This document shows, one piece after another, positions 1 through 64,000 of a stretch of DNA of 64,000 nucleotides. Within the stretch, counting starts at the first letter, position 1. Each line of letters begins with the position of its first letter. The stretch comes from Candidatus Lindowbacteria bacterium RIFCSPLOWO2_12_FULL_62_27 (GTDB lineage: Bacteria > Lindowbacteria > 2-12-FULL-62-27), in the NCBI GenBank assembly GCA_001784175.1, contig MFPR01000028.1:37955-101954 (forward strand), written 5' to 3'. The notes below the pieces were generated by a model. That model was not told the DNA's origin, ran no database searches, and saw only the letters and a program-made list of their open reading frames with translations. Made by a program: the position numbers and the translations under genes.

Positions 1-936
1 GTCCTGGCCGCAGGGACAGCACGACCAGCTCAGGCGCTGGATCGTGCGATAGGGCACGCGCCACGGATGCCATTCCTTCTGGCCGGACGGCCCGAACACC
101 GCGACGACCGGCGTGCCGACGGCGCTCGCGATATGGACCGGCGCGCTGTCAACGCCGACAAACAGCCGCGCGCGCGCGATCAGCGCGGCCAGCGTCAGAA
201 GGTCGGTTCGCCCGGCGAGCGTTGCCGGTTTCGACCGACAGGCCGCCAGGATTCGCGACACCTTGTCCATCTCGACCGCGGCCGGCCCGGAGGTGACGAC
301 GGGCCGCAGCCCGAGCGCGCGTTCGGCGCCGTCCAGGAATCGCGCGTTGCCTTCGTCCGTCCAGCACTTGTACATCCACCGGGACGTTGGGTGCAGAATC
401 AATATCGGCTGGTCGGACGAAACGCCGGATTCTCTCAGGAGCCGGTCGGCCCGCGCCCGCGCATCGTCCGGAATCCTCAACTGCAGTTTCATGTCTTCGT
501 CCGCCGCCGGCCGCGCTCCGGCCAGGGCGACAAGATCGAGATTGGCCAGCGCCGTGTGTCCCCGGCCCATCCTGCAGGCGCGCGTGTAAAAAGGCCAGAC
601 GGGAACGCGCTTCCGAAATAAATATCCCAGCCGAATCGGCGCGCCGGAAACCATGCCCCAGAGCGCGCTGCGAGTGTCCCAGGAAAAATCGACGGACAGA
701 TCGAACGACCCCCGCCGCAGACGGTCGGCCAGCCGGACACGCCCGCCGGTGTCGCGCGGAAATTCCAGCACTTCGTCCACGAACGGCAGGTCCCGGAACA
801 AATCGGCCCCGCCGCCCTCCTTCGGAACAAGATAGGTCAGACGCGCGGACGGATGGTGTTTCTTCAGGAGTGCCAGCGCCGGCGTCGCCAGTAGGTTATC
901 TCCCACATGCCGGAGTTTGATCGCAAGGATGTTCAT
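1..936 (-). CDS. Glycosyltransferase family 9 (LPS heptosyltransferase-like), runs off left edge
   Basis: Manual translation from ATG 936: MNILAIKLRHVGDNLLATPALALLKKHHPSARLTYLV...LPFVDEVLEF, a typical GT9 N-terminus. Absent from the ORF track, consistent with no stop in the window. Confidence 0.85.
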   Translation of the reverse strand, partial: MNILAIKLRHVGDNLLATPALALLKKHHPSARLTYLVPKEGGGADLFRDLPFVDEVLEFPRDTGGRVRLADRLRRGSFDLSVDFSWDTRSALWGMVSGAPIRLGYLFRKRVPVWPFYTRACRMGRGHTALANLDLVALAGARPAADEDMKLQLRIPDDARARADRLLRESGVSSDQPILILHPTSRWMYKCWTDEGNARFLDGAERALGLRPVVTSGPAAVEMDKVSRILAACRSKPATLAGRTDLLTLAALIARARLFVGVDSAPVHIASAVGTPVVAVFGPSGQKEWHPWRVPYRTIQRLSWSCCPCGQD

Positions 937-955
937 CCACCGATGATTATATCAC

Positions 956-1029
956 CGCGCCCGAAGGGAGTCGAACCCCTGACCTACAGCTCCGGAGGCT
1001 GTCGCTCTATCCAGCTGAGCTACGGGCGC
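956..1029 (-). tRNA. tRNA-Arg (anticodon CCG), CCA not encoded
   Basis: Reverse complement GCGCCCGTAGCTCAGCTGGATAGAGCGACAGCCTCCGGAGCTGTAGGTCAGGGGTTCGACTCCCTTCGGGCGCG folds as a cloverleaf; anticodon stem ACAGC/GCTGT, loop CTCCGGA. Confidence 0.97.
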
Positions 1030-1077
1030 ACGGACGCCGACATCCAACCTCAATCCGCCGCTATCGTCAACCGCCGG

Positions 1078-1386
1078 TCAGTTGAACTTCGGCGTGTATT
1101 TCGCGACCCAGTCGGTCTTGAGGCCCTCCGCGTCCGCGTCGGATTTCGTGACGAACCACCGGAACCGTTTGGCCTCGCGGTCGGCGGAACTGTTGCGCTT
1201 GGAGACGATTTCCGCCTTCAAGCCCTGGCCGCAGCTTTTCCCGGCGTAGAGCACCTCGGCGGTCTTGTCGGTAAAGACGTAAACGCCTTCGGCGTCCGGC
1301 GCCTCATTCACGTCCGCCGGGTAGTACCGCTCAAAGGAGCTGTCCGCGACTCTGGCGTCGTTCAGATCGTTCAGGTCGAATCTCAT
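1078..1386 (-). CDS. Small GIY-YIG superfamily protein
   Basis: APDAEGVYVF...VLYAGKS resembles the UvrC-type GIY-YIG motif; C-terminal PKFN. Confidence 0.65.
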   Translation of the reverse strand: MRFDLNDLNDARVADSSFERYYPADVNEAPDAEGVYVFTDKTAEVLYAGKSCGQGLKAEIVSKRNSSADREAKRFRWFVTKSDADAEGLKTDWVAKYTPKFN

Positions 1387-1410
1387 TCGTCTTTTCTTGG
1401 GATGGGGTTC

Positions 1411-2394
1411 TCAGGAAGTCTTGATCCAGCGATTTTTTTCCAGCGATTCGTACGATTTCATCATGATGTTCACGGCGTGAAACCCGTCCTGCAGATTCAG
1501 GAGCGGACTGGCGTCGCCGCGGATGCATTGAATGAAGTGCCGGTTCTGCTTTACGAATGAATCGACCTTGCTGTACCCCTTGCCGAACACCACCCACTCG
1601 TTCGAGTTCGCCTGGCGGTACCGCGACTGCGCCCAGCCGACCCGCAGGGTGCCTTCGTTCCCGTAGACGCTCACGAAATCCTCCCGGTCCTCCTTCATGC
1701 TCCAGGACAGATTGATGACGCCGAGGACGCCGTTTTTCATGTGGATCGAAAGTTTCGCGGTATCCTCCACCTCGATGTCCTGGATCTGGATTCCCACCGT
1801 GGCCTGAACGCTCTCGATCTCGCCCAGCAGAAATCGCGCGATGTCGAGCGAATGCGACCCGTTGTCGAACAATACGCCGCCGCCGGAAATCTCCTTTTTC
1901 GAATTCCACCGGCCCCGCATGTCGTTCATTCCGGTGAAGACGTTTTCGTACAGGAGGATCTTGCCCAGAAGGCCGCTCTGGATGATCGCCTTGGCCTTCA
2001 CGACGTCGGCGCAAAAACAGAACTTCGAGGCCGGCATTCCCACCACGCCCGCCTTTTCCTGCGCGATCATCAGCGCCCGCGATTCGGCCACGTTCATGCA
2101 CAGCGGTTTTTCGCAAAGCACGGGAATCCTGCGCTCAAAGGCGTACAGCGCCTGTTCCGCATGATGCACGGGCGGCGTGCAAACAATGACGCCGTCCATC
2201 GGCACCGTGTCGAGAAATTTCCGGTAGTCGGTGTGACAGGGCGCGCCGTACCGCTCCGCCACGGACTTCGCCCGGGCTTCTTCGGTGTCGCAGACGCCGG
2301 CCACCTTGCACTCCGATATGAGATCCAGCGCCTCAAAATGGGTCTGCGCAATCCGGCCGCAGCCGATCATGCCGATGCGTATCGAGTCCGTCAT
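1411..2394 (-). CDS. Gfo/Idh/MocA oxidoreductase (WbpB-like)
   Basis: Rossmann IGCGRIA, CEKP, GGGVLFDNGSH. Confidence 0.9.
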   Translation of the reverse strand: MTDSIRIGMIGCGRIAQTHFEALDLISECKVAGVCDTEEARAKSVAERYGAPCHTDYRKFLDTVPMDGVIVCTPPVHHAEQALYAFERRIPVLCEKPLCMNVAESRALMIAQEKAGVVGMPASKFCFCADVVKAKAIIQSGLLGKILLYENVFTGMNDMRGRWNSKKEISGGGVLFDNGSHSLDIARFLLGEIESVQATVGIQIQDIEVEDTAKLSIHMKNGVLGVINLSWSMKEDREDFVSVYGNEGTLRVGWAQSRYRQANSNEWVVFGKGYSKVDSFVKQNRHFIQCIRGDASPLLNLQDGFHAVNIMMKSYESLEKNRWIKTS

Positions 2395-2498
2395 AAAGCG
2401 CGATTGTACACGCCCGGCGGGGGGAAAGCAAGAAAAATACGTCCGTTGACTGGCCTGCCTTCTTCTGATAACGGTGGGGCTTCAAAATTCAGGGAGAG

Positions 2499-3719
2499 GT
2501 GCGAACCGTGACACAACAAACCATGAAATTGCCCACCGATCAGGACATCAGCGGGCGCGATGTCGGGAGGGCGGAACTCAAGGAACTCAAGGAAGTGCTC
2601 GCCAGCGGGATGCTCTTTTCGCCCAAGGGCACCAAGGTGAAAGCTTTTGAAAAGGCGTTCGCGGAAATGTACGGCGTCCCGCGCGCCGTCGCCTGCAGCT
2701 CCGGGTCGGCGGCGGTCCATACCGCGCTCAAGGCGCTGCATCTTGAGCCGGGCGACGAGGTGATCACGACGCCGATCACCGACATGGGCGGCATCGCGCC
2801 GATCCTGTACGAAAATCTCGTCCCCGTCTTTGCCGATATCGATCCCCGCACATTCAACCTCAGCGCTGAAACCATCAAGGCCCGGATGACGGACCGCACC
2901 CGCGCGATCATCGTGGTGCATCTCTTCGGAAATCCCTGCGACATGGATCCGATCATGGAACTCGCGCGGAGCCGCAACGTCAAAGTCATCGAGGACTGCG
3001 CGCAGGCGTTTCTGGCGACCTACAAGGGCCGCAAGGTCGGCACGATCGGCGACGTCGGCGCGTTCAGCCTCCAGCAGGGGAAACACATCACCTGCGGCGA
3101 GGGCGGCATTGTCATCTCCAACGACGACAACTTCGGCCGGCAGGCGTTTCTGTTCGTCAACAAGGGCTGGGGCTACGGCGATCCGAAACCGGACCATTAC
3201 TTCCTCGCGCTCAACTACCGCCTCTCCGAACTCTGCGGCGCGATGGCGTTCGCGCAGCTCGGGAAACTGGAAAAACTCGTCTCCCGGCGGCTCCGGTCCG
3301 TCCGGGCATTCCAGCGGATGATCAAAGCCGCGCGCGAGGGCGTCCAGTGGCCCTACGTTCAGCGCGGCTGTCAGAGCACGTACTGGAAATACTGCCTGCT
3401 GATCGACGAGCAGAAGCTCGGCAAGGACGTGGGACAGGTGGCGGCCGAACTCAAAGAGGCCGGGATCGCGTCGGCGCCCCGGTACATTCAGAAACCTGCT
3501 TTTGAATGCGAACTTTTCACGAAACGCCGCACCTTCGGCGCCAGCGGCTGGCCCTGGAACGGGCCGGCGCCGCGCGAGCCGAAGTTCAACCCCGAGTTGT
3601 TTCCGAACACCTATCAGGTGCTGAAGACGATTCTCGTCCTGCCCTGGAGCGAGTTTTACAAAAAAGAGCACGTCGACTACATCGCCGAGCACCTTCTTCG
3701 GGCCACGGGCACCCGATAG
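2499..3719 (+). CDS. DegT/DnrJ/EryC1/StrS PLP aminotransferase
   Basis: SSGSAAVH, VIEDCAQA, FSLQQGKHITCGEGG. Start may be 2508 or 2523. Confidence 0.92.
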   Translation: MRTVTQQTMKLPTDQDISGRDVGRAELKELKEVLASGMLFSPKGTKVKAFEKAFAEMYGVPRAVACSSGSAAVHTALKALHLEPGDEVITTPITDMGGIAPILYENLVPVFADIDPRTFNLSAETIKARMTDRTRAIIVVHLFGNPCDMDPIMELARSRNVKVIEDCAQAFLATYKGRKVGTIGDVGAFSLQQGKHITCGEGGIVISNDDNFGRQAFLFVNKGWGYGDPKPDHYFLALNYRLSELCGAMAFAQLGKLEKLVSRRLRSVRAFQRMIKAAREGVQWPYVQRGCQSTYWKYCLLIDEQKLGKDVGQVAAELKEAGIASAPRYIQKPAFECELFTKRRTFGASGWPWNGPAPREPKFNPELFPNTYQVLKTILVLPWSEFYKKEHVDYIAEHLLRATGTR

Positions 3720-4358
3720 ATGGCCGGCGGCGGTCGGCGCGCCCGGCGCGCGTATTTCGTTCATCCCACCGCACTCATTGAGAAGAGGGTGCGGATCGGC
3801 CGCGGCACGTCGATCTGGGACAACGTCCACATCCGGCACGGCGCGGTGATCGGGGAGGAGTGCATCGTCGGCGAGAAGACCTACATCGCATATGACGTCC
3901 GGATCGGAAACCGCGTCAAGATCAACGCCATGGTCTACATCTGCGCCGCCGTCACCATCGAGGACGGCGTCATGATTTCCGCGTCGACCACATTCACCAA
4001 CGACAAATTCCCCCGCGCCTGCGTTGCCGATCTTTCGCGGCTCAGGCCCTCGGAGCCCGATGACGAAACCCTCAGCACCACGGTGCGCCGCGGCTCGACG
4101 ATCGGCGCCGGCTGCGTGATCGGATGCGGGTTTGATCTCGGAGAATACTGCATGGTCGGGATGGGATCGATCGTCACAAAACCGGTGCCGCCGTTCCACC
4201 TTGTCTTCGGCCAGCCTGCGCGGTCCCGCGGCGCGGTCTGCCGGTGCGGCCATCCGATCCTGACCGAGGACCCTGCGACGGTTGCGAACAAAGTTCTGAC
4301 GTGCGTGAAGTGTAAAGAACGGTATCGATGCCGCCGGGGCGAGGTCAGCCGGATCTGA
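3720..4358 (+). CDS. Hexapeptide N-acetyltransferase (WbpD-like) with C-terminal Zn ribbon
   Basis: FVHPTALIE, hexapeptide repeats, TFTNDKFPR, CRCG...CVKC. Confidence 0.88.
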   Translation: MAGGGRRARRAYFVHPTALIEKRVRIGRGTSIWDNVHIRHGAVIGEECIVGEKTYIAYDVRIGNRVKINAMVYICAAVTIEDGVMISASTTFTNDKFPRACVADLSRLRPSEPDDETLSTTVRRGSTIGAGCVIGCGFDLGEYCMVGMGSIVTKPVPPFHLVFGQPARSRGAVCRCGHPILTEDPATVANKVLTCVKCKERYRCRRGEVSRI

Positions 4359-5776
4359 ACCCGCGGTTAAGCGCCCGGGAGGGGTGGGCGCTGCTTGGAT
4401 TGGTTCTGGCCGGGATATTCTTCCGGGTCTGGATCCTGGAGGGCGCCGGCATCAGTCCGGGCGGGCAGAATTATTATTACCGCGAGATCGTCCGCGGCAT
4501 GCGCGAGCGCGGAGAAATCGGGCTGTACCCCTACCGCGCGGATGCGTTTGTGGAGTTTCCGGAAATCATCAACGATCCGACCCCGCCGATTCGGAAGGTC
4601 GACCGCACCTTGCAGGACTTCGGCGTCAGCGTTGAAAGCGATTCGCGATTCATGGAATGGACCCCGCTTTTGCGGTATCCGCCGGGGTTCCCCGTCTTTT
4701 TGTACGCGGCGCACGGCGTCCTCGGCGACAAAACCAAACGGGTGGTCCTGCTGTGCATCGTCCTGAACGGAATCATGATCGCGCTGACGTTTCCCGTGGC
4801 CTGGATGCTGTTTCAGAGGAGAGACGTGGCGTGGGCCGCAACGGCGGTCAACGCGTTCTGGATTTTCACCGCCAAAAATTCCGCCACCTACGATCCCGCG
4901 TCGCTGGTCATCCCCGTCATGATGGCGGCCTGCCATTCGGCGCTCATGGCCTGGCATACGGGCAGGTGGCGATGGGTCCTGTCGATGGCCGCGCTGTCGT
5001 TTGTGGCGTCGAACCTTCGCGCCGACACGTTCTTTGTGTCGCTCCTGTTGCCGCTCGCCCTCTGGTTCCGCCCGGTTTCGATCCGGGAGAAACTGATCAA
5101 GCCGGCCGCCGCGATCGCGGTGGCGCTGGCGCTCTGGATTCCGTGGTCGTATCACAACCTGAACCATTTCGGCGTGTTTCGGCCGTTTCCCGCCGGCGCC
5201 GGATTCAACATCCTGGTGACCATTGGCCGCTACGCCCCCGAAAGCGGGTTTCCAGCGGACGACTATCAGACCATCGTCTGGGATCTGGGAGAGGATGCGG
5301 TCCGGCAGAAACTCTGGCCGTCCGACGTCACCTACCCGAACGGCGTGGCGCGGGACAAGCGGAAACTGGATCGGGCGGTCGAATGGATTCGCGAGCATCC
5401 GGTTCGGTACGCGGCGGTGATGCTGGTTCACATGAGATACTTTTTCTTCGCCGAGGAGGAGGCGGTGGAACAGCAGATCCGCGGCTGGTTTTCCGCGTTT
5501 CCTCCGGCCGTGGCCCGCGTCATGGGTTGGATCGGCAGGGCGATGGAACCGGCGGCGATACTTCTCGCGTGCGCGTGTCTATGGCGAAAGCGGAAAGATT
5601 CGAGTATGATGGTTCCCGTCATGCTGCTCTGGTCGTACGTGCTGCCGCATCTGCCGCTTTGGGTGGAATCAAGATATTTCAAAGCGGCCTGGCCGATCGT
5701 CCTGATTTTTTCGGTGGCCTGCATCCTGACCATGATCCGCAGGCCGGATCGCGCGGCGGAGGCTCGGGCGTCATGA
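4328..5776 (+). CDS. Polytopic membrane protein, GT-C/ArnT-like glycosyltransferase
   Basis: Multiple hydrophobic helices, RYPPGFPVFL, PWSYHN, ESRY. Confidence 0.6.
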   Translation: MPPGRGQPDLNPRLSAREGWALLGLVLAGIFFRVWILEGAGISPGGQNYYYREIVRGMRERGEIGLYPYRADAFVEFPEIINDPTPPIRKVDRTLQDFGVSVESDSRFMEWTPLLRYPPGFPVFLYAAHGVLGDKTKRVVLLCIVLNGIMIALTFPVAWMLFQRRDVAWAATAVNAFWIFTAKNSATYDPASLVIPVMMAACHSALMAWHTGRWRWVLSMAALSFVASNLRADTFFVSLLLPLALWFRPVSIREKLIKPAAAIAVALALWIPWSYHNLNHFGVFRPFPAGAGFNILVTIGRYAPESGFPADDYQTIVWDLGEDAVRQKLWPSDVTYPNGVARDKRKLDRAVEWIREHPVRYAAVMLVHMRYFFFAEEEAVEQQIRGWFSAFPPAVARVMGWIGRAMEPAAILLACACLWRKRKDSSMMVPVMLLWSYVLPHLPLWVESRYFKAAWPIVLIFSVACILTMIRRPDRAAEARAS

Positions 5777-6861
5777 ACGTGATGATTGTGCTCGGGACGC
5801 GCCCCGAAATCATCAAGATGGCGCCGATCATCCGCGAACTTCGAACTCGCCGGCGGCGGTTCTCGCTCGTCCATACCGGCCAGCACTATTCGTACGAAAT
5901 GGACCGGACCTTTTTCAAGAGCCTCGGCTTGCCGGCCGCGACCGTCAATCTCAACGTCGGCTCGGGAACACACGGCGCCCAGACGGCCAAAATCCTTCAC
6001 CGGATCGAACAGGTCCTCCTCGAACTCAAACCGGACGTGGTTCTGGTCGAAGGCGACACCAATTCTGTCATGGCCGGCGCGCTGGCGGCGGTCAAATGCC
6101 ACATCCCGGTCGGCCATGTCGAGGCGGGACTCCGGTCGTTCGACCGGCGGATGCCGGAGGAGATCAACCGGATTGTCGCCGATCATGTCGCGTCTTTTCT
6201 GTATGCTCCAACGCCGCTCGCCGCCCGCCAGCTCCGGAAGGAGGGCATCGCCGTCGGAAAGATTTTGGTCACCGGCAACACCGTGGTCGACAGCCTCGAC
6301 TGGATCAAAAAAAATCCCGCGCTGGCGGCGACGGTTCGGTCCCTCGGATTTTCGCCGGGCCGGTTTCTCCTCACCACGATTCACCGGGAGGAAAATGTGG
6401 AGGACCGGCGGCGGCTAGCCGGGATCGTCGACGGCCTTCATCGCGTGGCCCGGCATTTCGACATGCCGGTCGTCTTTCCGGCGCATCCTCGAACCAAGGG
6501 GAGACTGAACCGGTGGGGCCTGGAAAATTCTCTCAAACTAAAAAATATCCGGCTCCTGCCGCCGCTCGACGCCCTCCCCTTCATGGCCCTCCAGACGCAC
6601 GCCCGCCTGGTTCTCACCGATTCGGGCGGAGTCCAGGAGGAATCCTGCATTCTGCGGGTGCCCTGCGTGACGCTCCGCGACAACACGGAACGGCCCGAAA
6701 CGGTTGCTGTCGGCGCCAACCTCCTCGCCGGCGCCGATCCCGGCAAGATTCTGGCGGCTTCCGTACGCATGTCAAACCGCGCGCGGTCCTGGAAGAACCC
6801 GTTTGGTGACGGCCGGTCGGGCCGGAGGATCGTTGACCACTTGAGTTCTATTTTCCATTAA
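5773..6861 (+). CDS. wecB: UDP-N-acetylglucosamine 2-epimerase (non-hydrolysing)
   Basis: ATG 5773: MNVMIVLGTRPEIIKMAP, HTGQHY, HVEAGLRSFDRRMPEEINR, TDSGGVQEE, TERPET. Confidence 0.93.
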   Translation: MNVMIVLGTRPEIIKMAPIIRELRTRRRRFSLVHTGQHYSYEMDRTFFKSLGLPAATVNLNVGSGTHGAQTAKILHRIEQVLLELKPDVVLVEGDTNSVMAGALAAVKCHIPVGHVEAGLRSFDRRMPEEINRIVADHVASFLYAPTPLAARQLRKEGIAVGKILVTGNTVVDSLDWIKKNPALAATVRSLGFSPGRFLLTTIHREENVEDRRRLAGIVDGLHRVARHFDMPVVFPAHPRTKGRLNRWGLENSLKLKNIRLLPPLDALPFMALQTHARLVLTDSGGVQEESCILRVPCVTLRDNTERPETVAVGANLLAGADPGKILAASVRMSNRARSWKNPFGDGRSGRRIVDHLSSIFH

Positions 6862-6880
6862 GATAGGTAGAGCGCTTGAT

Positions 6881-7738
6881 ATGAAAAAATCTCAGATCAA
6901 AATCGGCATGGGACAGATGTTGGTGGAGGGAGGCGAGCCGGACCGGAATTTGGACCGGGCCGGCGAGATGATCCGGCAGGCGGCGGAGAAGAAATGCGAT
7001 TTGATTCTCCTGCCGGAACTCCTGGATCTCGCATGGTCGCATCCGAGTGCCCTGACGAAATCGCAGCCGATCCCCGGACCCTTCAGCGACCGGCTCTGCG
7101 GCAAGGCCCGGGAACACCGTATCTGGCTTGTGGCGGGCCTGACCGAACGGGACGGCGACAAGGTCTACAACTCGGCGATCTTCGTGAAACCAGACGGCGA
7201 AATCCTTCTGAAATACCGGAAAATAAATGAACTCAAAATCGTCCATCATTTCTACGAACTCGGCCAGTCTCTCTCCGTGGTCGAAACGCCCTTCGGCATG
7301 GTCGGAATCAACATCTGCGCGGACAACTACATCGATTCGCTCGCGATCGGACACACCCTCGCACGGATGGGCGCGCAGATCATTATCTCACCGTCCTCCT
7401 GGACGGTCGATTATTCCATCACGGAAGAACAGGACCCCTATGGCGAGAAATGGGTGAAACCCCTGACGATCCTCGCCAAATTGTACGACCTGGTCATCGT
7501 CACGACCACCAGCGTCGGATATCTCGTCGGAGGGCCTTACGAAGGGAAAAAGTCGGTGGGATGTTCCCTGTGCGTCGACAAAAACGGCGTCATCGCCAAG
7601 GGCCCCTACAACGAATTCGCCGGGGAACTGGTCGTTGCGGACATCAACATTCCCGATCGCAAGGAAAAAGGAACAGAACTTTGCGCGATGGTCCGGCAGA
7701 AAGGATATCGCGAATCCTTCAGCGGGTGGACTTGGTAG
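6881..7738 (+). CDS. Carbon-nitrogen hydrolase (nitrilase family)
   Basis: Catalytic E-K-C triad context: LLPE, YRKIN, ICAD. Confidence 0.88.
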   Translation: MKKSQIKIGMGQMLVEGGEPDRNLDRAGEMIRQAAEKKCDLILLPELLDLAWSHPSALTKSQPIPGPFSDRLCGKAREHRIWLVAGLTERDGDKVYNSAIFVKPDGEILLKYRKINELKIVHHFYELGQSLSVVETPFGMVGINICADNYIDSLAIGHTLARMGAQIIISPSSWTVDYSITEEQDPYGEKWVKPLTILAKLYDLVIVTTTSVGYLVGGPYEGKKSVGCSLCVDKNGVIAKGPYNEFAGELVVADINIPDRKEKGTELCAMVRQKGYRESFSGWTW

Positions 7739-8519
7739 CGACCTCGATCCGCATCGAACAAAAGATTTCTCCGCCCGGTGGAACTTCCAGGCGCTCGTCC
7801 GGCCTCAGGAGCGACCCGACGCCCGCCGACCACGGTTCAAAACACATGTAATCCGGCCGATCCGACCACACCACCAGCCGGGACGCGGGACGGAGAAACT
7901 CGCCGCCGGGAATCATCGATACCCTGCCTGTACCCGGAATCTCCATGTCGACCCGCTGCGGCATCAGGATCAGCGATTCGTCCAGCCGGTAGGTCCCGAT
8001 GTCAAACGCGAGAACATTCGTCGTCAACTTCAGGCGGCTGTCCGCCGAGATCGCGAAATAGGGATGGAGACCCGGCGCCGTCCAGAGCGGAACCCCGCCG
8101 GGATTCGAAACTCGCAGGGAAACGGTCAGCGACTCCGGATCGATCTCGATCCCGGCACGGACTTCAAATTCGAACGGGAACTTCGACTTGGTTTCGGCGG
8201 TGGCCCGAAGCCTGAGCGCAACGCGGCGCCCGTCCGCCGGAGATTCGACCGCCTCCCACGCCATGTCGCGGGCGAACCCGTGCTGGGCCAGATTGAAATT
8301 CGGCGGTGGCGCTGATAGCGCGCCGGCTTGGGGAAACAGAACGGGAATTCCGCCGCGGCGTTTCTTTCTGCCGCTCACGTCGATCTGGCCGTCAGGGTAC
8401 AGGATGCGCGTCCCGCCCACGGAAAAATCTGTGACCAAGCCGCCCTGTGTCGCGTCCACCATCGCGGTGGCCCGGCCGCTCGACAGCTTCAGAATCGTTC
8501 CCGGTTTTATCAGGCTCAT
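7719..8519 (-). CDS. Aldose 1-epimerase / galactose mutarotase-like
   Basis: RGGIPVLFP, QHGFARD, GLHPYF, CFEPW. Likely start ATG 8519. Confidence 0.88.
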   Translation of the reverse strand: MSLIKPGTILKLSSGRATAMVDATQGGLVTDFSVGGTRILYPDGQIDVSGRKKRRGGIPVLFPQAGALSAPPPNFNLAQHGFARDMAWEAVESPADGRRVALRLRATAETKSKFPFEFEVRAGIEIDPESLTVSLRVSNPGGVPLWTAPGLHPYFAISADSRLKLTTNVLAFDIGTYRLDESLILMPQRVDMEIPGTGRVSMIPGGEFLRPASRLVVWSDRPDYMCFEPWSAGVGSLLRPDERLEVPPGGEIFCSMRIEVATKSTR

Positions 8520-8557
8520 CACTTGCACCCTAGCACGCGGTGCGCTTGCGGCACAAG

Positions 8558-8575
8558 CAGGGTTGAAATGCGGCG
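8558..8575 (+). repeat. 18-bp direct repeat, left copy (CAGGGTTGAAATGCGGCG)
   Basis: Identical to 12903-12920. Confidence 0.85.
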
Positions 8576-8579
8576 ACAT

Positions 8580-8770
8580 CCGGAATTTTTTGGGCGTGAT
8601 AACCGGAATCCATTCCCGCCGTCCGTCATTCCCGCGAACGCGGGAATCTAGACCCTTTTACGTGTCATCCGATCCGGATACGTGCCGGAGGCACGCCCTC
8701 GCGCCCATTGGATGCAATCGGTATGTCCATCAACCAGAAACTCAAATCTCAATCTCCGTCCCCCGTCCAA
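8580..8770 (+). repeat. Mosaic palindromic repeat A (L1-core-R1)
   Basis: 56-bp core 8622-8677 with ATTCCCGCG-AA-CGCGGGAAT; L1 shared with B, R1 shared with C. Confidence 0.95.
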
Positions 8771-8771
8771 A

Positions 8772-8816
8772 ATATATGGAAGATAATATTGACAAACCTC
8801 CATATATGTCTATACT
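8772..8816 (+). promoter_or_regulatory. Sigma70 promoter with operator for the brnT/brnA pair
   Basis: TTGACA 8789-8794, 16 bp, TATACT 8811-8816; inverted repeat ATATATGGA/TCCATATAT; ATG 6 nt after the -10. Confidence 0.75.
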
Positions 8817-8822
8817 CTCCTG

Positions 8823-9107
8823 ATGGACGTTCGATATGGGGATTTTGTCTGGGACGCGAACAAGGAAAAAGCGAATATCAAAAAGCACGGCGTCGATTTT
8901 CGGACCGCGGCTCTGGCGTTTATGGACCAAAACGGCAAAATCATCGAGGACATGGAGCACAGCCGCGACGAGGAGCGCTTTTACTGCATCGGCATGGCGC
9001 ATGCCGATGTCCTCACGGTCTGGTTCACATATCGTGAGGCCTTGTTTCGCATCATCGGCGCTGGATATTTCCGAAAAGGAAGGAGCATTTATGAAAAGAC
9101 AATTTAA
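8823..9107 (+). CDS. BrnT family toxin
   Basis: FVWDANKEKANIKKHGVDF...EERFYCIG...RIIGA. Confidence 0.9.
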   Translation: MDVRYGDFVWDANKEKANIKKHGVDFRTAALAFMDQNGKIIEDMEHSRDEERFYCIGMAHADVLTVWFTYREALFRIIGAGYFRKGRSIYEKTI

Positions 9108-9321
9108 ATTTCCGAAAAAATTCCGGATTGTTCCCAGGGACGCATTCCCGCTGCCCGAGGATATTTGGATTCCTGACGACGGCGTGAAGATTACGTTGAA
9201 TCTTTCCCGTTACAGCGTCGATTTTTTTAAACGCGCCGCGCGCCGTCATAAAATCAAGTACCAGCGCGCGATACGGGATGTTCTCGATCGTTACGCCGAT
9301 CTGAATAAAAAAATCGCTTGA
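9091..9321 (+). CDS. BrnA/CopG-like antitoxin
   Basis: ATG 9091 overlapping the toxin end; VKITLNLSRYSVDFFK...KYQRAIRDVL. Confidence 0.82.
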   Translation: MKRQFKFPKKFRIVPRDAFPLPEDIWIPDDGVKITLNLSRYSVDFFKRAARRHKIKYQRAIRDVLDRYADLNKKIA

Positions 9322-9377
9322 CATCTTCGCCCATCCGCTGAAATGAGAAGGCGGGTTCGACATCGACGATGTAACAG

Positions 9378-9523
9378 CCGGAATTTTTTGGACGTGATAA
9401 CCGGAATCCATTCCCGCCATCCGTCATTCCCGCGAACGCGGGAATCCAGACCCTTTTACCCGTCATCCGATCCGGCGACTCGCTCCGTGTTCCATTACTG
9501 CAAAACTGCAAGTGTGACCCCGA
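9378..9523 (+). repeat. Mosaic palindromic repeat B (L1-core-R2)
   Basis: Core 9420-9475; followed by short CC(C)GA tandem repeats to about 9552. Confidence 0.95.
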
Positions 9524-9558
9524 CTCGGACCCCGACTCTACCGACTCCGAACAGAACG

Positions 9559-9852
9559 TCAGGCCGCAATTTTTTCGATTTTGAATCTGTATCCCAGCGC
9601 CTCCAAAACGTGTCTCAAATTCTTGTAGGTGGGGTTTCCGTTCGCGGAGAACATCCGGTATAAGCCGGCCCTGTCCAGCCGGACTTTCCTTGCAACAAGA
9701 CTCATGCCGCCATGGGCCTCCGCCACATTCTTCAGCGCCTCCAGAAACAGAGTCGGATCCCCATCCGCCACGGCCGCGTCCAGGTATGCCTGGGCCGCCT
9801 TCGGTTTTTTGAGCCGTTCGATCAGATCTTCCTTGAATGTCAGTTTGGGCAT
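9559..9852 (-). CDS. Addiction-module antidote, HTH antitoxin (HigA-like)
   Basis: AYLDAAVADGDPTLFLEALKNVAEAHGGMS...LYRMFSANGNPT. Start ATG 9852. Confidence 0.88.
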   Translation of the reverse strand: MPKLTFKEDLIERLKKPKAAQAYLDAAVADGDPTLFLEALKNVAEAHGGMSLVARKVRLDRAGLYRMFSANGNPTYKNLRHVLEALGYRFKIEKIAA

Positions 9853-9853
9853 G

Positions 9854-10195
9854 TCATTTACCTCTCTTTCTGGATTTGTATATCTTCCAGTACTCTTTGG
9901 CTCTTTTAATGTCCGCCGTCTGTGTGCTCTTATCCCCTCCACACAAAATCACCACGATCACAGGGCCGTCTTCGGCGACGTATATCCTGTACCTCGGCCC
10001 AAAATCTTCCTTGAGTTCAATAACCCCCTCACCCACGGACCGCCATTTGCCGAGATTACCCAACATCAGCTTGGTCAGCCGGACATCCAACTTGGCGACA
10101 TCGACCGGATTCTTCAGACTCATGAGCCATTCTCTGTAAGGGTACCGGTCTTTGGTCTCCTCAAAATAATAAAGCGTCCGCAGCACGGTCTCCAT
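9854..10195 (-). CDS. RelE/ParE-superfamily addiction-module killer toxin (HigB-like)
   Basis: GNLGKWRSVGEGVIELKEDFGPRYRIY...LCGGDKSTQTADI. Confidence 0.9.
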   Translation of the reverse strand: METVLRTLYYFEETKDRYPYREWLMSLKNPVDVAKLDVRLTKLMLGNLGKWRSVGEGVIELKEDFGPRYRIYVAEDGPVIVVILCGGDKSTQTADIKRAKEYWKIYKSRKRGK

Positions 10196-10201
10196 TTAAT
10201 G

Positions 10202-10230
10202 ATTGTAGATTATATTCAACATCAAGTCAA
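10202..10230 (-). promoter_or_regulatory. Sigma70 promoter of the HigBA-like pair
   Basis: Minus strand TTGACT-17bp-TACAAT, 6 nt before ATG 10195. Confidence 0.75.
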
Positions 10231-10243
10231 ATTTGCCCTGACA

Positions 10244-10448
10244 ATGCGGATTCAAGAACCGATGTCCCCGGACCGGATTTTGACGCCAGAACCCCAGAAC
10301 ACTCCGTCATTCCCGCGAACGCGGGAATCCAGACCCTTTTACCCGTCATCCGATCCGGAAACGTGCCGGAGGCACGCCCTCGCGCCCATTGGATGCAATC
10401 GGTATGTCCATCAACCAGAATCTCAAACCAGCTTCCGTCCCCGTCCAA
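10244..10448 (+). repeat. Mosaic palindromic repeat C (L2-core-R1)
   Basis: Core 10303-10358; L2 shared with D, R1 shared with A. Confidence 0.95.
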
Positions 10449-10449
10449 T

Positions 10450-10911
10450 TCATTCCCCGGATTTTTTGATGGTACTTTCCTTTAATTGTACCGATATTCG
10501 GAACGTTGTTTCCTTTTCGAGGCGTTCAAGGATTTCTCTCACAGAAATAATTTTGGTTTGTTTTTTCGCTTCCAACAGAACTGCCAGAAGACCGATGACG
10601 TGGATACCTCTTTCCATGGCGATTCGACGACCCCGTCTGTCGTCGATCAACAATAGGTCTGCATGCTTTTCCTCCGATAGAACAATCGCCTCCGATTCAC
10701 CTGCGCCAAGTTTTTTCTTCAAGTTGTCCACTGAATTGCGATCGGCCACGGCTTCGATTTTCATCCAAGCTGGCAATGATGGATGTAAATGTCCAAGTTC
10801 CGCGGCGACGGCGTCGGGAACACGGACGTCCTCATACAGGTCTCGAAGCAGATGGATGTGATTGATCCGGATCAGGGCGGAGACAGAGGAAGTATCGCTG
10901 ACGACAATCAA
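10450..10911 (-). CDS. DUF3368 PIN-domain (VapC-like) toxin
   Basis: MIVVSDTSS, VPDAVAAEL, LGAGESEAI, LLLIDDRRGR. Confidence 0.88.
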   Translation of the reverse strand: MIVVSDTSSVSALIRINHIHLLRDLYEDVRVPDAVAAELGHLHPSLPAWMKIEAVADRNSVDNLKKKLGAGESEAIVLSEEKHADLLLIDDRRGRRIAMERGIHVIGLLAVLLEAKKQTKIISVREILERLEKETTFRISVQLKESTIKKSGE

Positions 10912-11153
10912 AGTCTGTTGAGCGATTGAAGGGTCTTTAGGTCAGCTTCCAATTCATCGATGCCGTAATGTACGGCGATTTCTCGATTCGCCAATTCTTT
11001 CTGGAATTCGAGCACACCGAGTCCGGCGATTTCCGCCGCCTTGCCCATCGAAACCTGGTCGTCAACATACAGCCCAATGGCCAGATCAAGCTTCAGGCGT
11101 TCTGGCGGCAGGGTCAAATGATCGGGCAAATTCAAATCCAATCGAATGTTCAT
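10908..11153 (-). CDS. UPF0175 family antitoxin
   Basis: LAIGLYVDDQVSMGKAAEIAGL...EFQKELANREI; own promoter TTGAAA-17-TATGGT just upstream. Confidence 0.88.
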   Translation of the reverse strand: MNIRLDLNLPDHLTLPPERLKLDLAIGLYVDDQVSMGKAAEIAGLGVLEFQKELANREIAVHYGIDELEADLKTLQSLNRL

Positions 11154-11215
11154 GACTAAACCATACCGAACAGGCCGTGGGTTTTCAAGTTATCACCCCG
11201 GAATAGAAATAGGCG

Positions 11216-11377
11216 ATGCAGATTCAAGAACCGATGTCCACGGACCGGATTTTGACACCAGAACCAAGAACCCCAGAACTATCCGTCATTCCCGCGAACG
11301 CGGGAATCCAGACCCTTTTACGTGTCATCCGATCCGGCGACTCGCTCCGTGTTCCATTACTGCAAGTGTGACCCCGA
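11216..11377 (+). repeat. Mosaic palindromic repeat D (L2-core-R2)
   Basis: Core 11282-11337; followed by CCCCGAA tandem repeats. Confidence 0.95.
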
Positions 11378-11475
11378 ACCCCGAACCCCCCGGGGGTCCG
11401 AGGAGGCGAGAATCGCACGGGAGCGCATCAAACAGGCAGAAGTTTCGTTGATTTGAGGTCAAACGCATTCATGGT

Positions 11476-11829
11476 ATGAGGATTGCTGTGAAGAAACGGA
11501 GAATTGCGCCGGGCGATATCATTCCGCTCAACCAGATTGACCATCTGATATACGTTGTGCGGGGGCAGAGGGTGATGCTCGATTCTGATTTGGCACGGCT
11601 CTACGGCGTTACGACGTTCAATTTGAACAAGGCGGTTGGACGAAACACGATTCGGTTTCCTGATGACTTCCTGTTCCGGCTTTCGAAACAGGAATGGGAT
11701 TCTTTAAGATTCCAAATTGGAATCTTAAGGAAATTCAAAAAACACGATCAGCAAATCAACGCCCTCATCAACGCCATCCGCCAACTGCTCGCCCCGCCGG
11801 CACGACCCCATAAAAAAATCGGATTTTAA
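11476..11829 (+). pseudogene. ORF6N DNA-binding protein with internal in-frame deletion
   Basis: IYVVRGQRVMLDSDLARLYGV...RFPDDFLFRLS jumps directly to the C-terminal tail (KKIGF); the central segment usual in the family appears missing. Confidence 0.72.
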
Positions 11830-12277
11830 CCGCCAAGATCGCCAGACCGACCTGAACCCGCCTCCCGCCACGCCGGCCTGACTACCGGTCCAATGAAATC
11901 TGCCGCGAAAAATCCCGCCACACCTTAAAAAACTTTAGGCCTGAACCCGTCACCCCCGCAGGGACATCCCGTCCCATGCAGTCCGGCCGCCAAAATCCCG
12001 CCCCTCGAAACCGCCCTATGAGGCGCGAACTTTTTATGTTGCCCGCCCGTTTGTTGAATGTGGGGCATCGAAATGTCCTGAGGCTCCCCAAGGAGTACCC
12101 TCATCGAAAGAGGTTCCTGAAGGTTGTTGCACAGATCCAAAAACTTCGGGGTCCTTGATTTTTCACGAAGTTGTCGAAAGTGCGCATAGCGCTTCCCTCG
12201 GAAAAGCTCCAAAAATCGTCCGTCTCGCCGTTTTTCAGGTTCAGTATTTGTGTAAATGTGTCAACCCGACACCCTGA

Positions 12278-12847
12278 CTGACGCTGGCTGTCCGGCCGGC
12301 GGGCGGGCGCGACTGGATGGCGGCGTCATACGGGGCGCCGATGACCACCGGGCGCACATGGGACCTCCTGGTGTCGACGGACATGGGATCGGTGACCGTC
12401 GCATGGGACAACGCGCAGAATCTCCCCACCCGGTATGAGGCGTATCTGGTCGGCTTGCCGGGCGGGGCCGTCAATTTGAGGAAGGAGGCGTCCGCTCTTG
12501 TTTCCGCCGGGCCGCCCTTGACGCTGGTCGTCGGCGTGTCCGAATTTGTTGCGCCATTTCTGGCGGCGCCATTGTCGAAGGAGATGTCTTTCGCATTTCC
12601 GAATCCGGCCGAGGACAACGTAACATTCAAATACAACTTGCAGGCGGCGGGCGATGTATCGATCAAGATTTTCGACGTGGGCGGGCGGCTGGTGCGGGAG
12701 CTGAAGGCGTCAGGAGCGGCCGGGTCCAACACGCTGACGTGGGACACGACGAACAGGCACGGGCAGAAGGTCGGGTCGGGCGTGTATATCTACAGATTGG
12801 AGGCCGGCGGGAACCGGCTCATCGACAAGCTGGCGGTGGTGCGATAA
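12278..12847 (+). pseudogene. C-terminal fragment of a secreted protein with FlgD-Ig/T9SS-type sorting domain
   Basis: AFPNP...IKIFDVGGRLVREL...TWDTTNRHGQKVGSGVYIYRL; no signal peptide; frame opens just after a small hairpin at about 12259-12273. Confidence 0.65.
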
Positions 12848-12902
12848 GCGGAGGAGAATGCTCGGTCAGTTTTCCGACGGATCCATTTTGTGGTAAACAA
12901 TT

Positions 12903-12920
12903 CAGGGTTGAAATGCGGCG
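12903..12920 (+). repeat. 18-bp direct repeat, right copy; overlaps a possible -35 for bfr
   Basis: Identical to 8558-8575; TTGAAA-17-CAGAAT follows. Confidence 0.85.
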
Positions 12921-13048
12921 TGGGATAGGACAGAATGACCTTCGTCCCCCCTTGAAAAGGGGGGAATGAGGGGGGTCGATCCCTTTTCATCGACCGGTGA
13001 CAAGCGGCGGCCTCCGGGTCGCCGGACAAATCATGAGGTGACGGGATC

Positions 13049-13519
13049 ATGAAAGGCCACGCGGATTCGATCAAATTACTGAACGAAATCCTTCGGTTTG
13101 AACTGACGGCCATCAATATTTATTTTGTCCAGGCCAAAATGGCGAAGAATTGGGGATACGCGAAACTGAACGCCATGTTTCAGAAGGAATCCATTGAAGA
13201 AATGAAACACGCGGAACTCGTGATTGATCGCATCCTCTACCTGGAAGGCATTCCCAACATGGCGGCCTACAACAAAATGAGGCTCGGGTCCGACGTCCAG
13301 AAGCAGCTTCAGATCAACTGGGAGATGGAAAAGGGCATCATCGACTGCCTGAACAACGGAATCAAAAAAATGGTCGCCATCGGCGACAACGGCACCCGCG
13401 AGATGGCGGCGAAAATCCTGGTCGAAGAAGAAGAACACGCCGACTGGATCGAATCCCAGCTCCACGCCATCTCCGAAGTCGGCCTCGCGAGATACCTGAC
13501 CGAACACCTGCACGCGTAG
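13049..13519 (+). CDS. bfr: Bacterioferritin
   Basis: ELTAINIY, ESIEEMKHA, ILYLEGIP, EEEHADWIE. Confidence 0.93.
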   Translation: MKGHADSIKLLNEILRFELTAINIYFVQAKMAKNWGYAKLNAMFQKESIEEMKHAELVIDRILYLEGIPNMAAYNKMRLGSDVQKQLQINWEMEKGIIDCLNNGIKKMVAIGDNGTREMAAKILVEEEEHADWIESQLHAISEVGLARYLTEHLHA

Positions 13520-13522
13520 GGT

Positions 13523-15517
13523 CTATTTCCGTTTCTGCTCCAGATCCGCGATCACGTCCCGCAGGGCCGCCGCCTTCTCGAATTCCAGCGCGTCCGCCGC
13601 CGCGAACATTTCGCGCTCCAGTCGCCGCACCAGCTCGCGCTTGTCACGCACCTGCTCCGCAATTTCGATGACCTGGTCCTGCTCGACCAGTTCCTCCTTG
13701 ACGGCACTCTGGATCGAGCGCGGCTCGATGCCGTGCGCGCGGTTGTATTCGACCTGCTTCGCCCGCCGCCGGCCGGTTTCAAGAATCGCGTCCTCCATGG
13801 ACTGCGTGGTGCGCTCCGCGTAAAGAATGACACGGCCCCGAATGTGCCTCGCCGCGCGGCCGATGGTCTGAATCAGGGAAACCTTGGAACGCAGGAAGCC
13901 CTCTTGATGCGCGTCGAGAATCGCGACCAGCGCGACTTCGGGCAGGTCCAGACCTTCCCGCAGGAGGTTAATGCCGACCAGCACGTCAAAACGGCCCAGC
14001 CGAAGGTCCCGCAGGATCTTGATGCGATCCAGCGTCTCGATGTCGGAATGCAGGTACTTTACGCGCAGCTTTTCCTGGCATAGAAATTCCGTCAGATCCT
14101 CCGACATCTTTTTCGTGAGCGTCGTCACCAGCACCCGCTCGCCCGCCGACACGGCCGCCCGGATTTCACGGATCAGGTCGTCGACCTGGCCTTCCACCGG
14201 CCGCACCACAATTTCGGGGTCGACCAGGCCGGTCGGCCGGACGATTTGCTCGACCACCTGGCCGGAGACCGACAGCTCGTACTCGCCCGGCGTCGCGGAC
14301 GAGAAGATCACCTGGCCGACGGAACCCATGAATTCTTCGAAGGACAGCGGCCGGTTGTCGTACGCGCACGGCAGCCGGAACCCGAAATCGACGAGGTTCT
14401 TCTTTCTCGCGCGGTCGCCGTTCAGCATCGCGTGGAGCTGCGGGATCGTGACGTGGCTCTCGTCGATGATCGTCAAAAAGTCCGGCTTGCCGCGAGGCGC
14501 CGGCTTCGCCTCCGCCGCCGCGTTGCCTCGATGCGCGAAGTAGTCCAGCAGCGTGAACGGCGGCTCGCCGGGCGCCCGGCCGGAAAGATGCCGCGAATAA
14601 TTCTCGATCCCCTTGCAGTACCCGATCTCGGTCAGCATCTCGAGGTCGTACAGCGTGCGCGATTTCAGCCGCTCCGCGTAATGCTCCTGGCCTGCGGCCT
14701 TCAGTTCCGGCAGACGGTGCCGCAGTTCCTCCTCGATCGCCGCGATCGCCGATTTTCTTTTCTCGTCCGTCGTCACATAGTGCTTGGCCGGATAGATCAC
14801 CGCGAAATCCATCGTCTTCCGCGCCCGGCCCGTGATCGGCTCCGTTTCGACGATCCGGTCCAGCGTGTCGCCGAAAAATTCCAGCCGGTACGCCGCGCTC
14901 GCATGCGCCAGATACACTTCGATCGTGTCGCCCCGGACGCGAAACGTGCCCCGCTTGAATTCGATCTGGCCGTTCTGGTACTGCATCCGGACCAGCCTCT
15001 GCAGCAGTGTTTTCTGAGGGTAGCTGTGGCCGGCTTGGAGCACCTGGACCATTTCGAGGAAATCCGAAGGTGCGCCGAGGCCGTAGATGCATGAGACCGA
15101 CGCCACGACAATCGTGTCCCGCCGCGTCAGCACCGCCGCTGTCGCCGCCAGCCGCAACCGGTCGATGCGGTCGTTGATCTCCGAATCCTTTTCAATGTAG
15201 GTATCGGTTTGGGGAATGTAGCTCTCCGGCTGGTAGTAATCGTAGAAACTGACAAAATAGTGGACTTCGTTTTTTGGAAAAAAATGGGTGAATTCCGAAA
15301 AAAGCTGCGCGGTCAGCGTCTTGTTGTGCGAGATCACCAGGACCGGACGGTTCAGGTGCGCGAGCGCGTTGGCCAGCGTAAAGGTTTTGCCCGAGCCGGT
15401 CACGCCCATCAGCGTCTGAAACCTCATCCCCGCCGCGACACCGTTCACCAGGCGCTCGATGGCGGCCGGCTGGTCCCCAGCCGGTTGGTATTCCGACTCA
15501 ATCTCAAATGGATTCAT
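13523..15517 (-). CDS. uvrB: Excinuclease ABC subunit B
   Basis: GDQP, GVTGSGKT, DYYQPE, DESH, GINLLREGLDLPEV, C-terminal UVR motif. Confidence 0.98.
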   Translation of the reverse strand: MNPFEIESEYQPAGDQPAAIERLVNGVAAGMRFQTLMGVTGSGKTFTLANALAHLNRPVLVISHNKTLTAQLFSEFTHFFPKNEVHYFVSFYDYYQPESYIPQTDTYIEKDSEINDRIDRLRLAATAAVLTRRDTIVVASVSCIYGLGAPSDFLEMVQVLQAGHSYPQKTLLQRLVRMQYQNGQIEFKRGTFRVRGDTIEVYLAHASAAYRLEFFGDTLDRIVETEPITGRARKTMDFAVIYPAKHYVTTDEKRKSAIAAIEEELRHRLPELKAAGQEHYAERLKSRTLYDLEMLTEIGYCKGIENYSRHLSGRAPGEPPFTLLDYFAHRGNAAAEAKPAPRGKPDFLTIIDESHVTIPQLHAMLNGDRARKKNLVDFGFRLPCAYDNRPLSFEEFMGSVGQVIFSSATPGEYELSVSGQVVEQIVRPTGLVDPEIVVRPVEGQVDDLIREIRAAVSAGERVLVTTLTKKMSEDLTEFLCQEKLRVKYLHSDIETLDRIKILRDLRLGRFDVLVGINLLREGLDLPEVALVAILDAHQEGFLRSKVSLIQTIGRAARHIRGRVILYAERTTQSMEDAILETGRRRAKQVEYNRAHGIEPRSIQSAVKEELVEQDQVIEIAEQVRDKRELVRRLEREMFAAADALEFEKAAALRDVIADLEQKRK

Positions 15518-16581
15518 TCCTCCATCACTTCCAGGTCCGTTCTCGGCGCGCCGTGCATCTGGTACCGGTCCCGGTCGTAGACGATGTCGTCCACGGATAG
15601 GGTGACTTGAAACGCCTCATCCGGCGGCAGGAGGGCATGGATCTTTTTGAACATCGACGTCGCGCCCACCAGGATCGAGGACGCGCGAACGGTCGGCAAT
15701 AGAAACCGGTACCGCTGGGACCACGTGCGGCCGCCGGCGCTGATTTCGAGCCGCAGCGCGAAACCGCTGTGCCCGCCCTTGACGAGTTTCCCGGACAGCG
15801 CTTCAGCCATCTCTGTGAGAAATTTTACCGGCATGCCGCCGCTCCCGGTCGGCCGGAGCGTGGCCGCCAGGGAAAGACGGGAGGGCTTGGCGAACGGCGA
15901 CACCTCATGATCGTCCTCGCCCAGGCCCAACTGCAGAAGCCGGCGGCCGACTCTGGGGAATTTCTGCTCCAGCGCCTCCGGATCGAGCCTGCCGACGTCC
16001 CCGATCGTTTCGGCGCCCATGAGCCGCAGCGCCGCAATCCATTTCTTGGGAATGCCCCAGAAATGGTCGATCGGCACGTCCCGGAGCTGCGCATCGGCCT
16101 GGCCGCCTTCGAACGACCGGCCGGTCTCGTTTCCGAGCTTCGCCAGAAACTTGTTTGTGGAGACGCTGAAGGCGGGCCGGAAGGGATACCGGTCGCAGAG
16201 GCGTGAAAGAAGAAGGGGCTGGAATGGATCCGCCTCGTCGTCCTCGTCAGACAAGTCGCAAAACCATTCATAGAAATCAAGCTGTTCCGTGAACGGGTAT
16301 TGCTCCCGAATCCGCATGTTCAGTTGCTCGGATATCTGCGCGTACAACTGGAAATCGGCCGGAATGAAAATGCAGCCGGGCCGGATCGCCCGCGCCTTCT
16401 CCAGAGGCAGGCGATGCCGGACGCCTGCTTCGAGCGCGCTGGAAGAACACGTCACCACAAACCCCGGCGACTCCGGGAAATGGATCGCAACGTCTGATTC
16501 CTCGGCCACATTCCTCCGGTCGCGTTCGATCGTCAAATAAAACTCCGGGATCTGGATGTGCAGAATTCTCATGGAATCCAT
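15514..16581 (-). CDS. Y-family DNA polymerase homologue, probably catalytically inactive (ImuB-like)
   Basis: DinB-like architecture (STNKFLAKL, FWGI) but acidic motifs altered: HIQIPEFY and LDFYEWF. Start 16581 or 16572. Confidence 0.7.
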   Translation of the reverse strand: MDSMRILHIQIPEFYLTIERDRRNVAEESDVAIHFPESPGFVVTCSSSALEAGVRHRLPLEKARAIRPGCIFIPADFQLYAQISEQLNMRIREQYPFTEQLDFYEWFCDLSDEDDEADPFQPLLLSRLCDRYPFRPAFSVSTNKFLAKLGNETGRSFEGGQADAQLRDVPIDHFWGIPKKWIAALRLMGAETIGDVGRLDPEALEQKFPRVGRRLLQLGLGEDDHEVSPFAKPSRLSLAATLRPTGSGGMPVKFLTEMAEALSGKLVKGGHSGFALRLEISAGGRTWSQRYRFLLPTVRASSILVGATSMFKKIHALLPPDEAFQVTLSVDDIVYDRDRYQMHGAPRTDLEVMEE

Positions 16582-16582
16582 T

Positions 16583-17272
16583 TTATCGGGCGCGTCGCCG
16601 CCGGGCAACCGACAGTGCGGCCTTCAGCGCGCCGCCCGCGGGGCCGAGGGTGGCGCCGCGAAGATAAAGCGGCAGAATTCCGGCCGCGGATTCGGTCCGG
16701 CCCTTGAGTGCTTTGAGCCAGGCCGCACGCGGCAGGCCCTGATGGAAAATTTCCGGCCGCACGGTCACACGGACAACCGCCGCAGGGATGTTGAGACTCG
16801 CGGCTTTTTGCGGCAGAAGAAGGCTTGGCTTGCGCAGACAAACCGGAGTGTCGGACTCTGAAATCCGGTACATGGCCGCATACTCCAGATTCTGCGCGGC
16901 CGGCAGCCGCACCCAGTACCGGGCCGTCCCGGGTCGGCCATCGAGCAGATGCTGGCCCATCGCCGCCGCCTCCAGGCGGTTCACGCCGACCATCGGCAAA
17001 TTCAGGCTCTGGCCCATGGCTTTCAGAACTGACATCCCAATCCGCAGGGACGTGAACCCGCCCGGACCTACGCCGCAGGCCAGAAAATCGAGAGCCTCCC
17101 AGGATGCTCCGGCGGACTTCTGGACATCGTCGATCGACCGGGTCACCCATTCGAGCGATGGCCGGCCGCAATCGGCGCGAACCTCGGCCAACGTCGTGGC
17201 GCCGTCGTAGATCCCAACGAGGGCGATCCGGTCCGACGTGTCGACCAGCAGAAATCGGGAAGCGGCGCTCAT
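16583..17272 (-). CDS. tsaB: tRNA t6A biosynthesis protein TsaB
   Basis: LLVDTS, GVGPGGFTSLRIG, PLYLR. Confidence 0.85.
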   Translation of the reverse strand: MSAASRFLLVDTSDRIALVGIYDGATTLAEVRADCGRPSLEWVTRSIDDVQKSAGASWEALDFLACGVGPGGFTSLRIGMSVLKAMGQSLNLPMVGVNRLEAAAMGQHLLDGRPGTARYWVRLPAAQNLEYAAMYRISESDTPVCLRKPSLLLPQKAASLNIPAAVVRVTVRPEIFHQGLPRAAWLKALKGRTESAAGILPLYLRGATLGPAGGALKAALSVARRRRAR

Positions 17273-17658
17273 GCCGAGAGGCGCGGTCCGCGGTTTTTCA
17301 TCGTGACGGTTCGGCGGCGGGAATCAGCGCTGTATTTGAATCGGACCTCCACTCTCCGGCGGGGAAGAAGGCGCGGAAACTTGTCCGCCCACTCGACAAA
17401 GATCGCCAGGCCGGGATCGGAGACGATTTCCTCCCAACCAAGCGACAGGACTTCTGCTTCGGAATTCAACCGATACCAGTCCAGGTGATGCACCGCGCCG
17501 CCGGGCAGATCATATCGCGCATGCAGAATGAACGTCGGACTCACGACCTGACGCGCAACTTCCGGAGCGCGCCTCTGAACCCACTCCCGGACAAACGTCG
17601 TCTTTCCGGCGCCCAAGGGTCCGATAAGCGCAAAGCAGGACGGCCCGGCTTGCCTCAT
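17269..17658 (-). CDS. tsaE: tRNA t6A biosynthesis ATPase TsaE
   Basis: GPLGAGKTTFV, VVSPTF, HLDWYRL, VEWAD. Confidence 0.92.
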   Translation of the reverse strand: MRQAGPSCFALIGPLGAGKTTFVREWVQRRAPEVARQVVSPTFILHARYDLPGGAVHHLDWYRLNSEAEVLSLGWEEIVSDPGLAIFVEWADKFPRLLPRRRVEVRFKYSADSRRRTVTMKNRGPRLSA

Positions 17659-17659
17659 C

Positions 17660-18631
17660 CTAAAAGCGGTGTAAAAATCCTTTTACGACCATCCGCCGGG
17701 GCGGCCGCCTCTCCATATTATATATAGGCCCTCCCACCGGGCTTGGATTGAGGATGCGTCCGATACATGCGTATCGTCGCCGGATGTGCCGCGGAACGGG
17801 CGGCCGGACGGTAAAGAGAAGTACATAATCCTCGCCGCCGATCGCCGCTTCCTGCACGGGGTCTTTTCCAAGCCGCCGGAACGCAGCCCTTGCCTCGGAG
17901 GTCACCGGCAGATGCGAGGGCACGAGGCCCGCGCCGACTCGACTCGCCCGGCACAGGCGCGAGAGATCCATCAGCAATCCGTCCGAGACGTCCATCATCG
18001 CGGTGACACGCGGTTCTTTGGAGAGATCGCGCCCGGCGCGTCGCGCGGCCGCCGGGCGCAGATGCGCGGCTCGCAGCGCGCGGGGAACCCTGAGACCGCG
18101 GCGAAACATCAAGAGCGCCGCCCTCGACGACCCGACCGGCCCGGACACAAAAATCATATCACCCCGGCGCGCGCCGCTTCGCCTCAGAAATCTTTTTCCG
18201 GCCTGCCCGATCGCGCAGACATCCAGCATCAGTTTCGGCGCGCGCGTGAGATCCCCGCCGACAATCGTCGCCCGGTGTTCCGCGGCCGCCGCCTGCAGCC
18301 CCCCGAGCAGCGACCGGATCTTCGTCGGCTTCGCGCCCGCGGGAATCCCGGCGGTCACCAGAAACGCAACCGGGGTCGCGCCGCACGCGTAAAGATCGGA
18401 TACCGCCGCCGACAGAGCCTTGTAGCCGACGTCCGACCAGCCAAAATACCGAAGATCAAAATCGACGCCTTCCACCACCGCGTCCACCGTCAGCGCCACA
18501 TCCGTCCCGCCCATCCGCACCAGCGCCGCGTCGTCTCCCGCGCCGACTCGCACGCCCCGCCGGCGGTCCGCGACGCCGGGCCGGAACCGCCGCGCGATCT
18601 CCTCAAGAAGCGATTGCTCCCGCATGCCCAT
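17660..18631 (-). CDS. thiL: Thiamine-monophosphate kinase
   Basis: GAGDDAA, SDLYACGA, VGGDLT, MDVSDGL, GGEDYVL. Confidence 0.95.
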   Translation of the reverse strand: MGMREQSLLEEIARRFRPGVADRRRGVRVGAGDDAALVRMGGTDVALTVDAVVEGVDFDLRYFGWSDVGYKALSAAVSDLYACGATPVAFLVTAGIPAGAKPTKIRSLLGGLQAAAAEHRATIVGGDLTRAPKLMLDVCAIGQAGKRFLRRSGARRGDMIFVSGPVGSSRAALLMFRRGLRVPRALRAAHLRPAAARRAGRDLSKEPRVTAMMDVSDGLLMDLSRLCRASRVGAGLVPSHLPVTSEARAAFRRLGKDPVQEAAIGGEDYVLLFTVRPPVPRHIRRRYACIGRILNPSPVGGPIYNMERRPPRRMVVKGFLHRF

Positions 18632-19779
18632 CAGCCCGTGATGTATTTTCTCGGCAGGCGCTTGCCGAATCCCGTCATGACTTCATAGGGAATCGTGCCG
18701 ATTTTTTTTGCCGTTTCCCAGAACGTGATCGTCCCGTGCGCCGGATCGTTGCCCTGGATCAGAATCGGATCGCCCGTTTCGATGTCGTCCGCCACGCGCG
18801 AAAGATCGAGAAAACACTGGTCCATGCAGATCCGGCCGATCACCGGCAGCGCGCGGCCTCCATAACAGGCCACGGCGGCGTTCCGGCGGCGCTGCCCGGT
18901 GTGGCTCAGCCGCCAGTCCAATCCGTCGGCGTAGCCTACCTGCACGACGCCCACCGGCGTGAGTCGCTCGACTCGCCCGGCCAGACCGTAGCCGACGCCC
19001 TCGTCAGGCTCGACCCATTTGACGGAGATCAGCCGCGCCTTGACGGCCATCGCCTCCTCCAGATTCAGCTTCGCGCTTTGCTCCGGCCTCGGCGTCACAC
19101 CGTACAGGCCCAGTCCGACGCGCACGAGGTCGTAATGAAAATCGCACGATGTCAGGACCCCGCCTGTGTTGGCGAGGTGCCTGTATCGCGGAGTGAGACG
19201 CAGGCGCCGCATCTGTTTCAGGCACCATTCAAACCGCCGGCGCTGCAGGCGCATGAAGGGAAGATTTTCCAGAGAAGTGGCCAGATGCGAATAAATGCCT
19301 TCGACCCGCACGCCGCGGAACAGGCCCAGGCGCAGCGCAAAGTCTCCCGCCTGGTTCCACTCGACGCCCAGACGATTCATCCCCGTATCAATTTTCAGAT
19401 GAACCCGGACCGGCCGGCCGAGACGTTTGGACAGCCGGTCGAGATCGTCCGCAAAATCGATCGTGAAGAGCGTGAAGATCACGCCGCGCTTCGCGAGGTC
19501 CCGCACGTCCCGACGGTCCACCGGACCCATCAGCATCACCCGTCCCGAGGACACCACGTCCCGCAGCCGGTGCGCCTCCTCGGCCGTCGATACGCAAAAC
19601 CACCGCACGCCGGCGCGGTGGAGCGCGGCGGACACCGGTTCTATGCCGTGACCGTACGCGTCGGCCTTCACCACCGCCGCAAGCTCCGCCCGCCGAAGCA
19701 TGCGCTGGAAGCGCTGCGCGTTCCGGACGATCCGGTCAAGATGAATCTCCACCCATGCCGGGCGCCGGACGGGTATCAT
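18631..19779 (-). CDS. alr: Alanine racemase
   Basis: AVVKADAYGHG, KIDTGMNRLG, GYADG, GRICMDQ, GTIPYE. Start likely ATG 19779. Confidence 0.96.
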   Translation of the reverse strand: MIPVRRPAWVEIHLDRIVRNAQRFQRMLRRAELAAVVKADAYGHGIEPVSAALHRAGVRWFCVSTAEEAHRLRDVVSSGRVMLMGPVDRRDVRDLAKRGVIFTLFTIDFADDLDRLSKRLGRPVRVHLKIDTGMNRLGVEWNQAGDFALRLGLFRGVRVEGIYSHLATSLENLPFMRLQRRRFEWCLKQMRRLRLTPRYRHLANTGGVLTSCDFHYDLVRVGLGLYGVTPRPEQSAKLNLEEAMAVKARLISVKWVEPDEGVGYGLAGRVERLTPVGVVQVGYADGLDWRLSHTGQRRRNAAVACYGGRALPVIGRICMDQCFLDLSRVADDIETGDPILIQGNDPAHGTITFWETAKKIGTIPYEVMTGFGKRLPRKYITG

Positions 19780-19879
19780 GGCGCTTGGTAGTTTCTCACG
19801 CCGTCCCAGCGCCCTTTCTTGTCCATATGCGGAGTTTATCATACAAGGATTATCATATGATGATGGTACGTTCGATTTC

Positions 19880-21427
19880 ATGAGCGCATTGCTTGAACTG
19901 AAGGATATCCGAAAATCCTACGGAGACCGCGTCATTTTGGACGGGGTCAGCGTCTCGCTGTCCGACGATCAGAAAGTCGGCGTGATTGGCCGGAACGGCG
20001 CGGGTAAGTCGACGCTTTGCCGGATCATCACCGGCCACGAGGAGGCGGACGGAGGCACGGTCGGTAAAAGCGCGGGATTTCGATTGGCCTATCTCGAACA
20101 GCACGACCCCTACCGGCTGGACGAAACCGTCATCGGTTTTCTTCAAAGATATACCGGCAAGGCAGACTGGCAGTGCGGCAGGGTGGCCGGGTCGTTTCAG
20201 CTGAAGAATGAATTGCTGAAAACAGAAATCGGGAGTTTGCCCGGGGGATACCGCACTCGCGTCAAGCTGGCATCCATGTTGTTGACCGACCCCAATTTTC
20301 TGATCATGGACGAGCCCACCAATTACCTCGATCTCAAAACACTCATTTTGTTCGAGGAATTTCTTCAGGATTTCCGCGGGGGATTCATGGTCGTGTCACA
20401 CGACCGGGAATTCCTGATGAGGACGTGCACGCATACGCTGGACATCGAAAGAGGCGATTGCGTTCTGTATCCCGGAACGGTCGAGGAATACCTGATCTTC
20501 AAGCGGGAGCAAAAAGAACAGGTGATCAGCTACAACAAAAATGTCGAGGCCAAACAGAGGCAGCTCAAATTATTCGTCACGCGGTTTGGAGCCAAGGCGT
20601 CCAAGGCGAGCCAGGCGAAATCGAAGATGAAACAATTGGAAAGGCTGAAGACCATCGAGGTCGGGCATGCGCTGGGGAATGTGTCGATCCGGATACCGAA
20701 CGTTGAAAAACAGAACAAGGACGCGATTTCCTGCAGAGACCTGGCCATTGGATACCCTGAAAAACTTGTGGCAGGCAAAATCAATATGGAAATCAAACAT
20801 GGAAAACACGTCGCCGTACTCGGCGATAACGGGCAGGGGAAAACGACGTTCCTTCGGACCATCGCCGGCGATCTCGAACCCAAAGGCGGAAACGTAAAGT
20901 GGGGGTACGGGCTTGAGATCGGCTACTATGCGCAACATGTGTTTACGGCGCTGGATTCAAATTCGGATGTCTACACCCACCTGGAGGAGCATGCCGCGCC
21001 CGGCGTTTCGCGGCAGGATATTTTAAATCTCGCCGGGAGTTTTCTGTTCAAGGGCGATGATGTTAAAAAGAGGATCGCGGTCTTGAGCGGCGGAGAACGC
21101 GCCCGGGTCTGCCTGGCGGGCCTGCTTCTGGCAAAGCGCCAGGTCCTGATCTTTGACGAGCCGACCAACCATCTTGATTTCGAAACCGTCGAGGCTCTGG
21201 GCCGGGCGCTCAAAGGGTTTGACGGCACGGTGTTCTTCGTCAGCCACGACCGCACATTCGTCAACCTGGTGGCCACAGAAATCATCGAAGTCCACAACGG
21301 CTCCGTCCGGCGGCACGCGGGGAATTATGAGGACTACGTGTATCATCTTGAAAAAAGAATTCACGAAGAATTGAAAAGCGGCATCCTCGCCGATGAGAAC
21401 CTCTGGATTGAACTGAATTCCAAATGA
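19880..21427 (+). CDS. ABC-F family ATPase
   Basis: Two NBDs (GRNGAGKS, GDNGQGKT, DEPTN twice) and no TM domain. Confidence 0.93.
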   Translation: MSALLELKDIRKSYGDRVILDGVSVSLSDDQKVGVIGRNGAGKSTLCRIITGHEEADGGTVGKSAGFRLAYLEQHDPYRLDETVIGFLQRYTGKADWQCGRVAGSFQLKNELLKTEIGSLPGGYRTRVKLASMLLTDPNFLIMDEPTNYLDLKTLILFEEFLQDFRGGFMVVSHDREFLMRTCTHTLDIERGDCVLYPGTVEEYLIFKREQKEQVISYNKNVEAKQRQLKLFVTRFGAKASKASQAKSKMKQLERLKTIEVGHALGNVSIRIPNVEKQNKDAISCRDLAIGYPEKLVAGKINMEIKHGKHVAVLGDNGQGKTTFLRTIAGDLEPKGGNVKWGYGLEIGYYAQHVFTALDSNSDVYTHLEEHAAPGVSRQDILNLAGSFLFKGDDVKKRIAVLSGGERARVCLAGLLLAKRQVLIFDEPTNHLDFETVEALGRALKGFDGTVFFVSHDRTFVNLVATEIIEVHNGSVRRHAGNYEDYVYHLEKRIHEELKSGILADENLWIELNSK

Positions 21428-22437
21428 TGGCCGCGCGGATGTTGATGACCTGCAAAGCCACGTTCGAAAATATGTTGATTCGCGAACTCGGTTTGTACGG
21501 ATGGAAGGCTGACACAAGCGGCGCGGGTTGGGTCCTGGCGACGGTGAAGGGTCCCTATCCGGACATCTGTTTTGCGGAATCAGCGGGAGAAGATCCTGTG
21601 GAGATCACGGCGTCCTCAGCCAACAAACTGACCTCCGAACTCGTTGACCTGTTCATGGCCGGGTTGAAAGATAATCGCGTGGACAACCCCTGGCCGTTTG
21701 TGTTTAACGCGGTTGGCCAGGACGCATCGCTTTCAAAACGGGCCAAAACCGTCCAGGCGGCATGGCTCAAAAAATTGCAAAAAATCCTGCCGCGCGTGAT
21801 GAGGCTGGCCCGCGAGGACATGACGGAGGAGTGTGCGGCTCGGCGGGGATTTTTCGTCCACGTGACTGATTTTACCCGCGCGTTCGTCTCGCGGTCCGCC
21901 AAGTTCGGCGGTCAACGGCGGATGCAAATGGATTCAAAGGCTCCGTCCCGGTCGTATCTGAAGATTGAAGAAGCGTACGGCATACTCGGGTGTCAGCCCG
22001 GAAAGGGCGAAACGGTGATCGATCTCGGCGCCGCGCCCGGCGGATGGAGTTACAGCGCATTGAAACGAAACGCGCGAGTGATCGCGGTGGACAACGGCCG
22101 GCTCCTGGGAACCGTCAAAAATCATCCCGGCCTCACGCATCATCAGGAAAACGCCATGGCCTATCAACCGCCGGCCGGCGTGACCTGCGATTGGCTTTTC
22201 TGCGACGTCCTCGACCAGCCGGACCGAATCCTGAACGTGATTTTCAAATGGGTCGGGAACCGATGGTGCCGCCGGTTCATCGTCAATCTGAAATTCGGCC
22301 GCACCGACCCGATCCCCCTGCTGGCCAAGGCGAGGGATCCCGGTACTGGACTGGCGGCCGGTTGTTCCGTTTTGAAAATCCGCCATCTGTACCATGATCG
22401 GGAGGAACTGACGCTGATGGGATCTGTGAGGACCTGA
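21424..22437 (+). CDS. RlmM-like FtsJ-family rRNA 2'-O-methyltransferase
   Basis: APSRSYLKIEEA, DLGAAPGGWS, WLFCD, IVNLKF, LYHDREELT. Confidence 0.85.
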   Translation: MMAARMLMTCKATFENMLIRELGLYGWKADTSGAGWVLATVKGPYPDICFAESAGEDPVEITASSANKLTSELVDLFMAGLKDNRVDNPWPFVFNAVGQDASLSKRAKTVQAAWLKKLQKILPRVMRLAREDMTEECAARRGFFVHVTDFTRAFVSRSAKFGGQRRMQMDSKAPSRSYLKIEEAYGILGCQPGKGETVIDLGAAPGGWSYSALKRNARVIAVDNGRLLGTVKNHPGLTHHQENAMAYQPPAGVTCDWLFCDVLDQPDRILNVIFKWVGNRWCRRFIVNLKFGRTDPIPLLAKARDPGTGLAAGCSVLKIRHLYHDREELTLMGSVRT

Positions 22438-22462
22438 AAACTTAAAAGAAGACCCGCGACGG

Positions 22463-23296
22463 TCACGAACGATCTATATTTTCGATAAACGTCATATCCT
22501 CGGCCGAAAGTTCAAACCCGAATATTCCCAGATCCATCTTCATGTGTCCTTCGTCGGTCGTGCCGGTCAGCGGGATCATGCCGATCTGATAAGCGAACCG
22601 GAAGATGATCTGCGCGGGAGTAACCGAACATCTTCCGGCGATTTCACGGATTCGAGCGTGATGAAGAACCTGGGGGTTGGCGGTCAGGAGGGAGAATCCC
22701 TGATAATGGATCGCGTGCCGCCGGCAAAAATCCCGCACGGCTTTGTCCCAACCCCGGTTGGCAAAGCATCGATTCTGAACCATCATCGGTTTGATCGCGG
22801 AACGGCTGACCAGCATTTCCATTTGCTGAATATTCACGTTACTGATACCGATTGATTTGGCCGCCCCGGATTTATAAATTTCCTCCATCGCACGCCAAAC
22901 CTCGAAATCCTCCGCGCCGAGCGCCGGATAATGGTAAGGCCCGTGCAATAGATACGAATCGACATAATCGGCCCGCAGATGCTCCAGCGAACTCGCAAAC
23001 GACTGTTTCACCTGCGTCCCCAAATCCGCCTCGGGATCGTACGGCAGCCGGTGGTCCTGTCCATCGACCGGCGTAAATTTCGTCTGCAGCCAGAGCTGGT
23101 CCCGGGAAATCCCGCACGCCGCCAAGTTGGCCAGCGCATCTCCCACCAGCTGTTCCGAATAATGTTTGGCCTGATTGGCCGTATCCACGGCCCGGAACCC
23201 GGATCTCACGGCCAATTCCACCAACGCGGTCGTCGCCTCTTTTTTCCAGGCGGTTCCATAAATGAAGCTCTGGCACGCTGCTTTGGACATCGGCAC
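22463..23296 (-). CDS. Aldo/keto reductase
   Basis: GFRAVDTA, LQTKF, DSYLLHGP, IGISN. Confidence 0.9.
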   Translation of the reverse strand: MPMSKAACQSFIYGTAWKKEATTALVELAVRSGFRAVDTANQAKHYSEQLVGDALANLAACGISRDQLWLQTKFTPVDGQDHRLPYDPEADLGTQVKQSFASSLEHLRADYVDSYLLHGPYHYPALGAEDFEVWRAMEEIYKSGAAKSIGISNVNIQQMEMLVSRSAIKPMMVQNRCFANRGWDKAVRDFCRRHAIHYQGFSLLTANPQVLHHARIREIAGRCSVTPAQIIFRFAYQIGMIPLTGTTDEGHMKMDLGIFGFELSAEDMTFIENIDRS

Positions 23297-23422
23297 TCTC
23301 CCTTTTCCGTGATTTCACGCAGCATCCATCATGCCTCAAAGCCGGGTATTGTGAAGGGCCGACGGCGAACCGACAGATCATTGAAATTTCGGCTTTACAT
23401 TCCGAATTTTCAATGATATATT

Positions 23423-24583
23423 TTGACCATGATCGAACGTCGAAATCTCGCCTCGCGCGTGGAACGGGCGCTGGACCGCGCGCCGGTGACGGCGCTCCTC
23501 GGGCCCCGGCAGTGCGGCAAGACCACGATGGCCCGGCAGATCGCGCGCCGGCGCGGGGATGTCACCTACTTCGACCTCGAGTCGCCCGGGGACTCCGCAC
23601 GGCTCGAGCATCCGATGATGGCCCTCGAGCCGCTCAAGGGGCTGGTCATCATCGACGAGGTCCAGCGGCGGCCGGAGCTGTTCGCCATCCTGCGGGTCCT
23701 CGCCGACCGGCGGGCCTCCTCGGCGCGGTTTTTGATTCTCGGAAGCGCATCACCCCATCTGGTGAAAGGCGCGTCCGAATCCCTCGCAGGCCGGATCGAG
23801 TTTGTCGAGATGGGCGGGATCGAGCCCTCTGATCCGGGCGCGCCCCACCTCGATCGGCTCTGGGTCCGCGGCGGCCTGCCGCCCTCGTGCCTGGCCCGAA
23901 CCGAAACGGACAGTTACGTGTGGCGCGACAATTACGTCCGGACGTTTCTCGAACGCGACGTGCCGCAGCTCGGCATCTCTGTCCCCGCGCTCACGCTCCG
24001 GCGCTTTTGGAGCATGCTTGCGCATTACCACGGTCAGATCTGGAACTCGTCGGAACTGGGCGCGGCCCTCGGCCTGAACGACAAGACGGTCCGGCGGTAC
24101 TTGGACCTTCTCACCGGCGCGTTTCTCGTCCGGCAGCTCGCGCCCTGGCACGAGAATATCGGAAAGCGCCAGGTCAAATCGCCGAAGGTCTACTTCCGCG
24201 ACACGGGACTGCTCCACCTGCTCCTCGAAATCCCGGACGCGCGCGCGCTCGATCGCCATCCGAAAATCGGGGCGTCCTGGGAAGGCTTTGCCCTTGAACT
24301 CGTCCTTCGCGCCCTTCGGCCGCTATCCGCCTATTTCTGGGCCACGCACAGCGGCGCAGAGCTGGACCTTCTCGTCGTCGATCGTGGCCGGCGATACGGA
24401 TTCGAATTCAAGCGCGCCGACGCTCCGCGCATGACACGCTCCCTCGATTCCGCGATTCGAACGCTGGGCCTTGCCAGGGCCTGGATCGTCTATCCGGGCC
24501 GGACCGCCTATCGCATCAGTGCCAAGGCCGCCGCGCTGCCCCTGTCCCGCCTCACGGGGAAGTTCACGATTCGGTCGCTATGA
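23423..24583 (+). CDS. AAA_14 ATPase with DUF4143 domain
   Basis: GPRQCGKTT, IIDEVQ, LGSAS, KSPKVYFRDTGL, ELDL...EFK. Confidence 0.9.
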   Translation: MTMIERRNLASRVERALDRAPVTALLGPRQCGKTTMARQIARRRGDVTYFDLESPGDSARLEHPMMALEPLKGLVIIDEVQRRPELFAILRVLADRRASSARFLILGSASPHLVKGASESLAGRIEFVEMGGIEPSDPGAPHLDRLWVRGGLPPSCLARTETDSYVWRDNYVRTFLERDVPQLGISVPALTLRRFWSMLAHYHGQIWNSSELGAALGLNDKTVRRYLDLLTGAFLVRQLAPWHENIGKRQVKSPKVYFRDTGLLHLLLEIPDARALDRHPKIGASWEGFALELVLRALRPLSAYFWATHSGAELDLLVVDRGRRYGFEFKRADAPRMTRSLDSAIRTLGLARAWIVYPGRTAYRISAKAAALPLSRLTGKFTIRSL

Positions 24584-25341
24584 CCCGCGAGCCGCAAGAC
24601 GTCTTGCGTCAGCTTCTATCGGACGCACGCCGCGTCGTGGTCTTCACGGGCGCCGGGATTTCGACGGAAAGCGGGATCCCGGACTATCGAAGCAAATCAG
24701 GGAGGTGGAGCAAGTTTACTCCGGTCACAATCCAGGATTTTCTGGCCAGCGAAGAAAAACGCCGGGAATACTGGGCCGAGAAAAAGGAACTCATGGCCTG
24801 TTTCGAGCGCGTCAAACCCAACGCCGGACACATCGCCATCGCGCGGATGCACACGACCGGAAAACTGACAGGCGTCATCACGCAAAACATCGACGGGCTC
24901 CATCAAGCGGCGGGCCTGCCGGACGACAAGGTCGTCGAACTCCACGGCACGAGCTGCGCGGTGATCTGTTTTTCCTGCGGCAGGATCGATCCGTGGGAGG
25001 CGGCGTATCGGCGGCTCCTAGCGGGCGACCCCGCGCCAAAGTGCGAATCATGCGGCGGGATTTTAAAACCCAACACGATTTCCTTTGGTCAATCACTCGA
25101 CCCGGCGGTTCTCAATCGTGCGACGCGGATGGTCGAGGACTGCGATCTTCTGCTGGCCGTCGGATCGATCCTGATCGTCGAGCCGGCCGCGTCGTTTCCG
25201 CGCATGGCCAAATCGCGAGGCGCGCGCCTCGCCATCGTCAACCTGTCGGACACCCCGCTCGATCCGATCGCCGACGTGGTCATCCGCGCCCCTGCGGGGG
25301 AGGTCCTGCCGGCCGCCGTAAACTTGAAAATTGAACATTGA
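24580..25341 (+). CDS. cobB: Sir2-family NAD-dependent deacylase
   Basis: TGAGISTESGIPDYR, TQNIDGLH, ELHG, two CxxC pairs. Confidence 0.9.
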   Translation: MTREPQDVLRQLLSDARRVVVFTGAGISTESGIPDYRSKSGRWSKFTPVTIQDFLASEEKRREYWAEKKELMACFERVKPNAGHIAIARMHTTGKLTGVITQNIDGLHQAAGLPDDKVVELHGTSCAVICFSCGRIDPWEAAYRRLLAGDPAPKCESCGGILKPNTISFGQSLDPAVLNRATRMVEDCDLLLAVGSILIVEPAASFPRMAKSRGARLAIVNLSDTPLDPIADVVIRAPAGEVLPAAVNLKIEH

Positions 25342-25365
25342 GCATTGATTATTGAGCCTTGACGA
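25324..25365 (+). repeat. Six tandem degenerate heptamers TTGANNN
   Basis: TTGAAAA TTGAACA TTGAGCA TTGATTA TTGAGCC TTGACGA. Confidence 0.8.
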
Positions 25366-25394
25366 ATCTTTGTGACGACACAGAGGAAACATTG

Positions 25395-25829
25395 ATGCAA
25401 ACGAAAAACGCCAAAGAGATTGACAAACGCGACCAACGGACGCTGGCCCTCTGGGCCGCCGATTGCGCCGAGCGAGTGCTTCCGTATTTCGAGGACAAAC
25501 ACCCGAACGACAACCGACCTCGGAATGCCATCGCAACAGTCCGCGCGTGGGCGCGCGGCGAGATTCCGTTCTCCATGAAGTTGATCCGAACCGCGTCGCT
25601 CAACTCCCACGCCGCCGCGCGGGCAGCCGTTGATCCCGCCGCCATCGCCGCCGCCCGCGCCGCCGGGCAGGCTGTCGCGACCGCACACGTCGCAGGTCAC
25701 GCCCGCGCCGCAGCCGCTTATGCGATCAAGGCGCTCGGCTCCGCATCCGCAAATGAGCGCATCTGGCAACGACGCCGTTTGCCACGGCGTCTTCGGGCGT
25801 TCGCGCTTCCCACAGTCGCATCCTCATAA
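25395..25829 (+). CDS. Imm5-like putative immunity protein
   Basis: LALWAADCAERVLPYFE...RPRNAI...AAGQAVATAHVAGHA...ERIWQ. Confidence 0.8.
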   Translation: MQTKNAKEIDKRDQRTLALWAADCAERVLPYFEDKHPNDNRPRNAIATVRAWARGEIPFSMKLIRTASLNSHAAARAAVDPAAIAAARAAGQAVATAHVAGHARAAAAYAIKALGSASANERIWQRRRLPRRLRAFALPTVASS

Positions 25830-26153
25830 TTCCTGACACCGTGCCGCTCTCTCCGCCCAGTCCGCAAGCTCCCGCGGATCCTCCAGCACGTCTGCCGGAA
25901 CTTCGTAATACGATTTGAGCGGCTGCTTTTTGCTCGGACGAAACGGTAACATCTTGCGCTCGCGATAAGGCGCTGTCGATTCCGGGGCGGCCGGATCAGT
26001 TTTGAAATAGAGCCTGTTTTTGTGAAGGATCCCGAAGAACACCTCGCCCCGATACAGTCCATATCCGCCGAACATCGCACACGCCTCGACCGGACCGAAT
26101 GCCGCCAACTGATCCAGAACGAAATCTCTGAACTTCTCCTTTGACGCATTCAT
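25824..26153 (-). CDS. TfoX/Sxy N-terminal domain protein
   Basis: AMFGGYGLY, LYFK, SYYEVPADVLED. Confidence 0.88.
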   Translation of the reverse strand: MNASKEKFRDFVLDQLAAFGPVEACAMFGGYGLYRGEVFFGILHKNRLYFKTDPAAPESTAPYRERKMLPFRPSKKQPLKSYYEVPADVLEDPRELADWAERAARCQEL

Positions 26154-26479
26154 TTGCGTGGGCGTTTCTTCGTCCCCCGGGGCGGGCTCGGAATCAACAG
26201 GTGAATCCGATCTCCGTCCTTCAGAAGGGTGTCGACATCCGGCCGGCCGCCGTTCAATTCGATCCCCAGAACGCCCGGCGGGAATTTTTTCCGGATTTCC
26301 GGGTGCTCAAACAAAATGGAGTTGAACACCATCAAAAACGGCGCCCCCGGACTTGCGTAACTGATGTCTTCCGCAACGCCCGTCAGATTCTGAATCGTCT
26401 CATCGTAGGTGATCCGAATCGCAATGGATCCATCAGGCCGGTACGCCGGCTCCTTCTTTTGCGGCGGCAAAAACACCAT
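26150..26479 (-). CDS. MoaD/ThiS-like beta-grasp protein without terminal GG
   Basis: LNGGRPDVDTLLKDGDRIHLLIP followed by a basic tail. Confidence 0.55.
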   Translation of the reverse strand: MVFLPPQKKEPAYRPDGSIAIRITYDETIQNLTGVAEDISYASPGAPFLMVFNSILFEHPEIRKKFPPGVLGIELNGGRPDVDTLLKDGDRIHLLIPSPPRGTKKRPRK

Positions 26480-26595
26480 GACCTTTAACCTCCCTCGGAG
26501 ATTTTTTCAATTTCCCGCCGCGCGCGCGTCGTGCGGGAGCGGCGCAGGGCAATTTCAGCGGATATCAGCATCTCGGCTGGAGGGCGTCTATCCGA

Positions 26596-28413
26596 TCATA
26601 TTTCCAAAACACCACACAGCCGAAATCTCTCCCACGTCCCATCCAACTCTGCCATCCCCGGCACAAAAATCGCCAGGCCGTCCCGGCCGCGCGTGAGCAG
26701 GACCCGATACGCGTTCAGCCTCAACTGATGTGGATTCCTCACTACGCGCGCCCGGCCCAGATGCGACACCCAGCGGTCGCCCTCCCACCGCAAGTCCGGG
26801 CCCCAGCACAGTACCGGCAGATCGAGTTCGAGACCCTGACAGCCAAACTCGGTAATCGCCGTCTCAAACCGGCCGCCTGATTTCGGATGGCTTTCCGGCT
26901 CCTCGTACCATTGTCCGTAATAATAGAAATTCTGCGGCGCTGCGGAAATGCCGTACGGGGCCAATTTCCGGAACTTGGATGACGCAATTGCGCCGGTCCG
27001 CTTCTCGGCCACGCCGTCAAATCTGTCCCGGATGTAGGCTTTGACCGTTTCGAAATTCCGAGACATCCGAATCGGATAGCCGATCCGTGTCAGATCCACG
27101 GCGATGGCGCGCGCTTCATCCATCCTGCCGCCCAACATGAGCTCCGCCCATGCGGACAACTGGCCGGCCTTTCGACTGCGCAGGGAGGTCGTGAGATTAA
27201 AAAGCGGTTCGACATCGTACGGGATTCCGGCATCCGTGAACGCGCGTTCAAGATGTCGCGGACCGCTCACCGACCATCCCTTGGACCCTTGCACCGCGTC
27301 CACCCAATTTTGAATCCCGGATTCTTCGCCCGCATGAATTTCCTGCCCCTCGCCCATCAGCGCCACGACGACATGCCCGCCTTCAATCCGGTTTGCAAGA
27401 GAGAGCAACAGCGCCGGCTCCGAATCCACGAGATCGCCTCGATGCTTTTCAAATACCCGATCCCTGTCCCACGCCCGCTGGGCTTCGTCAAAAATCACAA
27501 CTTGTTCGCGCGGCGGCCGCTTCTGCCGGATCAGAATATCACGCAGATAATTTTTGAGAGATTGGACGAATGCCGCTGAATTCAAAACGTATTGCAGAAC
27601 GGAAACCAGAGGCCCGTTGCCGGAAAGGAGAACCGCCGGCGCGTTGAGGTTTCGGGAGTATGCGGTCTGCAGTCCAATCAAGGTCTTGCCCGAGCCCGGT
27701 ACGCCGGTGATCAGGATCAACCGGCGCTCCTTTCGATCGATCGCCGCGTTGGCCAAAAATTCCACCCGCTCAACCCGCGCCGGAATGTTCTCCGCCTCCG
27801 CCGCCCGAATGCGCGGCAAGGGCTTGCGCTCAAACAAAAGCCGCGCCGCCTCGACCAGCGCGGGCAGAGGTTCATATGAGGATTGCACCCAGCGCCCGGT
27901 ATCCGGCGACTGCTTTCGCGGATGCGCGGAAATTTCCTTGATGATCCGGACCAAATCTTTCGGCGCCGCGGTTCGAACTCCCTGTTCCTCAAATGGCGCG
28001 CCCTGAAATCCCACCGGAACCAGAACGGGAACGAGCCTCTTGTCCCGGCACCCCGCGTGATACTCCGACAAGTCCCGAACGTAGCCCAACACTTGATCGA
28101 AATCGGCCGCCTCCGGCGCGACGCGGTTTTTGAACTCGATCACGAGCACAATTCCATTATTCAAAAAAATGAGATCCGGCCGACGGCCTCCGCTCCGCGG
28201 CAACTCGTACTCCAACACCAGCCCGCAATCCGCCGCCTCGGGCAAACAAGCCCCAAGCCCGTCTCGAAGCGCCCGCAGAGAATCGCGCCACGCAAAAAGT
28301 TGCGGCGGCCCGGTCTCCCGCAGGTGGTGTGTCAGCGCGCCAAGGATCTCCGTCTCGGAAACCGCTAGAAAATCTCCAACAGTTCCGGACCACGCGCAGG
28401 GGGATGAGTTCAA
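26596..28413 (-). CDS. DUF2075 (Schlafen group 3-like) nuclease-helicase
   Basis: N-terminal PD...IEFK nuclease-like motif, GVPGSGKT, IFDEAQR, GCQGLELD, NAYRVLLTRGR. Confidence 0.85.
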   Translation of the reverse strand: MNSSPCAWSGTVGDFLAVSETEILGALTHHLRETGPPQLFAWRDSLRALRDGLGACLPEAADCGLVLEYELPRSGGRRPDLIFLNNGIVLVIEFKNRVAPEAADFDQVLGYVRDLSEYHAGCRDKRLVPVLVPVGFQGAPFEEQGVRTAAPKDLVRIIKEISAHPRKQSPDTGRWVQSSYEPLPALVEAARLLFERKPLPRIRAAEAENIPARVERVEFLANAAIDRKERRLILITGVPGSGKTLIGLQTAYSRNLNAPAVLLSGNGPLVSVLQYVLNSAAFVQSLKNYLRDILIRQKRPPREQVVIFDEAQRAWDRDRVFEKHRGDLVDSEPALLLSLANRIEGGHVVVALMGEGQEIHAGEESGIQNWVDAVQGSKGWSVSGPRHLERAFTDAGIPYDVEPLFNLTTSLRSRKAGQLSAWAELMLGGRMDEARAIAVDLTRIGYPIRMSRNFETVKAYIRDRFDGVAEKRTGAIASSKFRKLAPYGISAAPQNFYYYGQWYEEPESHPKSGGRFETAITEFGCQGLELDLPVLCWGPDLRWEGDRWVSHLGRARVVRNPHQLRLNAYRVLLTRGRDGLAIFVPGMAELDGTWERFRLCGVLEI

Positions 28414-28455
28414 TGGCGGGATACCTGCGCTTCTCGAGGAATCCTTGGATTCAAG

Positions 28456-28680
28456 CTATTTTGTCTTTCTGAAATCATCCTCGGCAATCCCCGCATCTTT
28501 GAGAAATTTTTTCAACAAAACAGGTCCGATGGATTCGGCATCATGGAATGCGAATAATATGATCCTGCCGTCCGGATGTTTCATCAACCGGTGACTGCCC
28601 TGACCATGGGCCGTGGAAAATCCCAATTTTGTCAAACACTTGAAAAGCCGGCTGGCTTTGACCTCACCGAGCCGGGCCAC
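28456..28680 (-). CDS. HicA family toxin
   Basis: LGF...GQGSHRLMKHPDGR...FH...IGPVLLKKFLKDAG. Confidence 0.88.
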   Translation of the reverse strand: MARLGEVKASRLFKCLTKLGFSTAHGQGSHRLMKHPDGRIILFAFHDAESIGPVLLKKFLKDAGIAEDDFRKTK

Positions 28681-28682
28681 AA

Positions 28683-28910
28683 CTAGGCGGCAAGCTGGAT
28701 CTCAACGGCAACAGGTTGAGGTTGTCTGGGAGGAGTTTTACCGATTTTTTTCAGAGAAGAAACATAAAATTTTAGCGCCTTCTTAATTCGTTTCAAAGCG
28801 GATTCGACGGTTCTACCGTATACGTGGCATCCGGGGACACCTGGGACACTCGCGATCACCCGTCCGTCCCTCTCTCTGTCAAAAACGACCATGTATCGAA
28901 TGCTCTTCAT
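28683..28910 (-). CDS. HicB family antitoxin (short, no DNA-binding domain)
   Basis: ASVPGVPGCHVYGRTVESALKRIKKAL. Confidence 0.88.
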   Translation of the reverse strand: MKSIRYMVVFDRERDGRVIASVPGVPGCHVYGRTVESALKRIKKALKFYVSSLKKIGKTPPRQPQPVAVEIQLAA

Positions 28911-29005
28911 ATTTGAAAACTACCGCACGGCGGTCATGGCGTCAAGTGCGGTTTCCGGTCAGATCGGAACCGGCATTTCTCACACTGCATGGCAATCATC
29001 GGCTG

Positions 29006-29941
29006 TTATCCGAGAAAGACGTGCTCATTATGCCACTCGAGCAGATTTTTGGCCGGACGCTCATCGGTTCTTGACGGCAGATGAATGGATTGGCCATGAA
29101 GATGATAATAGGTCTTTCCGTTGTCGAAATCGTCTTTGAGCCGGTGACCGACTTCGAACCGATAATCGGGCGTTACGGTCACGTAGCCCCTGTCAAACAG
29201 TTTGTGAATGTCCGAACGAAGAAGGATCCCGTTTGTCACGTCATGTTCCCCGGACTCCGAATACGGCCGGATGTGCGCCGCTTCGAGAACGGGGAGGGAA
29301 TGTTCCGTCGTGACCGCACAGGCGCGTCCATAACTCTCGGTCACGATGATTCGAAAAAGTCCCTGCCCCAGGCGCGGCCGAAAGTGCGCGATCTCGCCGT
29401 ATCGCGGTTTGTCGTCAGCTGGTTTGTCTCCGATTCGCATGCCGCGTACTCGGAGAAGGCACTCGTCCCAGATGCGCCGCCCCTCGGCATCATCCTTGAG
29501 ATCGTATGTTTTGCCCTGCACAATATTCGCATGCCAATCCGCCGGCGGATCAATCCAAGCGGATTCCTCGAAAAAAATCGGCTCGGCGATGAGCGTGCAA
29601 CCAATCGATCGGTCCGGGCGAATGCTGTGATCTTTCGTGTACCGGCGAATCAGCTCGCACAAGGCCGCACTATCCGCCGCGCCGTTGGATTCCCGAAAGG
29701 AATCCCATGCAAGCCAGACGGGTAATTTGGAATATCGGACAAAATATCCGAATCCGGCAATTTTGTAATGTGGACGTTTCAATTTAAAGAAAAAAGGCGA
29801 CAGCGGCGCGATGGGATGAAAATCCAACTGGGCCGAGGGTTTCCAGAAATTGACCTCCTGGACCTCCGGTGAATTCTTCGCGCGGGCACGCAGATACTGG
29901 AACCAGTCGTAATCCGTCAACGCCACGTATCCCGCGCTCAT
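29006..29941 (-). CDS. HNH endonuclease, putative restriction enzyme
   Basis: RLGQGLFR, CAVT, LEAAHIRPY, NGILLRSDIHKLFD. Start ATG 29941. Confidence 0.88.
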   Translation of the reverse strand: MSAGYVALTDYDWFQYLRARAKNSPEVQEVNFWKPSAQLDFHPIAPLSPFFFKLKRPHYKIAGFGYFVRYSKLPVWLAWDSFRESNGAADSAALCELIRRYTKDHSIRPDRSIGCTLIAEPIFFEESAWIDPPADWHANIVQGKTYDLKDDAEGRRIWDECLLRVRGMRIGDKPADDKPRYGEIAHFRPRLGQGLFRIIVTESYGRACAVTTEHSLPVLEAAHIRPYSESGEHDVTNGILLRSDIHKLFDRGYVTVTPDYRFEVGHRLKDDFDNGKTYYHLHGQSIHLPSRTDERPAKNLLEWHNEHVFLG

Positions 29942-30279
29942 GTGCCGGCCCTTTCCGGCAACGCGCTTCGGACGGCCTCGGAAAGCTGTTTGGACGACGG
30001 CAGTTTGCCCTTTAGATTGCCTGGGGGTATGGCTGCCACCAATTCTCTCACAACCTGTGAGAGAAAGTCCGGGGCCGTGTGGGTCAGATAGAACTGCTGC
30101 ATGCGCCAAAGATTCTGTGACGAAAATCCCCGGGTTTCTGGAAACGCCTTTCACAAATCTCGCGCCACCATCTCCACGACTGATTCACCGCCGACAACAT
30201 ACGAGCCTTCGAGGGCCGGAATCAGGTTCGAGTAAAATCGTTCAAAGACGTCTGCGATCTGCTCCATAGTCGGCCTCGA

Positions 30280-30999
30280 TTACAATTCGATCCTTTCCAA
30301 TTTTTCCTTGCGTTTCCGCCAGTCGGGCATGATCCTCGACAATAAATCATAAAACCGGATGGTGTGCCGGGGGACCTTCAGGTGACAACACTCGTGGATG
30401 ATCACATAGTCGATGCACTGCAAAGTGGTCTTGATCAATTCCGGATTTAGATAGATATGCCGCCCATTCGTACAGCTTCCCCACCGCCTCGGCATTTTCC
30501 GGATGGAGAGCGGCGAATCAGTGATGCCGTATTTTCGCGCGCGCTCGTGACAAACGGCCAGTCTCTCCGGAAACTTGGTTCCGGCGCGTTCGCGGTACCA
30601 GCGATCCAGCAGGAGGCGGGTCCGTGTTCTGTCTCCACTGTTTTTTGTAAAGACTTTCAAATATTTTCCGTCCAGTTTTACCCTCTCATCGGCGGCCTTC
30701 ACGATTTTCAGCCTGTACTGCCTGCCCAAATACCGGTGACTTTCGCCGCTGACATACTGTTTCGGCGGCATTTTGGGCAAAAACGTCCGGAAAAAATCCT
30801 GCTGGTGGACAACCCAGCGGGCTTTCGACCGGACAATTTCTCGGACTCTTCGAATATTCGCAACTCTCGGGGCAACCACTGTGACGGACAAATTCGGGTG
30901 CACGCTGATTTGCAGTGTTCGGCGGTCCCGGCGGACCAATTCATAGGGAATTTGCCTTCGGCCATATTCGATCACATGAACGGTGTCGGGTTTACCCAT
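30280..30999 (-). CDS. M48/YgjP (DUF45) metallopeptidase-like, type I RM-associated
   Basis: RRWGSC, YVIIHECCHL, HTIRFY. Confidence 0.9.
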   Translation of the reverse strand: MGKPDTVHVIEYGRRQIPYELVRRDRRTLQISVHPNLSVTVVAPRVANIRRVREIVRSKARWVVHQQDFFRTFLPKMPPKQYVSGESHRYLGRQYRLKIVKAADERVKLDGKYLKVFTKNSGDRTRTRLLLDRWYRERAGTKFPERLAVCHERARKYGITDSPLSIRKMPRRWGSCTNGRHIYLNPELIKTTLQCIDYVIIHECCHLKVPRHTIRFYDLLSRIMPDWRKRKEKLERIEL

Positions 31000-33900
31000 C
31001 CGCGTACCGCGCTCTGGCCACGTCCAGCGCCCGCTCCATGATCGAATCTATCGCGTCATAATCCAAGTCGAGTTTGTATTTTTCATTGGTTTCAACAAGG
31101 ACGTCCTCGATTTCGTTTCTCATTTTATTTTTAACGTCCTCGTTGTCCGGCCACGCGACGATTTTGTTGGCGCGTACAATCTCGTCAATCTTTATCCCGA
31201 GGTCCGCCGAGACATCCCTGGCGTTGAATCCGTCACCACCGCGCGATTCCAGGGCCTCATGGACAACACCATAGAAAGCCCGGGCCACGCCCTCGTTTCG
31301 GATCTTGGCGGGCAACTCATCGCCGGTTCGGTTGCGCACCGATTCCATGATCTCCTGCGCGCGGTTCAGATACTCCGCGTCCGAAACGCGTTTGTTCCGG
31401 TAGTCTCGGATCGTCTCCTCAAGCAGTTTTGAGAATTTCTTGTAAAATGCCGGATCTTCATCCATCTTTGCCGTGATGGTGCGCCTGGTCTGGCTGGCAA
31501 TCATGTCCGCCTTGGCGGCCTTCCCTACGATGCTTTCCACTTCGGCCTGAAACTTCTCCTTGTCAAAAATGTCCACCAGCGGCGTGATCTGAACGATCTC
31601 GTCCGATGTGACGTACGTATCCAGCAGTTTCTTGATCCGCGCTTCGTATTCCTTGAAATCGATCGACTCGGCATACCGCCGGCGGGCGGACGACCGGAGA
31701 TTCATAAAGAATTTCAAATCTGTTTTGTATTTCTTGATTTTCTCGGCCGGGGTGTCGGTCAGGAATCTGGCGGTCGAAAGGGCGATTTCCAGCGTTCGGG
31801 CGAACGTGGACAGGCGGTCATAATATCGGTGCCGGAGCGGTTCATCCGCCAAATGCCGCTCATACGCCTCTTCGTCGTATTTGTTTTTGATTCCATTGAA
31901 AATATCCCATAGGTCGGAATGTTTCTGTGGAAGCGTTTTGACCTCGTCCGTCACGTTACACAGAGCCATTTCAATTTCGTCCTGCTGAAACTCGGACAAC
32001 GCGCTGTATTTGGTCAACGCCTGATCCAGCTCTCCCAGAATACCGTAATAATCGACGATGTATCCGAAGTCCTTTCCTTCGTACAGGCGGTTGACGCGCG
32101 CGATGGCCTGAAGCAGCGAATGGTCCGTCATTTTCCGGGTCAGATAGAGAACGACATTCCGGGGCGCGTCAAAGCCGGTCAGGAGTTTGTCGACGACGAT
32201 GATGATTTCCGGCCGGTCTCCGTTTTTGAAAGCGTTGATGAGTTGATCCTGATAATCCTTTTCCGAACCGTATTTATCCATCATCTTTTTCCAGAATTTT
32301 TGGACTTCCGCTTTGGGTTCATCGTAGACGTCCTCATAGCCCTCGCGGGCATCCGGGCCGGAGATCAGCACCTCGGAACTGACAAGGCCGAATTCGTCCA
32401 GATATTCCTTGTATTTCAAAGCCGCCAGTTTGGACGGCGCCGCAAGCTGTGCTTTGAATCCCGTTCCCTGCCAGGTCTTGGCGAAGTGGGCGCTGATGTC
32501 GTATGCGACCTGTTTGATTTTCTGCTCGGTTCTGTTGAGTTGGTCCGCCGTGCTGAACTTTTTCTTGAGGTCTTTGGTCTGCTCGTCCGTCAGCCCCTCC
32601 GACACCCGCTGAAACCAGCGGTCGATGGATTCCCGCGCTACATCCTGTTCCGCCAGCCGGCCCTCGTAAAGCCGAGGCACGACCGATTTGTCCCGCACCG
32701 CCTGGTCGATCGTGTAGGTATCGATCAATCCGCCGAATTTCTGCGCCGTGTTTTTCTCTTTTTTCATGAGCGGAGTGCCGGTAAAGCCGATGTAGCACGC
32801 GTTGGGAAACACCTGCTGCATTTGCGCGTGGGAAATCCCGTACTGACTGCGGTGGCTTTCGTCGACCAGGATAAACACGTCGCCTGACTCATTCTTGACG
32901 GAGCGTTGTTTGACCGCCGCCTGAAATTTGTCGATGACGGTTGTGATGACGGCGTCTTTGGGCGTGGTGACCAGATCGATCAGATGCTGGCCGGTACGGG
33001 CTTTGACCGGATCTTTTCCGCACTGGTGAAACGTTCTATAAATCTGGTCGTCCAGATCGATGCGGTCGGTGACCAGCACAATGCGGGGATTGGATATGGA
33101 CGGCTCAAGCGCCAGCGCTTTGGCCAGCATCACCATGGTGAGAGATTTGCCGCTTCCCTGGGTGTGCCAGATCACCCCGCCCGTCCGGCGGCCTGTATCT
33201 CCGACCTTTGCGACGCGCTCGATTGTTTTTTTCACGGCAAAGTATTGCTGGTAACGCGCGACTTTTTTCTCGCCCGCGTCAAAGACGACGAATTGGTATG
33301 CCAGTTCCAAAAGCCTCCGCGGACGGCATAGGCAGTAAATGGCCTTGTCCTGTTCGGTCAGTTCGCGGCCGCCGGCCTGTTCCAGAGCGTCAAAATAGTC
33401 GCGCACGTAGGAAAAGCGGTCTGAAAAGAGGCGCTGTTTCTGGTCTCCACGGAGGGGCTTGTTCACCAGCCGGAGAAGTTCCGCTTCGTCCAACCCGGCT
33501 TCCCGCCAGACCGACCAGAATTTGGCGGCCGTTCCCGCCGTTGCGTATTTCGCTTCGTTTTTGGCGGCGGCCATCACAAGTTGGGAGTAAATAAAAAGTT
33601 TGGGAATTTCGCGGTCGCGCTGATTTCGAATCTGCTGGGATACAGCCTGTTCGAGCGCGTCTTTGATATCCGGGCGCTTGCACTCGATGACGCCGAACGG
33701 GATGCCGTTGACGAACAACACGATGTCCGGCCGGCGAGTCGCGTAACTGCCCGTGCGTTCAACTTCGAACTCCTCGCTGACGTGAAACACGTTGTTTTCC
33801 GGCCGTTTCCAGTCGATGAAATTCAGAGTGAAACTCTTGGTGTCGCCGTCGATGGTCTGTTCCAGGCTCTTGCCCATCGTCAGCAGGTCATAGATTTTCT

Positions 33901-34180
33901 CGTTCGTCCGCACGAGCCCGTCGAACGGCACATCCTTGAGCGTCTGAATAGCGGTCCGAATGTTCGGAATGGAAAACCGGTATTCTTTCCCTTTGAAAAA
34001 AATCCGGTTGATCTCGCGGAGCCGCTCCTCCAGGATGTCCTCCAAAATAACCCCGGACTTCTTGCCCCCCCGTTTGTCCAGCGCATCCGCGGGCGAAAGA
34101 TACGAATATCCAAGGTTCATCAAAAGCTGAAGCGCCGGAATCTGCGAGATGTGGTCTTCTTTAAACGAAGGCGTATCCAT
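30992..34180 (-). CDS. hsdR: Type I restriction endonuclease subunit R
   Basis: PDIVLFVNGIP..IECK, WHTQGSGKS, DESHR, GFTGTP, LLTGFD, QAIARVNR. Confidence 0.96.
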   Translation of the reverse strand: MDTPSFKEDHISQIPALQLLMNLGYSYLSPADALDKRGGKKSGVILEDILEERLREINRIFFKGKEYRFSIPNIRTAIQTLKDVPFDGLVRTNEKIYDLLTMGKSLEQTIDGDTKSFTLNFIDWKRPENNVFHVSEEFEVERTGSYATRRPDIVLFVNGIPFGVIECKRPDIKDALEQAVSQQIRNQRDREIPKLFIYSQLVMAAAKNEAKYATAGTAAKFWSVWREAGLDEAELLRLVNKPLRGDQKQRLFSDRFSYVRDYFDALEQAGGRELTEQDKAIYCLCRPRRLLELAYQFVVFDAGEKKVARYQQYFAVKKTIERVAKVGDTGRRTGGVIWHTQGSGKSLTMVMLAKALALEPSISNPRIVLVTDRIDLDDQIYRTFHQCGKDPVKARTGQHLIDLVTTPKDAVITTVIDKFQAAVKQRSVKNESGDVFILVDESHRSQYGISHAQMQQVFPNACYIGFTGTPLMKKEKNTAQKFGGLIDTYTIDQAVRDKSVVPRLYEGRLAEQDVARESIDRWFQRVSEGLTDEQTKDLKKKFSTADQLNRTEQKIKQVAYDISAHFAKTWQGTGFKAQLAAPSKLAALKYKEYLDEFGLVSSEVLISGPDAREGYEDVYDEPKAEVQKFWKKMMDKYGSEKDYQDQLINAFKNGDRPEIIIVVDKLLTGFDAPRNVVLYLTRKMTDHSLLQAIARVNRLYEGKDFGYIVDYYGILGELDQALTKYSALSEFQQDEIEMALCNVTDEVKTLPQKHSDLWDIFNGIKNKYDEEAYERHLADEPLRHRYYDRLSTFARTLEIALSTARFLTDTPAEKIKKYKTDLKFFMNLRSSARRRYAESIDFKEYEARIKKLLDTYVTSDEIVQITPLVDIFDKEKFQAEVESIVGKAAKADMIASQTRRTITAKMDEDPAFYKKFSKLLEETIRDYRNKRVSDAEYLNRAQEIMESVRNRTGDELPAKIRNEGVARAFYGVVHEALESRGGDGFNARDVSADLGIKIDEIVRANKIVAWPDNEDVKNKMRNEIEDVLVETNEKYKLDLDYDAIDSIMERALDVARARYADG

Positions 34181-34182
34181 CG

Positions 34183-35451
34183 TCAGACCTTCACCCGAAT
34201 TTGACCCCTCAGGAGTTTTTGCATCAGACCTTTTTTCTGGAGTCTGTAAATTTCCAAGCGACGCTCAAGAAGCCGAATTTCCAGCAGGGCACGATCAAGG
34301 AAGTCAGCACTTTTTCTTTGATAGGCGATATCCGGAACGGGAACTTTACATGAGAAGAAATATTTGTCGTTTATGTTTAAGAGACCATTTCCTCTGGCAC
34401 TGGAGCTGATTAGCGGGTGAAGCTGTCTATTCAGCGAGCCGACTTCGAAATAATGGCGAAAATATCTCGGCTCAACGTCTTTGTTCAACTTGAAGCAGGT
34501 ATAGACAAAAGGAATGAGCGCCCGGTTGGCCTCAAGCCTGAATATACACCCATAAGGATAAGTTTTGGAATTGCCCCTATTATATGCGAACTCTCCCTTT
34601 TTTAGAAGGATATATTTTTGGAGACTCTCCCCCGTCATATCTCGGCCATATTTCTCGCTCTGATCTATAAACCCACGCGTTGAAGAGATCATCATGGCAG
34701 ACACGTCTGATCCGTCGTTTCTCCGAGTGATCTCAGATGAAATCTCCGAGAGCCTATATTTTTTCGAATTACCTACATTTGGCTTTTGGAGCAGCTCTAT
34801 CCGATACCCATTAAAAGCAAGTCTTTTTTGTGAAAGTAAAGCAGCAGTCTTCTCGATGGCGTTGTCCCACGCGCTCAAAATCTCGGAGATTTTGTGTTGT
34901 TCAGGGAGAGTGGGGAGGGGAATCTGAAAATCCCGAAGATCGGTCAGTGAGATATTGGGTCTGGCAGCATCTACTTGCATATCCAGTATTCGCTTGACTG
35001 TTTCGGGTGCTTGGAAAAAAAATTCTACAAATGGTACGGAATGGCTGTCACGGACACGAAAAACCGCGACGGCTTGGTTTACATTAGCAGATCCCAAGTC
35101 CTGCTTCACTCGGCAGGATCGACCAATAGAGGCCCCAACAAGGTTAATGAGGATGTCTCCGCGGCGGAGTTGCGTGCGCTTGAGTTTCGTATGAAACGTA
35201 AGAGGAAGGAATTTAGGCACCGAAACGTCAAGGTAGCCATCGCGTACGTTTTCACTTGTGACGAAAAGCATTCCTGTCGCAACATAGTTGAAGCCCTGCC
35301 ACTTTGGTGAGGCGCCTTTGCCGATCAGACTCGTGATCTCCGAGCCTTTGACACATCCCCACCCCTCCGGAATCCACCCCACCTTGGTCTTCTTGTATCC
35401 GGGGCGGTTTTCGTTGGGCGACCGGCCGATCTCTCCTGCAGGGCGGGTCAT
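34183..35451 (-). CDS. hsdS: Type I RM specificity subunit S
   Basis: GYKKTKVGWIPEGW, PTLPEQHKISEILSAWD, KKGLMQKLL; two lower-GC TRDs. Start ATG 35451. Confidence 0.92.
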   Translation of the reverse strand: MTRPAGEIGRSPNENRPGYKKTKVGWIPEGWGCVKGSEITSLIGKGASPKWQGFNYVATGMLFVTSENVRDGYLDVSVPKFLPLTFHTKLKRTQLRRGDILINLVGASIGRSCRVKQDLGSANVNQAVAVFRVRDSHSVPFVEFFFQAPETVKRILDMQVDAARPNISLTDLRDFQIPLPTLPEQHKISEILSAWDNAIEKTAALLSQKRLAFNGYRIELLQKPNVGNSKKYRLSEISSEITRRNDGSDVSAMMISSTRGFIDQSEKYGRDMTGESLQKYILLKKGEFAYNRGNSKTYPYGCIFRLEANRALIPFVYTCFKLNKDVEPRYFRHYFEVGSLNRQLHPLISSSARGNGLLNINDKYFFSCKVPVPDIAYQRKSADFLDRALLEIRLLERRLEIYRLQKKGLMQKLLRGQIRVKV

Positions 35452-36050
35452 ATATCCATCCACGATTGTTGGGGCGACGGGCGGCCGGCGCGGGATGGGT
35501 GTTCGCGGTCGATATCCCATTTTGCCGAATTGTCGGCGATGTATTGGCGAATGCGGTTTAATTCACGTTCGTCGCGGATGACATGTTCATAATAATTTCG
35601 TTGCCAGACGCGTTTGCCGGGCGTGTTTCGTATCTGGTTAATCCGTTTCGTTGTGATGGATTTGAATTGACCGATGATCGCCCCGACCGATCCGGAAACG
35701 GGCCCGCATGGATTCACACCCGAACACGTAGGGGCGACCCGGCGGGTCGCCCCTACAATATCCGATGACGTTCCAATAGGATCCACGATGACAATAATCC
35801 CATGGAAATGATTCGGCATGCCGATCCATTCGTCCAATTCAACGGTCGGACGTATGACCGCCGTTTTGGTCCATTCCTCGGCAACAATGTTTCCATATTC
35901 ATTCAACTGTATTTCCGTGCCGACGACGTCTCCGAACAAACATTCCCGATCTTGGACACACAACGTCACAAAATATGCCCCCGCCGAGGAATAATCGTAT
36001 CCCTTGAGGCGTATCGACCGGCGGTGGTGCGCGATAGGACTATATTTCAT
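35448..36050 (-). mobile_element. REP-associated tyrosine (Y1/HUH) transposase, RAYT-like
   Basis: RRSIRLKGYDYS..GAYFVTLC, MPNHFHGI (HUH), WQRNYYEHVIR, YIADN. Confidence 0.88.
35728..35756. repeat. GTAG-type REP hairpin inside the RAYT coding sequence
   Basis: GTAGGGGCGACCC-GGC-GGGTCGCCCCTAC perfect 13-bp inverted repeat. Confidence 0.9.
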
Positions 36051-36087
36051 GATCCGTTGTCGACGTGTCGGCCCGCCGTCAGACTCC

Positions 36088-37034
36088 TCATTTCTTTTTC
36101 TCCTTCGACTCCAGCATCTTTCTGGTCTTTTCCAATTCCTTTTCGATCAATTTTTCGTTGGGCAGGACCGTTTTGTACTCAGCGGTGAGGACCTTGTTCG
36201 GCAGATTGTCCAGCGCATATTTGGCGACCGCCTCATTTTTCTGCGCGCACAGGATCAATCCGACCGGCTGGTTCTCGCCGGGCTGTGTCCAGTGTTCGCG
36301 GGCGTAATTCAGATACATGTGCATCTGGCCGGCGTCGGCGTGGGTGAATTTGCCGATTTTGAGGTCGATCACTACCAGACATTTCAGACGGCGATGAAAG
36401 AACATCAGATCCACGCGGTACCACTCATCGCCGATCCGAAGGCGTTTTTGCCGGCCGATGAACGCGAAATCGCCGCCCAGTTCCATCAGAAAATGCTCCA
36501 GGTGCCGGATCAATGCCTCTTCAAGGTCTGTTTCCGAATACTCGTCTTTGAGATTCAGAAATTCCAGAACATACGGGTCCTTGATTTCCTGTTCCGGCTC
36601 AATCCGGTCATCCGCCCGGGCTTTGGAACCTTTTTCCAACATGGCCGCTTTGTTTTTCGACAGCGCCGTCCGTTCATAAAACATGGAGTTGATCTGTCGA
36701 TCGAGCTGGCGCACTGACCATCCGCCCCTTAGGGCTTCCTCTTCATAAAACACACGCGCCGATGGATCTTTTACACTCATTAAACCGACATACGCCGACC
36801 AGGGCAGAGGGAATCGGATTGCCATCGCCTTGATATTGAATTCGGCAGACAGCGTCCGCCGTTTTTCGGGCACTTGAGATTTGGCAGACAGTGTCTGCCG
36901 AATTGGCCATGACAAGTAAAATTGCCTCATCTGCCGCACATTTCTTTCGGAGAACCCCCGCCCGAACCGGCCGGTTAGGTCGACGGCCAGCCGTTTCAAC
37001 AGTTCCTCGCCATATCCGGCCCTTCCCCTGCCGC
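36088..37034 (-). pseudogene. YhcG/DUF1016 PD-(D/E)XK protein, 5'-truncated
   Basis: (GRAGYGEEL)LKRLAVDLTGRFGRGFSERN, WSVRQLDRQI, KDPYVLEFL, GQMHMYL; the N-terminal part usual in the family is missing. Confidence 0.8.
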
Positions 37035-37388
37035 TCCGTATATTTCTTGCGACTGCCGTAGGCTTTTTCGACGGGATATTTCTTCTGATTCTTGGAAATC
37101 TTTTTATCGGCGGCGCGGACGGGGTCGATACCGAGTTTGTCGGCGAGGTTGATGAGGTAGACCATGATGTCGCCGATTTCCTCTTCGATCTGGCGGAGTT
37201 TCTCCGGCGGGAGGGTGCGGCTCTCCTCGGGCGTCAGCCACTGGAAATGCTCCATGAGTTCGGCGGCCTCGACCGAGAGGGCCATGGCGAGATTTTTCGG
37301 GGAATGAAACTGCTCCCAGTTGCGGGCCTTGTTGAAGCGACAAATTTTTTGGCGGATCAGGTTCAGCTTGCGGTCTGCGGTGGTCATG
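37035..37388 (-). CDS. MazG-like nucleotide pyrophosphohydrolase; stop lost, reads on to 36743
   Basis: RNWEQFHSPKNLAMALSVEAAELMEHFQW, EEIGDI, KYPVEKAYGSRKKYTE, then an out-of-frame YhcG-derived tail. Confidence 0.82.
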
Positions 37389-37495
37389 ATCGAGAATGAA
37401 ATCAAGGACGGAGGGTTGCAGTCAATAGCCGTTTCTACTTGCCCGCGTTTCTACTTGCCTGAAGGCGATCGCCCGGAACGCCGTGAGCATTTCGC

Positions 37496-37548
37496 TTGAC
37501 AGGTATATCACATCGTGATAGTTCTCGAGCAATATACCAGGAAGGGAG
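37496..37548 (+). promoter_or_regulatory. Promoter/operator and RBS of the DIP1984-like gene
   Basis: TTGACA 37496-37501, palindrome TATCAC-ATC-GTGATA 37506-37520, GAAGGGAG RBS. Confidence 0.6.
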
Positions 37549-37551
37549 AAA

Positions 37552-38094
37552 ATGCAAATGCCTGACGACGAGAAGCGGCTCTATCTTTATGAAGCCCTGG
37601 AACTGCGGGGCGAATATGACGCGCGGATCAAGACGCTGAAAGAGAGTCTGCCGGAGACGAAGTCTAACCGGGACCGGGGGCTGTTTGGCCGGGATGAGGA
37701 GAGCCTACGGCGGCCGAGCGCCGGGTTTGATGCAGTCGGAGCCCGGGCGGAGCTGCGGGCGCTGGAGTTCAAGCGCCGGAAGCTCAACAGCGCGATTCAG
37801 AAGGCCAACTTTGAGCATCAGATTTCTCTGGACGGCGAAGCGGCGAATCTCAACGAGGCGCTTGAGAGCCGAAAGTCTCTGAACGAACGGATCGGCGAAC
37901 TCCACTCGCAGGTCGTGGCGTCCGCTTATGAGCGGGTGATCTACAAGGAAGGGCGGGACATCGTCGAAAAGAGCGAAGTGCCGTACCCCGACGCGACCAG
38001 GACGCTCGACGAGGCTCGGGTCCGCTTTCGGAATCTGAACCGGCATCTTCGGAGATCGTCGTTCGAGGTGACGGTCGACTTTAAAGATGAATAG
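37552..38094 (+). CDS. DIP1984-like alpha-helical (coiled-coil) protein
   Basis: LYEALELR near the N-terminus, KLNSAIQKANF, NLNEALESRK, terminal SSFEVTV; internal two-fold repeat that I associate with this family. Confidence 0.65.
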   Translation: MQMPDDEKRLYLYEALELRGEYDARIKTLKESLPETKSNRDRGLFGRDEESLRRPSAGFDAVGARAELRALEFKRRKLNSAIQKANFEHQISLDGEAANLNEALESRKSLNERIGELHSQVVASAYERVIYKEGRDIVEKSEVPYPDATRTLDEARVRFRNLNRHLRRSSFEVTVDFKDE

Positions 38095-38345
38095 CGCCGG
38101 AGGCAGGGGGGCATGCGCGAATGTTCTGGCGACGGGACATAGCCCAGGTGGCGACTGTGAGAGCCTAACTCCTTGGGGTGACGACCAAATCGTCCGGAAA
38201 AGCCGTTTCCAGAGGAAGCGACAAATCCACGCATCAGCACAAGCGCCTCATCCTCAAAGCTCATGGGCCCCGCGCCTCCGGTTTTGTAAATGACAGTGCG
38301 CAACCCGACCACCCGCACTTTTCTGTGCATCTATTTTCCGGAGCG
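38095..38345 (+). ncRNA. Putative structured ncRNA downstream of the DIP1984-like gene
   Basis: 5' and 3' ends pair; at least five internal hairpins including a GCGA tetraloop; central A/C-rich unpaired tract. Confidence 0.55.
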
Positions 38346-38730
38346 GACGGACCGGGGAGTTGAGACAAAAAACGTTTGTGTCGCATTTAACGGGACGACA
38401 GAGCGAGCGTTATATCGCGCGGTCGAGAGGTTGGGTTCAACGGAAATTAAGAAACGAATAGCGATTTTTTCGTATGACCATCTGGTCAAGGTCGCGGAGA
38501 GGGAGGACCGGGGGATCACGGAAGTCATCAAGATGCGGCTCGGCGATTCGGTCCTGCGGCGCGGCGGGCGGGTCCGGCGGACGGTGACTGTGAAGCGGGA
38601 CGATGTTGCACGGTGGCGGCGGGCGTTGATGAGGGAGGCCGGAATCGGGCGACGCGTCTTTCAAGAGATATTGGCATTTTTGGACGACCTCGATGGCGGG
38701 GAGAAACGCGCGAGCGGCGTGGCCGCTTGA
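38290..38730 (+). CDS. Hypothetical protein, start uncertain (probably near 38359)
   Basis: Open frame with protein-like composition; GGGGAG at 38354 but no canonical in-frame start beside it. Confidence 0.4.
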   Translation: MTVRNPTTRTFLCIYFPERTDRGVETKNVCVAFNGTTERALYRAVERLGSTEIKKRIAIFSYDHLVKVAEREDRGITEVIKMRLGDSVLRRGGRVRRTVTVKRDDVARWRRALMREAGIGRRVFQEILAFLDDLDGGEKRASGVAA

Positions 38731-38872
38731 ATTTGATTTCGCGCCGATGCGGCGGTACAGTTCCCATATGTGGAATGACTCTGAAAGAAAAGAGCGTGGC
38801 TGAATCATGAAACGACTCGCGAGGTTCCGGAAGGAGGGACGCGCTATGCCGTTTTTCTAACGGGAAAACTCC

Positions 38873-40390
38873 ATGAAGGGTGAGGTGAAGGGAATGTTTT
38901 CGGTCAAGTTGAATATTTATGGTTTTTTTGTGCGAGCGGCCGGCGCCGGATCCGTTGTGGGCGCTGTCGCCGTTGCGAGTTTGCTGGCATGTGAACGCAC
39001 CTACATCCTTGTCGCGATCGCCGGGGTTTGGGCCGTCCTCTGTGTTACCGCTCTGATCTATGCCGTCTATCGGATTGATTTTCGACTTGCCTTGTATCTG
39101 TGGCCGCAATCGCAGTCCATTGAAGTTTTTGCACACGAATTCCCGAACAACCGTCTGGTCGATCTGCATTTTGCGGCGCGGGATTATTGCGCGGCGGAGG
39201 GGTTTGATGTCTCCCTGAATAGTTCCCATCAATCGGAACTGCGCAGTCTCATCGCCCTGCGGGTTTCCTGGTGGGACCGGAGAATTCATCGGGCGAAATG
39301 CATCCCGCGGGCGATCGACGAGGCGCAAGAGGTCTATGTTCCCGTGGACGAGTTTTGGATCAGGACGCCTTGGAACGCGCCAGGACACAACGCGGCGATC
39401 GTCCGGGTCTGGTATGACAAACGGGAAGAGGAGACCTGGCTTGAGATCGCGGCCGCGGACAAGGAGTCGGCGAGTGCGATTCATCGGGCCATCCGCGAGC
39501 GGGCTGACCAAAACAGCATCTACAAAAATAAGGTGATCGAGGCCGTCGTGATGGAGCGGGATCGGGACCCATTCGACCTTGTGGAGTGTCCGGACCGGAT
39601 GATCCTCCGGTTCAAGAAACTGCCGAAGGTTTCGGAAGGCGACATCATCATCGAGCCGCATATCCGGCAGATCATCCGGCGGAACCTTTTTGATTTTCAC
39701 AGGCACAAGGATGCGATCAAGGCGCGTGGAATTCCCTTGAAGAAAGGGCTGCTGTTCTACGGCCCGCCAGGCACCGGCAAGACCTACACGTGCCGCTACA
39801 TTTACAGCGAGCTGGCCGACATCACGACCCTCATTATCACCGGCCATGCGCTCAAGGAAATCAAATCCGTATGCCGGCTGGCCCGAACCCTTCAGCCGAG
39901 CCTCGTTGTCCTCGAAGACGTGGACTTGGTCTTTTCATCCCGCGCGGACAATTTTTACAGCACGTCGCTCGGCGATCTCATGGACCAGCTCGACGGCTTC
40001 AACGCGGATGACGCGGTGATTTTCATCCTGACGACGAACGACATCGTGCGTCTTGAGTCGGCGATCAAAGACCGGCCGGGCCGGATCAATCAGTGCATCT
40101 TTTTCGGCACCCCGAGCCCCGACGTCCGCCGCCGGTATTTTTTGCAGTCTATGTCCGCGCACGATCACGCGGCGCTCGATCTGGACAAGTGGATTGCGAA
40201 CACGGAAGGATGTTCCCACGCCTTTATCAAGGAGCTCATCTTCCGCGCCGTACAGGTCTCTATGGAGGAAACCGGCTACACGGCCGGAGTCCTGCATCTG
40301 AAGGACGCGGATTTTCAGAAGGCGCTTGACGAATTGACGTCGTTTGACGACCGGAAGGGCCACGCGATTCTGGGGTTCCGGGCTTGTTAG
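38873..40390 (+). CDS. AAA+ ATPase with N-terminal TM hairpin
   Basis: GPPGTGKT, VLEDVD, LTTN, DRPGRI; two hydrophobic segments at the N-terminus. Confidence 0.88.
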   Translation: MKGEVKGMFSVKLNIYGFFVRAAGAGSVVGAVAVASLLACERTYILVAIAGVWAVLCVTALIYAVYRIDFRLALYLWPQSQSIEVFAHEFPNNRLVDLHFAARDYCAAEGFDVSLNSSHQSELRSLIALRVSWWDRRIHRAKCIPRAIDEAQEVYVPVDEFWIRTPWNAPGHNAAIVRVWYDKREEETWLEIAAADKESASAIHRAIRERADQNSIYKNKVIEAVVMERDRDPFDLVECPDRMILRFKKLPKVSEGDIIIEPHIRQIIRRNLFDFHRHKDAIKARGIPLKKGLLFYGPPGTGKTYTCRYIYSELADITTLIITGHALKEIKSVCRLARTLQPSLVVLEDVDLVFSSRADNFYSTSLGDLMDQLDGFNADDAVIFILTTNDIVRLESAIKDRPGRINQCIFFGTPSPDVRRRYFLQSMSAHDHAALDLDKWIANTEGCSHAFIKELIFRAVQVSMEETGYTAGVLHLKDADFQKALDELTSFDDRKGHAILGFRAC

Positions 40391-40399
40391 AGGAAAAAT

Positions 40400-40445
40400 T
40401 CGGGGCGGCGTGATTTGAACACGCGGCCTCCTGCTCCCAAAGCAG
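40400..40445 (-). repeat. att site: 46-bp duplication of the tRNA-Pro 3' half
   Basis: TCGGGGCGGCGTGATTTGAACACGCGGCCTCCTGCTCCCAAAGCAG identical to 61047-61092. Confidence 0.96.
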
Positions 40446-40506
40446 ATTGAGAACTTGCGTAATCTGCCTGACTGTCAATGGGATTACAACTTCGGGTAGA
40501 TGCCTG

Positions 40507-40528
40507 TTCTAAGCGTGTTCTAAGCCGA
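40507..40528 (+). repeat. Probable integrase arm-type site
   Basis: TTCTAAGCGTGTTCTAAGCCGA, identical to 60957-60978; each copy lies 60-70 bp inside an att core. Confidence 0.75.
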
Positions 40529-40571
40529 TTCGGCGAAATTTGGAAATTCTCGGCCATGTTGGATGTTTGAG

Positions 40572-41144
40572 TCATTTTCGTTTCTCCCCCAGAACCGGCA
40601 GCGTCGGCTCGATCTTCCTGGCCTCCGCTTCGCCGAACAGCCGCGCATAGGCCGCAAGAAAGTTCAGCCGAAACGTCCGTTTGTCGCCGATGGCGTGACT
40701 CATTTCGTTCGTGTAGAGCCCGATCAGTTTCTCGGCCGACAGCGGTGATGCCTCGTGAATGGCCTCGACACCCTCCAGGTCGCGGCCGATCCCCCGTAGG
40801 GTCTTCATCATCGCAAGATCATGTTTCTCCGGGACCATGACCTCAAGATGTTTTGCGCCGGGGATGGGGACGGCCTGTAACCGGTCCTCGTAGTTGTAGG
40901 GCGTATCCGCCACAGTCACAGGACTCACGATGACTTTCGATCCTGTCTCTTGATTCACCTTGTCACAGGCGACGAAAAAATCGCGGTCGGTTTCGATGGT
41001 ATCGATGTCGACAGTTCCGTATCGTGGCGAGTACACCAGCGCGATCGCGCTGCCGCCGATGATCAGCGCCTTGGTTCGCTTGGCCAATTTTCTGTCCACG
41101 CGCTGAAGAAATTCAATCAGCCCCTTGCGCTCAAGCGGGTTCAT
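40572..41144 (-). CDS. DUF6036-like nucleotidyltransferase (AbiEii-like toxin)
   Basis: IIGGSAIAL...TVDID, DLAMMK..RG..RDL. ATG 41144. Confidence 0.75.
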   Translation of the reverse strand: MNPLERKGLIEFLQRVDRKLAKRTKALIIGGSAIALVYSPRYGTVDIDTIETDRDFFVACDKVNQETGSKVIVSPVTVADTPYNYEDRLQAVPIPGAKHLEVMVPEKHDLAMMKTLRGIGRDLEGVEAIHEASPLSAEKLIGLYTNEMSHAIGDKRTFRLNFLAAYARLFGEAEARKIEPTLPVLGEKRK

Positions 41145-41896
41145 GAAAATTTCACCAGAAGATCCTTGAAGTCTGATTCCGGCACGTTCATGTAAAATCC
41201 CCACCGCCGGGCAAGCGGAGGCGTATGCCGGCGAGCCAGTTCTTCCTCGTAGCGGTTTTTCGGCATAAAAAAGTATTGGCTCCGATGGCGCCGGCCATCC
41301 CGAAAATCCGCGGCCCACTCCCGCAACCGCCTGGCCTCCGTGACCCTGCCGGTCAGATCGAGCAGATAGCCCATGGCCTGCTCGACATCGAGCCGATTGC
41401 ATTCCTGCCAAAGCTTCTCTCGATCCAGTTTTTCGTGAAGCCGAAACAACATGAGCGGCAGGACACGGAATACCGTCCCATCCTGACGGGCCTGCCTTGC
41501 CGCCACCGCCAGTGCGCGTTCGAGCGGCAGCCGACGTCCGACCTTGGCTCGCCGAAGAGGCGCGCCGTGCTCCATGAGCGTGGAAAGAGCCGCGTCGACA
41601 TTCTCTTCGGCGCCGCCCCCGGTCTCAAATGATTGTGTCAGGAGCTCGCGTAAAACTCTGCACAACCGGTTGGTGGAATGCCATCCGTAGACCGCCGCTG
41701 CCCCGCGCCGCTGCTTGTGCACCAAGCCCGTCCGGACGAACTTGTCCAGCTCCCGGGCCACGGGATGGTAGGAGCGCCCCACCCGCCGGGAAAACCCCAG
41801 CGCGCTGTCTCTTGTCTCGTTCACCATCAGTTCCTGCAACAAGGCCACTCGTGTCTCGCTTCCAAAGAGTCCTTTGAGAACATTCGTATTATCCAT
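41141..41896 (-). CDS. wHTH-containing partner, putative type IV antitoxin
   Basis: LFGSETRVALL...VARELDKFVRTGLV wHTH; overlaps the NTase start (ATGA). Confidence 0.6.
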   Translation of the reverse strand: MDNTNVLKGLFGSETRVALLQELMVNETRDSALGFSRRVGRSYHPVARELDKFVRTGLVHKQRRGAAAVYGWHSTNRLCRVLRELLTQSFETGGGAEENVDAALSTLMEHGAPLRRAKVGRRLPLERALAVAARQARQDGTVFRVLPLMLFRLHEKLDREKLWQECNRLDVEQAMGYLLDLTGRVTEARRLREWAADFRDGRRHRSQYFFMPKNRYEEELARRHTPPLARRWGFYMNVPESDFKDLLVKFS

Positions 41897-41936
41897 TTAA
41901 TGAATAATACAACGATACGCCCGAACAAGTCAAATC

Positions 41937-43160
41937 TCAAGCCGCCTTGCGAGCACCCCTCCAAGTACGCATTTTCTCCCCAATGGACTGAATTTGCTCC
42001 TTGGTGGACGGTTTAGTGTAGTACCTGGCAATCGTCTCAGGCGTGTTGCCGGAATGTGTGGCAATCTCACGGTCTTTGACACTTGCCGATTGTAGTTCGC
42101 CGATCATGTTGTGTCTGGCGGAGAAGGGCGCGACATATTTCACCCCCGCCTTCTTCAAAACCCGGTTCCACGTCTGGCGCATGTTGCTCCGTTCTTTGGC
42201 TCGCAAAAGAAATGTTCCTTTCGCCGGTTGGCCATGTTCATCGATAAACCCACGCTCTCGACTGAATTGAAACCCGATGTGCTTGGCATATACCTCCAGC
42301 AACTCATATACCTCGTCCGGCAAATACGAGTTCGAAGGTGTGCCGGCTTCTTTGAAGAATTTGCTCTTGTGGACTTCAGGTCGAATGTAAAGCAATCCTT
42401 CGGACGGAGAAAAATCCTCGAAGCGGAGGCGGTTGAATACGGATGGCCGAAGCCCCATCCAGACATTCAGTCCGATCCAGATGGCGCGCGGATCCCGCCA
42501 CTGCTTTACAACGTCGCAGATACTGATTTTGTCCTCGTCGGAAATCGGCTGTCTCATGTTCGGAAATTTTCGTGGTTGCGGCCGCCGTCTGATCCTCGAA
42601 GCCAGGACTTCGTTGGACTTTGCTTCAAACACGGGATTGACGCGATACAATTCACGTGCGACAGCAAGTCCGTACAGTTTGTGAAGCAGCCGCAAGCACA
42701 TGACAAGCGTTCTCTCGCTCCTGCCGCTCTGGCGCATCCACCCCGCGAAATCCACTATGGATGTTCCAGAAACAAAATGCTTTCGGTTGCAAGTCCGTAG
42801 ATATTCGAAACAGAGGTTGAACAACGAGTAGTCCTTCCCGTCTGTGTACAGAACTGAGTATCGCGGCCGGTTCGTCTTTGACATGGATTTGCGTACATCA
42901 CCCGTTTTGATCAGCCCTTCAACCATTTTTTCGAATGTGGTTATAGGCGACCGGCGCGGTTCGACCTTGCCGTCGTTCTTCATGAGATTTGCTCGCTCAA
43001 TAACGCGGGCATCACGAGCGTCGGTAGGCTTGGGATAACCACTACGCCATACAGGTGTTCCCTTCCATTGAACACAATAAGCATACTTCTTGATCGAATC
43101 CTTCGGCGACTTCGCGTTCAAATACACGCCTTCGTACTTGGTCTTGATCCACTGGTTCAT
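41937..43160 (-). CDS. Divergent tyrosine integrase
   Basis: GLRPS (R), PFSARH, SGNT, ARYY (Y); N-terminus resembles an arm-binding domain; downstream of the xis-like gene. Confidence 0.75.
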   Translation of the reverse strand: MNQWIKTKYEGVYLNAKSPKDSIKKYAYCVQWKGTPVWRSGYPKPTDARDARVIERANLMKNDGKVEPRRSPITTFEKMVEGLIKTGDVRKSMSKTNRPRYSVLYTDGKDYSLFNLCFEYLRTCNRKHFVSGTSIVDFAGWMRQSGRSERTLVMCLRLLHKLYGLAVARELYRVNPVFEAKSNEVLASRIRRRPQPRKFPNMRQPISDEDKISICDVVKQWRDPRAIWIGLNVWMGLRPSVFNRLRFEDFSPSEGLLYIRPEVHKSKFFKEAGTPSNSYLPDEVYELLEVYAKHIGFQFSRERGFIDEHGQPAKGTFLLRAKERSNMRQTWNRVLKKAGVKYVAPFSARHNMIGELQSASVKDREIATHSGNTPETIARYYTKPSTKEQIQSIGEKMRTWRGARKAA

Positions 43161-43612
43161 CGGGAGAGGCCCTCCACTACGTTGTTGGCAGCCCACCGAT
43201 CGAGATCCTCCCGGCGAAACCGCTTGTGTTGATACCGGCCGTTGCCTTTCACAACGCCGGTCACCGGCACAAATGGAATCCGACCCTTGGCAACCAGTTT
43301 CCTGAATTGCGAAAGCGTCGGCCCCAAATATTTAGCGGCCGCCGGAGCATCCAGCAGGCACCCCTCCCCGTGGGAAACCGAGTCTGCCTTAGGGCCGCCC
43401 GCCCGCGTCAAGGTATCGCTCTGACGCTGATACCATCCGAAATTTGACAGTGTCGTAATAATTTGCTGGAAGGGCGTAGAATCAATTTCATCCTGGTTGA
43501 TCACTTCATAATCGAGAAATAGCGTTTCCAGATCCGCTTTGAAAAAAATCCTATCGCGTGGCGCCATTTGCTCATATCCGAAAAGTTCTTCAATTTCCTT
43601 TCGAGTTTTCAT
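43157..43612 (-). CDS. Excisionase-like HTH protein
   Basis: LLDAPAAAKYLG..SQFRKLVAKGRIP...RFRREDLDRW. Confidence 0.75.
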   Translation of the reverse strand: MKTRKEIEELFGYEQMAPRDRIFFKADLETLFLDYEVINQDEIDSTPFQQIITTLSNFGWYQRQSDTLTRAGGPKADSVSHGEGCLLDAPAAAKYLGPTLSQFRKLVAKGRIPFVPVTGVVKGNGRYQHKRFRREDLDRWAANNVVEGLSR

Positions 43613-43705
43613 TGCCGAAACATCCCCTCTCTATCGTTGGTTTCAATATCTATCAAAACTTTCCCTTGCTGAAAGTTTTTTTTGTTTTGACAGCCCACAC
43701 GCAAG

Positions 43706-43723
43706 TTATCCACAATATCCACA
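43706..43723 (+). promoter_or_regulatory. Tandem DnaA-box-like 9-mers
   Basis: TTATCCACA immediately followed by ATATCCACA. Confidence 0.5.
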
Positions 43724-43809
43724 ACTCCCTCTTGGACCACCCCAGTCAGTTGGTTTGCATAGGTCGGTCAGACCGCTCCCTGATGGGACCGCCATGGAGT
43801 GGCGGTCCA

Positions 43810-44274
43810 TCAGGGACTTCTTGGACGCGAAGGCAGCACCGGTGATTTGGCCACGATAGAAGGATTAGGGCATTGCCCGGCCGATGCTTGGGCATTGCTT
43901 GAAGCATCGCCCGTAGCATTCTTCGCCCATTTTTTCCAACGTTCTTTGGCTGCGTGCTTTGCGCGTTTGTGAAATGCGGCCAGATGTCCGGAATGTTCGA
44001 GCCAGGCATGGATTCTGTACCCATTTTCTATTTTATCCAAAAAGCCAACTGTCAACATTGCTTCGACCATTTTACCCGCTTCGCCCCACCAGCCAACTGC
44101 CGCCTCTATCTCTTCTGGTGAATGGTCGGCCAATTTGCCATTCCGTGAATGGTGATTGCCCGTATAGCACCATAGCCGGATCGGTAGAATATCGGCGTTT
44201 TTCCCAAGCAACCCTACGAGTCGCATCGTCTTTCGATGTGAAAAGAAATTCAGGTCAAGATTGAAGTAGGCCAT
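43810..44274 (-). CDS. Phage-type replication initiator N-terminal domain, probably truncated
   Basis: YFNLDLNFFSHRKT..L...IRLWC...YRIHAWLEH...AAKERWKK. Confidence 0.55.
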   Translation of the reverse strand: MAYFNLDLNFFSHRKTMRLVGLLGKNADILPIRLWCYTGNHHSRNGKLADHSPEEIEAAVGWWGEAGKMVEAMLTVGFLDKIENGYRIHAWLEHSGHLAAFHKRAKHAAKERWKKWAKNATGDASSNAQASAGQCPNPSIVAKSPVLPSRPRSP

Positions 44275-44354
44275 TGCCGGCGACTCCTGCGTTTGTTGAA
44301 TCAGATCCCGACCCTGTGGTGTTGTGACGCATATTCCCCCACCTCCTTATAGTG

Positions 44355-44398
44355 AAAAAAAAAACGCCGCGATGTGTCCCGGCAAGGACTCGCGGCGT
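44355..44398 (-). terminator. Intrinsic terminator upstream of the rep-like gene
   Basis: Minus strand ACGCCGCGA...TCGCGGCG followed by a run of 10 T. Confidence 0.7.
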
Positions 44399-44662
44399 GG
44401 TAAACACCTAGGCCAAATGATTCATCTGCCGGGACACTGTCTGAAATATAAGCAATCGGGTCATCCGATGTCGAAAGTGATCCTTGTCCCAGATCCTTTT
44501 CGGCAACGGCCACTACAAATCTATAGTCATCAATCTGCCGACTATAGTAAACAACCTTGATATATTTGTCAAGATGAATTGGTAAATATTTCGCTTGCTA
44601 TCAGTCTGCGACCGCGGTATTATACTTTTACTCAAAACAGATTGTCGTGGAGGATAAAATCA

Positions 44663-45067
44663 ATGCGTTCTAAATCCAAACGGACGGCGATAGGGGATGC
44701 GGTGGCCGAGATCGAGGCAAAGGGTAGAAAATTTCAAACGTTTGGAGAATATCTCAAATATTTAAGAAAAGAGGCGAGACTAAGTCTTCGAGAAGTTGAG
44801 GCAAAGTCCGAGGTTTCCAATGCATACATCTCTTTGCTGGAACGGAATAAACGTGGTCGTCCGACTGTGGACGTGTTGAAAAACATTGCAAACGCTTACT
44901 CCGTGCCAGTAAGTGAAATGTTGATAATGGCCGGCACCAAGATGCCCACTGCGTATGAAAGGGCTGAAATGTCGCCGGACGAAGACTTTCTACTTGGCCG
45001 GTTTAGACGTTTATCGCCGGAAAAAAAATTGGCGCTAAAAGAATTTATTTGTTTTCTGGCTCGATGA
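44663..45067 (+). CDS. XRE-family HTH repressor
   Basis: LRKEARLSLREVEAKSEVSNAYISLLER; divergent from rep/xis/int; upstream palindrome CTATAGTC...GACTATAG 44521-44547. Confidence 0.88.
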   Translation: MRSKSKRTAIGDAVAEIEAKGRKFQTFGEYLKYLRKEARLSLREVEAKSEVSNAYISLLERNKRGRPTVDVLKNIANAYSVPVSEMLIMAGTKMPTAYERAEMSPDEDFLLGRFRRLSPEKKLALKEFICFLAR

Positions 45068-45181
45068 AGCGATTCCGATTAACCATCGGTTCACGGATAG
45101 AACGGGAAATTCCTTTTTCAAGAGCGTGTCAAACCATCGGATTCTGCGGTGCATGTCTTCGATCCATTCCTGACAGAATTA

Positions 45182-45901
45182 TTATCGGCCATTCTTTGAC
45201 CTCTTAATAAAATTCTCAATCGTTATGGGGCGGGCGCCGATGGATTGCAAATATTTATTTTCCGAGGATTCTAATGTCAGCACGGATTTGCCGAGGGAAA
45301 TCAAGGTGCGGCACAGTTTTTCAGTCAGGCCGCCGGGGGCCGCGTGGGCTACGAAGACTTCGTGGGCCAGGGCGGCGATGAAGAGGTTGCGTTTTTCGGC
45401 TAGGTCGGAGGTGACGCGGCGGTGTTTGGCGGGGAAGGGAGAGACGATCAGGATGCGGCCGGAGTCCAGGCCGGGCTTCAGATGTTTGGGCGGGGGCATG
45501 CCCTCGATGCCCCGCGCGGGACAGAGGATGATGGGCTGTGAGCCGCGCAGGAGAAGATCGAGACATTCCTTCTCCATGGGCGTGTGAAAGCCGCCGATGA
45601 TCGGGATGCCGGCGTCCCGGGCGGCTCGGACGAGGTCGTACAGTTTCAGAATCAGGTCGCCGGGACAGCGGATGGAACAAAAGAGGGCCATGGGGCGGGA
45701 TTTCAAAAGCTCCGCATTGCCGATCAGGGTGATGTCCGGTGGGCGCTTGCCGAAAAATTGCCGGACGGCCGCGGGATAGCCGGTGCTGTCGGACAATAAC
45801 ACGGACGGCGCCGCCAGGACTGGGTCGGGTGACTTCATCGCGCCTGACTTCCTGTCCACTTTGTCCCCTTTATGTCCCCTTTGCGCGGCTGGAGCTTTCA
45901 T
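45182..45901 (-). CDS. DprA-like SLOG domain protein
   Basis: ALFCSIRCPG, GGFHTPMEKECL, AEKRNLFIAALA, AAPGG. Confidence 0.8.
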   Translation of the reverse strand: MKAPAAQRGHKGDKVDRKSGAMKSPDPVLAAPSVLLSDSTGYPAAVRQFFGKRPPDITLIGNAELLKSRPMALFCSIRCPGDLILKLYDLVRAARDAGIPIIGGFHTPMEKECLDLLLRGSQPIILCPARGIEGMPPPKHLKPGLDSGRILIVSPFPAKHRRVTSDLAEKRNLFIAALAHEVFVAHAAPGGLTEKLCRTLISLGKSVLTLESSENKYLQSIGARPITIENFIKRSKNGR

Positions 45902-46524
45902 GGCAGTTTTCTATAATCCCGACGATCGATGCAGGAATCATATAATTCCCGATCGATTTTGAGCCAGTCCGTTTTGTTGATCCCCCTCGTGTTTCTTGTT
46001 CGGTCGCTGACGGGGAAAGCCGACGCCAATTTGATCCAGCGGCCATGCGCCCGGGATATGTCGCGAACTTCATCCACAACTTCGGACAGATCCTGATCCT
46101 GGCTCAAGAGGACGGCGACATCATAAACGTTATCGATGGCGAGGCGCAGGACATCGAGGGCGATTCGAACGTCGATGCCCTTTTCCCGGCCGATCCGAAC
46201 CTTCGTTTCACGGCCATCCGGCAACCGGACCGGTTCGTGCCTGTACTTGAGCGTGCGCCGGAAGGTGTGGACTCCGATTCGTCCCATGTGATCCAGTTTG
46301 GCGTTCCAGAATTGCCGCCACATGGGATTGTCCGTCTCGTCCGGAATGCCGGTGTAAAATCGGGTTTGGGTCAGGGACCAGGACTTGTCAAGACAAATCC
46401 GTTGGGCCAGCTTGAGCGGGTCGTAGTTCGGATAGGTAAACCCGAAGGCTTCTTTGGCGGCGAAATATAGATTCTGTCCGTCAATAAAAACTACGGCCCG
46501 CTTCGTGGCAGGTTCAGTCAGCAT
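45898..46524 (-). CDS. NYN-domain (PIN-like) ribonuclease
   Basis: VFIDGQNL, EKGIDVRIALD, LSQDQDL. Confidence 0.9.
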   Translation of the reverse strand: MLTEPATKRAVVFIDGQNLYFAAKEAFGFTYPNYDPLKLAQRICLDKSWSLTQTRFYTGIPDETDNPMWRQFWNAKLDHMGRIGVHTFRRTLKYRHEPVRLPDGRETKVRIGREKGIDVRIALDVLRLAIDNVYDVAVLLSQDQDLSEVVDEVRDISRAHGRWIKLASAFPVSDRTRNTRGINKTDWLKIDRELYDSCIDRRDYRKLP

Positions 46525-46669
46525 GGAAATTGCACCAGGACAAAAAATAACCCCGCCCAAGGCCAGTAGTTAAAACCAGCGTGTCGAGCGGGGAACAAGT
46601 ATCTGTTACCTTTGCTACACCGGTATTATCGGCCACTGAAATGAAAAAGTCAAGAATTCCGGAAGATAT

Positions 46670-46828
46670 CCCGGCGTGGCGGTCGGACGCGGGAAGGTCC
46701 TCGAACAAAAAGACGCTGAAAAATCGCCGCAGTAAGGCGTCGCCGTCCACGAAGTCGCGAAGCGCCCGCCGTTCGGCCGCGAATTCCTTCTGCACGGAAC
46801 TGATGAAGAGACGCAGTTTCCCGGTCAT
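46670..46828 (-). pseudogene. DUF4062 N-terminal remnant
   Basis: LFISSVQKEFAAERRAL...FLFEDLPASDR, after which the similarity stops. Confidence 0.7.
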
Positions 46829-46856
46829 TTGGAAATCACGGGGCCAGTTCTACGAT

Positions 46857-48803
46857 TCAAGGGGTTATTGTAAGGCGAATTACAAATTCTTCCGGCCAAA
46901 ATTCTTCGGCCGTGACAAAAACTTTCAAATAAAATGCCCTCTCGGAATCAACATTTAATTTGAAACTAATTGTTTGTTGTTCCGCATATTTTGCATCGAA
47001 AGCCGATGCGTGTAGCGAATATTCATTGTTTTTGGAATCATGTGAAAAATTGTCTTTAATATAACCAGTGGGGGGCAGATCAAAATAATCTGGGAAGAGG
47101 CAGCGCAACCGCAGATTATGCAAATTGATCAGACCAGTATTGTTGATGGACATTTCTAAGCGGTTATCGCTTTGTTTGAGTTGCCGATTAAGGATCGAAA
47201 TGGACAGAAGACTGTATTGCTTTTTAACCGTATAGGTATTGCCTATGAATTCAGAGCCCATTTTATCGATATGTTCGCCCGTCTCACTCTGAACGGCAAT
47301 GTCCCTATTGCCGTAATAGTGCCCCCCGCCATCCTGCCAGAACAAATCTTTTGGCATTGATATCAACAACTTCTCAAACTCATCAGGTGAGAATTGTCTT
47401 CCAAAAATGATCTCGGCAATATTGATAGAAAATCTGCCCTTACTTGAAGTTTCGGCAAATAATTTCCCGTCAATACCGACTGTAGATTTATAAATGTTGT
47501 ACGTTTTTTGAAATCTCCACAATTCGAATAAGAATGTTTTCTGATTTTGTGACAAGTTGAGTAATCGTGCTTTTGTGTTGTCGATTGTTGATGCGCCAAC
47601 AAGTTCATTCGCTTTTCCTGCTGAATCCTGCGTGACGGATTGTGGGGGAAAAAAGTGATTTAAGATTCGTTCGAGACCCCATTCATATGTCACCCCGACC
47701 GTGGTGACTAGTGCGGTTACCAGAAGTGAGGATATTATTGTAATTGGACGCCATTTCTTGCGCACATATTGCAGTAGGCGTTTTAATTTATTTGGTTGCG
47801 GCGTTCCTCCAACGCTGGTTTGTAGTGGAGGGAAGTCTGGAGTGCGAATATCAGGAGCATTTGATTTCGTATGAATACCGACCTCAGTTACATTAAAGAG
47901 TGTGCGATCTACCTTTTTCAATATCCCGAGAAAATATTCGCTATTTTCAAAATCGATGTATAAACGGGTCCACAAAGTTTTATCTTTGGCAACAATACTA
48001 ATTAATGACGATTCACAGGCTTTAGCACCGTCCAAGTATTGACTCCATTCTGGATTGTGATCGTAGGCATCAAGTCCCTTCTGTCTTGCCCCGATTATGT
48101 ATCGGATCGCCGTGACTAAAATGTGATATTCTTTTGAATCGGCATCAATTTTTCGAATGGATTTGAGTTTTTCGATGGTATGTCGGGCCAGAGTTTGTGA
48201 TGAGTTCGTCAACATACCTGAAATGTTTCCCTTGGTTATACGAATTATGTGTGGTTCAAGATTATTTGCTTGGGCATATTCTAATGTCTGCTCATAAATG
48301 GTGATTGTCTTGCGATACATATCCAAGGCGGTAATAAAATCGTCATTGTTCCATGCCTGTCTGGCAAGGATTGCAAATTCTTGGGCATTAACTTCAAGCT
48401 GATAATATTTCAGGCTCTTCAGTCGTTCGGATAAATGTTGTTTAGTTCTTTCGGTCAGAGTTGGCGGCGGGGCCTGAATAATCTCTATAGTTTCTGTTAC
48501 GATTTGTTGTGCCTCCTTGTTGCATTTTAATGCCACTTCGATGTCATTGCCGCTGTAGTGAAAAGAACTTTGGCAGTAATAACTGTCGTATGAATAGTAT
48601 TTGCTAAAAACCCGGCTTTGAAAGCGAGTGTCTATGTTTTGTGTTGTGTCTTTGGCTACTTGATCGGCCAAGACCGAAGCCTCTCTATAAAGGTGCGCTG
48701 CTTGCTCATATAAAGGATAGTTATCTTCCGCTATGCGTGCTTGGTCTTGTAACTTCCCGGCTTGGTCATACAGTTGTTCAATCTGATCTAATTTGTTTTC
48801 CAT
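46857..48803 (-). CDS. AT-rich 648-aa hypothetical protein (helical N-terminus, one TM, beta-rich C-terminus)
   Basis: Long ORF in visibly AT-rich DNA; TM segment ITIISSLLVTALVTTVGV. Confidence 0.75.
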   Translation of the reverse strand: MENKLDQIEQLYDQAGKLQDQARIAEDNYPLYEQAAHLYREASVLADQVAKDTTQNIDTRFQSRVFSKYYSYDSYYCQSSFHYSGNDIEVALKCNKEAQQIVTETIEIIQAPPPTLTERTKQHLSERLKSLKYYQLEVNAQEFAILARQAWNNDDFITALDMYRKTITIYEQTLEYAQANNLEPHIIRITKGNISGMLTNSSQTLARHTIEKLKSIRKIDADSKEYHILVTAIRYIIGARQKGLDAYDHNPEWSQYLDGAKACESSLISIVAKDKTLWTRLYIDFENSEYFLGILKKVDRTLFNVTEVGIHTKSNAPDIRTPDFPPLQTSVGGTPQPNKLKRLLQYVRKKWRPITIISSLLVTALVTTVGVTYEWGLERILNHFFPPQSVTQDSAGKANELVGASTIDNTKARLLNLSQNQKTFLFELWRFQKTYNIYKSTVGIDGKLFAETSSKGRFSINIAEIIFGRQFSPDEFEKLLISMPKDLFWQDGGGHYYGNRDIAVQSETGEHIDKMGSEFIGNTYTVKKQYSLLSISILNRQLKQSDNRLEMSINNTGLINLHNLRLRCLFPDYFDLPPTGYIKDNFSHDSKNNEYSLHASAFDAKYAEQQTISFKLNVDSERAFYLKVFVTAEEFWPEEFVIRLTITP

Positions 48804-48883
48804 GTGATTCTATTTATACAACAGTAGTTGATTCTTCGGGGCACTGTCGTCTAACGCATCGGTTGTCATCGTGACAAGCCGAG

Positions 48884-51800
48884 TCACGCGTCGTCGGCAC
48901 CATCGTCCTGCCCCATCCGGTACTTGATGTCGTAATTCACGATGAAGTCCAGCTCCTCGTCCGTGAATCCGTAATGCTTCGCCAGAATACTGTCGATTTC
49001 GTCGATCACGGGCTTTGAAAGTAGAGCTTTTATTTCGTCATATTCGATTTTATGCCCTTGGCTGGTATTGATCGTTTTACGTTTTGAGTTTGCAACAAGA
49101 TCCTTCTGCAGTCGATTGTAGATTTTCCCCCACTGCGAAGTCTCCCATATGCGTGGGATTGGAGCCTCACGGAGCAGAACGTCGTTAATATGCTCGCAAT
49201 CCGAGAAGACGGAATAAAACCAGTAGAACAGTGAAGAGTTTGCCAAGCAAGTTGCGAAACATGATGACTCTCTTGATACAAAACAGAGGGTTCTTCCGTG
49301 CGGGGGGGCGATTTGTTTGCCGTTTCTTTTGAAAAATGGCATACCCACGCAGGCTTTAACCCAATAACGACAGGCTTCCTGGTAGTACAAAAGATGGTCC
49401 GATTCGTTTTGCGTCAATCTCGACAAAACTTGTTCTTGCGTTCCGACCTTTTGGTGGATGACCTGTTCGAGATCGCTTCCTATTTTAGCAATCCGATGAC
49501 CATCTTTACGAATGCCGTGCTGGGTCAAGGACAGGGTGGCCAGCGCGTGATTGCGCTCTTCTGTATAGAACCGGCATACGCGGGAGCTCAGTATCACCGA
49601 TTTTGGATCGACCGAAGAAAGTAATATCGATACGGGCATCTCCACGCCATCGAATACAGATTCTGGGCGACGCGGGAATGAAACTGTATAAAGACTACCG
49701 CGCTTCAGCAATATATTCTGTAATGAATCCATTCGTTCTGCAGAAAGCACCGTAAGCTGCACAATCAATCCGACGCGAGAAATGTTGTGACCGAGTTCTA
49801 TCGAACGTTCACAGACATAAGAATAGAGATTCTTTGTTTCAAAGGTCTGATAACTCTTTGGCAAAATAGAATAGGCAACCTTTGCAGGAGCATATACTAC
49901 ATACGGTGGATTCCCGATAATCACGTCGAACCCGCCGCCGCTCATGATCCCGTAGAACTCGGCGAACCAGTGGAACGGCAGATGCGATGAGCGCCATTTT
50001 TCGAGGAGTTTTGGTTTGTCCGCGTCGACACCGTATTCCTTGGCGAGCAGGTGATCGATTTCCGTTCGGAGTTTGTTCAGGCGTTTGCGGAGTTCGATTT
50101 TTGCGTCGGCGAATTTGGCGGCGTCCATGTCGTGCTCGGTCTGCATCTCATGGAATTTCTTGAACGCGCGGTCCACAAGTTCCGCGTCCTCCTCGATGCG
50201 CCTGATTTGGTCGTGAAACAAACCCAGCGTGCCTTCTTCGGAGATTTTTATCTGATCAAGCGTGGCGTACCCCACAAGCGTGTTGCCCGGGCGGATGTTG
50301 AAGTCGATGTCGGGGAGGGGCTCAATCTGGCGGTGGTCGTCGACTTGGGCCACGAGTTTCAGGAACAGCCGCAGTTTGCAGATTTCGACGGCTTCCTCCA
50401 TGATGTCCACGCCGTAGAGGTTGTTCACGACGATGGATTTCAGGATGTAGTACCGGCGGTTGGGATGTTTGGCGACTTGTTCGAGCGTTTTCCGGAAGTC
50501 GGCGAACTTTTCCGGGCGGTGTTTTTCGCCGGATCGCACAAGGTCGTACAGAAAAGCCTGCATACGGTCGAGGCAGGCGTCGTAGAGCGGTTCAAGGATA
50601 TTAAGCGAGGCGAACAAAAACGCGCCCGAGCCGCAGGTCGGGTCGAGCACCGACACGCGCTCGATGGCCTGCCAGAATGCGCGCAGGACTTCCGGCTCCT
50701 CGCAATTCTCAACGGCATCTTCGGCGAACTGGCAGATGTCGAGATTGTACGTGATGAGGTCGTTGATCGAATGGATGTCGCCCGACTTGAGCTTCACGCG
50801 GAGTTCTAAGCACCGATTTCTCCGCGCGACGTATTCGCGCCAAGTTTCAGTCGGCAGAGTCAGTTTCTTTCCGTCGGCGGCCAGATCGGCTTCACCGAGG
50901 TTGTAGCGGCGGTCGAACATTCGTTTTTTAGGGTCGCGCATTCCTTTTTGAACGAAATCCGGCAGGGCCGACTCCGGAATGATTTTTCCCTTTTCGTCAA
51001 TGACGCCCCGGCGGACCGGCTCGTAGATGTATCGGTCGGGATCGGCCGCCAATAGTTTCCAGAGGACGCTTCCGGGTTTGAACGCGGCCGCGCATTTTTT
51101 CTCGGCGGCGTCGAACAGAAACGGGATGATCGTGTTTCGGGCGATGTATCCGGTGATGTCCTCCTTGGTATAGTAGGCGCCCATCTGTTTCTGATTGATA
51201 TATTTTTCGAAGATGTATCCGAGCACGTCCGGATTGATCTCATTGTCGGCGCGGAGCGGGCGCTCGTCGAGGTGCCACTGGTATTGATCGAAAAAATTGA
51301 ACAGCCGCTCGAACGCCTCATCGGGGATGTCGATGCCGGTGTGCGTTTTCTCCAGGTCGTGAACGTCGAAGAGGCCGCCGTTCAAGTAAGGAATTTCCCC
51401 GAGAAGCGCCTCGAAATCTTTCTGGCGCGCGCCGGGGGGTTTGCCCAATCCTTCATGAAACAGACGCATGAGGAAAAACCGGTAGAACGACAGAAACTTG
51501 CCCTTGCCCTTTTGCTCCTGAACTTTTGCCATTCGACTGCGCAGATAATTCGAATCGCCGTCGAGGTAGCCTTTCTTCTGGATGAAGTAAACGAACATGA
51601 GACGGTTGAGCATGAGCGACGCATACCAGTCGCGGTCGGATTCGGTCGGAATGTTTTTGACGAATTTCAGAAAGGCCGCATGTTCTTCTTTGAAATGCTC
51701 GTAAAACCGTTTTGTGACCCGATCGACGTCGAATGCCTGCCGGACGCGGCCGGCCAACTGCGGCAGATTGACACGTTCTTCTTCGGCCAGTTCGACGGAC

Positions 51801-52204
51801 AGTATTTGCAGTTTCTGGATCAGCGCATCTCCCGGCTGATCTCTGTGGTAGGTAGGCTCACGGCAGGCCAGAGGGCGATTCGGTTCGCGCTTGACCCACT
51901 GCCACGTCTGCATCGCTCTGTCGGAATCCGTGAAGATAATGATGTGCTCGTAGGCGGATTTGGTCACCTGGCGTTCAATCTTTCGTCGGACGGCGGAGTT
52001 CGGAAACGCCTTCGGGCTTGGCGCCTGGCACTCAAAAACCTGGAAGCCCCGCTTTTGGGCAACCGCCCGAAGCGCATGCGACTGACCGTCCACCGTGACG
52101 TCGATGCCGCCCTGATGTCGGTCCCATCCCAGTTCCTCGATGAACAATGCGCGAAAGTCGGCCGCTTTCAGGAATTCACGGATGCGGGACGGATTCGCGG
52201 GCAC
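48884..52204 (-). CDS. Eco57I-like N6-adenine DNA methyltransferase with C-terminal TRD
   Basis: PYLNGGLF, GAYYT, LDPTCGSGAFL, YGVDI, DVIIGNPPY; TRD region (about 49000-49920) has lower GC. Confidence 0.9.
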   Translation of the reverse strand: MPANPSRIREFLKAADFRALFIEELGWDRHQGGIDVTVDGQSHALRAVAQKRGFQVFECQAPSPKAFPNSAVRRKIERQVTKSAYEHIIIFTDSDRAMQTWQWVKREPNRPLACREPTYHRDQPGDALIQKLQILSVELAEEERVNLPQLAGRVRQAFDVDRVTKRFYEHFKEEHAAFLKFVKNIPTESDRDWYASLMLNRLMFVYFIQKKGYLDGDSNYLRSRMAKVQEQKGKGKFLSFYRFFLMRLFHEGLGKPPGARQKDFEALLGEIPYLNGGLFDVHDLEKTHTGIDIPDEAFERLFNFFDQYQWHLDERPLRADNEINPDVLGYIFEKYINQKQMGAYYTKEDITGYIARNTIIPFLFDAAEKKCAAAFKPGSVLWKLLAADPDRYIYEPVRRGVIDEKGKIIPESALPDFVQKGMRDPKKRMFDRRYNLGEADLAADGKKLTLPTETWREYVARRNRCLELRVKLKSGDIHSINDLITYNLDICQFAEDAVENCEEPEVLRAFWQAIERVSVLDPTCGSGAFLFASLNILEPLYDACLDRMQAFLYDLVRSGEKHRPEKFADFRKTLEQVAKHPNRRYYILKSIVVNNLYGVDIMEEAVEICKLRLFLKLVAQVDDHRQIEPLPDIDFNIRPGNTLVGYATLDQIKISEEGTLGLFHDQIRRIEEDAELVDRAFKKFHEMQTEHDMDAAKFADAKIELRKRLNKLRTEIDHLLAKEYGVDADKPKLLEKWRSSHLPFHWFAEFYGIMSGGGFDVIIGNPPYVVYAPAKVAYSILPKSYQTFETKNLYSYVCERSIELGHNISRVGLIVQLTVLSAERMDSLQNILLKRGSLYTVSFPRRPESVFDGVEMPVSILLSSVDPKSVILSSRVCRFYTEERNHALATLSLTQHGIRKDGHRIAKIGSDLEQVIHQKVGTQEQVLSRLTQNESDHLLYYQEACRYWVKACVGMPFFKRNGKQIAPPHGRTLCFVSRESSCFATCLANSSLFYWFYSVFSDCEHINDVLLREAPIPRIWETSQWGKIYNRLQKDLVANSKRKTINTSQGHKIEYDEIKALLSKPVIDEIDSILAKHYGFTDEELDFIVNYDIKYRMGQDDGADDA

Positions 52205-52207
52205 GGG

Positions 52208-55200
52208 TTACGGGGCCTTCCTGGTCAGTGATAGACCCATGGAGCAAATGAGTTGCGGCTCCTGGACATGCTCGGATTCCTCGACCACGCAAAGCCGTCC
52301 TTCTTCCCGCAGGTCCACGACCATCTCGGCCAACTGCTCATTCGAAATTCCGGCGCGCAGTTGGCGGTTAAGGGCGTCCACCGCGGTTTGCCGCAACGGA
52401 TACCGATAGATGTCTTCGACGGCCTTGGACAATTGATCCGAGGAAAAAAGGGTCCCCTTGATTTGTTCGGCATAATGTTTGAGGCGGTCATAGGTGCGGA
52501 ATCTGGCGCCGGCGGGTCGGCCGAGTTGTCCGCCCGCTGATGATGATTCCTCTTTCATAATCTGTTCGACCGCCTTATGGACAAGCTCGTGATGGTTCTC
52601 CTCGCGCGGCAGGGGCGTCGTGTCGGGCGCGCATTCCGCCGCCTTCAAAATAGCGAACTGGGATTCTGTCACGCTGTTGCCGTTTCTATCCATCCACGCA
52701 AGCGCGTCGTTTCCCTCGCCTGTTCGCATATAAACCAGGGCGCCGTCCGGTTCTTTTTCCGTCGGCTTGAACGCGCGCGTCGCGTAGACCACGGGCGGCA
52801 AGTCGGGGATGGTTTTTTGAAGACGCGGATCGGCGGTGACGGCGTTTTTCCAGATTTGGTAGGCATAGGACGCCAGATCGACCTCGGAATCCGCATCGCC
52901 GTCGAGCGTCCCGGCCTTTTCCGTAAACAGGTCGCGGATGACCTTCGGATCCGGCTCGTCCTCAAAAAAACGCTCATCGGCGCCGACGACTTCGGCGTTT
53001 TCCTTGAGCCGCCTGCGGACGCGCTGGCGCAAACGGATGATTCGTTCCACGCCGTCGGCCGGCAGAAAAGAATAGCACAAAATATTTTCCGCTTTTTGTC
53101 CGATGCGGTCCACGCGGCCCGCGCGCTGGATGAGCCGGATGATCGCCCAGGGAAGATCGTAATTGACGACGATCGCGGCGTCCTGAAGATTTTGGCCTTC
53201 GCTCAAGACGTCGGTGGCGATCAGGACGCGCAGTTCGTCGTCGGGCCGGACACGGCCGCGCTTTAGGTTGCTTTCGGGACTGAACCGCCATGCGAGTGCG
53301 GTCGGATCGTCGTTGTCGCCTGTCACGCCGGCCGCGCCGGCCAACCCGCGCGCGCGAAGCCGGCCATCGAGATAAAGCACGGTATCGGCAAACTGGGTGA
53401 AGACAAGGACTTTTTCTTTTTGATGGTGCCCGCTCAACAATTTCCAGAGGGCGTCCAGTTTGGCGTCCTTGGCGGGGTCCCACTCGCCGCAGATTTTCAA
53501 TACGTTGAGGAGCGCCTTGACGTCATCGCGCAATGCTGTGGAGAGATCGCCAGTGAAGAATTCAGATGGAAGCCACTTGAACCGGCGCTTGAGTGGGCCC
53601 GTATATTCAGCGTAAACATCGACCGCGCGCGCCTTGAAATCCGCGGCCGTCCGGAGAGTCGACGTTTGGGATTTGTTCCGGCGGGTTTCCGTTTCCTCGT
53701 CGTCCTGCTCAAGCAGATCGTCTTCATCGTCATCCGAGAAGCGCGTATCGAGGAGTTCCGCGTCCTGCGTGCCGATGGGGAGAGGCAAATTATTTTCGAT
53801 GGCGTGGAGATAGACGCAGTTTCGGAGAATGTGCCGCTCGATGGACTGCAAAAATGCCTGACCGCTGCTCTCAAGGCGCTTGAAGAGATTTGTCCGGCAG
53901 AATCCCATCAGCCGCTTGCCGGCCTTGGAAAGATCATCCAGAGTCTTTTTTTCAGTGGGCGTTGGCGGAGACGGGGGCGAAGGAGCGATGTAGTTCGCGA
54001 GGCCGTAGCGAGGCACGGTCAGGCCATTGATGGCGCCGACGACGTTGTCGTCGTACAGGCGCGCGTATTGATCCGCCGAATCCTTGTCATTGATCTTGAA
54101 CTTGACCGTCTTGGGCAGGCGGGTCGGGAAGTGGGAGCGAGTGCCGTCTTCAAACAAAAGATATGGCCGGGCGCTTTTCGGCCTGGGTTTGGCGCACTTG
54201 GGGCATGCGCCGTCCGTGGCGGCGATGGGTGATTTGCATGCCGCGCAGTCCACGATGGCGTAATTCTCTTGAATGAAAGTCCGAGTCCGCCGGACCAGAT
54301 AGAGCCGCATGAGTTCGCGCCAGTCGTCGGCGTAGTCGCTTTTCTCAAATGCGGAGAGCGACCGGACGGGGCATTGGTGTTTGCGGATAAATTCAATTTC
54401 GCCGATCGTTCGGAGAAGCTGTTCCGGCCGGATGCTCAATTCGTGATCGTCGGGAATGAACAGGCGCAACTGATTCGCCAGATCGAGATATGTCTTGTTG
54501 TAGGGCGTGGCCGACAGCAGAATGCACTTGCTGTCATTACCGGCGATGTACTCCTGAATGGCGCGGTATCGTTTGCCTTCGCGATTGCGTAGGTTGTGGC
54601 TCTCGTCGATGATGACAAGCCGGTACCGGCGAAGATCAGGCAGTTCCCGGATGGCGCGGCTTATCGAGAGAACTTTGGCGTGCAAGCGGTATTGATCCCG
54701 ATGGTCCTCCCACATGGACACGAGATTTTTCGGACAGAGGATCAGGGTCTCCAGACCGAAATCATCCTCGAAGACGCGCGCGAGGGCCGTGGCCATGAGG
54801 GTTTTGCCGAGGCCGACGACGTCGCCGATCAGTACGCCACCGCGCTTGTTGATGTGATGGGCGGCGATTTTCACGGCCGCCTTCTGGAACTCAAAAAGCC
54901 TGTTGCCGAAATCGGTCGGGATTCGAAATTCCGTGAGACCCGCCCGGGCCTCCTGGGAAAGATGATAGGCCATTTTGATATAGATGTGGTACGGGGGAAT
55001 GAGGTCCTCTCGCGCCCAGCTTTCCTCGATGATCTGGACCAGCTCGTCGGAAATGTCGATGCACCTGTTGTCGTTCCAGCGATCCTCGAACCACTTGGAC
55101 AATTTCTTGCAGGCGTCGTGGTCGAGCACGTCCACGTTCAGCTCGCCCTGCTTGGACAGTCCGGCCATGGTCAGGTTGCTGCTGCCGAGGTAGCTGACGA

Positions 55201-55660
55201 TGGGGTTGATTGGGTCCGGCCGGAAGAGCAGATAGAGTTTGGCGTGAAGCGGATGACGGAGAAACAATTTGACGACAACTTTTTTGGATTTGATCTGTGC
55301 GGCCAGGCGGCGCAGGCCGGCTTCGTCCTCGTTTGTCGGGATGCCGATGGTCAACTGGTCGCGGAAATCCTGCGCCAGTTTTTTCTTGATTCGAAGGACC
55401 GTCTGATTGTCCAGTTGGGCGTCATCGTGCGCCAAAGTCATCAGAGTCCGCAATTCTTCCTGCGGGGGGCGCTGCATGCCGACCAATAACCGGCAACAAT
55501 GGCCGTCGCCACCGGACCAGCGTTCGACGCGCCGGTCGAGTTGTTTCCAGCCGCGCAAATTGAAATAGCCGACGCAGAAGTCGGCGCGGTCGGTGATGTC
55601 GAGGGTCTGCTGTAAGGCCGTGATGAGGTGGTCGTCGATGTTGTCAAATATTCTTGGCAT
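52208..55660 (-). CDS. PLD-nuclease / SF2 (SNF2-like) helicase fusion
   Basis: LHAKLY...GSSNLT (PLD-like), DVVGLGKT, DESH, SATP, SEGQNLQ, QRAGRVDRIGQ. ATG 55660. Confidence 0.9.
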   Translation of the reverse strand: MPRIFDNIDDHLITALQQTLDITDRADFCVGYFNLRGWKQLDRRVERWSGGDGHCCRLLVGMQRPPQEELRTLMTLAHDDAQLDNQTVLRIKKKLAQDFRDQLTIGIPTNEDEAGLRRLAAQIKSKKVVVKLFLRHPLHAKLYLLFRPDPINPIVSYLGSSNLTMAGLSKQGELNVDVLDHDACKKLSKWFEDRWNDNRCIDISDELVQIIEESWAREDLIPPYHIYIKMAYHLSQEARAGLTEFRIPTDFGNRLFEFQKAAVKIAAHHINKRGGVLIGDVVGLGKTLMATALARVFEDDFGLETLILCPKNLVSMWEDHRDQYRLHAKVLSISRAIRELPDLRRYRLVIIDESHNLRNREGKRYRAIQEYIAGNDSKCILLSATPYNKTYLDLANQLRLFIPDDHELSIRPEQLLRTIGEIEFIRKHQCPVRSLSAFEKSDYADDWRELMRLYLVRRTRTFIQENYAIVDCAACKSPIAATDGACPKCAKPRPKSARPYLLFEDGTRSHFPTRLPKTVKFKINDKDSADQYARLYDDNVVGAINGLTVPRYGLANYIAPSPPSPPTPTEKKTLDDLSKAGKRLMGFCRTNLFKRLESSGQAFLQSIERHILRNCVYLHAIENNLPLPIGTQDAELLDTRFSDDDEDDLLEQDDEETETRRNKSQTSTLRTAADFKARAVDVYAEYTGPLKRRFKWLPSEFFTGDLSTALRDDVKALLNVLKICGEWDPAKDAKLDALWKLLSGHHQKEKVLVFTQFADTVLYLDGRLRARGLAGAAGVTGDNDDPTALAWRFSPESNLKRGRVRPDDELRVLIATDVLSEGQNLQDAAIVVNYDLPWAIIRLIQRAGRVDRIGQKAENILCYSFLPADGVERIIRLRQRVRRRLKENAEVVGADERFFEDEPDPKVIRDLFTEKAGTLDGDADSEVDLASYAYQIWKNAVTADPRLQKTIPDLPPVVYATRAFKPTEKEPDGALVYMRTGEGNDALAWMDRNGNSVTESQFAILKAAECAPDTTPLPREENHHELVHKAVEQIMKEESSSAGGQLGRPAGARFRTYDRLKHYAEQIKGTLFSSDQLSKAVEDIYRYPLRQTAVDALNRQLRAGISNEQLAEMVVDLREEGRLCVVEESEHVQEPQLICSMGLSLTRKAP

Positions 55661-56048
55661 GGGCAGACGATAGCTTTGGCGGCGGGAGAGGGCAACGGTG
55701 AAAAATGCGGCTTGTGTTTTGAAGGTCGCCTGTATATTATCCGAATTGCGGCAGATTGCCGCGAAGTTGTCGACTGGGAACCATACAGCCTTCCTGCCTG
55801 GAGGGGAATGCTCTGTCCACGATGAATACACGTGGACGAGCGTCCTTTTTCGAACCCGTCCAGGCTTCCCAGTCGACGACGAAGTTCAGGGCGCTCGTCC
55901 TTTGCCCATGGGGAACACAGATGAAAATACCGGAGTGGATCCGATACGACCCAGAGGATCCGAAGCAGAGGCATGATGCGCGAATCGCGCTGGCGATTCT
56001 TGCCCTCGGCGCGGTGCTGGCGGTACTGCGGCAGTTCGGGTTGCTCTG

Positions 56049-56243
56049 ATGGCGGAGTTTTGTCTCGCGTGCTATCTGTCGCAAATCAAGCCCGAGGATG
56101 TCGATACGGCGGCGGTGGCGCTGTCCGAGGGCGAGGAGCTTTGCGAGGGGTGCGGGGAGTTTAAGCAGATTGTCGAGACGGTGGCAGAGCCGGTCCCGAG
56201 AAGGCGGACATTTCGGGAGATATTCTTGCGGTGGAGGATTTAG
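56049..56243 (+). CDS. Small phage-like protein with two CxxC motifs
   Basis: MAEFCLAC...LCEGCG; coupled (TGATG) to a small upstream ORF 55921-56049. Confidence 0.55.
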   Translation: MAEFCLACYLSQIKPEDVDTAAVALSEGEELCEGCGEFKQIVETVAEPVPRRRTFREIFLRWRI

Positions 56244-57039
56244 ACGGGCACCGGGCATGAACGTGTTGTGGATGCAAAAAAACGCCTTTTCTCAAAGATA
56301 GAGCATTTTCCAGAAAATTCAAGTGGTTAGGCTAAGTCGCTCTGCCTACACGACTTGATGTTTTTGACCCCCCGAAATCTCGAAGATAGCCAAAATCATT
56401 TTCAGCTTTCTAGGCGTGTTAGGCAGTTCAAGAAAAAATAATATCGGGCGGATTTGCATGGGTCTTCCCGGCGGTAGGGGTTTCAGATTTGTCCTACCGG
56501 GGCGGGAGGGTTGTGGTGCTTTTTTTCGCGCGGGACACGATGTCCCGCGGCAAAAAAATACCATGGATGGTCCGACAGCGGTTTCGCCGCGCCGGACGTT
56601 TTTGCTCGGAGGTCAGACTGGCCCGCGTTCCCGGGGAGTCCGGGGCGGAACGGCAAGGCCGGAGTTCCGGAGCCGGTGGCGCACAGGATGTGCGCCACGT
56701 CTTCGGCGGAGGAACGGAGGCCGCCGCCGTAGCTCCCCCCAAGAGCTGGTTCTCCTCCCCTCATTCGATACTTCCTTGTTGGGGGATGCCAAGGAGAGGA
56801 GGGGTTGAGGGGAGGAGAACCTGCGGCGGGGGGAGCGGTCCGCCACGCTCGTCGTCGGAGCGGCGGACGGGCGACGTGGCCGCCGATTTTTGCGGACACG
56901 GCGCGAGAGTACGCCGCGCTCTACGTCACCTTGGTCATCCGCCCACAATTCGAGTGGGCCAGTCCTCAGTTCTTTCTCAGGCGCGGCGATATAAATGCAT
57001 TTGATTTTTGGTTCAGGCAACCGGTTGTTGGCATCATGC

Positions 57040-57069
57040 TTGACAGTGAACGGTCGTTCACCTAATAAT
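57040..57069 (+). promoter_or_regulatory. Promoter with GAAC-N4-GTTC LexA-type box
   Basis: TTGACA 57040-57045, palindrome GTGAAC-GGTC-GTTCAC 57046-57061, TAATAAT from 57063. Confidence 0.8.
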
Positions 57070-57075
57070 AGAGAC

Positions 57076-57669
57076 ATGAGTAACCCACTGCCGGCAGAGA
57101 CATGGAAAGAACGGATCGAGGACATATCGGATTTTTACTGCCGCAACGGCCGGATGCCCAGCTACTCGGAGATTGGAGTACTGCTGGGGATCAAGTCTAA
57201 AAATGCGGTATCAAAGGTCGTGGACAGGCTTCAGAAACTGGGAGCCGTCGCGCGCGACCGCCGGGGGCGGATTCTGCCCCGCTCGATCGCCAGACCCCTT
57301 CGCGTCCTCGGCACCGTGGAAGCCGGATTCCCGAGTCCGGCTGAGGAGGAGCTTGTCGATACGCTGTCGCTGGACGACTTTCTGGTCAAAAACCGGCAAG
57401 CCTCTTTTCTGCTGAAAGTTTCCGGCGATTCGATGTCAGGCGCCGGCATCATCGCCGGAGATCTGGTGATCGTGGATCGGTCCAGAACGCCAAAAAATGG
57501 CGACATTGTCATCGCGGAGGTCGACGGGGAGTGGACCATGAAATATTTGAAAAAGACGGCGGCCGGCGTCGTCCTTGTTCCCGCCAACCCAAACTACAAA
57601 CCGATCAAGCCCAAGACTGAATTGAAAGTCGCAGGGGTCGTTACGGCCGTTGTCAGAAAGTATGGCTAA
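57076..57669 (+). CDS. LexA/UmuD-like S24 peptidase with N-terminal HTH
   Basis: MPSYSEI HTH, VEAGFPSPAEE cleavage site, VSGDSM, TMKY. Confidence 0.9.
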   Translation: MSNPLPAETWKERIEDISDFYCRNGRMPSYSEIGVLLGIKSKNAVSKVVDRLQKLGAVARDRRGRILPRSIARPLRVLGTVEAGFPSPAEEELVDTLSLDDFLVKNRQASFLLKVSGDSMSGAGIIAGDLVIVDRSRTPKNGDIVIAEVDGEWTMKYLKKTAAGVVLVPANPNYKPIKPKTELKVAGVVTAVVRKYG

Positions 57670-58978
57670 CGATCAGCCCATCACGCTGTCATCCTGGCCG
57701 CGCGCCATCCTGCATGTTGACGTCGACGCATTCTTCACCTCCTGCGAACAGGCCATCCATCCGGAACTGAAAGGCAAGCCCCTCATAACGGGCAAGGAAC
57801 GCGGTATCGTCGCCGCAATGAGTTACGAAGCAAAGGCGAAAGGCGTTGTCCGGGGCATGCGGATATTCGAAGCCAAAAAGGCGTGCCCGCGGCTGATCGC
57901 CCTGCCGTCCGACTACGAGACCTACAGTCTTTTTTCCGTTCGGATGTTCGACATTCTCCGGCGGTTTTCGCCGGACGTGGAAGAGTATTCGATCGACGAA
58001 GCCTTTGTGGATCTGACGGGCCTGCGGCGCATCCATCATACCGGCTATCCCGAAATTTCCGGACAAATCCAGGAAGCCGTCCAGAAAGAGCTGGACCTGT
58101 CTGTCTCCTGCGGCGTGAGTCTTTCAAAGGTTCTCGCCAAGATCGGCTCCAAGCTGAACAAGCCCCACGGCCTTGTTGCCATCCCCGGCGACCGGATACA
58201 TGTTGTCATTGCCCAGGTGCCGGTGGAAAAGGTCTGGGGCATCGGACCCAATACGTCCGCGCTACTCCGGAAGTTTGGCGTGACGACGGCGCTGGACTTC
58301 GCAAGAAAAAATGAGGCGTTTGTTCAGAAGCATCTCTCCAAGCCATATCAGATCATCTGGAATGAACTGAACGGCCGCGCGGTCCTCCGCGTGGAGACTG
58401 AGGCCAAGACCGAATATCAGTCCATCAGCAAGACCCGGACGTTCACGCCGCCGAGCGGCGACAAGGAATTTGTCTTTGGACAGGTGTCGAAAAATCTTGA
58501 AAACGCCTGCATCAAAGCGCGGCGGTACAAACTCGCCGCAAGGCGCCTGCTTATTTTCCTGCGCCGGCAGGATTTCAAGGAGTCCGGAGCGGAAGTCAAA
58601 CTCGACCGGCCGAGCGCATATCCCTCGGAACTCATGGGTCCAGCCCGGATTGGATTTGAGAGCATTTACCGGCCCGAGGCCCTGTACCGTCTGACCGGTA
58701 TTGTCCTTGCGGGATTGGTCCGGCGGGATGAGATTCAACACACCCTGTTCGACGAGCCCGCGCAGATCGAACGGATGCAGCGAATTTATGAGTGTATCGA
58801 CAATCTGTCAGATCGCTTCGGCAAGCACGTTGTTCTGCACGGCTCCAGCCTGCCGGCCAATCAGCAGGCCCAGCACGAAGGCGACCGGGGAGATGTCCCG
58901 CAGAGGAAAACAGAATTGTTCAAGGGTGAAACTGAGCGGCAGCGTTTGGGGATGCCGGTGTTGAAAATTAAAGTTTAG
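57662..58978 (+). CDS. Y-family DNA polymerase (DinB/UmuC-like)
   Basis: HVDVDAFFTSCE, YEAK, SIDEAFVD, VWGIG. Confidence 0.93.
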   Translation: MANDQPITLSSWPRAILHVDVDAFFTSCEQAIHPELKGKPLITGKERGIVAAMSYEAKAKGVVRGMRIFEAKKACPRLIALPSDYETYSLFSVRMFDILRRFSPDVEEYSIDEAFVDLTGLRRIHHTGYPEISGQIQEAVQKELDLSVSCGVSLSKVLAKIGSKLNKPHGLVAIPGDRIHVVIAQVPVEKVWGIGPNTSALLRKFGVTTALDFARKNEAFVQKHLSKPYQIIWNELNGRAVLRVETEAKTEYQSISKTRTFTPPSGDKEFVFGQVSKNLENACIKARRYKLAARRLLIFLRRQDFKESGAEVKLDRPSAYPSELMGPARIGFESIYRPEALYRLTGIVLAGLVRRDEIQHTLFDEPAQIERMQRIYECIDNLSDRFGKHVVLHGSSLPANQQAQHEGDRGDVPQRKTELFKGETERQRLGMPVLKIKV

Positions 58979-59639
58979 CAACCGGCGCGATACATTCCGG
59001 CCGGTCATTTTTCGCCGAATTGACCATCGTCGAGACCTTGTATGCCTCCATCCGATCCGGCGGATAGGGCGTGAGATAATCCTGCAGTTTGGCGGTATCT
59101 TTCAGGTTCGGATCCAGCCATGCCTCCTCATTCTCGCGAAGCAAAATGACCGGCATTCGTTCGTGGACCGGTTTAATCAGGTCGTTTGCGTGAGTCGTAA
59201 TAATCGTGAATGACAAAAGCTCTTCACCGCTGGGTTTCTTCCACGTCTCCCATAATCCCGCGAAAGCGAATGTCTCCCGGCTTTTGAGTACGAACCGAAC
59301 CGGTAATTTCAGCCGCCCCTCCTTCAGCCATTCATAGAATCCGTCCGCCGGAACCAGGCATCTGCGTCGCTCAAACGCCTTGCGATACGCCGGCTTTTCG
59401 GCCAGCGTCTCGGCGCGGGCGTTGATCATCTTGTATCCGATCGCTTCCTCCTTGGCCCACGACGGGATGAGACCCCACTTGTGTGATCTGAGAAGCTTTC
59501 CGCCCCCGGTACGCACGACGACCGGCGAATCCTGCCCGGGCGCGATGTTATATCGTGGTGTCACACAGAGCTTTTTTGGGAGATCGACTTCAAATCGCTC
59601 TTCAATATCCTCTCCGGCACAAGAGAAACGACCGCACAT
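58968..59639 (-). CDS. SOS response-associated peptidase (SRAP/YedK)
   Basis: MCGRF, RYNIAP, INARAE, DGFYEW, HERMPVIL. Confidence 0.95.
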   Translation of the reverse strand: MCGRFSCAGEDIEERFEVDLPKKLCVTPRYNIAPGQDSPVVVRTGGGKLLRSHKWGLIPSWAKEEAIGYKMINARAETLAEKPAYRKAFERRRCLVPADGFYEWLKEGRLKLPVRFVLKSRETFAFAGLWETWKKPSGEELLSFTIITTHANDLIKPVHERMPVILLRENEEAWLDPNLKDTAKLQDYLTPYPPDRMEAYKVSTMVNSAKNDRPECIAPVAKL

Positions 59640-59874
59640 GAGCGGATGGTACCATCATTTTCCGGTGACGCTCTCCCCAATTCGCGCGGATCTCTCGCTC
59701 GTATTCCTCCGGGCCGAGTTCTTCAAGGAGTTCCTTCTTCATCTTCTCGGTCAGGTTCGGATTCTCTTCCGACGAAAAATGAAACTCCTTGAATCCCATT
59801 TCCGAATCCGTACAGGCGCGGTAGAAGTATTCACGCCGGCCGGTATGAGGGTGAGGGACCTCGTTGGAGGACAC
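59602..59874 (-). pseudogene. Possible terminase large-subunit fragment
   Basis: G..YFY...FHFSSEENPNL...EEYEREIRANW resembles the end of a TerL ATPase domain. Confidence 0.35.
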
Positions 59875-59880
59875 ATGACT

Positions 59881-60957
59881 TCAAAATGATTCATGAACCG
59901 ATGGAGATGGCGACACGCTTGGCGTGACCAGGTAGCCGGCGATCGTTTTCGCGGCGGCGCCGGCCATGTCCTTTCGATTGTCGTCGTAACGGAGGATTGT
60001 GTCCATGTTTGTATGTCGAGCGAACCTCTGGGCCAAGCGAGGATCTTTGGTCACGTCCAACACGTGGGTGATCGCCGCATGACGGATTCCGTGCGGCCGT
60101 ACTCTCATCCCGCATTTTGCCCCCAGTCCGCGAATCACGGCGTAAATCATGTCGTCGCTCATTCGGTTTCCAGAAAAGGCGCCGCGAGCCACGTTCGTGA
60201 ACAGCGGGCCTGATCGGCGGTCACCCAACCATGCGCGGAGTGCTTGGATCGTTTCAGGCGGGAGACCGATCTTTTCCTTTTGAAGTCGCATTTTGCCGAG
60301 AACCCAAATGAACTCCCCTTCGAAATCGACATCCGAAACATCCAAACGCACGACCTCGCCTCTGCGAAACCCCAAATCCCAGAGAACGCGAAGCAAGGCG
60401 ACATCGCGTAGTCCCCTTGGTCCGGGTTGCCTGGCGGCTTCGTTGATCATCTTTTGCACGCCTTCAAGACCCGGGCCTCGCGTATCGCGAAGCGACAGGT
60501 AGGGAAGACGCCTGAGCGAAAATTTCCAGTTGAGGATCCCGGCCATGCAGGCAAAGGTCGAGAACTGCCGAATCGCGCTGATGTGGCCGTTGATGGTGCC
60601 GGACGAGCGCCCACTTTTCAGCAGATGATTTCGGAAATCTAAGAGCATGACGTGCGCCTTCCCCGCCCCGACTCGGTAGAGAAGGCCGAGGAGTTCGGAA
60701 ATCGTGCGTACGCCCACAAAGGCGCAAAACTGTCGCAGAGCGTTGGCATATCCGCGCTGGGTGTTGGGCTGCAGATTGCCGAAAAAAGTTTCTGCGATTT
60801 TCCGCAACTCGTCTCTTGTCAGAGCCGTTTCCTGAAAAGCCGAACGCTTCACCAGGCCAACCGCTTCATCCTCGATGTCAAACCCAAGGACGGCCTTGAC
60901 TGGAGATACACGTCGTCGTTTCACACGGGATTCAACGCGGATCTGTTCGATTTTCAT
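59881..60957 (-). CDS. Tyrosine recombinase (Xer/resolvase-like)
   Basis: PNTQRGY core-binding domain, LRD...GFRRGE, GK, PHGIRH, ARH, RYDD. Confidence 0.93.
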   Translation of the reverse strand: MKIEQIRVESRVKRRRVSPVKAVLGFDIEDEAVGLVKRSAFQETALTRDELRKIAETFFGNLQPNTQRGYANALRQFCAFVGVRTISELLGLLYRVGAGKAHVMLLDFRNHLLKSGRSSGTINGHISAIRQFSTFACMAGILNWKFSLRRLPYLSLRDTRGPGLEGVQKMINEAARQPGPRGLRDVALLRVLWDLGFRRGEVVRLDVSDVDFEGEFIWVLGKMRLQKEKIGLPPETIQALRAWLGDRRSGPLFTNVARGAFSGNRMSDDMIYAVIRGLGAKCGMRVRPHGIRHAAITHVLDVTKDPRLAQRFARHTNMDTILRYDDNRKDMAGAAAKTIAGYLVTPSVSPSPSVHESF

Positions 60958-60978
60958 TCTAAGCGTGTTCTAAGCCGA
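60957..60978 (+). repeat. Probable arm-type site abutting the recombinase start codon
   Basis: Identical to 40507-40528. Confidence 0.75.
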
Positions 60979-61046
60979 CATGGCAAAATTCGGCTTTTTT
61001 CGGCGAATTGTGGAAAACCTCAAAGTTGTAAGTCGAAGAAACTAAA

Positions 61047-61120
61047 TCGGGGCGGCGTGATTTGAACACGCGGCCTCCTGCTCCCAAAGCAGGCGCTCTT
61101 CCAAGCTAAGCTACGCCCCG
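61047..61120 (-). tRNA. tRNA-Pro (anticodon TGG), CCA not encoded; integration site
   Basis: CGGGGCGTAGCTTAGCTTGGAAGAGCGCCTGCTTTGGGAGCAGGAGGCCGCGTGTTCAAATCACGCCGCCCCGA; anticodon loop TTTGGGA. Confidence 0.97.
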
Positions 61121-61179
61121 GTCTAAGACTTACGTATACCACACCAACCGTTGGTATACACGTCGTACATGTGGTGGTG

Positions 61180-61815
61180 TCATTCGACGCCAAGTTCCAG
61201 GACCACCGGCTTGTTTACGGGGTCGTAGGATGCGTTGCAGATCGAGGCGTTGACGAAAATAGTCCGCGTGCCCTTGCGCTTGTGCACGCCGTAACCCTCA
61301 TGGATATGACCGAACACGTGAATTCTTGGGCGTATCTTCAGCACGGCCCGCGACAGGTCCTCGCAGCCCGCCTGTTCGCCCGCCTCGGTTTTGTCCCCGA
61401 TGCCGTGCGGCGGGCCGTGCGTGATCAGAATGTCCGTGCCGGTGGGGATGAGATCCCACTTGGCCTTGAGCGGGGCGCCCCGTTGGAGGTTGAACGCCCA
61501 GTCCATGAACCACGGTTGCCAGGGAGTGCCGTAAAACTTCAGCCCGTCGACCACCGCGGCCTCGTCCTCAAGGTAGACGACCCCTCTGGCCAACTTGCGG
61601 GCCTGCTCGGCGCTGAGTTGAAACAGCCAGTCGTGGTTGCCGGCGATCACCAGTTTGCGTCGATGCGGAAGGCGCCGGAACCAGTCGAAAAAATCTGAGA
61701 GCTGGTCGGCTGTTCCGGAGCCGCTCATGTCTCCGGCATGGACGATCATGTCGCCGTCCGGAACTTCCACGTTCCAGTGTTCATTATGCGTGTCCGCCAG
61801 AAATACGATTCGCAT
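61180..61815 (-). CDS. Calcineurin-like metallophosphoesterase
   Basis: DTH, HAGD, AGNHD, THGPP, FGHIHE. Confidence 0.93.
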   Translation of the reverse strand: MRIVFLADTHNEHWNVEVPDGDMIVHAGDMSGSGTADQLSDFFDWFRRLPHRRKLVIAGNHDWLFQLSAEQARKLARGVVYLEDEAAVVDGLKFYGTPWQPWFMDWAFNLQRGAPLKAKWDLIPTGTDILITHGPPHGIGDKTEAGEQAGCEDLSRAVLKIRPRIHVFGHIHEGYGVHKRKGTRTIFVNASICNASYDPVNKPVVLELGVE

Positions 61816-61895
61816 GGTCAGGATGGTATGATCCGATAGAGAGATTGCAAAGGCCGATGGCGTGGTCTGAGATCGAGGGTTCCGGAGAAACCGGT

Positions 61896-62987
61896 ATGAA
61901 AGTTGCGTTTCTGTTGTCCCGGCAGCTGCGGGTTGTCGCGGCCGACACTTGGTGGCTTTGCGCGGCGCATGCGGCGGCGGGGTGGGCCGCCTGGCAGGGC
62001 TGGACGCTTGTTTCCGGATCGGGGATCCTGCCGATCGATTTTGTTTGTTGGTCTTATCGCCAACACGGAGGTGCTGTGGCGCCGGTGTCCATCACGGGGG
62101 CCGGATCCAATCGGCGTGAGCGGATGCGGGATCGAGACCGGGATGTGATCGCAGCCGCGGACGTGCTCGTGGGGATTGCGATCCGTCGTGGCGGGATCAT
62201 GGAGGAGGAGGGGAAGAGGGCCATCCGTCAAGGCAAAGTGGTCCATGTGGCCGTGCCACCCTTCAAACAAAAGGCAACGTTCGGGAATTTTGAACTTCTG
62301 AACCTGGGTGCCCGGCCGCTGGAATTGCCGGAGTTCGATTGCAAGCAAGCGGGACTCGTGTCCGGGACCGGAGCCCGCACTTCTCAGAAGCGCCGCTCCC
62401 TGGTCTTCATCTGCCCTGATGGCGCTTCATCCGCACAGCCGCCCGCCGATTATCTCTGGCACTACACCCGCGCCTGTCCCGGGCCTTGGCCGGGCCAGAC
62501 CCCGGATGAATATTTCCACAGCCTTGTCCAGAACGATCCCGGATGCGGGCATACCGGGTTTGACACGCTGGCGAGAATTCTCGCCGGGCAAAAAATCCGC
62601 GCGTCCGGAAAAATCATTCGCGGCCAATATGAAGTCGTGTCGTTCAGTTCCGCGCCTCCCGAAGATCTCCTGGCGCGCCGGCGGTTTCGGTCCACTCTGG
62701 CCCGATGGGATTTCGAGCCCTATGCGGTTGGGGTGAGGATGGCGGCCGCCAAGGCGCTGGGCGTCCGGCCGGTTTCGTATTTGCCCTCGTCCGATTTCGC
62801 GCGCCTTTCCACCGAAGATAGGCCGTTTTTTCAAAGGTCGGACGAGGATGCGCTGGACTGGCGGCACGAAAACGAATGGCGGCACATCGGCGATTTCGAT
62901 CTTTCGGCCATGCTGCCGGCGGACCTTGCGGCGCTCGCGCCGTCCGGGGAAGCGGAACAGCTCCGCCGATTATTGACACGGTGTTGA
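61896..62987 (+). CDS. Hypothetical protein: degenerate SLOG-like N-terminus plus possible ART-like C-terminus
   Basis: RDRDVIAAAD...IRRGG; WHYTR...ILAGQKIRAS...VSFS...ENEWR. Confidence 0.55.
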   Translation: MKVAFLLSRQLRVVAADTWWLCAAHAAAGWAAWQGWTLVSGSGILPIDFVCWSYRQHGGAVAPVSITGAGSNRRERMRDRDRDVIAAADVLVGIAIRRGGIMEEEGKRAIRQGKVVHVAVPPFKQKATFGNFELLNLGARPLELPEFDCKQAGLVSGTGARTSQKRRSLVFICPDGASSAQPPADYLWHYTRACPGPWPGQTPDEYFHSLVQNDPGCGHTGFDTLARILAGQKIRASGKIIRGQYEVVSFSSAPPEDLLARRRFRSTLARWDFEPYAVGVRMAAAKALGVRPVSYLPSSDFARLSTEDRPFFQRSDEDALDWRHENEWRHIGDFDLSAMLPADLAALAPSGEAEQLRRLLTRC

Positions 62988-63009
62988 GCGGAACATAAGG
63001 TTTGCGGCC

Positions 63010-64000
63010 ATGAAACACGCAGTCATGGATTTACTGGTGTGCCCGCTCTGCAAGTCCGCCCTTCATCTCAAAAGTTTCGCGGGAGATTCGAACTGGACCC
63101 AGGAGGGCGTTTTGGAGTGCGATCGGGGCGACCGGTTTCCGATTGTGGAAGGGATACCGGTTTTGATTGAACCGCATCTTCGTCAGGACGTTCTGGGCGG
63201 GGAGGAGGACCGATTCTGGTCGAAATATCCCTCGCACCGACCTATGGGATCCGCGGCGCCGGCGGTCGAGCAGGTGCGGTCACCCAAGAAATCCGCGGCG
63301 GAGGTGTGGGGCTACCAGTGGCAGTATTTTCATGAACTCTGGAAGGACGAAGCGAGCGAGGAGCAGTTTTACCGGTGGATTCAGCCGCTGCGCCCGGAGG
63401 ATCTGAAGGGCCAACTGATCCTCGACGCCGGATGCGGGACCGGGCGGCACGTGTGGTTTTCCGCGAAGCACGCCCGGACCGTCATCGGCATCGATCTTTC
63501 CTTCGCCACCCGCGTGGCGGAACGGCTGTCACACGATCTTCCGAATGCCCACATCGTGCAGGCGGACATCTACCGGCTGCCGTTCCGGCGCGCGGTGTTC
63601 GACCGGTTGTTCTGTCTGGGCGTGGTCCATCACCTGCCGGACCCCAAGGGCGCCTATTTCAGTTATCCCGAGTACGTCAAAAAGGGCGGCTCAGTCACCA
63701 TCTGGGTCTACGGGCGCGAGAACAACTGGTTTGCGGCCTGCGCGCTGGAGGTTGCGCGGTCTGTCGTCACGCGCCGGCTTCCGTTGCCGATCCTGAAAAC
63801 TCTCTCCATTATTCCGGCAAGCGTTCTGCGCTTGGTGATTGCGTTCATCTACGCGCCGCTGAACCATGTGGCGCCTGCGCTCGCGAAAAAACTTCCCTAC
63901 AACACGTTCTTCATGCTGTTCCATCGGCTGTCATTCCGAAATCTCTGGTCGATGGTATTCGATCAGTTGAACGCGCCGATCGCGCATTACTATCGGGGCG
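63010..64000 (+). CDS. Trm112-like domain fused to class I SAM methyltransferase, runs off right edge
   Basis: Manual translation: MKHAVMDLLVCPLCKS...FPIVEGIPVL...ILDAGCGTGRH...GIDLS...GVVHHL. Confidence 0.85.
   Translation, partial: MKHAVMDLLVCPLCKSALHLKSFAGDSNWTQEGVLECDRGDRFPIVEGIPVLIEPHLRQDVLGGEEDRFWSKYPSHRPMGSAAPAVEQVRSPKKSAAEVWGYQWQYFHELWKDEASEEQFYRWIQPLRPEDLKGQLILDAGCGTGRHVWFSAKHARTVIGIDLSFATRVAERLSHDLPNAHIVQADIYRLPFRRAVFDRLFCLGVVHHLPDPKGAYFSYPEYVKKGGSVTIWVYGRENNWFAACALEVARSVVTRRLPLPILKTLSIIPASVLRLVIAFIYAPLNHVAPALAKKLPYNTFFMLFHRLSFRNLWSMVFDQLNAPIAHYYRG

Follow-up and report, generated by a model that had tools for sequence, protein, structure and literature searches.

Four direct copies of a 56-nt repeat core bracket three intact type II toxin-antitoxin (TA) operons in Candidatus Lindowbacteria bacterium RIFCSPLOWO2_12_FULL_62_27 (G000), an uncultured groundwater bacterium. 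The locus is best explained as a small low-GC accessory islet of three independently transcribed TA operons, each bracketed by a lineage-specific composite repeat, and we give somewhat better than even odds (a probability of roughly 0.55) to its being a repeat array like those of the Neisseria intergenic mosaic elements (NIME-like), in which recombination at the repeats shuffles and exchanges the TA operons. Within this reading, we infer both how recombination proceeds (by homology of the RecA type, whether or not Ssn-type cleavage takes part) and a stabilising role of the TA pairs. All coordinates refer to the window, the whole 64,000-nt stretch that was analysed (contig MFPR01000028.1, positions 37,955 to 101,954).

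Array architecture and cargo genes

The cores start at 8622 (A), 9420 (B), 10303 (C) and 11282 (D), giving start-to-start spacings of 798, 883 and 979 bp; what lies between the hairpins is protein-coding, a cargo of ~550-780 bp made up of whole TA operons. As the preliminary description of this DNA had stated, all four cores point the same way; their pairwise identity is 53-56 of 56 nt, and the operons between them lie in both orientations. Exact copies of the 24-nt centre of the core number four in the window, at 8625, 9423, 10306 and 11285 of the + strand, with none expected by chance (100 shuffles).

The first operon, on the + strand, encodes a BrnT toxin of 94 aa (8823-9107; PF04365, E = 3.8e-21) and a presumed BrnA antitoxin of 76 aa (9091-9321), which overlaps the end of brnT, is assigned by position alone and has no Pfam (E<=0.01) or NCBIfam (E<=0.001) match. 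The second, on the - strand, encodes a HigB/RelE-type toxin of 113 aa (9854-10195; TIGR02683, 100.7 bits for a cut-off of 62.85) and a HigA-type antitoxin of the HI1420 antidote family (9559-9852; PF21716, E = 1.1e-13). The third, also on the - strand, combines a UPF0175 antitoxin-like gene of 81 aa (10908-11153; PF03683, E = 3.1e-17) with a PIN-like toxin of 153 aa with DUF3368 (10450-10911; PF11848, E = 3.1e-9). We searched positions 8500-11500 for promoter-like sites and found 7, against 2.0 +/- 1.5 expected, including one upstream of each operon (at 8789-8816 with 11/12 matches for brnT, and at 10230-10202 for the HigB-type operon). The three loci are thus predicted to be type II TA operons, as first described: in each, small toxin and antitoxin genes adjoin or overlap, belong to known families (the BrnA partner excepted) and are preceded by a promoter-like site of their own.

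GC content is 0.49-0.57 over 8580-12316 and 0.61 on either side. The tail of this low-GC islet, which extends to ~12316, includes an ORF6N-domain gene on the + strand (11476-11829; PF10543, E = 2.4e-22; GC 0.54 against 0.61 in the flanks). In the relative G002, the epimerase and bacterioferritin genes are 306 bp apart with neither array nor NTS (Neisseria transformation sequence) motif in between.

The core contains a known hairpin

The first 30 nt of every core hold the 28-nt NTS consensus (CGTCATTCCCGCGMAVGCGGGAATCYRG) with 0 mismatches (4/4 copies; PMC11893778 allows 1), at 8624-8651 (A), 9422-9449 (B), 10305-10332 (C) and 11284-11311 (D). All 4 copies likewise contain the 20-bp dRS3 pattern ATTCCC-N8-GGGAAT, a resemblance that had been rightly pointed out and, given the full NTS match, understated. 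They also show the traits of CGTC-1 REPs, namely a CGTC tag, an 8-bp stem beginning with AT, a 4-nt loop and a CCA-like tail (CCA in B, C and D, CTA in A). The NTS motif is described as containing the Neisseria dRS3 and as the target of Ssn GIY-YIG ssDNA nucleases (PMC11893778), and the CGTC-1 REP family has been equated with dRS3 (PMC3733652). Judged by its sequence, the core is this known site, the NTS / CGTC-1 REP hairpin, and not a new one.

Genome-wide, G000 has 10 exact NTS copies and 13 with at most 1 mismatch. DNA of the array has matches in 17 of 61 genomes, G000 included, and in the 13 of these that lie outside the bacterial family the match comprises the hairpin and its immediate flank. 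In folding predictions, only the 8-bp NTS stem forms consistently across the copies. The nested hairpin proposed earlier did not hold up: among the four copies only B shows the outer CCGGA/TCCGG stem at minimum energy, the left half of that stem is missing from the copies with arm L2, and the z-scores (-0.7 to -2.05) do not stand out.

The rest of the core has a family history. Together with right arm R2, the core aligns along its length with REP-dimers of the family, which consist of an NTS in + orientation, a ~35-nt spacer and an inverted variant hairpin; R2 also aligns to a unit on contig C106 of the relative G003. From these alignments, the core remainder and R2 are a decayed copy of a REP-dimer dispersed in the bacterial family, R2 corresponding to the dimer's right half.

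Two left and two right arms in four combinations

Unit A consists of left arm L1 (8580-8621), a core (8622-8677) with the internal dinucleotide GT and a unique T at 8649, and right arm R1 (8678-8770); unit B of L1 (9378-9419), a core with CC (9420-9475) and R2 (9476-9523); unit C of L2 (10242-10302), a core with CC (10303-10358) and R1 (10359-10448); and unit D of L2 (11213-11281), a core with GT (11282-11337) and R2 (11338-11377), all on the + strand. The L1 copies are identical at 42/45 positions and the L2 copies are 94% identical over 50 nt with a 7-nt indel. The R1 copies agree at 65/67 positions, with similarity reaching ~93 nt, and the R2 copies at 28/28 before an 8-nt indel, while the cores of B and C are identical over 56/56 nt. 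The inner part of L1 partially duplicates the 5' half of the NTS; half-NTS extensions of this kind occur in unrelated families as well. In all four units, arm gives way to core abruptly and at one and the same position.

Arm alignments therefore bear out the claim that two left and two right arms occur in all four combinations, with the L-to-R linkage of B, C and D taken from the metagenome-assembled genome (MAG). The claim that the dinucleotide assorts independently stands too: in a four-gamete test, left arm, dinucleotide and right arm fail in all three pairings, so that at least two exchanges are needed and simple tandem duplication, as had been argued, does not give the mosaic. GT, common to A and D, is derived, because CC is found in three of the four copies in relatives (the fourth is divergent there). 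Each arm adjoins two unrelated cargos with sharp edges, which makes crossover inside the core, the route proposed initially, insufficient alone; further events at the joints of arm and cargo must be assumed. The identical stretches around the dinucleotide extend 40 nt to the left and 14 nt to the right, so short that they would make a poor substrate for RecA-type exchange, which counts against the NIME-like reading.

Part of the mosaic might be an assembly artefact in which the shared 40-56 nt of B, C and D were mis-threaded. The genome is a short-read MAG, the identical cores of B and C would favour such an error, and public k=31 unitigs from 4 runs, interrupted at every core, do not reach across the 40 nt common to B, C and D. 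Moreover, the alternative order BrnTA, UPF0175/PIN, HigBA would leave only two junction types, L1/R1 and L2/R2. Against this, normal reads are longer than the repeats, which an assembler should be able to resolve without guessing; a unitig spans 8000-8709 in all 4 runs and confirms junction A; and at A, B and C the dinucleotide and its R arm each time lie within a single unitig, a set of combinations that already requires recombination. No differing letters or indels are reported in the 4 runs. We consider the artefact very unlikely. No strain-level variation in order was seen in the k=31 unitigs of these public runs, a further point against the NIME-like reading.

Cargo and arms in relatives

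The UPF0175/PIN cargo is 93.1% identical at the nucleotide level to its counterpart on contig C146 of G002, and the HigBA cargo 91.8% to that on contig C106 of G003, against 65-82% for four syntenic chromosomal genes compared across genera. The cargos are intact, and of the codons that differ from these counterparts 68 are synonymous and 27 non-synonymous; the HigA-type antitoxin differs from the G003 copy at 3/98 aa and the UPF0175 antitoxin-like protein from the G002 copy at 2/82. With this excess similarity over chromosomal genes, the TA cargos look exchanged between genera.

The relatives' cargos adjoin the same long core, yet they have other neighbours (a second BrnT-like/CopG pair, a cyclase and a helicase in G002; an AAA_14/DUF4143 gene in G003) and other arms. 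An L1-like arm stands in G003 where HigBA of G000 has the L2 of unit C, which is unique to G000, and in G002 where the UPF0175/PIN pair has the L2 of unit D. R1 of unit C corresponds to the right flank in G002 plus insertions of ~48 nt and 10 nt, and the G002 pair lacks the R1 insertion. A unit of R-arm, TA pair and L-arm moving as one cassette, as was first proposed, does not agree with the same cargos carrying other arms in G002 and G003.

How the repeat relates to TA genes depends on its form. The long 56-nt core adjoins them in 7/8 copies in three genera, associations that are not independent, the cargos being orthologous; the family sample comprises the only four genomes that exist. Short NTS copies are dispersed, with TA genes at 0/20 flanking ORFs in G000 and at 1/20 loci in G003, a genome with at least 68 NTS copies in intergenic gaps throughout, mostly as inverted pairs. 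The preliminary description had named a common dispersed REP without enrichment next to TA genes as the finding that would overturn it; that is what the short form is, and the long form is not.

This dispersal also bears on a reading in which the L-core-R unit is a small non-autonomous mobile element (REP-dimer- or MITE-like) that inserted into the intergenic spaces of a TA island already in place, so that the arm combinations would reflect recombination among element variants and not movement of cargo. It would fit the homology of core and R2 to the REP-dimer family, the intergenic copies of G003 and the view, put forward in PMC3733652, that REP-type elements are mobilised in trans. However, the BLAST-type check suggested earlier placed L1, L2, R1 and R2, two copies each, at the array locus and nowhere else in the 4.39-Mb G000 genome, and the arms have neither terminal inverted repeats nor significant similarity to each other on either strand. 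CGTC REPs are described in PMC3733652 as lacking a known transposase. The check for Y1 co-occurrence came out negative: G000 has 8 Y1-transposase genes (PF01797), none of them on an NTS-carrying contig. Insertion of an element also leaves unexplained the cross-genus excess of 10-25 points in cargo similarity over chromosomal genes, and we consider this reading improbable.

Searches for an enzyme

No recombinase was found in or near the array loci of G000, G002 or G003. The integron integrase profile (TIGR02249) gave 0 matches over its 265-bit cut-off in G000, the best being 111.6 + 84.7 bits on another contig (C33), and attC-type box pairs (RYYYAAC ... GTTRRRY) were found 0 times on either strand of the 4 units, so the earlier statement that attC sites, intI and a nearby recombinase are missing is borne out. 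Chromosomal integrons contain promoter-bearing TA cassettes in either orientation with same-sense repeats between them, and by this token the array could pass for a degenerate integron cassette array, an attC cluster that has lost its integrase. Its repeats, however, are conserved in sequence and not merely in structure, and only an 8-bp hairpin folds; with no integrase and no boxes, the possibility is close to refuted.

A gene of the Ssn type was sought as well. In G003, three NTS flank a GIY-YIG gene of 96 aa with a single domain, and this NTS-GIY-YIG-NTS order is that of the published NTS-ssn-NTS layout. No Ssn-type gene was recognisable in the G000 assembly (94% complete), a point against the NIME-like reading; the best GIY-YIG match there is of the UPF0213 type, with 33% identity and no flanking NTS motif. 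GIY-YIG nucleases cut DNA and are not known to rejoin it.

These searches weigh on the proposal of a dedicated non-integron cassette system, in which an enzyme acting in trans would recognise the 56-nt core and insert or excise circular TA units, be it an Ssn-type nuclease with host repair or a recombinase. Several features suit it: cores all facing one way with cargos facing both ways, the sharp and constant arm/core breaks, a CCGTCAT motif that recurs within the core after 37 nt, four junction types readable as attL, attB, attP and attR, and the exchange of cargo between genera. The break between L1 or L2 and the core is 3 nt upstream of CGTC, near where SsnA reportedly cuts, a few nt ahead of the NTS; this closeness suits the NIME-like reading as well. 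Nonetheless, the trans-acting enzyme was not found, arms do not stay with their cargo across genera, and relatives hold only 1-2 cores per locus; the k=31 unitigs contain no circular or alternative junction, being data hardly able to reveal one. We therefore think such a system unlikely. A bolder version, in which the NTS-derived core is the attachment site of a hairpin-directed ssDNA cassette system distinct from integrons, an Ssn-type nick at the L-arm break being followed by host repair that joins TA or defence cassettes into arrays, strikes us as a long shot; if true, the widespread NTS/Ssn pair would gain a gene-capture role across phyla.

In the NIME-like array that we favour, direct repeat copies would supply brief tracts of identical sequence, and perhaps a hairpin sensitive to nuclease, at which resident and incoming DNA could recombine. 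Insertion, replacement and re-ordering of TA operons would follow, along with reshuffling of what lies beside the hairpins, while addictive TA cargo would select against loop-out deletion between direct repeats.

Comparison with known systems

As in REPIN-RAYT systems, inverted REP doublets are dispersed intergenically in G003. The repeats here are of the CGTC and not the GTAG type, no Y1 gene flanked by REP, or beside NTS, was found in G000, and the gene associated in G003 is a GIY-YIG nuclease. With the CGTC-1 REP/BIMEs described in PMC3733652, the array shares the tag, the 8-bp AT-stem, the 4-nt loop and the CCA-type tail, and head-to-head dimers are the common form in G003; typical elements are inverted pairs downstream of ordinary genes, whereas the array copies are single, direct, extended and placed between accessory genes.

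The likeness to chromosomal integrons extends to addiction genes that stabilise a direct-repeat array. The array differs in its lack of intI, attC boxes and attC fold, in its sequence-conserved core and in arms that do not travel with the cargo, a warning against taking every TA array with same-sense repeats for an integron-like one.

Many bacterial phyla have NTS/dRS3 hairpins, whose partner nuclease was described only in 2025. In common with the NTS/Ssn pairs of PMC11893778, the array has the exact 28-nt consensus, a motif present in many unrelated families, and NTS clusters around particular genes. In contrast, the genes bracketed here are TA operons (the main text of PMC11893778 has 0 occurrences of 'toxin'), G000 has no recognisable Ssn gene, and the effect demonstrated in that paper is on Neisseria transformation, not on cassette movement.

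NIME arrays have been proposed to promote exchange of adjacent genes and capture of array-flanked genes, and are described in the 2007 paper as unseen outside Neisseria (PMC1797815). The array shares with them the dRS3 hairpin, within copies that match the longer NTS consensus as well; hairpins in an array with modular flanks in mosaic combinations, relatives carrying other arms on the same cargo; a place beside variable or exchanged genes; and the role of recombination substrate proposed in PMC1797815. It differs in that dRS3 copies of NIMEs are separated by RS modules of ~50-150 bp and those of the array by whole TA operons; its arms behave like RS modules, yet each occurs only twice. The 56-nt conserved core derived from a REP-dimer, the mere four copies, all direct, and the host, which is not a Neisseria, are further differences. 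The locus offers a compact natural case far from Neisseria, in which NTS-derived repeats bracket whole operons with recombined flanks and TA genes are shared across genera well above chromosome identity, and with it the old NIME hypothesis of capture and exchange of adjacent genes becomes testable on a small, defined substrate.

Repeat copies and arms

Reading positions 8400-11600 and running a repeat finder both gave four repeats, all on the same strand. Exactly four copies of the 24-nt core centre exist in the window, against 0 expected from 100 shuffles. The 56-nt cores start at 8622 (copy A), 9420 (B), 10303 (C) and 11282 (D), with pairwise identities of 53-56 out of 56. On the 5' side of the core, A and B have left arm L1 in common (42/45 identical) and C and D left arm L2 (94% over 50 nt); on the 3' side, A and C have right arm R1 in common (65/67 identical) and B and D right arm R2 (28/28). 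At an internal dinucleotide, copies A and D carry GT, and copies B and C carry CC. This bears out the preliminary description, which had reported four same-orientation repeats with arms in all four combinations and an independently assorting dinucleotide. For each pair among left arm, dinucleotide and right arm, all four combinations are present, which requires at least two exchanges.

Searches of the 4.39-Mb source genome (44 contigs) placed each of the four arms at the array locus only. Within R2 (9476-9523 and 11338-11377) lies a short motif, containing a tandem ACTGCAA unit, of which a few further copies exist elsewhere in the genome (contig C4 at about 28182, C30 at 168945-168976), and the R2 of copy B has an 8-nt tandem duplication absent from copy D. 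Sixteen arm-to-arm comparisons on both strands revealed no relatedness and no terminal inverted repeats (all p≥0.25), and on this basis we rejected a resemblance between L2 and R1 that had been judged by eye. The nested hairpin proposed earlier was not supported either, as only an 8-bp stem folds consistently (z-scores -0.7 to -2.05) and the outer left half is missing from the L2 copies. An Rfam scan of 7500-12500 (E≤1) returned a single match, at chance level (E 0.24), and assigned the repeats to no RNA family.

Identity of the hairpin

According to the available text of PMC11893778, a 28-nt consensus called NTS contains the dRS3 repeat, is found in many phyla, often on both sides of an ssn gene, and serves, only when single-stranded, as the binding and cleavage target of the 94-aa GIY-YIG nuclease SsnA. 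The likeness to dRS3 noticed earlier extends to this full consensus, which all four array copies match with 0 mismatches; the source genome holds 10 exact copies and 13 with at most one mismatch. The array element also fits the CGTC-1 REP family, which PMC3733652, in the text available, equates with dRS3, describing CGTC REPs as lacking a dedicated transposase.

Array DNA was matched in 17 of 61 genomes, namely the source genome, its three family relatives (G001, G002 and G003) and 13 genomes outside the family, where matches are confined to the hairpin and its immediate flank; near-identical NTS copies were seen at eight loci of other families. NTS matches number 14 in the source genome, 1 in G001, 8 in G002 and at least 68 in G003, where they are mainly inverted doublets in intergenic gaps. 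The remainder of the core and R2 can be aligned with a REP-dimer present across the family, which consists of an NTS, about 35 nt of spacer and a variant hairpin in inverted orientation; the type B unit (L1-like arm, core, R2) is therefore a decayed copy of this dimer. Within L1, the inner part partially duplicates the 5' half of NTS, and comparable extensions occur in unrelated families.

Assembly and public reads

The stretch is present in seven public runs from four studies, and four runs were examined as k=31 contigs, with no differing letters or indels against the assembly listed in any of the four. These contigs showed neither a different cassette order nor a circle junction, and no k=31 unitig in them bridges the 40 nt common to B, C and D. 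Another cassette order would abolish the arm mosaic; however, the incompatibility between dinucleotide and right arm would survive such a reordering, one unitig spans junction A, and CC+R2 (B) and CC+R1 (C) are held in separate unitigs. We consider it very unlikely that the mosaic is an assembly artefact.

The lone listed joint connects 8649 to 11284 in a single run (side 25, with 6 extra letters); this joint and the numerous loose ends at the hairpin resemble NTS copies from other organisms. In runs X1, X3, X4 and X5 the contig depths summed at the four cores (8588-8734, 9323-9469, 10205-10351 and 11234-11380) came to 250-4500, versus 6-25 elsewhere, and hundreds of contigs fit two places; NTS-type hairpins are therefore very common among the other organisms of these groundwater and soil communities. 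Unitigs of the toxin-antitoxin (TA) genes were mostly somewhat deeper than the flanks, in contig depths that cannot rank parts.

TA cargos and their linkage to the long core

The earlier cargo calls hold: family searches identified BrnT, a HigB-type toxin (TIGR02683) with an HI1420-type antidote, and DUF3368/PIN with UPF0175, while the presumed BrnA partner matched no family. A promoter-like site precedes every TA operon, in line with the earlier proposal that each pair has its own promoter. The cargo genes are intact and differ from the relatives' copies by 68 synonymous and 27 non-synonymous codon differences.

The 56-nt long core was seen in this family alone, with four copies in the source genome, two on G002 contig C146 and two in G003 (contigs C106 and C91). 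Pattern scans found it in genome contigs of G002 and G003 only (3 stretches) and in 0 metagenome contigs, so that cargos could not be tabulated outside the family. TA genes adjoin 7 of these 8 long cores; the eighth has an HTH_3 ORF on one side and a GGDEF gene on the other. Since two of the cargos have orthologues in more than one genome, these associations do not count as independent. G002 C146 carries the UPF0175/PIN pair between its two cores and, beside it, a different BrnT-like/CopG pair, a cyclase and a helicase fragment, and G003 C106 carries HigBA with one core, adjoining an AAA_14/DUF4143 gene.

Near the other 11 NTS copies of the source genome, 0 of 20 flanking ORFs (chosen with a crude GC3 filter, five having no Pfam match) matched a TA family. 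Neighbours there include RecQ, BipA, adenine deaminase, a reverse transcriptase (adjoining the NTS at C10:20834) and two RhuM genes, each directly beside an NTS (C4:298284-299333 and C30:97326-98066, stretches L058 and L063) and one of them neighbouring an HsdS (type I restriction specificity) gene. For G003 we sampled, in listed order, 20 of the about 37 separate NTS places made out among the matches listed, scanning only 10 small ORFs, and 1 of 20 loci adjoined a TA pair (Phd/PIN). The TA association raised in the preliminary description is thus seen for the long core and not for the short NTS.

The family comprises the source genome and three other species-level genomes, and the remaining 57 compared genomes share the domain only; sampling of the lineage is very sparse, and this limits comparative tests. 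Among the papers listed, none, the available text of PMC3091772 included, links TA genes to dRS3 repeats, and those returned for TA cassettes with direct or intergenic repeats beside them deal with integrons, plasmids, transposons and unrelated subjects, not with repeats of this kind.

The islet and the exchange of cargos

The array and a downstream ORF6N gene form a low-GC islet (GC 0.49-0.57 over 8580-12316 versus 0.61 on both sides), and this islet is accessory: the aldose-epimerase and bacterioferritin genes that flank it in the source genome are 306 bp apart in G002, with no gene and no NTS between them. The two genes are adjacent at G002 C100 (stretch L054, 2529-4066) and 4.5 kb apart in the source genome (7719-8519 and 13049-13519), and the epimerase gene has opposite orientations in the two genomes. 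In G003 the two are on separate contigs, the bacterioferritin gene having NTS pairs on either side (L056, 3253-3345 and 5706-5770). The region looks like a rearrangement-prone spot. The low-GC tail (11476-12316) holds the short ORF6N-domain gene (117 aa), then about 490 bp without a convincing ORF, with two 40-nt direct repeats at 11880 and 11963 (70% identical); it may be what is left of another mobile segment.

Cargos have been exchanged between genera, as nucleotide identity reaches 93.1% for UPF0175/PIN (source genome versus G002) and 91.8% for HigBA (versus G003), compared with 65-82% for syntenic chromosomal genes (n=4). The insertions of about 48 nt and 10 nt that make R1 are absent beside the UPF0175/PIN pair of G002, and both this pair and the G003 HigBA have an L1-like arm where the source genome has L2. 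The same cargos thus carry different arms in relatives, contrary to the proposal that right arm, TA pair and left arm travel as one cassette. The dinucleotide is CC in 3 of the 4 copies of relatives, the fourth (the second on G002 C146) being divergent there, so that the GT of A and D is derived.

Recombinases, Ssn-type genes and comparison with NIME arrays

As described earlier, searches in and near the array found no attC boxes and no integron integrase, nor, near the array on its contig, any serine recombinase, rve transposase, IS110 or Y1 transposase. A Y1 (IS200-like) transposase domain is encoded by eight genes of the source genome, each about 290-365 aa long (for instance C41:78434-78775 and C1:98904-99233), and numbers are similar in the three relatives. 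Of these 8 genes, 0 are on an NTS-bearing contig. Repeat identity, the mosaic, the accessory character of the islet, cargo exchange between genera, the absence of integron features and the lack of a recombinase near the array on its contig are established so far; the reading of the array as a cassette system is possible but unsupported.

G003, the family genome with by far the most NTS copies, reproduces the published NTS-ssn-NTS layout on contig C97 (L041, 1412-1804), where a 96-aa single-domain GIY-YIG gene (1441-1731, minus strand) lies between NTS motif matches at 1412-1439 (plus), 1744-1771 (minus) and 1777-1804 (minus). No Ssn-type gene was found in the source genome, whose best candidate is a UPF0213-type GIY-YIG protein, the only type there, 33% identical and without flanking motifs. 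The available text of PMC11893778 places the SsnA cut a few nucleotides upstream of NTS, about 3 nt as judged from oligo lengths, and L1 and L2 break 3 nt upstream of CGTC; we regard this as a coincidence worth testing and not as evidence.

In the available text of PMC1797815, Bentley et al. proposed two roles for dRS3-bearing NIME repeats: promoting recombination with acquired DNA, and allowing genes flanked by such arrays to enter chromosomal NIME arrays. By analogy, the present array probably acts like a NIME array, in which TA cargo would select against loop-out between the direct repeats. Against this stand the shortness of the identical stretches (40 + 14 nt), the missing Ssn-type gene in the source genome, a comparison based on four genomes, and the fact that each arm adjoins two unrelated cargos, which crossovers in the core alone cannot yield. 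The mosaic itself is real and tidy, with an already known hairpin as its basis. The locus is an NTS-based repeat array, similar to NIME arrays, that carries TA operons as its cargo, and its host lineage is distant from Neisseria.

Follow-up and report, generated by a model that had tools for sequence, protein, structure and literature searches.

The window analysed here, a stretch of 64,000 nucleotides from Candidatus Lindowbacteria bacterium RIFCSPLOWO2_12_FULL_62_27, carries on its forward strand a gene of the DUF6847 subfamily and, beginning 3 nt past the stop codon of this gene, a conserved element of about 183 nt (38098-38280, + strand; Table 1). In keeping with the initial annotation, which placed the pair in a defence hotspot, the type I restriction genes HsdR and HsdS lie upstream, a YhcG nuclease gene and a MazG-like gene also flank the pair, and a gene for an IetA-like AAA ATPase follows downstream. 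Also downstream, on the minus strand (40572-41896), the gene of a DUF6036 nucleotidyltransferase and a winged-helix gene resembling the PADLOC candidate PDC-M05A overlap, and the two probably constitute a further defence or toxin-antitoxin pair. A 146-aa ORF (38290-38730, + strand) that belongs to no Pfam, NCBIfam or PADLOC family takes up most of the 590 nt that separate the element from the ATPase gene, and a terminator-like site is located at 38711-38729. Upstream of the DUF6847-subfamily gene, the direct repeat CGTTTCTACTTGCC occurs twice, 2 nt apart, at 37430-37459, and TTGACA (37496-37501) is followed by the perfect palindrome TATCAC-ATC-GTGATA (37506-37520); the latter two could be a promoter and an operator, and this arrangement is not conserved in homologous loci.

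Table 1. Coordinates of the gene, the helices and motifs of the RNA element, and neighbouring features in the window
Feature	Position	Strand	Remarks
Y1 (IS200-like) transposase gene	35448-36050	-	
DUF6847-subfamily gene	37552-38094	+	180-aa ORF; PF20935 28.7 bits, cut-off 27
P1, 5' strand (CGGAGGC)	38098-38104	+	Closing helix; pairs with 38274-38280 (GCCTCCG); 3 of 7 pairs changed on both sides
P1b, 5' strand (GGGGC)	38108-38112	+	Pairs with 38267-38271; 100% of cells pair; 1 pair changed on both sides
P2a (GC/GC) and P2 hairpin	38117-38143	+	P2, 38122-38128 with 38133-38139; GNRA loop GCGA, 38129-38132
Candidate H-type pseudoknot	38145-38166	+	CAG 38145-38147 with CTG 38155-38157, crossing P3, GGC 38150-38152 with GCC 38163-38165
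P5 hairpin region	38173-38197	+	GACGA/TCGTC, 38180-38184 with 38190-38194; possible P4; invariant CGG, 38195-38197
P4 (possible), crossing P5	38173-38176 with 38185-38188	+	TTGG with CCAA; possible in 47 of 61 sequences
A-rich tract, predicted single-stranded	38198-38263	+	5 AGC motifs in the window; between the invariant CGG and P1b
3' strands of P1b and P1	38267-38280	+	P1b, 38267-38271; P1, 38274-38280
T-run right after P1	38282-38285	+	Possible transcript end; family pattern
Terminator-like hairpin (AGTGCG/CGCACT), then TTTCT	38295-38324	+	Window-specific, outside the conserved element; found by a dedicated scan
IetA-like AAA ATPase gene	38873-40390	+	Hydrophobic N-terminus; PADLOC and NCBIfam

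The initial description of the gene product as a DIP1984-like helical protein is borne out, with the qualification that the protein belongs to a divergent branch. Residues 67-173 match the Pfam family DUF6847 (PF20935) above its gathering cut-off, as do all 16 of 16 aligned members of the subfamily (best E 5.1e-09). With a length of about 178 aa, the subfamily forms a separate branch whose proteins are about 30 residues longer than canonical DIP1984/DUF6847 proteins. The NCBIfam model DIP1984_fam (NF038048) scores the window protein at 30.2 bits, under its curated cut-off of 70; judged by these profile scores, the protein is a divergent relative of DIP1984_fam and not a member by NCBI's rule. 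A total of 492 protein homologues are found at E<=0.001, and the best 120 of these 492 show 61-82% identity and are nearly all 176-180 aa long; most homologues start at the position of the second ATG of the window gene (37558).

An AF2 model computed from the 16 aligned homologues (mean pLDDT 86.6) predicts long helices alternating with two beta-hairpins, and its sole Foldseek hit in the PDB at E<=0.001 is 3kdq, the structure of DIP1984 from Corynebacterium diphtheriae, which carries no annotation (E 1e-3, TM 0.63-0.76). By this model, the window branch shares a common fold with canonical DIP1984/DUF6847 proteins, to which its Pfam match is weak, and a sequence profile search against the PDB reaches the 3kdq fold at E 0.08 only. 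The internal repetition that had been ascribed to the protein is a mixed case: at the sequence level it is weak, the best segment pair being equalled by 5 of 300 shuffles, whereas the AF2 model does contain repeated helix/beta-hairpin units. The protein is not basic (pI 6.4; 34 R+K versus 35 D+E), it matches none of the PADLOC defence families, and neither it nor the 16 aligned subfamily members match toxin-like families in Pfam. A search for longer, fused forms of the protein found none, which is weak evidence. The ESM Atlas contains a look-alike, Sipho_Gp157 (TM 0.73), which we retain as a mere lead because neither Pfam nor PHROGs HMMs confirmed it. A DIP1984-family gene is termed hypothetical in PMC10889530, and in an open full-text library without subscription journals the family is mentioned only in genome and plasmid annotation papers, with no description of the function of the protein.

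The element behind the gene was recognised by comparing the DNA that follows the stop codons of homologous genes, which have one block in common. A regular expression finds a complete copy of 179-198 nt in 81 of 88 places, corresponding to 61 distinct sequences, and in 58 of these 61 the copy begins 8-22 nt past the end of the protein match. Using the 61 distinct sequences, we built a covariance model, R1, which detects the element in 87 of the 88 places, always on the strand of the gene and directly downstream of it (83 full length, 4 cut by contig ends); in the sole place lacking a match, L081, the contig stops at the gene. In the window, R1 scores 135.8 bits (E 2e-36), and two additional weak matches of R1 (E 0.18 and 0.36) are noise. 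The structured RNA that the initial annotation had placed behind the gene is therefore real, as judged from covariance and from the linkage in 87 of 88 places, but its limits and fold differ from those drawn at the time. The RNA measures about 183 nt instead of ~250 nt, and where the domain had been extended to 38341, the R1 match ends at 38283 and the sequence beyond is unalignable between loci.

Among structured RNAs of bacteria, this RNA constitutes a new class without an Rfam family. Rfam 15, a comparison already proposed with the initial description, contains no match at E<=10 to the window region and none at E<=1 to six typical loci, and ARAGORN finds no tRNA or tmRNA at the element. In the same full-text library, again without subscription journals, the RNA itself is not described.

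The predicted fold of the window sequence by itself does not exceed chance, and the case for an RNA therefore rests on comparative evidence: single-sequence folding of 38095-38345 gives z = 0.19 on the + strand, with 111 of 200 shuffles at least as stable, and z = 0.88, which is not significant, on the minus strand. The covariance analysis of regions downstream of homologues, which had also been suggested initially, does find a conserved and covarying structure. The RNAalifold prediction comprises 25 pairs, and compensatory changes are seen at 12 of these. We propose a structure of 37 pairs, including two crossing helices, which was scored on a structure-blind MAFFT alignment of the 61 sequences. 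Standard pairs occupy 90.6% of the cells in this structure and 32-45% once the 3' partners are slid by 1-3 columns. Changes on both sides are observed at 20 of the 37 pairs, compared to at most 10 in the slid controls, and none of 500 shuffles reaches 20.

The RNA lies on the + strand, as had been argued from the many G-U pairs: the helices contain 121 G-U cells versus 49 A-C cells, the GNRA loop is on this strand, and the orientation to the gene is fixed. No reading frame across the element is open in more than 18 of the 61 sequences. These observations also bear on the idea that the element functions at the DNA level, as a recombination site, a single-strand origin or a transposon end, instead of as RNA. 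This idea draws on the commonest neighbour of the pair, a Y1 (IS200-like) transposase gene, often fused to a DnaA-C helix-turn-helix, which is present near 21 loci and in the window itself. However, the transposase genes vary in their distance from the pair and may lie on either side of it, each genome has a single copy of the element, which, as noted, is oriented in one way relative to the gene, and the many G-U pairs and the GNRA loop also speak against a DNA element. We therefore consider a DNA-level element to be highly improbable.

In the proposed structure, helix P1 closes the domain. The closing pairs originally drawn, CCGGAGG with TTTCCGG (38335-38341) and ATGCGCG with TGTGCAT (38324), have to be abandoned, the true partner of the P1 5' strand being the segment given in Table 1. 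Within P1, the window copy has one G-C pair where 60 of 61 sequences show A-U, and altogether it holds two compensated G-C pairs at sites where nearly all other copies have A-U. By contrast to the outer pairings, two inner hairpins stand: ATGTTCTG-GCGA-CGGGACAT corresponds to the GNRA-capped helix P2 (38122-38139), which covaries, with 5 of 7 pairs changed on both sides and numerous G-U pairs, and GACGA/TCGTC corresponds to the conserved helix P5, which forms a perfect helix of at least 3 pairs in 58 of 61 sequences, with 18 sequence variants. Two further hairpins of the earlier drawing do not belong to the conserved fold; in the alignment, CGTTTCC-AGA-GGAAGCG falls inside the variable A-rich tract and is specific to the window, while AGTGCG/CGCACT (38295-38300 with 38314-38319) lies outside the element and resembles a terminator, with a T-run after it.

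Between P2 and P5, a candidate H-type pseudoknot may form. Three of the four P3 pairs are changed on both sides; the CAG/CUG pairing that crosses P3 says nothing for or against the pseudoknot because it is invariant. A second pseudoknot, of P4 with P5, is likewise a candidate only, because greedy re-registration of this region brings up alternative pairings and hence alternative registers. The helices of both pseudoknots rest on few pairs.

The 3' part of the element, between P5 and the 3' strand of P1b, is a tract predicted to be single-stranded. The initial annotation had noted an unpaired tract with reiterated CA/CTCA/CAAA units; an A-rich tract does exist, but the unit repeated in it is AGC(A). 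Across the 61 sequences, the tract is 65-68 nt long and 44.5% A, and it contains 311 AGC motifs where 65 are expected from shuffles, a 4.8-fold excess. Individual tracts have 3-9 AGC, and most have 4-6; the motifs recur at positions spaced by about 8-15 nt, and TRF detects no tandem repeat in 37400-38900. Across 53 distinct loci, pairwise nucleotide identity averages 77.9% in the 5' domain of the RNA and 61.8% in the tract, compared to 70.9% for the gene as a whole (76.1% at codon positions 1 and 2, 46.4% at position 3) and 18.9% in the 100 nt that come next. The RNA is constrained at least as strongly as the non-synonymous positions of the protein. The downstream genes differ between loci, as does the sequence of these next 100 nt, and the RNA is thus not accompanied by the conserved downstream gene that a riboswitch or leader would have.

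A run of at least four T within 12 nt after P1 is present in 29 of 64 distinct elements, compared to 5% at random positions. In the window, this run is followed by a second, terminator-like hairpin, which the standard terminator scan missed because its 13-nt loop exceeds the limit of that scan. Upstream regions of the gene are conserved only in a strong ribosome-binding site. Taken together, the T-run, the second hairpin and the conservation of nothing but the ribosome-binding site make it plausible that the RNA is co-transcribed with the gene.

Co-transcription raises the alternative that the element is a purely cis-acting 3' UTR, that is, a structured terminator and 3' end protector that determines how stable the mRNA of the gene is, whether or not the protein feeds back on it, and that has no separate role as an RNA. 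The start of the element shortly after the protein match in nearly all distinct sequences, its unvarying location on the strand of the gene and the T-run after P1 would all be accounted for in this way. On the other hand, the T-run is missing from 35 of 64 elements, and a length of 183 nt, a GNRA hairpin, pseudoknots and near-invariant single-stranded motifs far exceed the needs of a terminator. Moreover, the 5' domain of the RNA is as conserved as non-synonymous codon positions, and the RNA of one locus, L008, has been retained although the gene before it is broken. We consider a purely cis-acting 3' UTR unlikely.

At L008, the gene is reduced to a frameshifted 3' remnant (3897-4144, about residues 96-180) and the RNA is full length (127.8 bits), and therefore the RNA is able to outlast the intact gene, if perhaps only for a while. 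A second frameshifted 3' remnant, in L009 (3992-4182, about residues 115-180), is accompanied by an RNA that is half decayed (77.4 bits).

The distribution of the pair is patchy across phyla although protein identity is 54-66%. A species-genome collection yields 7 loci, including members of the Desulfobacterales, Syntrophobacteraceae, Nitrospinota, Desantisbacteria and Binatia, and a metagenome collection yields 366 confirmed stretches with the gene, of which the best 80 were used. Neither relatives of the subfamily gene nor the RNA pattern occur in viral contigs, and tblastn with the window protein has no match on plasmids. Gene and RNA are each single-copy in the genome of the window, and five other carrier genomes have exactly one RNA each, at the gene. 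Among 401 sampled genomes from the phylum of another carrier (G004), which is not the phylum of the window, the gene is present in 4 and the RNA pattern in the same 4. The 18-nt pattern, allowing at most 1 mismatch, is found in 19 other genomes as well, and a reversed control pattern is comparably frequent; R1 confirms the RNA in 3 of 3 gene carriers tested and in 0 of 10 other pattern loci tested. In the phylum of the window, for which four species genomes were examined, the RNA is missing from the three others and, it follows, so is the module, an indication that it was acquired by transfer.

These data are relevant to the possibility that the RNA acts without binding the neighbouring protein, for example as a trans-acting sRNA, a sponge for an AGC-binding factor, a ligand-sensing RNA or a ribozyme, its inheritance along with the gene being incidental. 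Ligand-binding and catalytic RNAs typically have compact domains with pseudoknots, like the 5' domain here, and the lack of basic character in the protein and the intact RNA beside the broken gene in L008 would likewise agree with such a role. However, no orphan RNA was found in 6 whole genomes or in the 401 sampled genomes (where the pattern search has limited sensitivity), and the linkage in 87 of 88 places persists across phyla while other neighbours vary. We regard an RNA that functions independently of the protein as quite improbable, more so than a cis-acting 3' UTR.

All-against-all clustering of ORFs from the loci reveals no other gene that is conserved beside the gene-RNA pair. Apart from the Y1 transposase, the recurring neighbours are mostly toxin-antitoxin genes, namely PIN, DUF433, UPF0175/DUF3368, HicA/HicB, HEPN with nucleotidyltransferase (MNT), DUF5615, TumE, DUF4926 and DUF2283. 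No reverse transcriptase, as would be looked for in a retron or DRT system, is present among the 36 representatives scanned of the 49 neighbour clusters that recur in at least 3 loci. A homologue of the ATPase of the window (38% identity) is found behind the RNA in L007 only (4789-6315) and not at other loci.

Altogether, judged from sequence comparison, a protein-RNA system is the best-supported reading of the locus. More specifically, we place about even confidence in a model whereby 38098-38280 encodes a previously undescribed structured RNA of ~183 nt that forms a two-part module with the DUF6847-subfamily protein encoded upstream. In this model, gene and RNA would share one transcript, of which the RNA would form the 3' end, and in about half of the family the transcript would end at the U-run after the closing helix P1. 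The compact 5' domain, comprising P1, P1b, the GNRA-capped P2 and one or two pseudoknots, would hold out the single-stranded tract, and the regularly placed AGC motifs of the tract might offer the protein a multivalent platform for binding. The RNA would most likely restrain or regulate the protein, as in a type III toxin-antitoxin pair, and the gene and the RNA together would constitute a self-contained mobile unit that travels as cargo of toxin-antitoxin and defence islands. Several observations count against the two-part module: the composition of the protein, its lack of matches to PADLOC or toxin-like families, the retention of the RNA behind the broken gene in L008, the order of protein before RNA, the absence of tandem repeats and the few pairs in the pseudoknots.

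Comparison with known systems helps to place the proposed module. In type III toxin-antitoxin systems (ToxIN, CptIN, TenpIN), as in the pair described here, a protein and its cognate non-coding RNA make up a compact unit of two parts that lacks any other conserved partner, and the systems have a patchy spread and are located among toxin-antitoxin and defence genes. The RNA of type III systems consists of tandem repeats of about 34-36 nt and is encoded upstream of the toxin, which is an endoribonuclease that cuts those repeats. Here, in contrast, the RNA comes after the gene in all 87 places found and is a single 183-nt fold in which TRF finds no tandem repeat; Pfam and PADLOC give no match to the ToxN/AbiQ, CptN or TenpN families, and the protein model matches only 3kdq. 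The pair thus departs from type III systems in the three defining features compared, namely the repeat RNA, the gene order and the toxin family. The second comparison is with sponge RNAs of the CsrB/RsmZ type, which likewise reiterate a short motif (here AGC, in 3-9 copies) in an otherwise variable stretch of RNA. CsrB/RsmZ-type RNAs bind CsrA/RsmA through GGA motifs, most of which are displayed in the loops of hairpins, and their genes are not known to lie beside that of the protein. By analogy, the reiterated AGC is as expected for multivalent capture of a protein, although the motifs described here lie in one single-stranded tract that is enclosed by a conserved folded domain.

The canonical DIP1984/DUF6847 genes, annotated on plasmids as "DIP1984 family protein" or "septicolysin", raise the question of how far an association with RNA extends. 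In the 401 sampled genomes, the Pfam model identifies 3 canonical genes; R1 has no match at these 3 loci, even with filters off, and a gene-free gap of 180-290 nt follows each gene. The annotation is found on 345-371 plasmids in PLSDB, mostly from Acinetobacter, with other hosts being Picosynechococcus, Paracoccus, Psychrobacter, Streptomyces, Streptantibioticus, Mycobacterium and Enterococcus, and canonical genes are also present on 4 viral contigs. In the PLSDB tables, which are incomplete, the gene is followed by 268 to over 600 nt free of annotation in 7 of 10 plasmid stretches, and nothing is annotated downstream in the remaining 3.

Behind canonical genes on plasmids, genomes and phage contigs (L097, L098, L099 and L122-L135), conserved non-coding blocks occur across phyla. 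They contain GGUAG ahead of a lineage-specific long-range helix, GGCGAGU or GGCGUGCACA past the 5' strand of this helix, a T-arm-like GGGUUCGAnUCCC, the motifs GCnCAGCAC and GUAAAUGU, and GAGGGYGGGnnCGGGG past the 3' strand of the helix. Taken alone, the length of the long-range helix is reached by no more than 3 of 60 shuffles in 5 of 12 canonical sequences, and it does not stand out from the shuffles in the other 7. For the 12 canonical loci, Rfam gives noise only, except for a tRNA hit in L099 that, at 25.6 bits, is under the cut-off of 29, and ARAGORN reports neither tRNA nor tmRNA in the canonical downstream regions. The downstream blocks suggest that the entire DIP1984/DUF6847 family carries 3' RNAs. 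Tentatively, and with more doubt than confidence, we propose that all DIP1984/DUF6847 proteins are RNA-partnered, each branch having its own structured RNA of ~170-215 nt directly behind the gene, some of these RNAs with a hairpin like the T-arm of tRNA, and that they make up a widespread, unrecognised class of mobile RNP or RNA-antitoxin systems; this proposal takes in the copies on phage contigs and those on plasmids, among them the resistance plasmids of Acinetobacter and plasmids of actinobacteria and cyanobacteria.

The finding adds to the structured RNAs of bacteria a new and well-supported class whose fold is complex. If the RNA and the DUF6847-subfamily protein do form a module, a widespread and uncharacterised protein family gains its first functional handle, an obligate RNA partner, and a toxin-antitoxin or defence role, if the pair has one, would make it an RNA-protein type of new architecture. 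The module is small (about 750 bp) and is therefore directly testable in E. coli. Should RNA partnership prove to be family-wide, the RNA of the window would be the first member with solid covariation support. Finally, a link that extends to canonical DIP1984 would bear on a gene that is routinely annotated without a function on the carbapenem-resistance plasmids of Acinetobacter.
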